A stretch of 43,041 bases of DNA from Anaerolineae bacterium (GCA_015493675.1 WGCR01000550.1:1-43041), one strand, 5' to 3'. Shown: positions 1 through 43,041, numbered from the stretch's first letter. Made by a program: numbers and translations. Notes: a model not told the origin generated them from the sequence alone.

Positions 1-31
1 GCTGCTCATGGCGTCCGTTCTCGGAGCCAGA

Positions 32-1843
32 TCAGGCCCCCAGCCGCCCGAATTGTTTTTCCAGGGCCGTGGCGCTGAGATGCAGCATGGTGGGACGCCC
101 GTGCGGGCAACTACGGGGATTATCGCATTGTTCCAATTGGCGCAGGAGCTCCCGCTGTTCCGCCACCGAGAGCGCCTGCCCGCCCTTGATGGCCAGGCGC
201 TTGCAGATCATGGTGACCATGGCGTCTTCCCGGGCCTTGCCTACCAAATCGGTGCGATCGGCCAGACCCGACGCCACCTCCTCCAGCAGGCGCTGCGGAT
301 CCTGCTTGCCCATGAACGCGGGCACGGCCCGCAGCAGGTAGCTGCCCTCGCCAAATGGTTCGATCTCGAAACCGCTTTTGTTCAGAGTTTCGATGTGATC
401 GGCGATGAGTCCCGCCAGTTGGGAGCCCAACTCGATAGTGAGAGGTTGCAGCAGTTGCTGGCGGGCGATGGGCTGCTGCTCCGATTTCATAATCTTCTCG
501 TAGAGAATGCGCTCATGGGCCGCATGTTGATCGATGAGATACATGCCATCGGGCCCCTCGGCGATGAGATAGGTGGCCGCGATCTGCCCCACGGGTCGCA
601 GAGGGGGCAAGCGGTCTCCCTGGGGCTGCGGCGCAGCGGGGCGGGGAGACGCCGCCACATCGTCCCTCCCCACCAAAGGCGTTTCATGCTCCGGCTGGTG
701 AGCGCCCTGGCGATAGAGGTCCATGGCCAGTTGTCCGGGCGAGGTCTCTGTTTGCCCCGCCTGCATCAGGGTCTGACGCCGCGCAGCCCACTGGCTGCGG
801 TAATCATGGGGATGATCGGGCGTTTGCAGCTCGCGGGTGATGGGCGCCTGCCCCTGCAAGGAACGATGCACCGCCCGCTGCACCGCCCGGAAAACCAGGG
901 ACGCCTCGCGGAATCGCACCTCGGCCTTAGTGGGATGCACATTCACATCCACCAGCTCCGGCGGCATCTCGATAAACAGCGCCGCCACCGGATAACGCCC
1001 TACCATGAGCAGGGTGTGATAGGCCTGAATGACGGCAAAAGTCAGGTTACGGTCCTGAATATAGCGTCTATTGACAAAGAGCTCGATATAGCTGCGATTG
1101 CCCCGGTGCAGGCTGGGGGCGCTGACAAAGCCGCTGACGCGGATGTCTGGCGTGACAGGATCATCGTTTTCAGCCACCGGCAGCATCTGCCCGGCCACAT
1201 CGGGGCCATAGACCTTGACCAGCGCGGCCATGCGGTCGCCATTGCCGGGCGTCTGAAAGCCAAGACGGCCCTGAGTCACATAGCTGAATCGCACTTCGGG
1301 ATAAGCCAGCGCGTAGCGGGTGACGATCTTGCTGATGCGCCCCGCTTCGGCGGCATCGGTGCGCAGGAATTTCTTGCGAGCCGGCGTATTCCAGAAAAGA
1401 TGCTCCACGGTGATGCTGGTTCCGGGCGGCGCGCCGATGGCCCGCTGGCTGATGAGCTTGCTTCCCTCCAGCTTGATCTCCACGCCCGCGGCCGCGTCGG
1501 CCGGCCGGGTGATGAGCGTGGTCTTGCTGACGGCGCTGATAGCGGCCAGGGCCTCGCCCCGGAAGCCCAGGGTGGCGATGTGCTCCAGTTCATCGGCGGA
1601 GCGGATTTTGGAAGTGGCATGACGCTGAAAAGCCAGCGGCGCTTCGGTGGCGGAGATGCCGCTGCCATTATCGATGATGCGAATCAGGCGTTTGCCGCCG
1701 CCCGCAATTTCCACGCGGATATCAGTGGCTCCGGCGTCGAGGCTGTTCTCGATGAGCTCCTTGACCACCGAGGCGGGGCGCTCCACCACCTCGCCCGCGG
1801 CGATTTTGTCGGCGACATCAGAAGGCAATACGTGAATAGACAT
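32..1843 (-). CDS. mutL: DNA mismatch repair protein MutL (endonuclease-type)
   Basis: From the internal ATG at 1843 the minus ORF reads MSIHVLPSDVADKIAAGEVVERPASVVKELIENSLDAGA, the GHKL ATPase N-terminus typical of MutL. The C-terminal half carries DQHAAHERILYE (the DQHA(X)2E(X)4E nuclease motif) and CPHGRP. The 57 codons upstream in the ORF track look non-coding. Confidence 0.93.
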   Translation of the reverse strand: MSIHVLPSDVADKIAAGEVVERPASVVKELIENSLDAGATDIRVEIAGGGKRLIRIIDNGSGISATEAPLAFQRHATSKIRSADELEHIATLGFRGEALAAISAVSKTTLITRPADAAAGVEIKLEGSKLISQRAIGAPPGTSITVEHLFWNTPARKKFLRTDAAEAGRISKIVTRYALAYPEVRFSYVTQGRLGFQTPGNGDRMAALVKVYGPDVAGQMLPVAENDDPVTPDIRVSGFVSAPSLHRGNRSYIELFVNRRYIQDRNLTFAVIQAYHTLLMVGRYPVAALFIEMPPELVDVNVHPTKAEVRFREASLVFRAVQRAVHRSLQGQAPITRELQTPDHPHDYRSQWAARRQTLMQAGQTETSPGQLAMDLYRQGAHQPEHETPLVGRDDVAASPRPAAPQPQGDRLPPLRPVGQIAATYLIAEGPDGMYLIDQHAAHERILYEKIMKSEQQPIARQQLLQPLTIELGSQLAGLIADHIETLNKSGFEIEPFGEGSYLLRAVPAFMGKQDPQRLLEEVASGLADRTDLVGKAREDAMVTMICKRLAIKGGQALSVAEQRELLRQLEQCDNPRSCPHGRPTMLHLSATALEKQFGRLGA

Positions 1844-1940
1844 GGGAGTATTATAAACGCGAGAGGACGAATGGGCGAGCGTGTGAGGGGCCAGAGGCCA
1901 GAGTTTGCGCGTTGGAGGGATGTCGCGGGATAATGAGGCC

Positions 1941-2609
1941 ATGAAAACGCCACATCCCCCTGACGTGGACTGGCTCTGTTTCGACCTGGACAATACACTA
2001 TATCCTCTCAGCAACGGCCTGTGGGAGGCGATCGATCAGCGGATTCAGGACTATGTCGCCAAAACGTTGAATTTATCGCTGGATGAAGCGCGGCGGGTGC
2101 AAAAACAGTATTGGCGGCAATACGGCACCACGCTGGCGGGTCTGATGGCGGAGCATGGCGTGCAGCCAGGGCCGTATCTGGCCTATGTGCACAATTTCGA
2201 TGTGACGCCCTACATGGGACCCAACCCCGGACTGAAAGCGCTGCTGCGGGCGCTGCCCCAGCACAAGCTGATCTTTACCAATGCCTCGTCGCAACACGCG
2301 CATAACGTACTGCGGGCGCTGGAAGTGGCGGATTTCTTCGAATATGTCATTGGGGTGGAAGAAGTGGATTACATCCCCAAGCCAGACCCGCGGGCCTATC
2401 AGAAATGCCTGCTGCTGACGGGGGTGAAGCCCGTCCGCAGCATGTTCATCGACGATCTCATCGAAAATCTGAAACCGGCCAAAGAGCTGGGAATGGTGAC
2501 AGCGCTGGTCAGCCCCCGTCGGCCTGTTCACGACGAGGCGGTGGATTATCATCTGACGCGTATCGAGGACCTGGCCGGTGTGTTCGGGGTGACGCCGGAG
2601 GAGGCGTGA
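1941..2609 (+). CDS. HAD-superfamily hydrolase (pyrimidine 5'-nucleotidase-like)
   Basis: CFDLDNTLY is the HAD motif I (DxDxT). The protein also has FTNAS and a late FIDD motif. The start is placed at ATG 1941 (MKTPHPP). The gene is divergent from mutL. Confidence 0.8.
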   Translation: MKTPHPPDVDWLCFDLDNTLYPLSNGLWEAIDQRIQDYVAKTLNLSLDEARRVQKQYWRQYGTTLAGLMAEHGVQPGPYLAYVHNFDVTPYMGPNPGLKALLRALPQHKLIFTNASSQHAHNVLRALEVADFFEYVIGVEEVDYIPKPDPRAYQKCLLLTGVKPVRSMFIDDLIENLKPAKELGMVTALVSPRRPVHDEAVDYHLTRIEDLAGVFGVTPEEA

Positions 2610-2828
2610 GCCATCAGCAATCCAACCGCGGGCGCGGGCGCGCCGACACCGATGAAAATGACGCTGGCCAACAGACCGTGGACGGTCGTGTTCGACGCCT
2701 GGCATCGTCCATCGCCCCCGGCCTATCGTCTACTTTCAAAACAGACGCAATGAGCGGCAGCACGCCGATAAGGAATGAAAATGAGGACACGGATTTCCAC
2801 GGCCTTCGGTCACAGATTTTCACGATTT

Positions 2829-2858
2829 ATCCGCGTTCATCCGCGTTCATCTGCGTCC
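2829..2858. repeat. Three phased decamers: ATCCGCGTTC, ATCCGCGTTC, ATCTGCGTCC
   Basis: Read directly from the sequence. This is a 10-nt-period tandem repeat ending 27 nt upstream of the first glycosyltransferase start at 2885. Confidence 0.9.
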
Positions 2859-2884
2859 TATTTACGAAGCAGGGACGGTGGGAG

Positions 2885-3835
2885 ATGACGCCTCCGCAAT
2901 TGAGTATCGTCATCGTAAGCTGGAATGTGCGGGAGCTTTTGTTGCGCTGTCTTCAGGCGCTACCGGCAGCGGTGGAGGACCTCTCGTATGAGGTGATCGT
3001 GGTGGACAACGCGTCGGAGGACGGCACGGTGGCAGCGGTGCAGAGCTCCTTTCCGGAGGTGAAGGTGAAGGTCAATCAGCGCAATCTGTTCTATGCCGCG
3101 GCTGCGAATCAGGGGCTGGCGCTGGCAAACGGCAGCTATATTTTGCTGATGAATCCAGACATGCTCCCACATCCTCACAGCATCGCCCGGTTGTTCCGCT
3201 ACGCGGAAGCGCATCCCCGGGCCGGGTTGCTGGGGCCGCGCATCTTCGACGCCCGGGGGCAGGACGATTGGCGCACAGGACGGGAGTATCCCACGCCCTG
3301 GTCGGAATTTGTAGATTGGTCGGGCCTGGCGCATTTATTTTCATTCATGCCATTTTTGTTAAAAAACCGTCGTCTGGCGTATGATAGGGATCAGAGTTCG
3401 GCTGTGCCTCTGCTTTCCGGGGCGTGTCTCCTTTTTCCTCCCCAATTACCTGCTTCCCTGCGCCAATTTGATTCCGGTTTTCTCATGTACGGCGAAGATA
3501 TCGATCTTTGTCGGCGCATCGACCGCGCCAGACTTCAGAAAATCCTGGTCTCCGACGCCCGCATGACGCATATCGGCGGCGCCAGCAGCAAGCAACAGCC
3601 GGTCATCACAGCACTGTTGGCGGTCGTAGCGATGAATCGGTATTTTCATCAATGGGATGGCAGGCTCACAGCCTGGCTGCATCGGGCGCTGATGGGCCTG
3701 ATCAGCCTGACAAAAACCGTCGTTTTTTGCACCGGCAGTGTGATACACGCCCAATGGCGAAAAAGATGCCGGACATATCGGCGCATCCTGAACTGGGCTA
3801 TTCTGGGAGCTGCCAGGAATGTCATCTTGGGTTAG
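2885..3835 (+). CDS. Glycosyltransferase family 2 (rhamnosyltransferase-like)
   Basis: LSIVIVSWNVRELLLRCLQAL...EVIVVDNASEDGT...LLMNPD is the GT2 DxD-type N-terminal fold. The start is taken at ATG 2885. The upstream 160 codons of the ORF cross the repeat region and look non-coding. Confidence 0.85.
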   Translation: MTPPQLSIVIVSWNVRELLLRCLQALPAAVEDLSYEVIVVDNASEDGTVAAVQSSFPEVKVKVNQRNLFYAAAANQGLALANGSYILLMNPDMLPHPHSIARLFRYAEAHPRAGLLGPRIFDARGQDDWRTGREYPTPWSEFVDWSGLAHLFSFMPFLLKNRRLAYDRDQSSAVPLLSGACLLFPPQLPASLRQFDSGFLMYGEDIDLCRRIDRARLQKILVSDARMTHIGGASSKQQPVITALLAVVAMNRYFHQWDGRLTAWLHRALMGLISLTKTVVFCTGSVIHAQWRKRCRTYRRILNWAILGAARNVILG

Positions 3836-3902
3836 CGCCTTATCCCATTTGTGATGTAAAATAATTTTTTGTACGCATCTCTCCATCCCCCCGCTCGATG
3901 TC

Positions 3903-4949
3903 ATGATTAAACCCAATCCCCTGCCTCTGAATTTGCGCGCATCCGTCATCATCCCGGCCTACAACGCCAGCGATGTATTGCCGCGCTGCTTGCAGGCGCT
4001 GGAACATCAAACGATTCCCCAGGATCAATACGAAGTCATCGTCATCGATGATGGCAGCACCGACGACACGGCAGAGCTGGCCCGGGGTGGCGGCGCACAG
4101 GTAATGACAGTCAATCACGTAGGCCCGGCGGCAGCCCGCAACGCAGGCGCCGAACTGGCCCGAGCCGATATTATCGTCTTTACAGACGCCGATTGCGAAC
4201 CCGCTCCCGATTTTATCGAACGCATTCTGGAACCCTTCGATGCGCCGGTGGTCAGTGGCGCCCGCGGCGTCTATCGCACCCAGCAGAAGTCGCTGGTAGC
4301 CCGTTTCATCCAACTGGAATACGAGGAGCGTTATCAGCGTATCGCCAAAGTGGAAGATGAACATGGATCCGTCGACGCCCTGGACACCTCTTATGCGGCT
4401 TACCGACGCGATGTCTTTCTCGATGCCGGCGGTTTCGACACCCGCTATCTTCAAGCCGCAGTGGAAGATCATGAGCTTTCTTATCGATTGGCCCACGAAG
4501 GCCATATTTTCCGGTTCGCGCCGGCAGCGGCTGTGTATCATTGGCACGTAGACAGCATCAGCCAATACGCCCGCCGCAAATTCCGCATCGGTTATTGGAA
4601 GGCGTTTCTCACCAAACAATATCCCAATTACGCTATCAATGATTCACACACCACACAAAGCCTGAAGGTGCAGATTCTGTTGGCGGCCATCTTGCCATTC
4701 ACGCTCATCCTGTGGCCGTTCTGGCCGATGGCGGGCTGGCTGTCTCTGGCATTGATCGCGATCTTTCTTCTCAGCGCCATACCGTTGCTGAAACTCATCT
4801 ACCAACGCGAACGTCCCGTGCTGCTGATTGCACTCCCCATGCTGTTTGTACGCGCCTACGCCTCGGGCCTGGGATTCGTGTGGGGGCTTATTCATGGCCC
4901 GGCCGAAGCCCCGCAAAAAACGCATGTCCTGCGCACAGGGCCACAATAA
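3903..4949 (+). CDS. Glycosyltransferase family 2 with C-terminal transmembrane helices
   Basis: SVIIPAYNASDVLPRCLQAL...VIVIDDGSTDDT...FTDADCEP...VEDHELSYRL. A hydrophobic C-terminal third follows (ILLAAILPFTLILWPFWPMAGWLSLALIAIFLL...). Confidence 0.85.
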   Translation: MIKPNPLPLNLRASVIIPAYNASDVLPRCLQALEHQTIPQDQYEVIVIDDGSTDDTAELARGGGAQVMTVNHVGPAAARNAGAELARADIIVFTDADCEPAPDFIERILEPFDAPVVSGARGVYRTQQKSLVARFIQLEYEERYQRIAKVEDEHGSVDALDTSYAAYRRDVFLDAGGFDTRYLQAAVEDHELSYRLAHEGHIFRFAPAAAVYHWHVDSISQYARRKFRIGYWKAFLTKQYPNYAINDSHTTQSLKVQILLAAILPFTLILWPFWPMAGWLSLALIAIFLLSAIPLLKLIYQRERPVLLIALPMLFVRAYASGLGFVWGLIHGPAEAPQKTHVLRTGPQ

Positions 4950-5014
4950 CGCCATTATCGCTCCCTGTTTAACCAGGATCGTCCTGTCATGAATTCGAGG
5001 AGATTTACAAAGTC

Positions 5015-6709
5015 ATGGAATTACGTCAATATTGGGAATTACTAAGAAAATGGTTGTGGCTCATCCTGCTGACCACGATTATCGCCGCCCTGGCCGCCTA
5101 TTTCTTCAGTTCCCGTCAGACGCCCATCTATCGGGCCTCAACGCGGCTGCTGGTCAGCCAGAGCGTCAGCAACAGCGCCTCACTGCAATATGCTGATATC
5201 CTGGCGGCGGAGCGACTCTCCAGCACCTACGCCCAAATGCTCACCGCCCGTCCGCTGCTGAAAGCCGCCATCGCCAAGGCGGGCCTGACCGGCATTATCG
5301 CGCCGGAAGATCTGGCCAAATCCGTATCGGTGCAGCCTGTGCGAGACACACAGCTCATTGATCTCCATGTCGAATATCCTGACCCGGTCATCGCAGCCAA
5401 ACTGGCCAACGCCCTGCCCGCAGTCTTCGTCGAATTCAATAATCAACAACAAACAGCGCGCTACCAGGAGTTGAAAACATCCCTGCAGCAACAATTGCAG
5501 GAGCTCAGCCAGGAAATCCAGGACACTGACGCAAAACTGCAAGAGCTGACCGACGCCACCGATGCTGAAAGCAAAGCCCGCCAGGCTGTTCTGGAGGATC
5601 GACTGGCCCAGTACCGCAGCACATTCGGCAATGTCCTGGCTCAGTTGGAAAACATCCGTCTGGCCGAAGCCAACGCGCTGGACACCATCACCGTGGTGGA
5701 GCAAGCGGAAGTGCCGCGACGCCCCGTGCGACCGCGAGTGTTGATGAACACCCTGCTGGCAGCCATCATTGGCGGCATGATCGGCCTGGGCGCTGCTTTT
5801 CTCATCGAATATCTGGATGATTCCATCAAATCTCCTGACGATATCGCTCGCCTTACTTCGGTCAGCACATTGGGCGTGATTGCCAGAGGCAAAGACGATA
5901 AAACGAACGCCATCATCACCCTGGAAGACCCGCGCTCTCCCACCGCCGAAGCTTATCGCACTGTCCGCACAGGCATCCAGTTTGCCAGCGTGGATAATCC
6001 CGTCCGCACCATTGTAGTCACCAGCGCCGGGCCGGGCGAGGGCAAAAGCACGACAACAGCCAACCTGGCCGTCGTTATGGCGCAGGCGAATAAAAAAGTT
6101 ATCCTGATCGATGCAGACCTGCGCAAACCCACCCAACACAAACGCTGGGGCGTGCCCAACACGGTGGGGCTCACCGGCGCGCTGCTGATGGATGAACTCT
6201 CCGCCAATCTGGATTATCTGCTCGCCCCCACCCAGGTGGAAAACCTGTGGCTGCTCACAAGCGGCCAATTGCCCCACAACCCTTCCGAATTGCTGGGCTC
6301 CCACAAACTGAAACTGCTCACAGAGCACCTGCTCAAAGACTACGATATCCTGATTTTCGATTCGCCGCCGGCGCTGGCAGTAACCGACCCGGTCATTCTG
6401 AGTCAGGAAATGGATGGCGTCATCATCGTTGTCGACGCCGGCAGCACGCGCGAACCGGCGCTGGCCCATATCCTGTCCGAAATGGAAAAGGCAAAAGCGC
6501 ATATCCTGGGCTTTGTGCTCAACCGATACAGCAATCGCAGCAACGCAGGCTACTACTACTATTACTACAACCGTTATTATCGGGAAGATGATTCCGAGTC
6601 GCCAGGCGACGGCGATCATAAGGGCAAGCAGCGACGCAGAACCAAAAAAAGCCGCAAATCAGGCAACAAAAACTGGCTCATCCGCCAATTTTCCCGTTTA
6701 ACACGCTAA
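5015..6709 (+). CDS. wzc: Polysaccharide co-polymerase (Wzz domain) fused to a BY tyrosine autokinase
   Basis: The N-terminus has a TM helix plus a Wzz-like region and a coiled coil. It is followed by a second TM helix, then a Walker A (VTSAGPGEGKSTTTANLA) and Walker A'/B (ILIDADLRKP, ILIFDSPP). The tyrosine cluster is GYYYYYYNRYY. Confidence 0.9.
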   Translation: MELRQYWELLRKWLWLILLTTIIAALAAYFFSSRQTPIYRASTRLLVSQSVSNSASLQYADILAAERLSSTYAQMLTARPLLKAAIAKAGLTGIIAPEDLAKSVSVQPVRDTQLIDLHVEYPDPVIAAKLANALPAVFVEFNNQQQTARYQELKTSLQQQLQELSQEIQDTDAKLQELTDATDAESKARQAVLEDRLAQYRSTFGNVLAQLENIRLAEANALDTITVVEQAEVPRRPVRPRVLMNTLLAAIIGGMIGLGAAFLIEYLDDSIKSPDDIARLTSVSTLGVIARGKDDKTNAIITLEDPRSPTAEAYRTVRTGIQFASVDNPVRTIVVTSAGPGEGKSTTTANLAVVMAQANKKVILIDADLRKPTQHKRWGVPNTVGLTGALLMDELSANLDYLLAPTQVENLWLLTSGQLPHNPSELLGSHKLKLLTEHLLKDYDILIFDSPPALAVTDPVILSQEMDGVIIVVDAGSTREPALAHILSEMEKAKAHILGFVLNRYSNRSNAGYYYYYYNRYYREDDSESPGDGDHKGKQRRRTKKSRKSGNKNWLIRQFSRLTR

Positions 6710-6724
6710 TCTCGAAACGAATTC

Positions 6725-7693
6725 ATGGTTGAACGCATCCTCATCACCGGCGGCGCCGGCTTTATTGGCAGCCACCTGGCGGAACAACTGCTCGATTCAG
6801 GTAAAGAAGTCGCGATTCTCGATAACCTCTCCACCGGGCGATTCGAAAACATCGCACATTTGGTGGGACGCCCCGGCTTTTCGTTCGCCATCGCCAGCAT
6901 CACCGACACGCCGGTTTTGGATCGACTGGCCAGCGAGAGCCAGGCCATCGTTCATCTGGCCGCGGCGGTAGGCGTCAAACTGGTGGTGGAGCAGCCGGTG
7001 CAGACCATCGAGACCAACATCATGGGGGCGGAGGCTGTACTGAAAGCAGCAGCCCGCTATCGGGCCAAGGTGCTCATCGCCTCCACCTCTGAAGTCTACG
7101 GCAAGGGCGTACGCGTCCCCTTCCGGGAAGATGATAATGTGGTGCTGGGCCCCACCAGCCGCAATCGCTGGGCTTACGCCGCCTCTAAAATGGTGGATGA
7201 ATTTCTGGGGCTGGCTTATTTTCAGAAATACGATCTGCCAGTGGTAATCGCCCGCCTTTTCAACACCGTTGGCCCCCGCCAGACTGGCCGCTATGGCATG
7301 GTCATCCCCCGATTTGTGGGACAGGCCCTGCGCAACGAGCCCATCACAGTCTATGGCGACGGCTCCCAAAGCCGCTGCTTCTGCGATGTCAGCGACACAG
7401 TGCGGGCACTGGAAGCGCTGCTCGAACAGAAAGAAGCGGTGGGCAGGGTGTTCAATGTGGGTTCGACCGAGGAGATCAGCATTTTGGAGCTGGCCCGACG
7501 CGTGAAATCCCGTCTGAACAGTGATTCGCCCATCCAATTCATTCCTTATGATCAAGCCTACGCCCCTGGCTTCGAAGATATGCAGCGGCGCGTGCCCGAC
7601 ATCACCCGAATTCACGCCCTGCTTGGCTGGCGCCCCCGACTGAACCTGGATGATATTTTACAACGCGTGGCGGATTGGCAACATAGCCGGTGA
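6725..7693 (+). CDS. NAD-dependent sugar-nucleotide epimerase/dehydratase (UXS/ArnA-decarboxylase-like SDR)
   Basis: ILITGGAGFIGSHL is the Rossmann motif. STSEVYGK and YAASK form the SDR catalytic S...YxxxK. The exact substrate cannot be determined from the sequence. Confidence 0.85.
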   Translation: MVERILITGGAGFIGSHLAEQLLDSGKEVAILDNLSTGRFENIAHLVGRPGFSFAIASITDTPVLDRLASESQAIVHLAAAVGVKLVVEQPVQTIETNIMGAEAVLKAAARYRAKVLIASTSEVYGKGVRVPFREDDNVVLGPTSRNRWAYAASKMVDEFLGLAYFQKYDLPVVIARLFNTVGPRQTGRYGMVIPRFVGQALRNEPITVYGDGSQSRCFCDVSDTVRALEALLEQKEAVGRVFNVGSTEEISILELARRVKSRLNSDSPIQFIPYDQAYAPGFEDMQRRVPDITRIHALLGWRPRLNLDDILQRVADWQHSR

Positions 7694-7844
7694 CAAAGAT
7701 GGCGCTACGCGCCCATCGCCCATCTATCAACCAAGAAAATCGGCAGTGCGTCGCAGCTTTTCAGCTCCCACTGCCGTTCACAATGCCCGGAATCCGTAGC
7801 TGTTATCGCTGCGATAGCGGAGCGCGGCGCTCGACCACAACCGT

Positions 7845-8405
7845 ATGACTGGCTCTCAACAAACACTTCCCTGGTACGTCGTTTACACCAAATCACAAAA
7901 AGAATTGCAGGTCGCCAGCCTGTTGGAAGATCGCCAAAAGTTGACTGTGTATCTGCCCGAGGTGTATCAGAAATATCGGGGACAGATCCAACTGAGACCG
8001 CTTTTCCCGCGTTATCTCTTTGTCCAGATGGATCTGGAGGAGAGGGAATCGAGCGTCGTCAATCACACCCCGGGCGTGGTGCGAATGGTGTCATTCGAAG
8101 AGAAGCCGCTGCCCCTGAACGATAGCGTGATTCAGGCGATTCGGGAAGAAGTCGACAGGCTGAATGAAAGCGGCGGCCTGCCGGCAGAACATTTTTCAGA
8201 AGGCGAAACAGTGCGCCTGCGCTCCGGGCCTCTGGCTGGCATGGAAGCTGTCTTCATCAAACATCTCAGACCCCATGATCGCGTGGTGGTGCTGCTGCGC
8301 TTTCTGGGACAAGAAAACCGGGTTGAAATCGATATCTCTGAAATTGAGCCCAAACGCCGTCGCGGCACCCGTGGCCGCGGTCGCAAAATTTCTTACAGGA
8401 AGTAA
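7845..8405 (+). CDS. NusG-family transcription antiterminator paralog (RfaH/UpxY-like)
   Basis: WYVVYTKSQKE...RPLFPRYLFV is an NGN-domain signature. A KOW-like segment follows (GETVRLRSGPLAGMEAVF). The protein ends in a basic tail, KRRRGTRGRGRKISYRK. Confidence 0.8.
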   Translation: MTGSQQTLPWYVVYTKSQKELQVASLLEDRQKLTVYLPEVYQKYRGQIQLRPLFPRYLFVQMDLEERESSVVNHTPGVVRMVSFEEKPLPLNDSVIQAIREEVDRLNESGGLPAEHFSEGETVRLRSGPLAGMEAVFIKHLRPHDRVVVLLRFLGQENRVEIDISEIEPKRRRGTRGRGRKISYRK

Positions 8406-8411
8406 AGATCA

Positions 8412-9713
8412 ATGAACCAAAAACAATTGCTGCAACAAAAAATAGCAAGCCGCCAGGCCCGAATCGCCATCATTGGTCTGGGCTATGTGGGCCTGCCGCT
8501 GGCCGTAGCCTTCGCCAAGAATGGCTTTCAGGTGACCGGCATCGATGTAGATGAAACCAAGGTGGATGCTATCAACCGCGGCGACTCTTACATCAGCGAC
8601 ATCTCATCAGAAGAGTTGAAGCGATGGACTGCGGCAGGGCAGTCGGGCGGGCGCATGGAGGCCACGACCGATTTTTCCACGCTGGCCGATATCGACGCAG
8701 CCATCATCTGTGTGCCCACGCCCCTGAACAAGACACGCGATCCCGATGTGCGCTATCTCATCTCCGCCGGAAATTCCGTGGCGCGCTACTTGCATCCCGG
8801 CATGTTGATCGTACTGGAATCCACCACCTATCCCGGCACCACCGAGGAGTTGCTGCTGCCCATGCTGCAAAAAGGCGGATCGGGCGAAAGACCTTGCCGC
8901 GTGGGTGAAGATTTCTTCCTGGCCTTCTCGCCCGAACGCATTGATCCGGGCCGCACCGACTGGACGGTGGAGAATACGCCCAAGGTGGTGGGCGGCGTCA
9001 CGCCCGCCTGTCTGGAAGTGGCAACCGCGCTCTACCGCCAGGCCATCGCGCAGATCGAGCAGGTCTCCTCCCCCGCGGCGGCGGAGATGACCAAGTTGCT
9101 GGAAAACACCTTCCGGGCGGTAAACATCGCCCTGGTGAACGAAGTGGCGCTGATGTGTGATAAATTGGGGCTCAATGTATGGGAGATCATCGACGCCGCC
9201 GCCACCAAGCCCTACGGATTTATGAAATTCACACCAGGGCCGGGCGTGGGCGGCCACTGCATCCCGCTGGACCCGCATTATCTCTCCTGGAAACTGAAAA
9301 CCCTCAACTACAACGCCCGATTCATCCAACTGGCCGGAGAAATCAACAGCGATATGCCCCGCTATTGGGTGGAAAAGGTGCAGGATGCCCTGAATGAGGT
9401 GGAGAAACCGGTGAAAGGCAGCCGCGTTCTGGTGCTGGGCGTGGCCTACAAAAAAGATATCGATGATGTGCGCGAATCGCCATCGCTGGACATCATCGCC
9501 CTGCTCAAAGAAAAAGGCGCCGATATTCGTTACCATGATCCGCATGTGCCCGCATTCTCTTATGACGGCCTGAGCCTGCGCAGTGAAAGCAACCTGGATG
9601 CGGCGCTGGCAGAGGCCGACTGCGTGGTGATCGTCACCGATCATTCCAGCTATGACTGGGCGCATGTCGCCAAAAGGGCCGCTCTTTTGGTTGATACGCG
9701 CCACGTCCTGTAG
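8412..9713 (+). CDS. wbpA: UDP-N-acetyl-D-glucosamine 6-dehydrogenase-like nucleotide-sugar dehydrogenase
   Basis: SRQARIAIIGLGYVGLPLAVAF...IDVDETKVDAINRGDSYI closely resembles the WbpA N-terminus as I remember it. The catalytic region is GPGVGGHCIPLDP. Confidence 0.8.
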   Translation: MNQKQLLQQKIASRQARIAIIGLGYVGLPLAVAFAKNGFQVTGIDVDETKVDAINRGDSYISDISSEELKRWTAAGQSGGRMEATTDFSTLADIDAAIICVPTPLNKTRDPDVRYLISAGNSVARYLHPGMLIVLESTTYPGTTEELLLPMLQKGGSGERPCRVGEDFFLAFSPERIDPGRTDWTVENTPKVVGGVTPACLEVATALYRQAIAQIEQVSSPAAAEMTKLLENTFRAVNIALVNEVALMCDKLGLNVWEIIDAAATKPYGFMKFTPGPGVGGHCIPLDPHYLSWKLKTLNYNARFIQLAGEINSDMPRYWVEKVQDALNEVEKPVKGSRVLVLGVAYKKDIDDVRESPSLDIIALLKEKGADIRYHDPHVPAFSYDGLSLRSESNLDAALAEADCVVIVTDHSSYDWAHVAKRAALLVDTRHVL

Positions 9714-9769
9714 AATAAATTTTTGACAAAAAACAATTCATTTCATTAACAAACACCCAAGAGGAGTAA

Positions 9770-11512
<1,743 letters not shown>

Positions 11513-11527
11513 ATTCCGAACGCTGAC

Positions 11528-11578
11528 AGGCATGGCGCGCGCTCGCCCTCTCGGGGAGCCCTGCGCCATGCCTTTTTC
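11528..11578 (+). terminator. Rho-independent terminator after sat-cysC
   Basis: AGGCATGGCGC (11528-11538) pairs perfectly with GCGCCATGCCT (11563-11573). The intervening segment can extend the stem. A TTTTT run follows immediately. Confidence 0.7.
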
Positions 11579-11601
11579 GCCAGTTGGGCGGGAGATTGAT
11601 C

Positions 11602-12228
11602 ATGAAACTGTTTTCATCCTTATTTGGCAAACAAGATGCCGGGAAGAAAAAAACACAGCCGGTCGTCATCGTCTCGGGCCTGCCCCGTTCCGGCACCTCG
11701 ATGATGATGAAGATGCTGGAAGCGGGCGGCATGGCGTTGGTCATCGACGGCATCCGCACCGCAGACGAGGATAACCCCAAGGGCTATTATGAATTCGAGC
11801 GTGTGAAACAACTGGACAAGGGTGACGCGGAATGGGTGGCTGACGCCCGAGGCAAGGCCGTGAAGGTCATCTCCGCCCTGCTGGAGCATTTGCCAGCAGA
11901 CAGTGAGTACAAAGTGTTGTTTATGAATCGCAAGATGCCCGAAGTGCTGGCTTCTCAGCGCAAGATGCTGAAACGGCGCGATGAGAAATCAGAGATCAGC
12001 GATGAAAAGCTGGCAGAATTGTTGGACAAGCACGTGAAACAGGTCAAGGCCTGGCTGGCCCGGCAGCCCAATTTCGAGATGCTGGACCTGGACTACAATG
12101 CTATGTTGACAGACCCCGAACCCTGGGCGGTCAGAATCAACGCCTTCCTGGGGGGAAAGCTGGACGCCCGGGCCATGGTCGAGGTGGTCGATCCCAATCT
12201 TTACCGCAATCGAGCGCAAGAAAGCTAA
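11602..12228 (+). CDS. Small sulfotransferase-family protein
   Basis: The 5'-PSB-like P-loop is VVIVSGLPRSGTSMM. The gene sits directly downstream of the PAPS synthase. ATG 11602 is preceded by GGAG at 11591-11594, whereas the ORF-track start at 11584 is TTG. Confidence 0.75.
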   Translation: MKLFSSLFGKQDAGKKKTQPVVIVSGLPRSGTSMMMKMLEAGGMALVIDGIRTADEDNPKGYYEFERVKQLDKGDAEWVADARGKAVKVISALLEHLPADSEYKVLFMNRKMPEVLASQRKMLKRRDEKSEISDEKLAELLDKHVKQVKAWLARQPNFEMLDLDYNAMLTDPEPWAVRINAFLGGKLDARAMVEVVDPNLYRNRAQES

Positions 12229-12240
12229 GCGACTCCAATC

Positions 12241-14586
12241 ATGAAGCGCTTCTCCCGTCGTTCTGTTCTGTTCCCGGCGTTTATCGCAACAACCGCTCTG
12301 CTGGCGCTGCTCCTGCTGGGCCCGACGTTGCTCGCCCGGACGCAGGTGAATCTGTTCAGCGCCGATCTGGCCCGGCTGTGGACGCGAGATACGCTGATCC
12401 CCACCGATGCTGCCTGCCCGCCCGCGAAACAAGCATCTTTGCGGGCCATGCAAGAGCAGTTGAAACGGATCGATGAGGCGGACGCTCACACATCGCTGCA
12501 TCGCGGGCAACTGGCCTGCTTGCAGGGGGATGTCAATCAGGCGGGCGATATCTGGCTGGCCGGACAAAACGCGGCCTATGTCACCGACTCGGTGCAGTTT
12601 CTGGACGCGGCCATCGCCAAATTCACCGAAGGTGACGTTCTGGAGACAGACGAAGCAAAGGCCATCGGCAAATACGCATCCAAGCAAGGCGCCGCCAGCG
12701 AGCGAGAGAAAGACCTGCCAACCGCGGCAGGATGGTATGAAATGGCCTTTGCCTATGCGCCCGATGGCAAAACCGCGGGCAAACTGGCATCCATTTATAA
12801 AAAATTGGGACAGAATGAAAAAATAACTGACGTCTGGGAGCGTTTGCAGGCCCAATACCCCACTGATTCTCCCGAATATTGGTGGGCAATGGGGCAGGCG
12901 CTGGAGCAAGGCAAAAATTGGGATGGGGCCCTGGATGCCTATCTGAAGGCAGGGGCGCTGGAGACAGACGCCAAAAAGGCGCTGAGAGATTATTTGCGAG
13001 CTGGCGGCATGGGCCTGCGCTCGCGTGAATTCGAAAAAGCTGAAGAAGCGTATCAAAAAGCCATCGCCACCGTCCCCGACAAGATCGATGGCTATCTGGG
13101 CATGGGACATGTCTACCGCTATCAGCAACGCTACGATGAGGCTGCCGAATGGTATCGCAAAGCCATAGAAATCCAGCCAGATAACTATGTTTCTTACTAT
13201 TATCTGGCTACAATCGCGCGTTCGGAAGGCAACTACCAGAAATCTTTGGATTATTTGAACAAATCGCTGGCGTTGAGAGCAAATAATGCCAGCACCCTTT
13301 ATCAGAAGTCGTTGACGCTGGATATGATGGGAGAGCGGGGGAATGCGATCAATGTATTGAGTCAAGCCATTGCATTGCACAAAAATCCGCCGCCGGAATG
13401 GCGTTCCCAGTTGGAGCAGTGGCGGAAATACCCCGATGCTGATTCTAACCCGGCGCTCTGGTGGCAGTTGGGCCAGGAAGCTGAGAAAGGCAAGGATTGG
13501 GAAAAAGCGTCCGAGATGTACAAATTGGGCGCAGCAATCGCTATTCCTCCCGATGATTATCGTTTTTTGTTGCAACGGGGACGCATGTTGCGGCGTCTGG
13601 GGGAATTGGCGGATGCGAGCGCCGTGCTGAAACGCGCCATCGAGAAATATCCGGATAAAGCTGATCCTTACATCGAGTTGGGCGACATCGCCCGAAATCA
13701 AAAAGATTATGATAAAGCGATCGCCTTGTTCCAAAAAGCGCATGAATTAGCCCCGGACGATTACCGGCCATTGCTGTATCTGGGGTTAATCTCCCGGAGC
13801 CAAGAGCATTACGAGCAGGCGCTAGTCTATCTGCAAGAGGCGCTGGCTATCAAGCCCGATTCGCGAGAATTATTGTATTATCAGGCCACGGTGCTGGACG
13901 CTCTGGGGAGGCGAGAGGAAGCAATCGATTCGATGCAGAAAGCCATAGCGGGGATGGCGTCGCCGCCAGAGGATTGGTCGAAGCTGCTGGCCAAATGGCA
14001 ACGTTACCCCACCACAGAATCGGATCCGGCCTATTGGGCGGCGCTGGCCCGAGAGGCGGAAAAAACACAGGACTGGCAAAAGGCTGCGGATTTGTATCAA
14101 AAGGCTGTAGAGCTGGCCCAGGGTGAGGACGCTTATCCCTATCTGATCAAGCTGGGCTACATGTTCATCCGGGAACGGGCGTATGAACGGGCCGAGCAGG
14201 CGTACAAACAGGCATTGACGCTGGAGCCGGAGAGCATCGATGCGCTTCTGGGCATCGGTGAAACTTATCGGTATCGCAAAGAGTACAGCGAGGCGGAGCG
14301 CTGGTATCGACAGGCTCAAAAAGTGGCGCCCGATAATTTCCGCCCGCCTTATCATCTTGGCATGGCGCTCTATTACCAGAAGCGTTATGACGAGGCATTG
14401 AAATCACTGGATCGATCGCTATCGATGCACCCTGAAAACGCCTGGGGGCAGTATTTCCGGGCGTTCACGTTACGGGCCTTGGGACGAAATAAGGAAGCTC
14501 TGTCCAGCCTGGAAAAAGCCATCGATATGCACCCGAATTCCCCCGAAAGCTGGAAAAACTTACTGAACCAATGGAGGGAGCAATAA
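12241..14586 (+). CDS. Membrane-anchored or secreted tetratricopeptide-repeat protein
   Basis: The N-terminus has a hydrophobic anchor (VLFPAFIATTALLALLLLGP). Many TPR-like A..Y.KAL...P motifs follow. The protein has an internal module of about 190 aa repeated three times. Confidence 0.8.
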   Translation: MKRFSRRSVLFPAFIATTALLALLLLGPTLLARTQVNLFSADLARLWTRDTLIPTDAACPPAKQASLRAMQEQLKRIDEADAHTSLHRGQLACLQGDVNQAGDIWLAGQNAAYVTDSVQFLDAAIAKFTEGDVLETDEAKAIGKYASKQGAASEREKDLPTAAGWYEMAFAYAPDGKTAGKLASIYKKLGQNEKITDVWERLQAQYPTDSPEYWWAMGQALEQGKNWDGALDAYLKAGALETDAKKALRDYLRAGGMGLRSREFEKAEEAYQKAIATVPDKIDGYLGMGHVYRYQQRYDEAAEWYRKAIEIQPDNYVSYYYLATIARSEGNYQKSLDYLNKSLALRANNASTLYQKSLTLDMMGERGNAINVLSQAIALHKNPPPEWRSQLEQWRKYPDADSNPALWWQLGQEAEKGKDWEKASEMYKLGAAIAIPPDDYRFLLQRGRMLRRLGELADASAVLKRAIEKYPDKADPYIELGDIARNQKDYDKAIALFQKAHELAPDDYRPLLYLGLISRSQEHYEQALVYLQEALAIKPDSRELLYYQATVLDALGRREEAIDSMQKAIAGMASPPEDWSKLLAKWQRYPTTESDPAYWAALAREAEKTQDWQKAADLYQKAVELAQGEDAYPYLIKLGYMFIRERAYERAEQAYKQALTLEPESIDALLGIGETYRYRKEYSEAERWYRQAQKVAPDNFRPPYHLGMALYYQKRYDEALKSLDRSLSMHPENAWGQYFRAFTLRALGRNKEALSSLEKAIDMHPNSPESWKNLLNQWREQ

Positions 14587-15593
14587 TGACAGAGAACCAG
14601 CCCAAAGTGGCCGTTATTGGCTGCGGTTATTGGGGCAAAAACCTGGTGCGTAATTTCAATCAGCTCGGCGCGCTGGCAATGGTTGTGGACGCCACCGAGG
14701 CCGGACGGGCCAAGGCGCGGGAGCTCGCCCCCGATGTTCCCATCGCCGAAGACATCGAAGCGGCATTGACATCGGATGTGCAAGGCGTTGTCGTCGCCAC
14801 GCCCGCAGAGACGCATTATGCGTTGGTCAAGCGGGCGCTGCAGGCGAACAAGGACGTGTTTGTCGAGAAGCCCATGGCTCTGACTTATGAACAAGGTCGA
14901 GAGCTGGTGCTGCTGGCCCGCGCGCGGGAGCGCATCCTGCTGGTGGGGCACGTTCTGGAGTATCATCCCGCTATCATAAAGCTGCTGGACATGATTGCCA
15001 GCGGCGATCTGGGCAAGGTGCGCTACATCTACTCCAACCGCCTCAGCCTGGGCAAGATACGACGCGAGGAAAACATCCTGTGGAGCTTCGCTCCTCACGA
15101 CATTGCGGTGATCCTGCGTCTGACCGGCGGCATGCCTTTTCAGGTGTCGGCCACGGGCGGCGCCTATGTGCAGCCCAACATCGCGGATGTGACGGTGACC
15201 AATTTGCTGTTCGATAATGGCGCGCGGGCGCACATCTTCGTCTCCTGGCTGCATCCTTTCAAGGAGCAACGTCTGGTGGTCATCGGCTCCAAAAAGATGG
15301 CCAGCTTCGATGATGTTTCCAAGAAACTGGTGCTCTACGATCAGCGGGTGGAATGGGATCGGGGTCAACCTGTCCCCATCAAGGGAGCGGGAGATATTGT
15401 ATCGTACCCGGATGCGGAGCCGTTACGGCAGGAGTGTCAGGCGTTTTTGAACGCCATCACCACCCGGCAGCGCCCCGTGACGCACGGAGAGAGCGGCCTG
15501 CGGGTGCTGCGAGTGTTGCAGGCGGCGCAGCGTTCACTGGTCACCAATGGCGAGCCTGTGCGCTTGCCGATGGAAGGAGTGGAATTGTGGTAG
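14586..15593 (+). CDS. wbpB: Gfo/Idh/MocA oxidoreductase, WbpB/WlbA-like (UDP-GlcNAcA 3-dehydrogenase)
   Basis: [18 protein letters not shown] is the Rossmann motif, with VFVEKPMA and GHVLEYHPA also present. It lies immediately upstream of the WbpD-like gene. The start ATG 14586 overlaps the TPR gene stop (TAATG). Confidence 0.75.
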
Positions 15594-16207
15594 AAAAGAC
15601 TTATTTCGTCCATCCCACCGCAGTGGTGGATGAAGGCGCGGTCATCGGTGATGGCACGCGCATCTGGCATTTCAGTCATATCATGCCCACGGCCCGCATC
15701 GGGCAGGGCTGCAATTTGGGCCAGAATGTGTTCGTGGACAACAGCACGGTTATCGGCGATCGCGTCAAGATTCAGAACAACGTCTCGGTGTACAACGGCG
15801 TCATCCTGGAGGATTACGTTTTCTGCGGCCCCTCCATGGTCTTCACCAATGTCATCAATCCCCGCAGCGAGATAGAGCGCAAGAGTGAGTTCAAGACCAC
15901 GCTGGTGCGGCGCGGCGCCACCATCGGCGCCAACGCCACCATTGTTTGCGGCGTCACCATCGGCCGCTATGCGCTCATCGGCGCCGGCGCGGTGGTCACG
16001 GGCGATGTCCCAGATTACGCCTTGATGATCGGCGTGCCCGCCCGGCAGGCTGGCTGGATCAGTCGTCACGGACATCGGCTCGTCGATCGGGACGAAGAAG
16101 GCGCCTGGGTGTGTCCGCAGAGCGGCTGGCGCTATCGCGAGGTGGAGCCGGGCGTGCTGCGTTGCCTGGATTTGCCTGAAGATGAGCCGTTGCCCGGCAA
16201 AGACTGA
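15587..16207 (+). CDS. wbpD: UDP-2-acetamido-3-amino-2,3-dideoxy-glucuronate N-acetyltransferase-like (left-handed beta-helix)
   Basis: IWHFSHI...GQNVFV...[78 protein letters not shown]...GVPARQAGW matches the WlbB/WbpD sequence I remember almost block for block. It has a GTG start with GGAAGGAG upstream. Confidence 0.85.
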
Positions 16208-16216
16208 CGCCAACAG

Positions 16217-17533
16217 ATGACGACGATACGCACTCGGTTTCAGATGCTCATACAGCGTTTGCGGAGCGGCAGCTTCTTGGGCAATGTGTTGATTCTGGCG
16301 GGAGGCACGGGCCTGGGACAACTCATCGTGGTGCTGGCCACGCCCGTGCTGACGCGCATTTATGAGCCAGCGGAATTTGGCGTCTTGACAGTGTTTGTTT
16401 CTATCATGGGGCTGATGATCGTTGTTTCGGCGTTGAGGTATGAAATCGCGATCCCCCTGCCAGCCTCACCCGTCGCCGCCATCAACCTGACAGCGTTGAG
16501 CAGCCTGATTGTGGTGGGAATGAGCATTCTTTCAGGCGTCATCCTTTTCTTTTTCGGCGCTGCATTGGCCCAACGCCTCTCAGTTCCTCAGCTTATACCC
16601 TATCTCTGGTTTTTCCCAGTGGGATTGCTCACCGGCGGACTATTCCAGACACTGAGCTATTGGCACATCCGTCAGCGTCAGTTCAAGCGCCTGACGCAAG
16701 CAAAGGTGGGGCAGAGCACAGGCATGGTAGGCGGCCAGCTACTGATGGGCGGGCTAAAATTCGGCGCCGTCGGTCTGGTGGGAGGCTACGTGCTGGGTCG
16801 GATTGTAGCCGGGGGACAACTCCTCTATTCCATGATTCGAGACAGCCGAACGCTGTTTGGAGATATCCACTTCTCCAATATCAAAAAATCGGCCAGTCGC
16901 TATCGTCGATTTCCGTTGATTTCGAGCTGGTCGGCTTTATTGAACCAGGGGGGCTTGCAAGCTGCGCCTTTGTTGTTGGCTGCGTTCTATGGCGTGCAGG
17001 TAGCGGGCTGGTTCGGGCTGGCTCAACGTGTGGCCGGCATCCCGCTCACACTAATCGGACGGTCGGTCTCACAAGTCTACCTGGGCGAAGCCTCTCGCCT
17101 GCACAATGAAAATCCTGCGGCCATGCGGCGCCTCTTCCTGCGGACCGCGTCAAAACTCTTCCTTTATGTCGGCATCCCGCTGATGATTGGCGGGCTGATT
17201 GCCCCCTGGATTTTTGGATTTATCTTCGGGGAGCAATGGCGCATCTCGGGTTGGTACATCGTCGCCCTCCTGCCCATGTTTTTGGGCCAAATGGTGGTGA
17301 CTCCGCTATCACAGACTCTGAATATCCTGGAAAGGCAGGACTTGCAATTGATCTGGGATTTTTTCAGGATTCTTGTTGTTGCGTCAGCCATTGCCATACC
17401 TTACTATTGGTTCCGATCCGAGACGTTATTCACGTTAGCATTTTACAGCGTTGCCATGTTTAGCATGTATGGAATTTTATTCTTGATGATGTATCGGCAA
17501 TTAAACATTCTCAAACCGATTCCGGAATCATAG
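16217..17533 (+). CDS. wzx: Wzx-type oligosaccharide flippase (MOP superfamily)
   Basis: The protein is polytopic with about 12 predicted helices. It has a Polysacc_synt-like N-terminus (LGNVLILAGGTGLGQLIVVLATPVLTRIYEPAEFG). Confidence 0.75.
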   Translation: MTTIRTRFQMLIQRLRSGSFLGNVLILAGGTGLGQLIVVLATPVLTRIYEPAEFGVLTVFVSIMGLMIVVSALRYEIAIPLPASPVAAINLTALSSLIVVGMSILSGVILFFFGAALAQRLSVPQLIPYLWFFPVGLLTGGLFQTLSYWHIRQRQFKRLTQAKVGQSTGMVGGQLLMGGLKFGAVGLVGGYVLGRIVAGGQLLYSMIRDSRTLFGDIHFSNIKKSASRYRRFPLISSWSALLNQGGLQAAPLLLAAFYGVQVAGWFGLAQRVAGIPLTLIGRSVSQVYLGEASRLHNENPAAMRRLFLRTASKLFLYVGIPLMIGGLIAPWIFGFIFGEQWRISGWYIVALLPMFLGQMVVTPLSQTLNILERQDLQLIWDFFRILVVASAIAIPYYWFRSETLFTLAFYSVAMFSMYGILFLMMYRQLNILKPIPES

Positions 17534-17548
17534 GTCAGGGTTGAAATC

Positions 17549-18862
17549 ATGCCTATCATGGGAGATCACATCAAAGCCCGTCTTTATAACCGCTACTTGT
17601 GGCTGGTCGTCGGCGCTTTTATCATCTATCGCATTCTGCTTGATATTCTGTTTTGGCAAGGACAATCATTGTTTCAATATCTAATTGGGAAAATGAATGT
17701 GGTTCCCTGTAGCTTATTTGCCATCAGCTATGCAATGTTACTCGCCATTCTGCTGGCGGGGCCGATCAGGGTGGAGCGAGCGTCAGAATTTATGTATTTT
17801 ATATTTTTGACAATGCTCTATATTCCCATTTCATCGGTTTACGCCATGACCAACGGTGACGCCTGGGGCTACGTTGCCATTACATTGGCGTTTTTTATCT
17901 ACGCAATATTTGTAAAAAATATCGATTTTCGATTTTCTTTGCCACAAATCAAAATAAAAAGATATTATTTGCTTCTATATGCTATCCTTGCAGCTCTTTT
18001 ATTGGCGCTTGTAGCAAAATTTGGAATGGGATTCAAATTTCTCTCCTTGCTGGATGTTTACACTGTCCGCGCACAATACAAAGAAAATGCGAGCCGCTTT
18101 ATTGGATATGCCATCAGTTGGCTTGGGAATGTCCTCAATCCGTGGCTGTTCGCCAGAGGATTATTCAGAAAAAACATCAGCCTTGTGCTTATTGGAATCA
18201 TTATCAGTTACTATCTCTATTCGATCACTGGTTTCAAAAGCGTTTTCTTTTCTTTGTTCTTTGTGTTCATTGTGTTTGTTCTAACTCGGTATTTTCTGCG
18301 CTTCTATCAGTTGGCCTTCGTGGGATTGCTTGATGTTATGTTGATGGGCTTTGTTATGGGGAATCTGTTCAAATCACATTTTATGATGATTTTGACCAGT
18401 CTGTTTGCACGTCGCGTTCTGATGACGCCGGGCCTTTTATATTGGCGCTATATCGATTTTATGAAAACGCATCCCCTTGATTATTTTGCCCAGCATCTGC
18501 CCATCAGTTTTTTCCTGCAAAGTCATTATGAAAAATCTATCCCATACATGATTGGTGAGTATACAGGAAACGTTGGAACCCACGTCAATGCCAGTGTTTT
18601 TGCCGATTCAATTGTCAATTTAGGCTATTGGGGCATTTTTCTCATCTTGGTTTTTCTTTTATTTTTCTCTGTCCTGGCTGATATTGTTTCATACAACAAA
18701 CACAGAGAAATTGTCTATTCGATCCTGATTATGCCGATATTCGCCATGGTGAACTCTTCCATTTTTACGGCATTGTTAAACCATGGATTTCTCTTTGCAC
18801 TTTTGATCATCTACCTACTACCTACAGAACAGCATGAGTCAATTCCCCCAACCACTACCTAA
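17549..18862 (+). CDS. Polytopic membrane protein, putative repeat-unit polymerase (Wzy-like)
   Basis: The protein is very hydrophobic, AT-rich and multi-TM, and it sits directly after wzx. I recognise no diagnostic motif, so the call rests on context. Confidence 0.45.
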   Translation: MPIMGDHIKARLYNRYLWLVVGAFIIYRILLDILFWQGQSLFQYLIGKMNVVPCSLFAISYAMLLAILLAGPIRVERASEFMYFIFLTMLYIPISSVYAMTNGDAWGYVAITLAFFIYAIFVKNIDFRFSLPQIKIKRYYLLLYAILAALLLALVAKFGMGFKFLSLLDVYTVRAQYKENASRFIGYAISWLGNVLNPWLFARGLFRKNISLVLIGIIISYYLYSITGFKSVFFSLFFVFIVFVLTRYFLRFYQLAFVGLLDVMLMGFVMGNLFKSHFMMILTSLFARRVLMTPGLLYWRYIDFMKTHPLDYFAQHLPISFFLQSHYEKSIPYMIGEYTGNVGTHVNASVFADSIVNLGYWGIFLILVFLLFFSVLADIVSYNKHREIVYSILIMPIFAMVNSSIFTALLNHGFLFALLIIYLLPTEQHESIPPTTT

Positions 18863-19961
18863 AATCATCCACCTTACTTCGGTTCATTCCCCCTTCGATA
18901 CGCGCATTTTCTACAAAGAATGCGTCTCATTGGCCCGAGCCGGGTATGATGTCACGCTGATCGCTCCCCACGAGCAGTCGGAGACGGTTCACGGCGTAAA
19001 AATCCACGCTGTGCCCAAGCCCGTCGGTAAAAAGCAGCGAATGAAGCAGACTATCTGGCAGGTGCACCGGGCGGCGTTGGAAGAAAATGGCGATCTCTAC
19101 CATTTTCACGATCCTGAATTGATTCCCATAGGATTTCTGCTGAAAGCAAGAGGCAAAAAGGTTATCTTTGATATTCATGAGGACGTCCCGGCGCAGATTC
19201 TTGAAAAAGAGTATCTGAACCCCGCCTGGATCAGAACCTTTATTTCGGCTGGCTTCAGGTTTTTAGAGTGGATGAGCGGCGTCTTTTTTGACGGCATCAT
19301 CAGCGTCGTGTCCAAGGTGACAAACAAATTCCCGGAACAAAAATCCATTACACTTCCCAATTATCCGATCCTCGATTTCATCGATGCAGTTGCTCCCGCC
19401 AACATCCAAAAACAACATCCTGTTATCATTTATGCCGGAGGACTCACAAAAATTCGGAGTGCAGTCGAACTGGTTCAATCGGCAGGGAAAATCGATGACC
19501 AGGCCGAACTATGGCTGCTGGGAAAATGGGAGTCTGAAGCCCTCAGGGAAGCGTGTGAGCAGCTACCAGGCTGGGAGAAAGTCCGGTATCTGGGCTTCAA
19601 ATCATTGCAGGAAACATACGGTTATCTAAAAATTTCTGACATCGGCCTTGCTGTTTTTTATCCTGTGTTCAATCACCTGATCGCCTCACCGAATAAAGCA
19701 TTCGAATACATGGCCTGTTCACTCCCCATCGTCATGTCTGATTTCCCCTACTGGCGGAAGGCGTTCGACGGCGCTGCTATTTTTGTCGATCCTCAGGATC
19801 CAGAGGCCATTGCCGGGGCGATTCAATATCTGCTCGATCATCCGGATGAAGCCAGACGCCTGGGCGAAACCGGGCGGCGTCTTGTCGAGAAAAAGTATTC
19901 CTGGGAAACAGAAGTTCCAAAACTTTTGGCGCTTTATAAACAAATTCTGGGAGAAGCGTAA
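18834..19961 (+). CDS. Glycosyltransferase family 4
   Basis: The N-terminus is IIHLTSVHSPFDTRIFYKECVSLARAGYDV. The C-terminal GT1/GT4 region is NKAFEYMACSLPIVMSDFP (EX7E-type). Confidence 0.8.
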   Translation: MSQFPQPLPKIIHLTSVHSPFDTRIFYKECVSLARAGYDVTLIAPHEQSETVHGVKIHAVPKPVGKKQRMKQTIWQVHRAALEENGDLYHFHDPELIPIGFLLKARGKKVIFDIHEDVPAQILEKEYLNPAWIRTFISAGFRFLEWMSGVFFDGIISVVSKVTNKFPEQKSITLPNYPILDFIDAVAPANIQKQHPVIIYAGGLTKIRSAVELVQSAGKIDDQAELWLLGKWESEALREACEQLPGWEKVRYLGFKSLQETYGYLKISDIGLAVFYPVFNHLIASPNKAFEYMACSLPIVMSDFPYWRKAFDGAAIFVDPQDPEAIAGAIQYLLDHPDEARRLGETGRRLVEKKYSWETEVPKLLALYKQILGEA

Positions 19962-19967
19962 AACAAC

Positions 19968-21191
19968 ATGCGAATTCTTTATCTCAGTCAGTATTATTCT
20001 CCTGAATTCGGGGCGGCCGCGGCCCGGGCCCGTAGCATGTCCCGTTGGCTGGCCCGCTTCGGGCATGAGGTGACAGTAGTCACAACCCTTCCCAACTATC
20101 TTCTGGAAACTATTCCGGAGCCATATCGGGGAAAAAGGTGGATGCAGGAAGAGATGGATGGCGTGCAGGTGTATCGCGCCTGGCTCTATACTTCTTCCAA
20201 GCGCGATAATTGGCGACGCATGGCCAATTATCTCAGTTTCATGCTGTCATCCTGGTGGCATGGGCGCGGGCTGCCCGGACCATTTGATGTGGTGATTGCT
20301 TCATCGCCTCCGCTCTTTCTGGGCTTGACTGGCGTTGCTCTGGCCCGACGCTTTCGCGTCCCTCTGGTGTTCGATGTGCGCGATATGTGGCCGGAAATTG
20401 CGGTGAAACAGGGGATAATCAAATCAGGATCGCTGATGGAGCGCACATGGAGAGCTATGGCCGATTTCACCTACGATCGATCCGCCGCCATTGTGCCCGT
20501 AACGACTGGCATAAAACAGGATATGATCGCCCGAGGATTATCGCCGGAAAAAATCTCCCTGGTTCACAATGGCGTCGATCTGGAACAGATTCAGGAGAAC
20601 GCGCATGATTTGCGTAATGAATTGGGATTAGGCGAGAAGTTTGTGGCGCTCTTTGCGGGTCTTATCGGTGTCATGCAAGAAGTGAGTGTCATTGTCAATG
20701 CAGCCCTGCTGTTGAAAGATCATCCCAACATCCAATTTCTTATCGTTGGTGATGGCGTTGAGCGGGACAAAATCGCAAAACGCCTGCAAACCCTCCAACT
20801 GAAATCGGTTACACTGCTCCCGCGCCAGCCCCGAGAGCGCATGCCGCACTTTCTCAATACAGCAGATGTGTGTCTGGCCACACTGTCCAATGCCGGGGCC
20901 AGTGATGCAGTTCCTCTCAAGATGCTGGAAGGCTGGGCTTACCGAAAGCCAGTGATCATCACATCCTCAGGCGTAGGCGCTCAACTGACAACAACCTGGG
21001 AAGCCGGTCTGGCCACGCCGCCGGGCGACGCGCGGGCGCTGGCAGACGCCATCCTGACGCTGGAGGCGGATCGGGCGTTGCTCAAACGCATGGGGGAGAA
21101 CGGACGCCGCTGCATCGAAGAAAAGCTGAACCGCGAAGCGCTGGCCAGGGCGATGGAGCAGGTATTGACAGGAGTAACAAAACAGAAGTAA
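19968..21191 (+). CDS. Glycosyltransferase family 4 (WbuB/WcaI-like)
   Basis: MRILYLSQYYSPEFGAAAARARSMSRWLARFGHEVTVVTTLPNY is the typical N-terminus of this GT4 subgroup. The C-terminal region has PLKMLEGWAYRKPVI. Confidence 0.8.
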   Translation: MRILYLSQYYSPEFGAAAARARSMSRWLARFGHEVTVVTTLPNYLLETIPEPYRGKRWMQEEMDGVQVYRAWLYTSSKRDNWRRMANYLSFMLSSWWHGRGLPGPFDVVIASSPPLFLGLTGVALARRFRVPLVFDVRDMWPEIAVKQGIIKSGSLMERTWRAMADFTYDRSAAIVPVTTGIKQDMIARGLSPEKISLVHNGVDLEQIQENAHDLRNELGLGEKFVALFAGLIGVMQEVSVIVNAALLLKDHPNIQFLIVGDGVERDKIAKRLQTLQLKSVTLLPRQPRERMPHFLNTADVCLATLSNAGASDAVPLKMLEGWAYRKPVIITSSGVGAQLTTTWEAGLATPPGDARALADAILTLEADRALLKRMGENGRRCIEEKLNREALARAMEQVLTGVTKQK

Positions 21192-21403
21192 GGCCATCAC
21201 GGGGGGATGCAGGATGACTATGGGAGATTTTGAATTTCGCTGGCTGACGCGATACGAAATGTCTCTCCGGCAGCGTCTTGATAATTAGACGCAAGAACCA
21301 AAATCTCTCGCATCATTGCGGGAAAGAAGGTCATTGCACTATACTCATCTCTGTGCACCGCTGCACCCGGTCTTTCCCTTTTCGCTCTTTGCTTGCGTTC
21401 CAT

Positions 21404-22867
21404 ATGGAAGTCACTTATCGGGATATCGCCTCCCACGAAAAAAAACACAAAGGCGGACTTTCGCTTCAATTTGCGGAGAGAAAACTGTTGCTATTGGTGG
21501 TGGATCTGGCGATCCTGAATGGGGCCTTGCTGCTGATGCTTTCATTCTGGCCCGCGCCGGTTTTTGCCCGCATGTTGGAGCGACTCCCCCTCTTTGCAGT
21601 TCTGCTCTCGATCATCTGGTCGGTGGTCAGCGTCTTTTTCAATGTATATGATCTGGCCAAGGCTGCCAGTGCGGTGCATTCCATCTGGGCGGCGGATACA
21701 TCAGCCATCATCACACTGACTCTCTATATCCTGATCCCCTATCTGACGCCCGTCCTGCCCGATCGACGCACTCAAATTGCGATCTTGTTTTTGGCTGCCG
21801 TGGGCGGGATGACTCTGTGGCGATTCTTGTACGCCACGGTATTCACGCAGCCATCCTTTTGCCATCGGGCATTGGTCATCGGCGCCGGATGGTCTGGAAA
21901 AACGCTGGTGGAGGCGATTCAGGAAACCGCTTCCGAGACCGGCAATCCCTACCTGGGAACCGGTTATGAACTGCTGGGCTTCGTAGATGATGATCCAGCC
22001 AAACAAGGGAGCGACGTGGAAGGAACGCCGGTGCTGGGAGCCGGAAAAGATCTGCTTCGGCTGGTGCATGAATTGACTCCCGATGAGATCATTATCGCCA
22101 TCACTCATTCCCAGCGCATCAACCCCGATCTGTTCCGTGAGATCCTTGCCTGTTATGAAATGGGAATTCCCATCACCACCATGGCGGCGCTGTATGAGCG
22201 TATGACCGGCCGGGTGCCGGTGCAACACGCGGGGCAAGATCTGACAGTATTGCTACCCATCACCCGACCTTCCGGCTTCCGATTCTACTTGGCAATGCGC
22301 CGATTGCTGGACATCATTATTGCGCTCCCCGGCATCGTCATCGTACTTCTGCTGACGCCTGTGGTCTGGCTGGTCAATCAAATGACCAACCCCGGTGATG
22401 TATTCTACCATCAGCAGCGCATCGGCAAGGGAGGCAAGCCCTTCAGGATTATCAAATTCCGGTCCATGATCATGGATGCGGAGAAAGAGACAGGCGCGGT
22501 GTGGGCGCAGGAAAAAGATGAGCGCGTCACGCCCATAGGCCGTTTCCTGCGCAGCACCCGCCTGGATGAGCTGCCCCAATTCTGGAACGTACTGAAAGGA
22601 GAGATGACGCTCATTGGCCCCCGGCCCGAGCGCCCCGAGATCATCGATCAATTATCAAATGAAATCCCCTTCTACGACCTGCGCCATGCTGTCAAGCCCG
22701 GCATCACCGGCTGGGCGCAGGTGCGCTATCGCTACGGGGCTTCGGTGAAAGACGCTTTTGTAAAGCTGCAATATGACCTTTATTACATCAAACATCTGGG
22801 GCCTTTTATCGATTTTTCTGTTTTTATCAAAACAATTCAGGTCGTTTTGGGAATGAAGGGACGATAG
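21404..22867 (+). CDS. Large polyprenyl-phosphate phosphoglycosyl transferase (WbaP/EpsB-type initiating enzyme)
   Basis: N-terminal TM helices are followed by a central Rossmann-like segment (ALVIGAGWSGKTL). The C-terminal sugar-transferase domain reads FRIIKFRSM...DELPQFWNVLKGEMTLIGPRPERP. The start is taken at ATG 21404. Confidence 0.85.
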   Translation: MEVTYRDIASHEKKHKGGLSLQFAERKLLLLVVDLAILNGALLLMLSFWPAPVFARMLERLPLFAVLLSIIWSVVSVFFNVYDLAKAASAVHSIWAADTSAIITLTLYILIPYLTPVLPDRRTQIAILFLAAVGGMTLWRFLYATVFTQPSFCHRALVIGAGWSGKTLVEAIQETASETGNPYLGTGYELLGFVDDDPAKQGSDVEGTPVLGAGKDLLRLVHELTPDEIIIAITHSQRINPDLFREILACYEMGIPITTMAALYERMTGRVPVQHAGQDLTVLLPITRPSGFRFYLAMRRLLDIIIALPGIVIVLLLTPVVWLVNQMTNPGDVFYHQQRIGKGGKPFRIIKFRSMIMDAEKETGAVWAQEKDERVTPIGRFLRSTRLDELPQFWNVLKGEMTLIGPRPERPEIIDQLSNEIPFYDLRHAVKPGITGWAQVRYRYGASVKDAFVKLQYDLYYIKHLGPFIDFSVFIKTIQVVLGMKGR

Positions 22868-22895
22868 GGGTATAATTTGTCCAGCGATTTTATCA

Positions 22896-23050
22896 AGTAA
22901 CTATACAGGTATCCCACACAACGCTTTGCTACGAAGGCGCGAAGGTTTAAGAAGACACGAAGAAAACCTTCTATTTTTCCCTTCGTGTCTTTGTGCCTTC
23001 GTGTCTTTGTGGTTTTTGCCTCGATATGAAAGGGTAGGTGTATAGTCACT
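22896..23050. repeat. 155-bp MITE-like repeat element
   Basis: It is bounded by a 12-nt inverted repeat, AGTAACTATACA (22896-22907) and TGTATAGTCACT (23039-23050), with 1 mismatch. Inside are CGAAGG twice, AAGACACGAAG (22952-22962) and a perfect 16-mer tandem CCTTCGTGTCTTTGTG x2 (22980-23011). Confidence 0.6.
22952..23017 (+). terminator. Possible terminator hairpin inside the repeat element
   Basis: AAGACACGAAG can pair with either CTTCGTGTCTT copy (22981-22991 or 22997-23007). A TTTTT run lies at 23013-23017. The geometry is not ideal because of a long loop or a gap before the T run. Confidence 0.3.
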
Positions 23051-23446
23051 TTATCAATTGCAACGCGATGGGCCCGTGGTGATCTGATTTTGCACACGCA
23101 TACGATCAAGGTACGATTTCCGTCGCTCGCTATAGATTTCGACTGTTGCAGCTTCGAGCTCCGGTCGGAATTGTGTACGCCCTGAACAATCCGATCTCGG
23201 CTTCGGTATCGGAAAGGCGGAGCATGGACGGCGGAAAGAGGCGCCAACGCCCTTTTTCCCAGCATTCGATTCTCACCGTTCCTTTCTGGCTTGCCCGGAC
23301 GCCCGGGAGCGGAGATGCAGGGAGGATTACGAATCCGGCGGATTTTGCCAAACCAACCGCCTTACAATCCCCGATTGCATAACAAGAACCGATGCAGCTT
23401 CCAATCCAATCCCAAAGAGTCTCCTTTCTCAACGCCATCACTTCCG

Positions 23447-24466
23447 ATGACAAACGCAACCTTCCATATCGCCGTAGTCGGCCTGGGCCATTGGGGCCCG
23501 AACCTGGCCCGGAATGTCAACGCCCTGCCCAATGCCCGGCTGCACACGCTCTGTGACGCCGATCCGGCGCGCCTTCAGAGCGTAGGCGCCCAATATCCCG
23601 CCGCCCGCCAGACCGATGATTTTGAAAGCGTGCTGGCCGACCCCGAAGTAGACGCGGTCGTGCTGGCCACGCCCGTGCACACCCATTTCGAACTGGCCAG
23701 CGCCGCGCTGCGGGCGGGCAAGCATACGTTCGTGGAAAAGCCCCTGGCCCGCACCAGCGACGAGGCCCGGAAGCTGGTGAAGCTCGCCGACGCCGAGGGC
23801 CTGATTTTGATGGTCGGGCATGTGTTCCTCTACAACGCAGCGGTGCGTCAGGTCAAGCACTACATCGATTCAGGCGAGCTGGGCGACATCTACTACATCT
23901 ATGCCCAGCGCCTCAATTTGGGCATCGTACGCCAGGATGTGAACGCACTGTGGAATTTTGCTCCCCATGACATCTCCATCATCAATTACTGGCTGGAGGG
24001 GGCACCCGTACAGGTGGATGCGCACGGTTATGATTATTTGCAGCCGGGCATCGAGGATGTCGTGTTCATGAATCTGGCATACGCGGGTGGGCAGGCCGCG
24101 GCAGTGCATGTGAGCTGGCTGGATCCCAACAAGGTGCGGCGAATGACGGTAGTGGGCAGCAAAAAGATGGTCGTCTACGATGATGTCAGCCCGGATGCAA
24201 AAATCAAGCTGTTCGACAAGGGCGTGGATCGCAAACCGGGGCATGGCCTGGGCAGTTACGCCACCTTCGGCGAGTTTCAGTTACTACTACGCGCGGGCGA
24301 TCTGCTCATTCCCAAGATCCGATTCACCGAGCCGCTGCGAGCCGAATGCCAGGCCTTCGTGGATGCCATACACACGGGCGAGCCGCCCCTGGCCGACGGG
24401 CGCAATGGTCTGGCTGTTGTGGAAGTGCTGGAGGCTGCGGATCGGGCGATGAAAACAGAGAAATAG
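23447..24466 (+). CDS. Gfo/Idh/MocA oxidoreductase, second WbpB-like paralog
   Basis: HIAVVGLGHWGPNLARNV, TFVEKPLA and GHVFLYNAA are present. It is colinear with the 14586 paralog along its whole length. The start is taken at ATG 23447. Confidence 0.8.
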   Translation: MTNATFHIAVVGLGHWGPNLARNVNALPNARLHTLCDADPARLQSVGAQYPAARQTDDFESVLADPEVDAVVLATPVHTHFELASAALRAGKHTFVEKPLARTSDEARKLVKLADAEGLILMVGHVFLYNAAVRQVKHYIDSGELGDIYYIYAQRLNLGIVRQDVNALWNFAPHDISIINYWLEGAPVQVDAHGYDYLQPGIEDVVFMNLAYAGGQAAAVHVSWLDPNKVRRMTVVGSKKMVVYDDVSPDAKIKLFDKGVDRKPGHGLGSYATFGEFQLLLRAGDLLIPKIRFTEPLRAECQAFVDAIHTGEPPLADGRNGLAVVEVLEAADRAMKTEK

Positions 24467-24470
24467 AGTG

Positions 24471-24479
24471 TGGTATAAT
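24471..24479 (+). promoter_or_regulatory. Extended -10 promoter element, TGgTATAAT
   Basis: A perfect TGnTATAAT begins 5 nt after the oxidoreductase stop, at the left edge of the inserted cassette. There is no good -35. This is a motif match only. Confidence 0.35.
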
Positions 24480-24647
24480 CTTTCTATCGCATTTTACCAA
24501 TTCGGCCAAGACAAAATTATGCAACATCCAGTCAAGTTACAAGCCCGACGTAAAGCCTACATCAATTTGGCGAAACGACGCGTGCGTCCTGGCGCTGGAA
24601 GTGACAGAGTGTTCCTAGAGCGGCGCACATCATTGGGAAGGAGTCCG

Positions 24648-25142
24648 ATGTTGTTATCTGATATTCTCAAAAAAACGCCGTTCGTCGTCGTTGAAGGCAT
24701 CGCCACGCGTCTTTATATGCCAGAGCGGATGACTCTGGATATCGATATTTTGGTGTTGGCAACTGACCGTAAAGTTTGCGAGGAAGAATTACTGGAAGCT
24801 GGCTGCAAGAAGTTGGGGGATTTATCGATTGGCGGCGCCACCTGGGCATTACCTGATGGAACTGAACTGAATGTCATCTTCTCAGACGAACCATGGGCCC
24901 AAGAGGCGCTGGCCCATCCGGTTCTGGATGCGAGTGGCGTTCCGACTATCTCACTGCCCTATCTTGTGGTGATGAAGCTTTATTCGGGCCGGGTGCAGGA
25001 TATTGCGGATATCACTCGTATGTTGGGAGCAGCAGATGAAGATCAACTCCAGCAAGTGCGTCAGGCCGTGGCTGTTTATATGCCCGATGCATTGGAGGAT
25101 ATCGAGAGTATGATTGTTCTGGGCAGGATGGAATATGAATAA
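24648..25142 (+). CDS. Nucleotidyltransferase-fold protein (DUF2204/AbiEii-like minimal NTase), function unknown
   Basis: VVVEGIATRLYMPERMTLDIDILV is a G-x-A...D-x-D NTase signature. A C-terminal LVVMKLYSGRVQDIADI helix follows. ATG 24648 is preceded by GGGAAGGAG. An in-frame ATG at 24519 is an alternative start. Confidence 0.6.
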   Translation: MLLSDILKKTPFVVVEGIATRLYMPERMTLDIDILVLATDRKVCEEELLEAGCKKLGDLSIGGATWALPDGTELNVIFSDEPWAQEALAHPVLDASGVPTISLPYLVVMKLYSGRVQDIADITRMLGAADEDQLQQVRQAVAVYMPDALEDIESMIVLGRMEYE

Positions 25143-25143
25143 C

Positions 25144-25194
25144 GCCTTGACCGCGATTGAAGTGCTGGAGGCCGCGGATCGGGCGATGACCTGA
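25144..25194 (+). pseudogene. 3'-terminal remnant of a WbpB-like oxidoreductase gene
   Basis: It translates as ALTAIEVLEAADRAMT*, compared with GLAVVEVLEAADRAMKTEK* at the end of the intact gene. The 31-nt core at 25159-25189 matches 24422-24452 with 1 mismatch. Confidence 0.75.
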
Positions 25195-25320
25195 ACTGCG
25201 GATATCTCGGGTAACACTGAAATGTGAGAAAACGAGATGAAGCATCATATGTGATTGCTTTCAGAAAGAGATCGCGGAAGTAAGAATAATTGCATCATTA
25301 TCAGCAAGGACATAACAACT

Positions 25321-26469
25321 ATGCGCAACGAATTTCTGGTTTTTGGTTCTCCCCTTATTGAACAAGAGGAAGTTGATGAAGTTGTAGATTCACTTAAATC
25401 AGGATGGATAGGGACTGGGCCGAAAGTGCATCAATTTGAGGAAATATTTCGGGATTACAAAGGCGTAAAATACGCAATGGCTCTAAACTCATGCACAGCC
25501 TGTCTCCACCTATCCATGCTCTCCATCAATCTACAGCCTGGCGATGAGGTGATAGTCCCCACAATGACCTTTGCAGCCACCGCCAACGTTGTCATTCATG
25601 CTGGCGGCAAACCGGTCTTTGTTGACTCTCTGCGAGATTCAATGAACATTGATCCGGCAGATATCGAAAGAAAAATAACTCCCAAAACCAAGGCAATCAT
25701 CCCCGTCCATTTTGCTGGGCGCGCATGCGATATGGATACTATTTTGGATATTGCCAAAAAACATGATCTAAAAATTATCGAAGATTGCGCCCACGCCATT
25801 GAAACCGAGTATCACGGAGAAAAAGCCGGTACGTTTGGAGATATTGGTTGTTTTAGTTTTTACGTTACAAAAAATATTGTGACAGGCGAAGGAGGAATGG
25901 CAATCACAAACAACCAGGAATACGCTGACAAAATAAAAGTTATGGGACTTCATGGTATGAGCAAGGACGCCTGGAAGAGATTCAGCGACGAGGGCTATAA
26001 ACACTATCAGGTCGTTTATCCTGGATTCAAATACAATATGATGGATATTCAGGCAGCACTTGGAATCCACCAATTGCCGCGGGTTGATAGCTATTGGTTA
26101 CGCAGGCAGGAAATTTGGGATACTTACAATGAAGCCTTCAAAGATTTGCCTGTATTTACTCCAGCGCCAGTTGCACCAGATACAAAACATGCATACCATT
26201 TGTATACATTACTTCTAAATATTGATCGTCTTTCCATCACACGCGATCAATTTCTCGATGAAATGACCAAACGGAAAATAGGCGTTGGCGTCCACTACAT
26301 AGCGCTTCATCTGCACCCCTACTACCAGCAAACACTCGGGCATAAACGAGGTGATTTCCCAAATGCCGAATGGATATCCGATCGGACAGTCTCCCTCCCT
26401 CTATCTGCCAAACTAACGAACGCTGATGTCGATGACGTCATTGAAGCTGTACAATCGATTCTCACATAA
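25321..26469 (+). CDS. DegT/DnrJ/EryC1/StrS-family PLP-dependent sugar aminotransferase
   Basis: FGSPLIEQEEVDEVVDSLKSGWIGTGPKVHQFEE is the N-terminus. The likely PLP-lysine region is FSFYVTKNIVTGEGG. The start is taken at ATG 25321. Confidence 0.88.
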   Translation: MRNEFLVFGSPLIEQEEVDEVVDSLKSGWIGTGPKVHQFEEIFRDYKGVKYAMALNSCTACLHLSMLSINLQPGDEVIVPTMTFAATANVVIHAGGKPVFVDSLRDSMNIDPADIERKITPKTKAIIPVHFAGRACDMDTILDIAKKHDLKIIEDCAHAIETEYHGEKAGTFGDIGCFSFYVTKNIVTGEGGMAITNNQEYADKIKVMGLHGMSKDAWKRFSDEGYKHYQVVYPGFKYNMMDIQAALGIHQLPRVDSYWLRRQEIWDTYNEAFKDLPVFTPAPVAPDTKHAYHLYTLLLNIDRLSITRDQFLDEMTKRKIGVGVHYIALHLHPYYQQTLGHKRGDFPNAEWISDRTVSLPLSAKLTNADVDDVIEAVQSILT

Positions 26470-26480
26470 TAACGAGGCAA

Positions 26481-27044
26481 ATGAAAAAACTGCTGAAAGC
26501 AATCGAGCGCTTTCTCATATTCTTTTATTTTAGATGGATACATCTTTTGTATGGCATTGACGGCGTAGCGCATAGATTAAAATGGCAACGTCATCCTAAA
26601 GATATTTTGAAAAGATGGGGCGCTCAAATCGACACTGACACAATGATTTATCCTGGGATTACTATTCACGCGGCACATCGTGATTTTTCAAATTTGAAGG
26701 TAGGGAAAAGTGTCAGGATACTGAGAGACGTTTTTTTGGATTTGACGGATGAGATTATTGTCGAAGATCAAGTGATCATAAGTATTGGAGCCACGTTGCT
26801 GACTCACCAAAACATCTTTCGATCTCCATTAAGTGAGTTGGAGGCCTATAAACCCTCTCATTCTCCAATCAAGATTAAGCGAGGAGCGGTCTTATTTGCT
26901 AATGTAACAGTGCTGCAAGGAGTGACAATTGGCGAATGCTCGGTTTGTGCTGCTGGGGCTGTAGTCATACACGATGTGCCTCCCTATACTGTTGTAGGCG
27001 GCGTTCCAGCCCGTCCGATTAAGACACTCCCAATGACTTTATGA
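26481..27044 (+). CDS. Hexapeptide-repeat O-acetyltransferase (WcaF/maltose-acetyltransferase-like)
   Basis: IKRGAVLFANVTVLQGVTIGECSVCAAGAVVIHDVPPYTVVGGVPARPIK is a left-handed beta-helix C-terminus. Confidence 0.8.
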   Translation: MKKLLKAIERFLIFFYFRWIHLLYGIDGVAHRLKWQRHPKDILKRWGAQIDTDTMIYPGITIHAAHRDFSNLKVGKSVRILRDVFLDLTDEIIVEDQVIISIGATLLTHQNIFRSPLSELEAYKPSHSPIKIKRGAVLFANVTVLQGVTIGECSVCAAGAVVIHDVPPYTVVGGVPARPIKTLPMTL

Positions 27045-27056
27045 GCTACTAAATAA

Positions 27057-27716
27057 ATGGCAAAAGAAACAAAAAACATTCTAGTCAATTCAATACACGA
27101 CAAGCAACTTCAAGTTTTTGCATCTCAATACATATCTGGACGACTGATAGATATTGGCTGTGGGAAAAAGCCGTATGAAGAGCTTCTCTCGCCATTAGTT
27201 ACTGAACACGTTGGCGTTGATCACCAAGATTCTTTTCACGATAAAAGCAATGTCGATATTTTTGGCTCTGCTTATGAAATTCCGGTTGAAGATGAATCAT
27301 TCGATTCAGCAATAAGCACTGCAGTTTTAGAGCATTTAGAAGAACCAGAATTAGCGTTGCGAGAATGCTATCGCGTTCTCAAACCCGGAGGCTATGCAAT
27401 CTACAGCATACCCTTCATTTGGCATATCCACGAGGCGCCGCGAGATTTTTTTAGATATAGTAAATTTGGAATCGAGTATTTATTTAACAAGACAGGCTTT
27501 GAAATCATTGAAATTAAACCATTATCAGGGTTTTGGGTGACTTTTGGACAGTTATTTGTCTACTACATTTATAGGTTTAACAGAGGCCCATTGCGATGGT
27601 TACATATCATTGATATTATTGGGTTATCGATTCAGGGATTTGTCTATTTAATAAATAAAATCGATAAAACTGAGCAGTGGACTTGGATGTACATGGTAGT
27701 AGCAAAAAAGCCATGA
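27057..27716 (+). CDS. Class I SAM-dependent methyltransferase
   Basis: LIDIGCGKKP is motif I. VLEHLEEPELALRECYRVLKPGGYAI resembles Methyltransf_11. Confidence 0.8.
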   Translation: MAKETKNILVNSIHDKQLQVFASQYISGRLIDIGCGKKPYEELLSPLVTEHVGVDHQDSFHDKSNVDIFGSAYEIPVEDESFDSAISTAVLEHLEEPELALRECYRVLKPGGYAIYSIPFIWHIHEAPRDFFRYSKFGIEYLFNKTGFEIIEIKPLSGFWVTFGQLFVYYIYRFNRGPLRWLHIIDIIGLSIQGFVYLINKIDKTEQWTWMYMVVAKKP

Positions 27717-29155
27717 CAACGCTGAAACACCAGGCAGCTAAAGGAGTCAAATGGGCAGCCATTTCTCGGGCAGGACGTCTGGGGGCACAATTCCTAACAA
27801 CTGCCATCCTTGCCCGATTACTATCGCCCGATGATTTTGGGTTGGTGGGAATGGCGCTTGTTGTTTTGGGATTTCTAAATATCTTCAAGGATTTGGGAAC
27901 TTCCGCTGCAATCATTCAGAGAAAGGAAATTGAAGACCCGTTAATTTCGAGCATCTTCTGGCTGAATGTAGGATTTGGGGCAGTTGCTACAACAATCCTA
28001 TTTGCCGGCGCTCCGCTCATCGCCTGGTTTTATCATGAGCCAAGATTGACTTCTGTGATGCAAGTTTTTGCAACCACATTCATCCTTTCGGGATTGGGAA
28101 TAGTACAAAATGCCTTGTTGCAACGTTCTCTGGCATTCAATAAGTTGGCAAAAATCGAATTAACCGCCATCATTATTGGATCAGCGTCAGGAATTGCCCT
28201 CGCTACTATGGGAGCAGGCGTTTGGAGTCTAGTCATCCAGACTATAAGCACAGTCTTTTTGACAACAGTCTTTTTGTGGCTACAATCGAACTGGCGTCCA
28301 AAACTCAAGTTTGATTGGACTGAATTAAAAACCATACTTTCGTACAGCTTAAATCTTACTGGATTTAATATCCTTAACTTCTTATCCCGAAACACAGATT
28401 ATCTATTGATCGGCCGGTACTTGGGAGCTACAGCATTGGGATACTACACATTGGCCTATCAAATACTACTATTCCCCGTCCAGAATATTTCCGCCGTTGT
28501 CAGCAAAGTAATGTTCCCCGTTTATTCCAAAATCCAAACAGACAACGCCTATTTTTCCCGTGTTTATCTCGATGTAGCTTCTACAATTGCATTTTTCACT
28601 TTTCCCTTAATGATGGGGGCCTTTCTGCTAGCCCATCCTTTGGTCTCCGTGATCTTTGGTGAAAAATGGGCGCAATCCGCCTTTTTAATCCAGATACTTG
28701 CCCCCGTTGGCGCCATTCAGTCCATCGCAGCAACCGTTGGCCTGATATATCAAGCCAAAGGTAAAACAGATTGGTTACTCCGCTGGGGCATTTTTTCCGT
28801 TTCTATAGTTATTGTTGCTTTCCTTGTCGGCATTCGCTATGGACTCATTGGCGTTGCTTTGGCATATTCAGGAGCAATAATGCTCCTCACCTATCCTAGC
28901 TTCGCAATACCCTTTCGTTTGATAAAACTAAAGTTCCTAGACTTGGTAGAAGTACTAAAACTGCATTTACTAAACACCTTGGCAATGGGTTTAATAATTT
29001 ACACATATTTGATCCTTTTTTCATCACACTTCTCTGACGTTATCAACCTAACCTTCGCTGTTACAATAGGCGCTACAGCTTATTTGACGAGTAACTATAT
29101 GATAAATCGACAACAATTGAAAAAACTGACGGTGAAAGCAAAACTTCTACTTTGA
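27713..29155 (+). CDS. wzx: Wzx/WzxC-like polysaccharide flippase (second copy)
   Basis: AAKGVKWAAISRAGRLGAQFLTTAILARLLSPDDFGLVGMALVV...AAIIQRKE is the typical N-terminus of this family. The protein is polytopic. Its ATG overlaps the previous stop (ATGA). Confidence 0.8.
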   Translation: MTTLKHQAAKGVKWAAISRAGRLGAQFLTTAILARLLSPDDFGLVGMALVVLGFLNIFKDLGTSAAIIQRKEIEDPLISSIFWLNVGFGAVATTILFAGAPLIAWFYHEPRLTSVMQVFATTFILSGLGIVQNALLQRSLAFNKLAKIELTAIIIGSASGIALATMGAGVWSLVIQTISTVFLTTVFLWLQSNWRPKLKFDWTELKTILSYSLNLTGFNILNFLSRNTDYLLIGRYLGATALGYYTLAYQILLFPVQNISAVVSKVMFPVYSKIQTDNAYFSRVYLDVASTIAFFTFPLMMGAFLLAHPLVSVIFGEKWAQSAFLIQILAPVGAIQSIAATVGLIYQAKGKTDWLLRWGIFSVSIVIVAFLVGIRYGLIGVALAYSGAIMLLTYPSFAIPFRLIKLKFLDLVEVLKLHLLNTLAMGLIIYTYLILFSSHFSDVINLTFAVTIGATAYLTSNYMINRQQLKKLTVKAKLLL

Positions 29156-29178
29156 ACAAGTCGGGACCAACATCCGAA

Positions 29179-30339
29179 ATGACAGGTAAACTTTCTGTAA
29201 TTCATAGTTATCCAATCTGGCTGCCTCAAACCCAAACCTGGATGTATAATCAGGTCAAATATCTGCCAGATACGATCAAGGCTATCATCTCTTGCGAACA
29301 TGTTCAGAATCTTGATCAATTCGAACTTCCACGAATTTACGCCAGCAACTCACCTCTCGGCTTGCACTACTTTCTTAGTCGCACACTCCGAAAGCTAGGA
29401 ATCCAATATAGAATTGGCCCCATTGCCAATATCACTAAGCAAGAAGGAGCCACAGTGCTTCATTCTCATTTTGGCACCACAGGCTGGCATAATCTGATTG
29501 CAGCCAAGAGAAACCAGTTGAAACACGTCGTCACATTCTATGGATTGGATGTGAACAAAGTGCCACAACAACATCCGGTTTGGCGTAAACGATATACCCA
29601 GCTCTTTGAAGAAGCCGATCTGTTTTTATGCGAAGGCCCCTATATGGCGCGTTCATTAGCTGCACAGGGCTGTCCCGCAAATAAAATCAAGGTCCATCAT
29701 TTGGGCATCCCGCTAGAGAACTTATCCTTCCAACCACGGAAATGGCGCCAAGGAGAAACACTCCGTGTGCTAATTGTTGCCAGTTTCCGTGAGAAAAAAG
29801 GCATTCCGGATGCTTTGCTTGCTTTAGGAAAAATAAAAGACCAAGTGGATTTGGAAATTACTATTATCGGTGACGCTAGCAAAGAAAATTCGAGTCAAAA
29901 TGAAAAGCGTCGTATTCTTACCCTTATTGAATCCTTAGAATTAACTTCCAGGGTACGATTGTTAGGTTATCAGCCTTACAAAGTGATCCTGGCAGAAGCA
30001 TTTCGACATCACATATTTCTTTCTCCCAGTGTGACAGCCAGTGATGGTGACTCGGAAGGAGGTGCACCAGTCGTACTGATTGAAATGATGGCTACCGGTA
30101 TGCCCATTGTCAGCACCACGCATTGCGATATCCCCGAAGTCGTTGAATATGGGAAGAAGGACTGGCTTGTTGCTGAACATGATGTTGATGCTTTGGCCAA
30201 TCGACTCATTTGGCTCATTGAACATCCTGGTGAGTGGACACAATTGACCCAACAAGGCCGCTATCACGTTGAACGACATTTTGATGCCAGCGTTCAGGGA
30301 TTAAAGCTAAGTGAAATTTATTTCAGCTTAATCAACTAA
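29179..30339 (+). CDS. Glycosyltransferase family 4
   Basis: The C-terminal region is SEGGAPVVLIEMMATGMPIVSTTHCDIPEVV. ATG 29179 is chosen over the TTG at 29152. Confidence 0.8.
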   Translation: MTGKLSVIHSYPIWLPQTQTWMYNQVKYLPDTIKAIISCEHVQNLDQFELPRIYASNSPLGLHYFLSRTLRKLGIQYRIGPIANITKQEGATVLHSHFGTTGWHNLIAAKRNQLKHVVTFYGLDVNKVPQQHPVWRKRYTQLFEEADLFLCEGPYMARSLAAQGCPANKIKVHHLGIPLENLSFQPRKWRQGETLRVLIVASFREKKGIPDALLALGKIKDQVDLEITIIGDASKENSSQNEKRRILTLIESLELTSRVRLLGYQPYKVILAEAFRHHIFLSPSVTASDGDSEGGAPVVLIEMMATGMPIVSTTHCDIPEVVEYGKKDWLVAEHDVDALANRLIWLIEHPGEWTQLTQQGRYHVERHFDASVQGLKLSEIYFSLIN

Positions 30340-30366
30340 TCATGCAACTTATTGTAGAATGCCACT

Positions 30367-31734
30367 ATGCACACAGCAAATACAAACAAGCAGACTGTCA
30401 GCCAACCATACTCCTATTTAAAAAGGAGGGAACGATCGAAAGGTAAGGGCGTGTATATCATACTTTCCCTTATTCTTATTTCAGCGTTTGGCCCCTATAT
30501 TTTTCGAAATAGCGGCGTAAGGTTGGAACATCTTATTATTTATCCTCTCGCTGTCATTCTTCTGATTCGTTATTTTCTTAATCCCAAAAAAGCCACGCCG
30601 CGCATTTACCACATCATTTTAACCTTATGGTTGTTGCTGATTTTCTGGCTGATCTTGATAACTTATTTTACGAAAGAAACCTTTTCCTTCTTCATCATAG
30701 CGGAAATGGAAAACATGATTCAGCCGCTGGCCTTGCTGTTTATTTTAGGAGAATTGCTCAAGGAATTATCTTTCGATGAACAAATAAAGTTCCTGAAGGT
30801 AGCGGCTTGGGTAATTATCATCCTGTTGGCATTGAACGCCATCCTTTCGATTGCCACCATTTTTGTTGATACCTGGTCAATTGTTCACTGGTTTTTGAGG
30901 GGTGATAACTTTCTGGAAACTGTCTGGGGGCGATCGCTCACAAACGGGCGCTATCTGGGTATTTTTAATCAACCATTCGAAGCAGGACTTGCATATTCAA
31001 TCGGGCTACTATTGTGGGTTTACCTGCTATTGAGGCAAAAGGCTGGTTCCTTTTTGTTATTGAATGTCGGTATCTTATTAATTGCGGGCGGACTCTTATC
31101 TATTTCAAAAGTATTTCTTTTAGGTGGTATCCCAGCAGCAATTCTCTTTGCAGTCTGGGTGCTCAATACTCGTAGAGCAAAACGATTGGGAGGCGTCTTT
31201 ATTCTCCTTGTCATCGTTACGGGTCTGCTCACCAGCTTTCGACGATGGGTTGGAGCACAATACCTCTTACAGTTATTTGATTATAAACAAGTCTCGAAAG
31301 TTGGAGCCCTTTCACTTTATTCCGGAGGACGTCTAAATCAGAGTTCATTTGTTGGACATTTATTCCGATTGGTCTGGGATGTCTCTCCTTTGGTTGGATT
31401 CGGTTTTGGCGTGAACTTTGCTCTTGACAATGCTTACCTTGAATTCTTCTATCAGGGCGGCCTCATCGCTCTCACAATTTACCTTGGCATTCTTATTATT
31501 CTTGGATTGTCATTCTTCCGTAAGCTGGCCAGCGGCTTAATAGAAGCGAAAATGGCGCTATTGCTGGTGGCGCTAGTTCTTTTCGCTGGTTTTGGAGCGC
31601 CAGTGCTTACCATCAATCGTTCATCCATCCTTGTGTGGGTAGTGTTGATGACATTAATGTTTCTCTTATGGTCCGCACAACCATCTCAGACGATGACACA
31701 AGCCGACAAGACCGCAGGCGCCGTGGGGATATGA
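30367..31734 (+). CDS. O-antigen ligase/polymerase-family membrane protein (Wzy_C-like)
   Basis: The protein is polytopic. It has a loop GRSLTNGRYLGIFNQPFEAGLAY that resembles the R..G.f..PN motif of Wzy_C proteins. Confidence 0.6.
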   Translation: MHTANTNKQTVSQPYSYLKRRERSKGKGVYIILSLILISAFGPYIFRNSGVRLEHLIIYPLAVILLIRYFLNPKKATPRIYHIILTLWLLLIFWLILITYFTKETFSFFIIAEMENMIQPLALLFILGELLKELSFDEQIKFLKVAAWVIIILLALNAILSIATIFVDTWSIVHWFLRGDNFLETVWGRSLTNGRYLGIFNQPFEAGLAYSIGLLLWVYLLLRQKAGSFLLLNVGILLIAGGLLSISKVFLLGGIPAAILFAVWVLNTRRAKRLGGVFILLVIVTGLLTSFRRWVGAQYLLQLFDYKQVSKVGALSLYSGGRLNQSSFVGHLFRLVWDVSPLVGFGFGVNFALDNAYLEFFYQGGLIALTIYLGILIILGLSFFRKLASGLIEAKMALLLVALVLFAGFGAPVLTINRSSILVWVVLMTLMFLLWSAQPSQTMTQADKTAGAVGI

Positions 31735-32915
31735 GGAACCCCATCATCCTGACGACCATCGCATCGTATTTGCCCGGATTCAAGGCGGGGGGCCCGATCC
31801 GCACCCTCACTAATCTCATCGCCCGCCTCGGCGAAGAATTTGATTTCCGCATTCTGACCGCCGACCGCGATCTGGATGATGTCCAACCCTATCCGGATAT
31901 TCAGCCCAATGTCTGGATGCAACGAACGCACGAACGGGTTTGCTATCTCTCGCCGGACCAGCGCAAGTTTCTGTCCTTCCGCCATCACCTGACGCAGGAA
32001 TCCTACGATCTCCTCTATCTGAACAGTTTTTTCTCGCAACTGACCGTGCACGCCATGACCTACCGGCGTCTGGGATTGCTTCCCGCCCGCCCCTGGATCA
32101 TTGCTCCCCGCGGCGAATTTTCACCGGGAGCGCTTCAAATCAAGTGGCCGAAGAAACGTCTTTTCTTAACCTTTGCCGGGATTTCAGGGCTGTACCGCAA
32201 CCTGATCTGGCAGGCTTCCAGCGAATTCGAGGCCGCAGATATCCGGCGACTTGTCGCCCGATTCCATCTTGATTCAAATCCCAGCATCCTGGTGGCCCCC
32301 AACCTGCCACCGAAGATGAGGGGCGCAGCGCCCACTGCTCGCCCGACCAAAACCAAAGGGGCAGCCCGGCTTGTCTTCCTTTCCCGTATTGCCAGGATGA
32401 AGAATCTGGCATTTGCGCTGCAGCAGCTTGCGCAGGTGCAGGGGGAAATCACCTTCGACATTTACGGGCCGAAAGAGGATGAGGCGTACTGGCGCACCTG
32501 CCAACAACGCATTGCCGACCTCCCCGAGAATATCACGGCGTCCTATTTGGGCCCGGTCGAGCCAGATCAGGTGTCAACGGTTTTCGCAGCCTACCATGCT
32601 TTCCTCTTCCCCACGCTGGGTGAAAACTTCGGGCATGTGATCCTGGAATCTCTTTCCGCCGGATGTCCCGTCATCACCAGCGATCGCACGCCCTGGCGAG
32701 AACTGACGCAAAAACGGGCAGGCTGGGACCTGCCTCTGGACCAACCAACTCTTTTCCAGCAAGCCATCCGACAGATCGTTGAAATGGATCATCCCACCTG
32801 GCAGAAATGGTCGCAAGGCGCCCGGCAGGTGGCAGATGCCTTCATCAACGATCCGGCCATCATCGAAGCCAACCGACAGCTTTTCTATTCTGCACTGGCT
32901 AAAAGCCACACATAA
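31731..32915 (+). CDS. Glycosyltransferase family 4
   Basis: The C-terminal region is PTLGENFGHVILESLSAGCPVITSDRTPW. ATG 31731 overlaps the previous stop (ATGA). GC content rises again from about here. Confidence 0.8.
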   Translation: MRNPIILTTIASYLPGFKAGGPIRTLTNLIARLGEEFDFRILTADRDLDDVQPYPDIQPNVWMQRTHERVCYLSPDQRKFLSFRHHLTQESYDLLYLNSFFSQLTVHAMTYRRLGLLPARPWIIAPRGEFSPGALQIKWPKKRLFLTFAGISGLYRNLIWQASSEFEAADIRRLVARFHLDSNPSILVAPNLPPKMRGAAPTARPTKTKGAARLVFLSRIARMKNLAFALQQLAQVQGEITFDIYGPKEDEAYWRTCQQRIADLPENITASYLGPVEPDQVSTVFAAYHAFLFPTLGENFGHVILESLSAGCPVITSDRTPWRELTQKRAGWDLPLDQPTLFQQAIRQIVEMDHPTWQKWSQGARQVADAFINDPAIIEANRQLFYSALAKSHT

Positions 32916-32918
32916 CCT

Positions 32919-33956
32919 ATGTTCAAAGACAAAACCCTCCTCATTACCGGCGGCACGGGCAGCTTTGGCAACGCGGTGCTGCGTCGCTTTTTGCAGACCG
33001 ATATTCGCGAGATCCGCATCTTCAGCCGGGACGAGAAAAAACAGAGTGATATGCGTCTGGCCTATCGCAACAGGAAGCTGAAATTCTACATCGGCGACGT
33101 GCGCAGGCCCGAAAGTCTGCTGGACGCCATGGTCGGCGTGGATTATGTGTTCCACGCGGCCGCGCTCAAGCAGGTGCCCTCCTGCGAGTTCTATCCGATG
33201 GAAGCGCTGATGACCAACGCCGTGGGCGCAGAAAACGTGATGAATGCAGCCATGGCCGCGGGCGTGGAGCGCCTGGTGGTGCTCAGCACCGACAAGGCCG
33301 CCTATCCCATCAACGCCATGGGCATCACCAAGGCCCTGATGGAGAAGCTGGCTGTAGCCAAATCGCGTGTGGCCGCGGAGCGGGATTCCACCGTCATCAC
33401 CATCACCCGCTACGGCAACGTCATGGCCTCTCGCGGCTCGGTTATTCCCCTGTTCGTGGAGCAGATCAAGGCCGGGCGACCTCTCACTGTCACCGATCCC
33501 ACCATGACCCGCTTTATGATGAGCATCGACGAGGCCGTGGACCTGGTGCTTTACGCGTTCGAACATGGCGAACCAGGCGATCTCTTTGTGCAAAAGGCGC
33601 CCGCCGCCACCATCGAGACTCTGGCTCTGGCCCTGAAAAAAATCTTCGACAGCGACGCCCCCATCGAGATCATCGGCGTCCGACACGGCGAAAAGCAGTA
33701 CGAAACCCTGCTCACCCGCGAGGAGATGATGCGAGCCCAGGACCTGGGAGGCTACTATCGCGTGCCGGCGGACAACCGGGACCTGAACTACGATCTCTAT
33801 TATTCCCAGGGCGCGCCGCCCGACATCGCGCCCGAGGATTACAATTCCAACAATACGCACCGGCTCTCGGTGGATGAAATGGCCGAGATGCTGCTGAAGC
33901 TCGATTACATCCAGCGGGCATTGACCAATGGCTCGGAGGAGAATGGTTTGATATGA
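32919..33956 (+). CDS. fnlA: UDP-N-acetylglucosamine 4,6-dehydratase/5-epimerase (FnlA/CapE/WbjB-like)
   Basis: MFKDKTLLITGGTGSFGNAVLRRFL...IRIFSRDEKKQ...FYIGDVR...HAAALKQVPSCEFYPMEA is the characteristic CapE/FnlA sequence. Confidence 0.9.
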   Translation: MFKDKTLLITGGTGSFGNAVLRRFLQTDIREIRIFSRDEKKQSDMRLAYRNRKLKFYIGDVRRPESLLDAMVGVDYVFHAAALKQVPSCEFYPMEALMTNAVGAENVMNAAMAAGVERLVVLSTDKAAYPINAMGITKALMEKLAVAKSRVAAERDSTVITITRYGNVMASRGSVIPLFVEQIKAGRPLTVTDPTMTRFMMSIDEAVDLVLYAFEHGEPGDLFVQKAPAATIETLALALKKIFDSDAPIEIIGVRHGEKQYETLLTREEMMRAQDLGGYYRVPADNRDLNYDLYYSQGAPPDIAPEDYNSNNTHRLSVDEMAEMLLKLDYIQRALTNGSEENGLI

Positions 33957-35107
33957 GAGTGCTCGTCACCGGCTCCCAAGGCTTCATCGGGCGCAATTTG
34001 ATCGCACGTCTCCAATGCCGCGACGATATCGAAATCTTCGGCTACGACCTCGCCAACACGCCCGACGACCTGGCCGCATGGCTGGATGAAGCCGATTTCG
34101 TCTTTCACCTGGCGGGCGTGAACCGGCCCCAGCGGGAGGAGGAATTCTTCGAGGGGAATGCGGATTTCACCCGCGCTATCTGTGATCGTCTGGCCCGACG
34201 CACCGATCCCCCGCCCATCCTGCTCTCCTCCTCCATCCAGGCGGAGCTGGAAAATCCCTACGGGCGCAGTAAGCGACTGGCCGAAGAAGCGGTCATGGAT
34301 TACGCCCGGGAGACGGGAATGCGGGCCATCATCTACCGCCTCACCAACGTGTTCGGCAAATGGAGCCGGCCCAATTACAACACCGTGGTCGCCACCTTCT
34401 GCTACAATATCGCTCACGACCTGCCTATCACCATCTCCGATCCCAATCGGGTGGTGCGGCTGATTCACATCGATGACGTGGTGCGGGCGTTTGTTTCAGA
34501 ACTCCAGAAGGACGGAGGGCCAGAAGGCCAGAAAGGCAGTGGACCAGAGGGGCGGGTTTTGTGGCGGCGGGTGGAGCCGGAGTATCCGGTGACGTTGGGG
34601 CGGCTGGCGGAGCTGATTCGCTCTTTCCGGGTCATGCGAGATAGCCTGATCACGCCCGATTTCAGCGATCCCTTCGTCAAAAAGCTCTACGGGATGTACC
34701 TCACCTATCTGGATGAGGATGATTTCGCCTACGATCTGACCCAGCGCTGCGATGAGCGCGGCTGCCTGGCCGAATTCATCAAATCGCAGCACTTCGGGCA
34801 GATTTTCGTCTCTCGCACAAAACCGGGCGTCACCCGCGGCAACCACTATCATCACAGCAAGGCGGAGAAGTTCCTGGTGCTGGAGGGTGAGGCGGTGATT
34901 CGATTTAGGAAAATCCAGAGCGACAGAGGTCAGAGGCCAGAGGTGATCGAGTATCGGGTGTCGGGGAAGGATTTCCGGGTGCTGGATATTCCGCCCGGAT
35001 ACACGCACAACATCGAAAACGTGGGCGACACCGAGCTAATTACGCTGTTTTGGGCCAGCGAGATTTTTGATCCGGAGAAACCGGATACGTTTTACGAAGA
35101 AGTTTGA
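33953..35107 (+). CDS. fnlB: UDP-2-acetamido-2,6-dideoxy-hexulose reductase (FnlB/CapF/WbjC-like: SDR plus cupin)
   Basis: MRVLVTGSQGFIGRNL is the N-terminal SDR. The C-terminal cupin region reads TKPGVTRGNHYHHSKAEKFLVLEGEA...PGYTHNIENVG. The gene sits between fnlA-like and fnlC-like genes. It contains two repeat-encoded insertions. Confidence 0.85.
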   Translation: MRVLVTGSQGFIGRNLIARLQCRDDIEIFGYDLANTPDDLAAWLDEADFVFHLAGVNRPQREEEFFEGNADFTRAICDRLARRTDPPPILLSSSIQAELENPYGRSKRLAEEAVMDYARETGMRAIIYRLTNVFGKWSRPNYNTVVATFCYNIAHDLPITISDPNRVVRLIHIDDVVRAFVSELQKDGGPEGQKGSGPEGRVLWRRVEPEYPVTLGRLAELIRSFRVMRDSLITPDFSDPFVKKLYGMYLTYLDEDDFAYDLTQRCDERGCLAEFIKSQHFGQIFVSRTKPGVTRGNHYHHSKAEKFLVLEGEAVIRFRKIQSDRGQRPEVIEYRVSGKDFRVLDIPPGYTHNIENVGDTELITLFWASEIFDPEKPDTFYEEV

Positions 35108-35145
35108 GGCCAGAGGTCAGAGGCCAGAGGTCAGAGCTACAGAGG
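35106..35145. repeat. Heptamer tandem repeat: CAGAGGT, CAGAGGC, CAGAGGT, CAGAGCT, ACAGAGG
   Basis: Read directly from the sequence. It starts within the fnlB-like stop codon and ends 13 nt before the four-helix-bundle gene. Confidence 0.9.
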
Positions 35146-35158
35146 AAGGACAATTCTA

Positions 35159-35551
35159 GTGGAAAAGCGTAAGCAAATCAGATCAGCGAAGGATTTAGTT
35201 GTTTATCAGAAAGCGTATCAACTTGCGATGCTGATCTATGAAGTCACCAAATCTTTTCCTCCGGAAGAACGATATGCCCTGACCAGTCAGATACGCCGAT
35301 CCTCTCGGTCTGTCTGCCTCAATCTGCGTGAGGCCTGGGCCAAGCGACGTTACCAGGCCCATTTCATCAGCAAACTCACCGACTGCGACGGCGAAAACAG
35401 TGAGACAGCTTCATCATTGGATTTTGCTCACGATTGAGGTTATATTTCTGGTAGCCAACACGCTCATCTTGTTGCGCTCAATGAAGAAGTTGGCAAGATG
35501 CCAGGCTCCATGCTTCGCAACCCTTTCCCTTTTCTCATCCCCAAACGCTAA
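35159..35551 (+). pseudogene. Four-helix-bundle protein (23S rRNA intervening-sequence protein / Avd-like family) interrupted by an in-frame TGA
   Basis: LVVYQKAYQLAMLIYEVTKSFPPEERYALTSQIRRSSRSVCLNLREAWAKR is typical of this family. TGA at 35435-35437 is in frame. The same frame continues GYISGSQHAHLVALNEEVGKMPGSMLRNP to TAA at 35549-35551, which is the expected last helix. Confidence 0.75.
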
Positions 35552-35572
35552 CCCTCCCCAGCCACTGCAGCC

Positions 35573-35641
35573 CTGACCTCTGAGTTTCTGAGGTTCTGCC
35601 ATCTGAGGTTCTGCCATCTGAGGCTCTGAGGTTCTGAGGTT
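35573..35641. repeat. Tandem repeats: CTGAGGTTCTGCCAT x2, then CTGAGGCT, CTGAGGTT, CTGAGGTT
   Basis: Read directly from the sequence. It begins with CTGACCTCTG, the reverse complement of the CAGAGGTCAG found in the left-flank repeat. It ends 3 nt before the fnlC-like ATG, so the last GAGG serves as the Shine-Dalgarno sequence. Confidence 0.9.
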
Positions 35642-35644
35642 CTT

Positions 35645-36760
35645 ATGAAAATCGCAACCATCATCGGTACTCGCCCCGAAATCATCCGCCTCTCCCGCGT
35701 GATGGACGCGCTGGATCGCTACACCGAGCACGTCACCATCCACACGGGCCAGAATTACGACTACGAACTGAACGAGATATTTTTTGATGATCTGGAGCTG
35801 CGCAAGCCCGACTATTTTCTGGAGGCGGCCGGCGCCACCGCGGCTGAGACCATCGGCCTCGTCATCGCTCGCGCGGACGCGGCCCTGCGGGAGATTCAGC
35901 CTGACGCGGTTCTCGTCCTGGGCGACACCAACAGTTGCCTGGCCGCCATCTCCGCCAAACGGCTGAAAATCCCCATCTTCCACATGGAAGCGGGCAACCG
36001 CTGCTTCGATCAGCGCGTGCCCGAGGAGATCAATCGCAAGATCATCGACCACATCAGCGACATCAACCTGCCCTACTCCCACATCGCCCGCGAATACCTG
36101 CTGCGCGAGGGCCTGCCGCCCGACCGGGTCATCGTCACCGGCAGCCCCATGTACGAGGTGCTGCATCATTATCTGCCCAAAATCCAGGCATCCGACGTGT
36201 TGGCTCGGCTGAACCTGGAGCCCGAAAGCTACTACGTGGTCAGCGCCCATCGCGAGGAGAATGTGGACTCGCCCCGCCAGTTCGCCAATCTGGTGGAGGT
36301 GCTGACGAAGCTGGCCGAGACCGGGCGTCGGGTGATTATGACCACCCATCCCCGCACCCGCAAGCGCTTCCGGGCCGAGGGCGTCACCCTGCCCGAGCTG
36401 GTGGAGCTGCACAAGCCCTTCGGGTTCAGCGACTACGTCCACTTGCAGATGCACGCCAAGGCCGTTCTCTCCGACAGCGGCACAATTACTGAAGAAAGCT
36501 CCATCCTCAACTTCCCTGCCTTGAACATCCGCGAGGCCCATGAGCGGCCTGAGGGTATGGAGGAAGGGGCAGTGATGATGGTGGGGCTGTCGTGGCAGCG
36601 GATAAGCGAGGGCCTGGCCGTGTTGGAGTCGCAGCCGCGGGGAGAACGTCGCCTGCTACGTATCGTAAGCGCCTACAACGTCCCCAACGTCTCCGAAAAA
36701 GTCGCCCGCATCATCCTCAGCTACACCGATTACGTCAACCGCGTCGTCTGGCGAAAATAA
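35645..36760 (+). CDS. fnlC: UDP-N-acetylglucosamine 2-epimerase, non-hydrolysing (FnlC/CapG/WbjD-like)
   Basis: [19 protein letters not shown]...[15 protein letters not shown]...[10 protein letters not shown] is the typical WecB-fold FnlC/CapG sequence. Confidence 0.9.
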
Positions 36761-36767
36761 ATCACCT

Positions 36768-38000
36768 ATGCGCATTCTGCTTCTGAGCCAATGGTATCCT
36801 CCGGAACCGGCGCACACTCCGGAAGAATTCATCACCACACTGCACGCACTGGGTTACGATGTCGAAGTGCTGACCGGATTTCCCAACTATCCTACGGGAG
36901 AGCTGGCTCCGGGCTACAAGTTGCGCCCCTGGATGAAAGAAACACTGGATGAGATTCCGGTGGGACGTGCTTTTCTCTACCCTGATCACAGCCGATCCGG
37001 CCTGAAGCGCGCCTTGAACTACATTTCCTTTGCGATTAGCAGTGCGCTCTTTGGCAAATGGCTGGTTGAAAAACCTGACGTCATTTTTGTTTATCATCCC
37101 CCCTTGACCATCGGATTTCCCGGCATCCTTCTGAGCAAACTGTGGGGGGCGCCCTTTGTGTATCAGGTGCAGGATATGTGGCCCGAAACCTTACGGGCGA
37201 CCGGGATGCTGCACAATGAAAAAATTCTTGATTGGATTGATCGATTTGCAAAAAAAATCTACAAAAGAGCCCATGCGGTTTGCGTGATCTCTCCCGGGTT
37301 CAAAAGAAACCTTATTCAAAAAGGCGTCCCGGAAGAAAAAATCCACGTCATTTCCAACTGGGTGGATACAGATGTGTATTATCCGGCGCAGCCTGACCCC
37401 GACCTGGCAGAAAAACTCGGGCTGGCCGGAAGATTCAACATTATGTATGGCGGCAACATCGGCGCCGCCCAGGCTCTGGATGTGGTGCTGGAAGCTGCTG
37501 ACAGCCTGCGCGAACATCCCGAAATCCAGTTTGTTTTGGTCGGCAATGGCGTTACATTGCCCACCTTGCAACGTCAGGCAGAGGAGAAAGGATTATCCAA
37601 CGTCAAATTCCTGGGGCGTTATCCAGCGTCAGAAATGGCCCGTCTCTACGCCCTGGCCGATGTCCTGCTGGTGCACCTGAAAGATGATCCGCTTTTCGAG
37701 ATCACCATTCCCCACAAGATATTCGCCTATCTCGCCAGCGCCAAGCCAGTGCTGGCTGCGGTGCGGGGAGATGCAGCGGATGTGATTGAGGAAATCGGCG
37801 CCGGGATTGTTTGTCCGCCTCAGGATGCCTCCGCTCTGGTTGATGCCGCCCTGGCTCTTTACAAAATGCCCGCGGAAAAACGTGAAGAAATGGGCGAACG
37901 CGGCCTGACGGCCGTTCAAGAGCGATTCAACAAACAAAAACAGGTCGCAGAACTGGCGGCAGTGCTGGAACAAACCGTACAAGCGTATGCAGCATCATAA
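36768..38000 (+). CDS. wbuB: Glycosyltransferase family 4, WbuB-like (candidate L-FucNAc transferase)
   Basis: The N-terminus is MRILLLSQWYPPEP...GYDVEVLTGFPNYPTGEL. It lies directly downstream of fnlABC, as in known L-FucNAc clusters. Specificity is inferred from context. Confidence 0.7.
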   Translation: MRILLLSQWYPPEPAHTPEEFITTLHALGYDVEVLTGFPNYPTGELAPGYKLRPWMKETLDEIPVGRAFLYPDHSRSGLKRALNYISFAISSALFGKWLVEKPDVIFVYHPPLTIGFPGILLSKLWGAPFVYQVQDMWPETLRATGMLHNEKILDWIDRFAKKIYKRAHAVCVISPGFKRNLIQKGVPEEKIHVISNWVDTDVYYPAQPDPDLAEKLGLAGRFNIMYGGNIGAAQALDVVLEAADSLREHPEIQFVLVGNGVTLPTLQRQAEEKGLSNVKFLGRYPASEMARLYALADVLLVHLKDDPLFEITIPHKIFAYLASAKPVLAAVRGDAADVIEEIGAGIVCPPQDASALVDAALALYKMPAEKREEMGERGLTAVQERFNKQKQVAELAAVLEQTVQAYAAS

Positions 38001-38637
38001 TCAGATCGCAATCAAGTACATCCTGGACAGGGTATTCGCCCTGTTTCTGATCCTCATTCTTTCGCCGTTGTGGCTGGCGATTATGCTCGCCATCAAACTG
38101 GATGATGGCGGGCCAGTGTTTTTCACCCAGGATCGGTTGGGCAAAGATGGCTCGATCTTCAAAATCTACAAATTCCGCACGATGATCGTCAACGCCGATC
38201 AATTTCTGGATGAACAGGGCCGGGTAACGAAGAAAAATCGCATTACACGCGTTGGCAAATTCTTGAGGGCGCTCAGCCTTGACGAGCTGCCACAATTGAT
38301 CAACATTTTCAAGGGAGAAATGTCAGTGATCGGGCCGCGCCCGGTGTTGCCCACCCACTACCCCCGATACACCGACTATCAAAAACAACGCCTGCTGATG
38401 AAACCGGGCGTAACCGGACTGGCCCAGATCAATGGCAGAAACACGCTTAAGTGGTCCCAGCGCATCGAGTATGATGTGTGGTACATCGAACATTACTCCC
38501 TGTGGCTGGACATGAAGATACTGCTGAAAACCATCAAAGTTGTCCTGCTACGAGAAGGCATCGTCATGGATCGGAACCCCCACGAAGTCGATGATCTGGC
38601 CCAACCTCCAAACGACGAAACCAACAGAGTCTCATGA
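37987..38637 (+). CDS. Small monotopic phosphoglycosyl transferase (PglC/WbcO-type initiating sugar transferase)
   Basis: A single N-terminal hydrophobic helix is followed by PVFFTQDRLGKDGSIFKIYKFRTM...DELPQLINIFKGEMSVIGPRP. Confidence 0.88.
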   Translation: MQHHNQIAIKYILDRVFALFLILILSPLWLAIMLAIKLDDGGPVFFTQDRLGKDGSIFKIYKFRTMIVNADQFLDEQGRVTKKNRITRVGKFLRALSLDELPQLINIFKGEMSVIGPRPVLPTHYPRYTDYQKQRLLMKPGVTGLAQINGRNTLKWSQRIEYDVWYIEHYSLWLDMKILLKTIKVVLLREGIVMDRNPHEVDDLAQPPNDETNRVS

Positions 38638-39620
38638 TCAAACGCATCGAACCGGAAGTTACAGATAAATTCCGCAAAGACCCCGATCAGGAAAACTTTC
38701 TGGCCCGGCTGAATCATATTCTCGCGCCACATCAAGAGGAAGACTATATCGATAATCTGCCCGAACGCTTCCCCACCGTGCACGTCATCGGCGCACCGCG
38801 TTCTGGCACAACATTGCTCACCCAGGTGCTGGCTGCACATACCAACATCGGCTACATCAACAATCTGATCGCCGCATTCTGGAAAGCGCCGGTATACGGC
38901 ATTCGACTCTCCGCCCAGGTCGTTCCCCGAAACATCGGCTCTTCCTACCAATCCGAATTCGGCAGAACAAAGGGCATCCAGGAACCTCACGAGTTTGGCT
39001 ATTTCTGGTCGGAATTGTTGGATTATCAGGAAATGCGCGAGCCGGAAGAAGAAAAAAACATCGATTGGGAGCGCGTACGGTTGATTTTTACGAATATGAC
39101 CCGGGCGTACGGTGGCCCAATCCTTTTCAAATCTTTGCTTTTGGCCTGGCACATTCCTCAAATGCAGATGATATTACCCAAGACGCGTTGGCTCCATATT
39201 CGCAGAGATCCAATTCAAAATAGTCTTTCTTTGTTGAGATTTCGTCACCAATTCCTGGGTTCTGTTGAAAAATGGGGGTCGCTTAAGCCGAAAGAATATG
39301 AGTGGTTGGCAAACAAACCTTATTGGGAGCAGGTGGCCGGGCAGGTCTATTTTCTTGAAAAACGCTATCGGGAGCAATTGAAACAGATACCAAAAGAAAA
39401 CATCTTATCCCTGACCTATGAAGAACTCTGCAATTCACCCGGTGAAGCCATCAAAAATGCATTACGGATGATAAACCGTCAGGGAGCTTCTGTGTCGTTA
39501 TCCTCTTCACCTCCAGACCGTTTCAAAATTCAAAAATACGATCTTCATAACGAGCCCGATAGCGATAAAATTATGACGGCCTGGGTAAAACTTAACCAGG
39601 AATTCGGGCAATTGGATTAG
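38634..39620 (+). CDS. Sulfotransferase-family protein (second copy)
   Basis: VIGAPRSGTTLLTQ is a 5'-PSB loop. HIRRDPIQNSLS resembles a 3'-PB motif. The ATG overlaps the previous stop (ATGA). Confidence 0.75.
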   Translation: MIKRIEPEVTDKFRKDPDQENFLARLNHILAPHQEEDYIDNLPERFPTVHVIGAPRSGTTLLTQVLAAHTNIGYINNLIAAFWKAPVYGIRLSAQVVPRNIGSSYQSEFGRTKGIQEPHEFGYFWSELLDYQEMREPEEEKNIDWERVRLIFTNMTRAYGGPILFKSLLLAWHIPQMQMILPKTRWLHIRRDPIQNSLSLLRFRHQFLGSVEKWGSLKPKEYEWLANKPYWEQVAGQVYFLEKRYREQLKQIPKENILSLTYEELCNSPGEAIKNALRMINRQGASVSLSSSPPDRFKIQKYDLHNEPDSDKIMTAWVKLNQEFGQLD

Positions 39621-39639
39621 ACTTTTCCAAAGTGCACCA

Positions 39640-40716
39640 ATGTCAGAATTATCAATAATTTTCGCAAGCCAAAACTGTGAATGGGAGCAAACGATAAAGA
39701 GCGCTGACAGCTACGATTTTTATCATCTTCCCGGCTATCACACATTGCACGAAAAGCAGGGGGACGGTGCGGGAACGCTGTTGGTATATGAGGAGGGTGA
39801 CAAGTTCATTGCCTTACCCTTGATGGTGCGGGAGATCAGCCAGATTCCGGGGCTGGATACCTTCACGGATTACCGGGATGCTACATCGGTTTACGGTTAT
39901 CCCGGGCCCATCACCAATGCCGCTACCCGGGGAGATCAGGCGTTCATCGCCCGGTTTCACCAGCAACTGAACCGTTACGCCCTTTCTCAGGATTGGATCA
40001 GTGTTTTCTCACGACTAAACCCGTTGCTGAAAAACCACCAACTCCTGACCCACCACGGAGAAATCATCGGCCTCAGCGACACCGTTATCATCGACCTTGG
40101 CCTGACGGAAGAAGAGCAAACCGCCCATTACCGAAAAAGTCACCGTTACGAGGTGCGGCGCGCCCGACGGGAGGGAATGGAGGTGCAACACGATGATGAG
40201 TGGGCAAACTACGAAGCATTTATTGATCTGTACCATCAGACAATGCAGCGCGTGCATGCCGCACCTCACTATTTTTTCAACCGTACTTATTTCGATGACT
40301 TACGCACAGCGCTTGGAGATCGATTGCGATTGTATGTCGCAACGATGAATGGAAACTTCTGTGCGGCGTCGCTCTTCGTCAAGACTCAAAACATCATCGA
40401 ATACCACCTCTCCGCCAGTTCAGATGATTGTTTGAAATGGGCGCCGTCGAAACTCATCATTGATGAGGTCCGGCAATGGGGAAAGGCGTCCGGTGCGCGC
40501 TGGCTACATCTTGGCGGCGGCGTTGGCTCCCAGGAAGACGCCCTTTTTCGATTCAAGGCCGGCTTTTCACCATTGCGACGCCGGTTTTTTATCTGGAAAT
40601 GGATTGTTCAACCCCAGGTTTACGAACAGCTCGTGCGTAAAAGGGAGCAATGGGTTCGCAAGCATAACGAATCCATTTCCGATTCATCTTACTTCCCCTC
40701 CTACCGCCACCCATGA
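39640..40716 (+). CDS. FemAB-family / GNAT-fold (Acetyltransf_6-like) transferase
   Basis: Size and pattern fit the FemAB-like proteins seen in EPS clusters (YHLPGY...YGYPGP...HYRKSHRYEVRRARREG...YHLSAS...LHLGGG). This recognition is less secure than the others. Confidence 0.55.
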   Translation: MSELSIIFASQNCEWEQTIKSADSYDFYHLPGYHTLHEKQGDGAGTLLVYEEGDKFIALPLMVREISQIPGLDTFTDYRDATSVYGYPGPITNAATRGDQAFIARFHQQLNRYALSQDWISVFSRLNPLLKNHQLLTHHGEIIGLSDTVIIDLGLTEEEQTAHYRKSHRYEVRRARREGMEVQHDDEWANYEAFIDLYHQTMQRVHAAPHYFFNRTYFDDLRTALGDRLRLYVATMNGNFCAASLFVKTQNIIEYHLSASSDDCLKWAPSKLIIDEVRQWGKASGARWLHLGGGVGSQEDALFRFKAGFSPLRRRFFIWKWIVQPQVYEQLVRKREQWVRKHNESISDSSYFPSYRHP

Positions 40717-40886
40717 CCCCTCTCCGTCTCTACCTCTCCCCGCCCCACATGTCCGGGCGGGAAATGCAATACGTTCAGGAAGCCTTCGATTCCAACTGGA
40801 TCGCGCCCCTGGGCACGAATGTGACCGCCTTCGAGCATGACTTCTGGCTCCACAATGAGGACGATGCACTACGGCTTTCTCGATGA
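40713..40886 (+). pseudogene. 5' fragment of an EpsN-like aminotransferase gene
   Basis: ATG 40713 overlaps the upstream TGA (ATGA). It encodes MTPLRLYLSPPHMSGREMQYVQEAFDSNWIAPLGTNVTAFEHDF. It then leaves homology and stops at 40884-40886. The segment 40724-40814 matches 41673-41763 with 3 mismatches. Confidence 0.8.
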
Positions 40887-41475
40887 ATCTGGCGGCGTCG
40901 ATCCTTTTTCGGGGAGTCATGTTCTTGTCGTTGCTTTGCTCACAACGCATACGCCCCGGAAAATCGAGCGACACGTAAAAAGAGCTCATCAGAAACTTGG
41001 ACATCATGTTCGGATGACTGAACTGAAGGCATCTTCGTCGAGCCAACGAGTCGTTACCCGTTTTTTGACAGCAATTGCTACTGAAGACATTGAAATCATA
41101 GCTGTTATCGTCGATAAACGAGCTATTCAACGCCCGCCTACAGATCCTGAAAAAATCTATCGCAAAGCCGTTACCCATGTGGCTGCTCACTGCGTCTCGA
41201 AATGGCCCAGAGTTGAACTGTTTCTTGACAAACGTTATACCAAAAAATCACTCAGGCGAGAATTGGAAGTCGCTATCCGTACAGGCATTGCCCACCTGCC
41301 CCAAGAAGTCGTATTGATTCATCAGGAGGATTCACGCAACATAAAAGGCCTCCAGGCCGTTGATTTCGTGGCCTGGGCGCTTTTCCAGAAGTATGAAGCA
41401 AATGATGAACAGTATTATGCAATCATCCAGGACAAAATAATCGTCGAAGAAGTGATTCAGCAACTCCTGTGGTAG
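40864..41475 (+). CDS. DUF3800-family protein, function unknown
   Basis: MHYGFLDESGG is the N-terminal DESG signature. The C-terminal LQAVDFVAWAL resembles the family's LQxADxxA motif. In-frame ATGs at 40837 and 40855 are alternative starts. The gene is AT-richer than its neighbours. Confidence 0.65.
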   Translation: MHYGFLDESGGVDPFSGSHVLVVALLTTHTPRKIERHVKRAHQKLGHHVRMTELKASSSSQRVVTRFLTAIATEDIEIIAVIVDKRAIQRPPTDPEKIYRKAVTHVAAHCVSKWPRVELFLDKRYTKKSLRRELEVAIRTGIAHLPQEVVLIHQEDSRNIKGLQAVDFVAWALFQKYEANDEQYYAIIQDKIIVEEVIQQLLW

Positions 41476-41697
41476 CCCCCTTCCCATCCCCAGACAAAAA
41501 CAAAAGCGGCTCTCCCTGGTCCCCGATTTCAATCTGTCCCCCTGCATTTCAGCAGGAGCTAGGCGCCTTCTACGAAGACCCAGGGTTTCCAGGACTTACG
41601 ATACCGCTTTTCTGATCATAGTATACGCTCACCCACTCTATTTGTCAAGGATAATCGCATTTCCGAGAAAAGCCGCCTCTACCTCTCCCCGCCTCAC

Positions 41698-42801
41698 ATG
41701 TCCGGGCGGGAAATGCAATACGTTCAGGAAGCTTTCGATTCCAACTGGATCGCGCCCCTGGGCCCGCACGTGGACGCGTTCGAGCAGGAGTTCGCGGCCA
41801 AAGTGGGCGCAAAGCACGCGCTCGCGCTCAGCGCCGGCACCGCCGCCATCCATCTCGCCCTCATCCATCTCGGCGTAGGCCCGGGCGACGAAGTCATCGT
41901 CTCCACCCTCACCTTTGCTGCCAGCGCCAACCCCGTCGTCTACCTGGGGGCCAAACCGGTCTTCATCGACAGCGAGCGCACCTCCTGGAATATGGATCCC
42001 GACCTGCTGGCCGAAACCCTGGCCCGCAAGGCCCGCCAGGGCAAACCGCCCAGGGCCGTCATCCTCGTCCATCTCTACGGCCAAACCGCAGACATCGATC
42101 GCATCCTCGCCATCTGCAACCAATACGACGTGCCCCTCATCGAGGATGCAGCCGAAGCGCTGGGCGCGACCTACAAAGGCCGTTCGCCCGGCGTTTTTGG
42201 TCAGGCGGGCATTTTCTCCTTCAACGGCAACAAGATCATCACCACCTCCGGCGGCGGCATGTTGGTCTCCGACGACGCCGAACTCATCGCCCACGCCCGC
42301 AAACTGGCCACCCAGGCCCGGGACCCGGCACCCCACTACCAGCACTCCGAGATCGGTTACAACTACCGCCTGAGCAACGTGCTGGCGGGCATTGGTCGCG
42401 GTCAGTTGCAGGCGCTTGATGAGCGGGTGCGACGCAAGCGGGAGATATTCGAGAGCTATCGCCGGGCGTTGGCCGATCTCCCCGGCATCGATTTCATGCC
42501 CGAAGCCCCCTGGGGCCTGCACAATCGCTGGCTCACCGTCATCACCGTCGATCCCGCTCGCTTCGGAGCCGACCGCGAGGCGATCCGTCTAGCTCTGGAA
42601 GCCGAAAATATCGAATCCCGGCCTTTGTGGAAGCCCATGCACTTGCAGCCTGTCTTCGCAAAGTGTGAGAGAGTCGGCGGCAGCGTCTCGGAAGACCTGT
42701 TTGCCCGGGGACTGTGCCTCCCCTCCGGCACGGCCATGATCGCCGCGGACCAAAAGCGGGTGGTGGAAGTCCTCCGCAAAGTGGGACGAGCAGAACGCTG
42801 A
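41698..42801 (+). CDS. DegT-family PLP-dependent aminotransferase, EpsN/PglE-like
   Basis: MSGREMQYVQEAFDSNWIAPLGPHVDAFEQEF is the N-terminus, with FSFNGNKIITTSGGG further on. The conserved RLYLSPPH codons lie upstream (41674-41697). There is no in-frame start before the TAG at 41560-41562. Confidence 0.88.
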   Translation: MSGREMQYVQEAFDSNWIAPLGPHVDAFEQEFAAKVGAKHALALSAGTAAIHLALIHLGVGPGDEVIVSTLTFAASANPVVYLGAKPVFIDSERTSWNMDPDLLAETLARKARQGKPPRAVILVHLYGQTADIDRILAICNQYDVPLIEDAAEALGATYKGRSPGVFGQAGIFSFNGNKIITTSGGGMLVSDDAELIAHARKLATQARDPAPHYQHSEIGYNYRLSNVLAGIGRGQLQALDERVRRKREIFESYRRALADLPGIDFMPEAPWGLHNRWLTVITVDPARFGADREAIRLALEAENIESRPLWKPMHLQPVFAKCERVGGSVSEDLFARGLCLPSGTAMIAADQKRVVEVLRKVGRAER

Positions 42802-42835
42802 TAACGCAAACGCCCGCAGATCGAACCAGAAAAAG

Positions 42836-42864
42836 ATCAGCGTCAATCAGCGCCATCAGCATCC
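42836..42864. repeat. Three phased 9-10-mers: ATCAGCGTCA, ATCAGCGCC, ATCAGCATCC
   Basis: Read directly from the sequence, 35 nt after the last cluster gene. The style is similar to the decamers at 2829-2858. Confidence 0.85.
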
Positions 42865-43041
42865 CATTTCCCACCACCAAAAATCTGTATAATCTGTGCA
42901 CTAGGTGGTTCCCTTCGTGTAATTACTGAACACCAGGTTGAAAGGTTATACCAGTGCTTCGCGACTTTCAGGAATCCACCGATTAAAATCAGAACTGAGG
43001 GCCTCTGGCCGCCTGGTCTACCTATGCAGACAGGTCAAAAC

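Follow-up and report, generated by a model that had tools for sequence, protein, structure and literature searches.

How did the 5′ end of an aminotransferase gene in a polysaccharide locus of an Anaerolineae bacterium come to stand twice on the same strand, with a DUF3800 gene between the two copies? We approached this question in a 43,041-nt stretch of DNA (hereafter the window, GCA_015493675.1 WGCR01000550.1, to which all coordinates refer) and in related sequences, with compared loci and proteins designated by L and P numbers, respectively. The features concerned are the following.

39640-40716, plus strand: FemAB-family gene, 358 aa (Pfam FemAB, 6.6e-15; Acetyltransf_6, 1.8e-12)
40713-40886, plus strand: left aminotransferase 5′ fragment, an ORF of 57 codons (ORF call, sequence comparison)
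40724-40844, plus strand: left homology arm, the left copy of a 121-nt direct repeat (repeat search, blastn, arm identity matrix)
40864-41475, plus strand: DUF3800 gene, 203 aa, predicted RNase HII-like fold (Pfam PF12686, E=1e-10)
41503-41610, minus strand: DUF3800-III sRNA gene, Rfam RF02962 (cmscan, 110.2 bits)
41620-41648, minus strand: sRNA promoter, TTGACA-17 nt-TATACT (promoter scan, 11/12 consensus positions)
41647-41667, plus strand: aminotransferase translation-start region, with AAGGA at 41647-41651, ATT at 41659-41661 and GAG at 41665-41667 (sequence)
41673-41793, plus strand: right homology arm, the right repeat copy and start of the intact gene (repeat search, blastn, arm identity matrix)
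41698-42801, plus strand: intact DegT/EpsN-like aminotransferase, ORF listed from an internal ATG (Pfam DegT_DnrJ_EryC1, 5.9e-106)

The two repeat copies lie 949 nt apart and are identical at 110 of 121 positions (blastn), and their 56-nt core occurs exactly twice in the window, against a shuffle expectation of 0. An initial annotation of the DNA had described this duplicated aminotransferase start at the same spacing, and the description holds in at least three independent assemblies, as GCA_027039925.1, GCA_027051855.1 and ERZ23495249 carry the arrangement with 99.9-100% identity. Two short contigs from Logan, of 4.1 and 1.6 kb, align to its left part and stop inside the left repeat, and thus do not span the arrangement. 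A match at 88 of 91 nt followed by 30 diverged nucleotides had also been reported, and our count agrees, with three mismatches in the first 91 nt and eight in the following 30; with the frame moved by about 2 nt, the values are 4/91 and 8/30, a significant heterogeneity (Fisher p=0.0015). The duplication amounts to no more than the 5′ ends of the two aminotransferase copies. As first noted, the ends of the insert (40845/41672) carry no terminal inverted repeats, there is no transposase or integrase domain in the insert and its neighbours (Pfam), and TRF found no tandem repeats in 40500-42000.

On the left, the FemAB-family gene is the upstream neighbour in the window's type of cluster and has a 94% identical ortholog in the Anaerolineae MAG L006. 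Its TGA overlaps the ATG of the 5′ fragment, the coupled start that had been recognized before. Codons 1-44 of this fragment are aminotransferase-like (MTPLRLYLSPPHMSGREMQYVQEAFDSNWIAPLGTNVTAFE) and are followed by a degenerate tail, the ORF overlapping the DUF3800 start by 23 nt; over 131 nt, the fragment is 93.1% identical to the 5′ end of an intact old-type aminotransferase in L010. The 57-codon ORF should be annotated as a gene stump.

The gene between the repeats belongs to the DUF3800 family, as first proposed, with PF12686 matching residues 5-175 at 43 bits (cut-off 21). Its start at 40864, 20 nt past the end of ungapped repeat homology, is confirmed by its 180 homologs at E<=1e-5, which are mostly 203 aa long too. 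It was correctly described as AT-richer than its surroundings (GC 0.469, window average 0.537), but the aminotransferase, at 0.641, is the stronger outlier. The hallmarks of the family are an N-terminal DE motif and a C-terminal QxxD motif (PMC7736814), present here as DESG (MHYGFLDESG) and QAVD (LQAVDFVAW), and residues D7, E8, Q164 and D167 are invariant or nearly so in an alignment of 40 sequences. The predicted fold is RNase H2-like: the AlphaFold2 model (pLDDT 92.1, pTM 0.89) has RNase HII structures as its best PDB matches in Foldseek (1eke, E=1.5e-5, TM 0.55; and 2dff). PADLOC returned a weak match to DUF3800_VII (8e-5). The promoter scan detected no promoter of the gene's own, and it is presumably expressed by transcripts of the polysaccharide operon that run on through the translated left fragment.

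Whereas the initial annotation took the insert for a single gene, the roughly 200-nt ‘spacer’ behind DUF3800 is an RNA gene, holding a full-length DUF3800-III sRNA with its own conserved promoter (gathering threshold 43.8 bits, E=2.5e-28, positions 1-108 of 108). The 828-nt insert encodes only these two genes. They are convergent, with the sRNA 3′ end 28 nt from the DUF3800 stop codon, and the RNA ends in a closing stem and then a U-run, with a predicted folding energy of -45.3 kcal/mol (z=-2.4). Its promoter places the predicted transcription start near 41611. The two hexamers and their 17-nt distance are conserved across L014, L017, L020 and L023, in contrast to the sequence between them; RF02962 adjoins DUF3800 in the same geometry in these four loci and in L022, and it is the best-conserved stretch of the locus in a nine-locus alignment judged by eye. 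DUF3800-associated RNA motifs, including DUF3800-III, were described by Weinberg et al. 2017 (PMC5737381). The pair in the window is like the published one in protein family (PF12686), in RNA family (full length and high scoring) and in the position of the RNA beside the gene, but differs in that here, as in L014-L016 and L023, it is nested in a duplicated aminotransferase 5′ end within a polysaccharide operon, a setting for which we found no description in the literature searched.

The right repeat copy opens the intact aminotransferase. Its PF01041 score is 355 bits and its best NCBIfam match, TIGR04181 (LegC family), scores 390.2 bits, under the cut-off of 420, so that its family membership is certain and its exact substrate assignment is not. 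‘EpsN’ is the name that source records give to some homologs. The gene is a new-type allele, 97% identical to P0001-P0003; it differs from the L011 gene by 42 synonymous and 10 non-synonymous codons, and is clearly under purifying selection. Its start is unusual in that it lacks a canonical start codon. As previously stated, the conserved RLYLSPPH codons are retained (from 41674) and no in-frame ATG, GTG or TTG lies between the stop codon at 41614-41616 and the ATG at 41698, but the claim that translation must begin at this internal methionine went too far, since an ATT at 41659, 7 nt after AAGGA, could also serve. L023 has a GTG start (start region AAGGGTAATCGCTTTTCTGTGAAAAGCCGCCTCTAT, gene start VKSRLYLSPPHM) at the codon where the window has GAG in all three assemblies, and native N-termini of homologs, for instance MSEKRIYLSPPHM, are similar to the leader of the right copy. 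The GTG start of the composite has thus been lost, and the intact gene must initiate at ATT 41659 or ATG 41698. Because a structured RNA gene and then a T-rich run precede it on the plus strand, and given the missing canonical start, its expression is uncertain despite purifying selection.

The same composite (aminotransferase 5′ fragment, DUF3800, sRNA, complete aminotransferase) is found at about 75% identity in Caldilineae contigs and in another Chloroflexi MAG. Positions 40725-42650 of the window are colinear with L014 861-2785 (74.7% over 1936 nt, left fragment included), and the repeat spacing of 949 nt compares with 948 nt in both L014 and L023. The right junction, AAGGRTAATCGCWTTTCYGWGAAAAGC, is common to the window and L023 and is not aminotransferase-derived, while L014 and L023 have a left-junction tail in common. 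These shared spacings and junctions in lineages about 25% diverged overturn the view of a recent insertion in this genome; the initial annotation had itself held that the same arrangement in relatives, with no empty sites and no other copies of the insert, would point to an old local rearrangement, and by that criterion the composite is best read as old. The composite is also found behind different genes, FemAB in the window, a PglD-like gene in L014 and L016, and Bac_transf in L015. L014 and L015, both Caldilineae contigs, are 99.56% identical over 4096 nt from the exact edge of the left arm rightwards, three of their few mismatches falling within ~140 nt of that edge, in the arm, whereas to the left of that edge their upstream genes are unrelated. 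In all, we inspected about six contexts of the DUF3800-sRNA module.

Both arms of the window are local aminotransferase sequence. In the arm identity matrix, the left and right arms match at 87/91 positions, and the left arm matches the single-copy genes of near relatives about as closely (L010 87/91, L011 88/91), whereas only 71-74/91 positions match between the window's arms and those of Caldilineae, where the two arms of L014 agree at 85/91. Empty sites, in which the FemAB-like gene would be coupled directly to the aminotransferase, had been suggested as a check; we found none, as the near relatives carry other inserts there. These nearest relatives have no DUF3800, and instead carry a TumE-family pair, HicAB or PIN-like modules beside other aminotransferase fragments, with two successive modules and two fragments in L006. 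Their 5′ pieces end near codon 8 (L006) or codons 16-17 (L010, L011, L013), which argues that fragmentation of the aminotransferase is a general property of the locus and not tied to a DUF3800-specific site. A second duplication lies just past the window end, where ~425 nt of the aminotransferase 3′ end (382/425 identical, 90%) follow a HicBA pair; such displaced 3′ fragments keep an old-type tail beside a PglF-like gene, and in L010 the undisrupted old-type gene (P0005) is followed by PglF directly. No donor of the module was found either, and both a gain in the window's lineage and a loss in its relatives would fit these observations.

We consider it probable that the locus holds an old recombinase-free composite, which likely arose by illegitimate joining and was later reshuffled when its aminotransferase arms took part in homologous recombination. 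In this view, the first ~44-52 codons of a resident EpsN/DegT-type aminotransferase precede a two-part module, in which a promoterless DUF3800 gene converges with a DUF3800-III sRNA gene driven by a strong promoter of its own; a complete second aminotransferase copy follows, which would have brought its own Shine-Dalgarno sequence and short N-terminal leader. For its origin, we infer that DNA carrying DUF3800, sRNA and aminotransferase was joined illegitimately inside the resident gene while the other side was anchored by within-gene homology, that is, by homology-facilitated illegitimate recombination (HFIR), and that only products keeping one intact aminotransferase survived. For its spread, which the comparisons show in part, the arms would let RecA-type recombination carry the module into clusters with a similar aminotransferase or, alternatively, swap the genes around it, and would also let incoming alleles overwrite each arm. 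Such recombination and overwriting would explain why both arms look local although the lineages differ by ~25-30% in the module. Among the mechanisms that the initial annotation offered, the comparative data agree best with a cassette that travels on homology arms taken from gene ends, the composite standing behind three different upstream genes.

Vertical inheritance since an ancient local rearrangement, with gene conversion of the arms, loss by arm-to-arm deletion in near relatives and no horizontal movement, seems unlikely. Gene conversion could by itself account for arms that are more similar within genomes than between lineages, recombination between direct repeats would delete the module precisely, and the age of the composite (about 75% identity between lineages) suits such a history. 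It does not suit the L014 and L015 composites, 99.6% identical behind unrelated upstream genes, nor an aminotransferase body in the window that is 94.8% identical (nucleotides) to module-less L011 but only 73.5-74.6% to composite-bearing L014 and L023. Moreover, in the 30-nt tail the local allele that the left arm resembles is not the one that the right arm resembles, and arm-to-arm deletion should leave a clean single gene, which the near relatives do not show.

That three lineages have their junction at one position, at the same repeat spacing, would also fit a site-specific mechanism. We therefore weighed a (semi-)autonomous mobile element that inserts at a specific site around codon 50 in genes for EpsN-type aminotransferases and, in doing so, duplicates ~120-150 nt of target sequence, for example through widely staggered nicks or an RNA-templated route via the RNase H-like protein and the sRNA. 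Arms of local type in each lineage, degenerate left tails that look derived from each lineage's own aminotransferase, and the link of DUF3800 to retrons and mobile elements (PMC7736814, PMC13594972) are in line with it. The non-aminotransferase leader shared by the window and L023, however, indicates common descent of the composite rather than independent insertions, and a target-site duplication would hardly be expected to yield a right copy with Shine-Dalgarno sequence, start codon and native-type leader. Similar aminotransferase duplications, with different junctions, accompany unrelated modules (TumE pair, HicBA, PIN-like), and neither a recombinase nor a reverse transcriptase is encoded nearby. 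L017 has no aminotransferase, and a 98-nt direct repeat (93% identity) does bracket the module in that locus, but its geometry differs and it encodes two copies of a small peptide beside a C39 peptidase-like gene, so that its copies are probably a pair of paralogs; L020 and L022 have no such flanking repeat. Altogether, such an element is quite improbable.

We hold as equally improbable a one-event allele swap, in which a block of DUF3800, sRNA, new aminotransferase and HicBA entered an older aminotransferase and removed its middle, leaving 5′ and 3′ stumps. Both stumps do match one old-type allele (P0005 of L010 has ...GPNVTAFE... and the tail AMSQSDIDRVVGIIRSMR, and the 3′ fragment of the window ends AMSQSDIDRVVGIIRFMR), and the intact gene between them is new-type, as in P0001 (97% identical). 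The two halves of the block nevertheless occur independently elsewhere, HicBA-type pairs with 3′ fragments but no DUF3800 in L006 and L011-L013, and DUF3800 with a 5′ fragment in L014 and L015, where the aminotransferase leads directly to PglF with no 3′ fragment; at least two separate events are therefore needed. Finally, a mis-join of two aminotransferase strain variants, conceivable for a metagenome-assembled genome with ~91% identical, strain-variant-like repeats and raised as a possibility at the outset, is next to impossible given identical arrangements in three assemblies from different samples, the matching left side in both Logan contigs, homologous composites in three other lineages and an insert that is a coherent gene with its matching Rfam RNA.

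Integrative elements such as e14 and phage 21 in icd, and many tRNA-gene islands, carry a replacement for the end of their target gene. As in those, a displaced and slightly diverged gene-end copy flanks the insert here and the intact gene is reconstituted, but there is no integrase and no defined att core, and the insert is only 828 nt long. An integrase-mediated island was rejected, as the insert encodes no recombinase and different inserts have junctions at different codons. An insertion sequence or transposon was discarded on the lack of a transposase domain and of inverted repeats at 40845/41672 and on the 121-nt duplication, and flanking duplication is not a feature of integron gene cassettes, nor do the called genes of L001 include an integrase. 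Hotspots of defence and toxin-antitoxin (TA) genes, which lie between conserved core genes, exchange their contents by homologous recombination in the flanks, and similarly HicBA, a TumE-family pair, UPF0175/PIN-like, ParE and DUF3800-sRNA modules occupy the same position in related genomes, whereas the flanks here are partial duplicates of one gene and not two core genes.

Judged from sequence, the layout is that of an HFIR-type displacement array, an anchor with foreign modules and displaced fragments: left fragment, module and intact gene on the 5′ side, and intact gene, HicBA and old-type 3′ fragment on the other. In the arrays attributed to this process in Rhs C-terminal displacement and T6SS systems (PMC3240628 for HFIR; PMC5361080 for T6SS effector-immunity arrays), too, a conserved gene is the anchor, small modules are added beside it with no dedicated recombinase, and displaced partial copies pile up there. 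Here, in contrast, the anchor is a housekeeping-type sugar aminotransferase and not a toxin gene, fragments lie at both 5′ and 3′ ends, and the cargo consists of TA pairs and a protein-RNA module rather than toxin tips and immunity genes. By functional analogy only, the module may be compared with type III TA systems (ToxIN-like), which likewise pair a nuclease-fold protein with a dedicated and strongly expressed structured RNA in a compact, horizontally mobile two-part module in the same niche as type II TA pairs. Membership in that type, which is marked by a tandem array of antitoxin RNA repeats on the toxin gene's strand and upstream of it, was rejected, as TRF found no tandem repeats in 40500-42000 and the RNA here is single-copy, convergent, downstream and on the opposite strand.

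The locus presents no novel class of mobile element but a gene-RNA pair already on record, in a setting that the literature searched does not describe and whose mechanism would be ordinary. Since 2017, the eleven RNA motifs associated with DUF3800 have stood without a functional hypothesis, and here one of them is found in exactly the niche that sister genomes fill with HicAB, TumE-family, PIN-like and ParE modules, which suggests a selfish or defensive role. A promoterless protein gene, a conserved near-consensus RNA promoter and the TA niche together point to a testable toxin-antitoxin-like or defence function. More specifically, DUF3800 and its DUF3800-III RNA might form a recombinase-free addiction or defence module, an RNase H-like effector or toxin with a strongly expressed structured RNA, that spreads through Chloroflexi polysaccharide loci on duplicated ends of the strongly conserved aminotransferase as portable arms and competes there with type II TA pairs, a reading that we put forward as possible but doubtful. 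The locus offers a concrete case of how small selfish modules can persist and move without a recombinase of their own, bracketed by partial duplicates of a very conserved gene.

Two copies of the start of an aminotransferase gene lie 949 nt apart in the window, with a DUF3800-family gene (Pfam E = 1e-10) between them. As the initial annotation had described by eye, they form a direct repeat, which a repeat search of the window recovers as 121 nt (40724-40844 and 41673-41793, 91% identical) and which blastn aligns without gaps (110/121 identical); its 56-nt core occurs exactly twice in the window, with none expected from shuffles. The uneven divergence reported there also stands, with three mismatches in the first 91 nt and eight in the following 30, or 4/91 and 8/30 in a frame shifted by about 2 nt (Fisher P = 0.0015), as do the overlap of the left copy with the FemAB-family gene and the DUF3800 assignment. 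The right copy is part of an intact aminotransferase gene of the DegT family (Pfam 5.9e-106).

Features of the insert and its left flank
40713-40886, plus strand: 57-codon ORF whose start is the left repeat copy; its ATG overlaps the TGA of the FemAB-family gene
roughly 40864-41648 (about 790 nt): the module, made of DUF3800 (plus strand), 28 nt, and the sRNA with its promoter (minus strand)
41503-41610, minus strand: full-length DUF3800-III RNA (RF02962), Rfam 110.2 bits against a gathering score of 43.8, E = 2.5e-28
41648..41620, minus strand: near-consensus sRNA promoter TTGACA-17-TATACT, directly upstream of the sRNA

The window is contained in contig JALUMM010000009.1 of GCA_027039925.1, and a second MAG and one ENA assembly show the duplicated arrangement too, at 99.9-100% identity, which makes mis-assembly very unlikely; on the strength of these three assemblies and of the homologous composites elsewhere, an artefact was rejected. 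Two short Logan contigs match the left side only, and both stop inside the left repeat. The insert is single-copy in the window, exact matches to the DUF3800 (153-aa call) and aminotransferase proteins were found in this locus only, and the exact product of the 212-aa ORF has no database record, so that a search for other exact copies, in the window and by exact-protein look-up, yielded none outside this locus. At position 43025 a single base differs from the public contig L001, which continues past the window end (T vs C), and is irrelevant to the finding.

The insert had been read as a single gene, but the roughly 200 nt between DUF3800 and the right copy hold the DUF3800-III RNA, the sole Rfam match across the whole window, and not spacer. 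When nine loci carrying relatives of the window's DUF3800 gene are aligned, the RNA region is, by eye, conserved above the flanking coding sequence, and both promoter hexamers and their 17-nt spacing are retained while the spacer sequence varies. RF02962 also matches beside DUF3800 in the relatives' loci L014, L017, L020, L022 and L023, and L017 and L020 have no aminotransferase among their called genes. DUF3800 genes are paired with eleven unrelated RNA motifs, and the function of the pairing is not known (PMC5737381).

Because homologs are 203 aa long and begin M-x-Y-G-F-L-D-E-S-G, we place the true DUF3800 start at 40864. An RNase H-like fold has been proposed for the family (PMC10910872, PMC7736814) and is confirmed for the window's protein at the level of a predicted structure: the best PDB structure matches of its AlphaFold model (pLDDT 92) are RNase HII (1eke, E = 1.5e-5, TM 0.55), and the DE and QxxD motifs are both present and conserved. 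A PDB sequence search gave no useful match, the nearest non-identical proteins are 73-76% identical, and neither the sRNA core pattern nor the DUF3800 protein matched IMG/VR contigs, giving no viral link. A promoter scan detected no DUF3800 promoter and the gene starts directly after, or overlapping, the end of the translated stump (in L014 the stump TGA lies 1 nt ahead of the DUF3800 ATG), and it is therefore probably expressed from the operon. In L020 a 26-nt piece resembling the C-terminal DUF3800 codons (DKITVEEVV; L020:3742-3767 vs L020:4569-4594) sits within a small ORF that precedes the DUF3800 gene and may be a remnant of an earlier copy.

The intact aminotransferase has no in-frame ATG, GTG or TTG between the stop at 41614 and the ATG at 41698, in line with the earlier claim that its upstream start was lost. 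Homologs carry a short variable leader followed by an invariant R-[LI]-Y-L-S-P-P-H-M (one example is MSEKRIYLSPPHM), and the window reads ISEKSRLYLSPPHM in frame upstream of the gene. In L023, from another Chloroflexi MAG, the gene is called from the GTG of GTG-AAA-AGC-CGC; the window has GAG-AAA-AGC-CGC at the equivalent place, with GAG at 41665-41667 in all three assemblies of this strain, a comparison that points to loss of the composite's start codon here through one substitution. Initiation at the internal ATG 41698, which would drop the conserved RLYLSPPH strand, is not forced as had been claimed, as ATT 41659, 7 nt after AAGGA, is also a candidate. Codon differences from L011 (42 synonymous, 10 non-synonymous) indicate purifying selection, and the aminotransferase is presumably still expressed.

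The composite of aminotransferase 5' stump, DUF3800, sRNA and intact aminotransferase is not confined to this strain. A 73%-identical DUF3800 protein (P0125, source-named Caldilineae bacterium) lies inside the same composite in L014-L016, and window 40725-42650 is colinear with L014 861-2785 at 74.7% over 1,936 nt, the left aminotransferase fragment included. L023 also carries it, with a degenerate left copy (83% to the right copy, in-frame stop). The repeats are spaced by 949 nt in the window and 948 nt in both L014 and L023; the window and L023 have in common the sequence from the sRNA promoter to aminotransferase codon 5, which is not aminotransferase-derived, and L014 and L023 have the same left-junction tail. 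With the roughly 75% identity to L014, the shared spacing and junctions show that the composite is old and of common origin.

The gene upstream of the composite varies: FemAB in the window, PglD-like in L014 and L016, and Bac_transf in L015. From the exact left edge of the aminotransferase homology, L014 and L015 agree at 99.56% over 4,096 nt; to the left of it they are unrelated, and three of their few mismatches fall in the first ~140 nt of the arm. Homologous exchange through the arm has left its direct footprint in this breakpoint. L022 has the module amid 3' scraps of the aminotransferase beside a ParE gene, so the module also occurs in the hotspot on the 3' side of the aminotransferase. 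The DUF3800 relative there (L022:362-609) is the closest non-identical one (76%) and follows the ParE toxin gene and two 3'-end scraps, which are 81-82% identical to window 42527-42590 and 42736-42774. A 98-nt direct repeat in L017 (L017:3342-3439 and L017:4896-4993, 93% identity), which brackets the module and a further ~560 nt, was considered as a sign of element-made duplication and then set aside: its geometry differs, and its copies, located near a C39 peptidase-like gene, encode a small hydrophobic peptide (AIAVVGxQPYLGLAxALAGGVVLGFVCM) and are probably paralogous small-peptide genes.

Empty sites with FemAB coupled directly to the aminotransferase had been suggested as a comparison; the FemAB-like protein was scanned against genomes and against metagenomes, each scan gave one locus, and neither is a clean empty site. 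These loci, L006 (Anaerolineae MAG) and L009 (JGI metagenome contig), are 97% identical to each other and represent one lineage, colinear with the window at 88-92% as far as the FemAB end and without DUF3800. Their junction holds a ~25-nt vestige of the aminotransferase start and a ~390-nt non-coding insert ahead of the intact gene, and downstream stand HicBA, a 3' scrap with an internal deletion, a UPF0175/PIN-like pair and a further 3' stump. The L006 insert (L006:11100-11490) contains a long hairpin (…CGAAGACACAAAGGCACAAAGG… / …CCTTTGTGCCCTTTGTGG…) at the FemAB/aminotransferase junction and is flanked by the ~25-nt duplicate of the gene start; the final ~13 nt of a TumE-type gene (GCTAGAGGACTGA) persist just ahead of the intact gene.

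Other relatives were reached through close aminotransferase homologs, from which P0001-P0003 and P0005 were taken. P0005 is an intact old-type protein, with ...GPNVTAFE... as in the window's 5' stump and the tail AMSQSDIDRVVGIIRSMR as in the 3' stump, and in L010 PglF comes straight after its gene, which gives an empty site on the 3' side. P0001-P0003 represent the new type; they share 97% identity with the window's intact gene and have the full N-terminus MPPPRLYLSPPHM, and in L011-L013 a different HicBA-like pair and then an old-type 3' stump stand downstream of the new-type gene. Aminotransferase 5' pieces of 33-40 nt (L010:6114-6146, L011:3851-3890, L013:1-40) lie just after an upstream Bac_transf gene, and UPF0150, MJ0235-like or TumE-family small genes stand between them and the intact gene. 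Across the loci the left pieces break off at around codon 8 (L006), codon 16-17 (L010, L011, L013) and codon 44-52 (window), a recurrent property of the locus and not of one site. The L010, L011 and L013 pieces end right after an imperfect palindrome, CCCGCCCCACATGTCCGGGCGGG, in the arm (SPPHMSGR codons), which might be break-prone; considered as a possible recombination site, it was set aside, as the window and L006 junctions do not end there.

The 3' end of the aminotransferase is duplicated as well, its last ~425 nt recurring at 90% identity (382/425) beyond the window end on L001.

Duplication of the 3' end (direct)
L001:10679-11104 (= window 42318-42743): first copy
L001:12175-12598 (~770-1200 nt past the window end): second copy

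The second copy begins 5 nt past the stop codon of HicA, itself preceded by a putative HicB partner (70 aa, no Pfam match on record), and its C-terminal tail, AMSQSDIDRVVGIIRFMR, is of the old type, unlike that of the intact gene. The order is thus FemAB, aminotransferase 5' stump, DUF3800 and sRNA, intact aminotransferase, ~590 nt and HicBA, 3' stump, and PglF-like dehydratase. The ~590-nt non-coding stretch past the aminotransferase stop (window 42802-43041 on to L001:11163-11750), about 510 nt of which is missing from L006, holds a near-perfect 22-nt hairpin (AGCCGAATCCGTGATTCGGCGG / CCGCCGAATCACGGATTCGGCT). A ~100-nt piece within this stretch (L001:11368-11471, from window 43007) recurs at 78-86% in two places in L011, two in L013 and one in L012, and is probably a dispersed repeat. 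Elsewhere in the polysaccharide cluster, a local low-GC patch holds a small gene of the 23S_rRNA_IVP / bAvd four-helix-bundle family (35228-35437), 69 aa long here and 130 aa in L010.

The arms themselves resemble local genes.

Identity over the 91-nt core
Window left arm vs window right arm: 87/91
Window left arm vs L010 single-copy gene: 87/91
Window left arm vs L011 single-copy gene: 88/91
Window arms vs Caldilineae arms: 71-74/91
L014 left arm vs L014 right arm: 85/91

Over the 30-nt tail, old-type NVTAFE codons stand in the left arm and new-type HVDAFE codons, as in L011, in the right. Along its body the window's aminotransferase shares 94.8% nucleotide identity with module-free L011, compared to ~74% for module-bearing L014 and L023. 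These identities indicate that arms and gene body are local alleles and that the travelling part would be DUF3800, the sRNA and a short junction leader only, a pattern that recombination through the arms predicts and purely vertical inheritance would not. Import of a low-GC block (36.7-41.7 kb) with the left fragment was dropped: against the window mean of 0.537, the atypical part is the aminotransferase (41698-42801, 0.641), with its neighbours (36768-40716) at 0.511. Nucleotide identity of the aminotransferase is 87-95% across relatives whose flanks differ, and both patterns fit a frequently exchanged, highly conserved gene.

Insertion of DUF3800, aminotransferase and HicBA as one block is disfavoured, as the two halves occur separately. 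An IS, transposon or integrase island is rejected, with variable junctions and, as first noted, no integrase, transposase or terminal inverted repeats at the insert. The comparisons establish how the insert is built, that the composite is old and occurs in varied upstream contexts, the arm breakpoint and the local arms, and also that other small modules recur with aminotransferase stumps at both gene ends. We infer that DNA carrying DUF3800, the sRNA and an aminotransferase with its own SD and start was illegitimately joined inside a resident aminotransferase while homology anchored the other side of the joining, that is, by homology-facilitated illegitimate recombination (HFIR), the mechanism put forward for displacement arrays of the Rhs and T6SS type (PMC3240628, PMC5361080). 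Selection would have kept only products with one intact aminotransferase, and the two arms would since have let ordinary homologous recombination move the module or swap its surroundings.

The gene-RNA pair is already known as Rfam RF02962, and the locus follows the same recombination logic as HFIR displacement arrays and as hotspots exchanged via conserved flanks; judged by defining features, it is neither an IS nor an integrase island nor a type III TA system. Three aspects appear to be undescribed: a DUF3800-sRNA module nested inside duplicate ends of a conserved gene for a sugar aminotransferase, the persistence of this arrangement across Chloroflexi lineages, and the sharing of its niche with type II TA pairs. 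The finding is of value mainly as a testable clue to what DUF3800 RNAs do.
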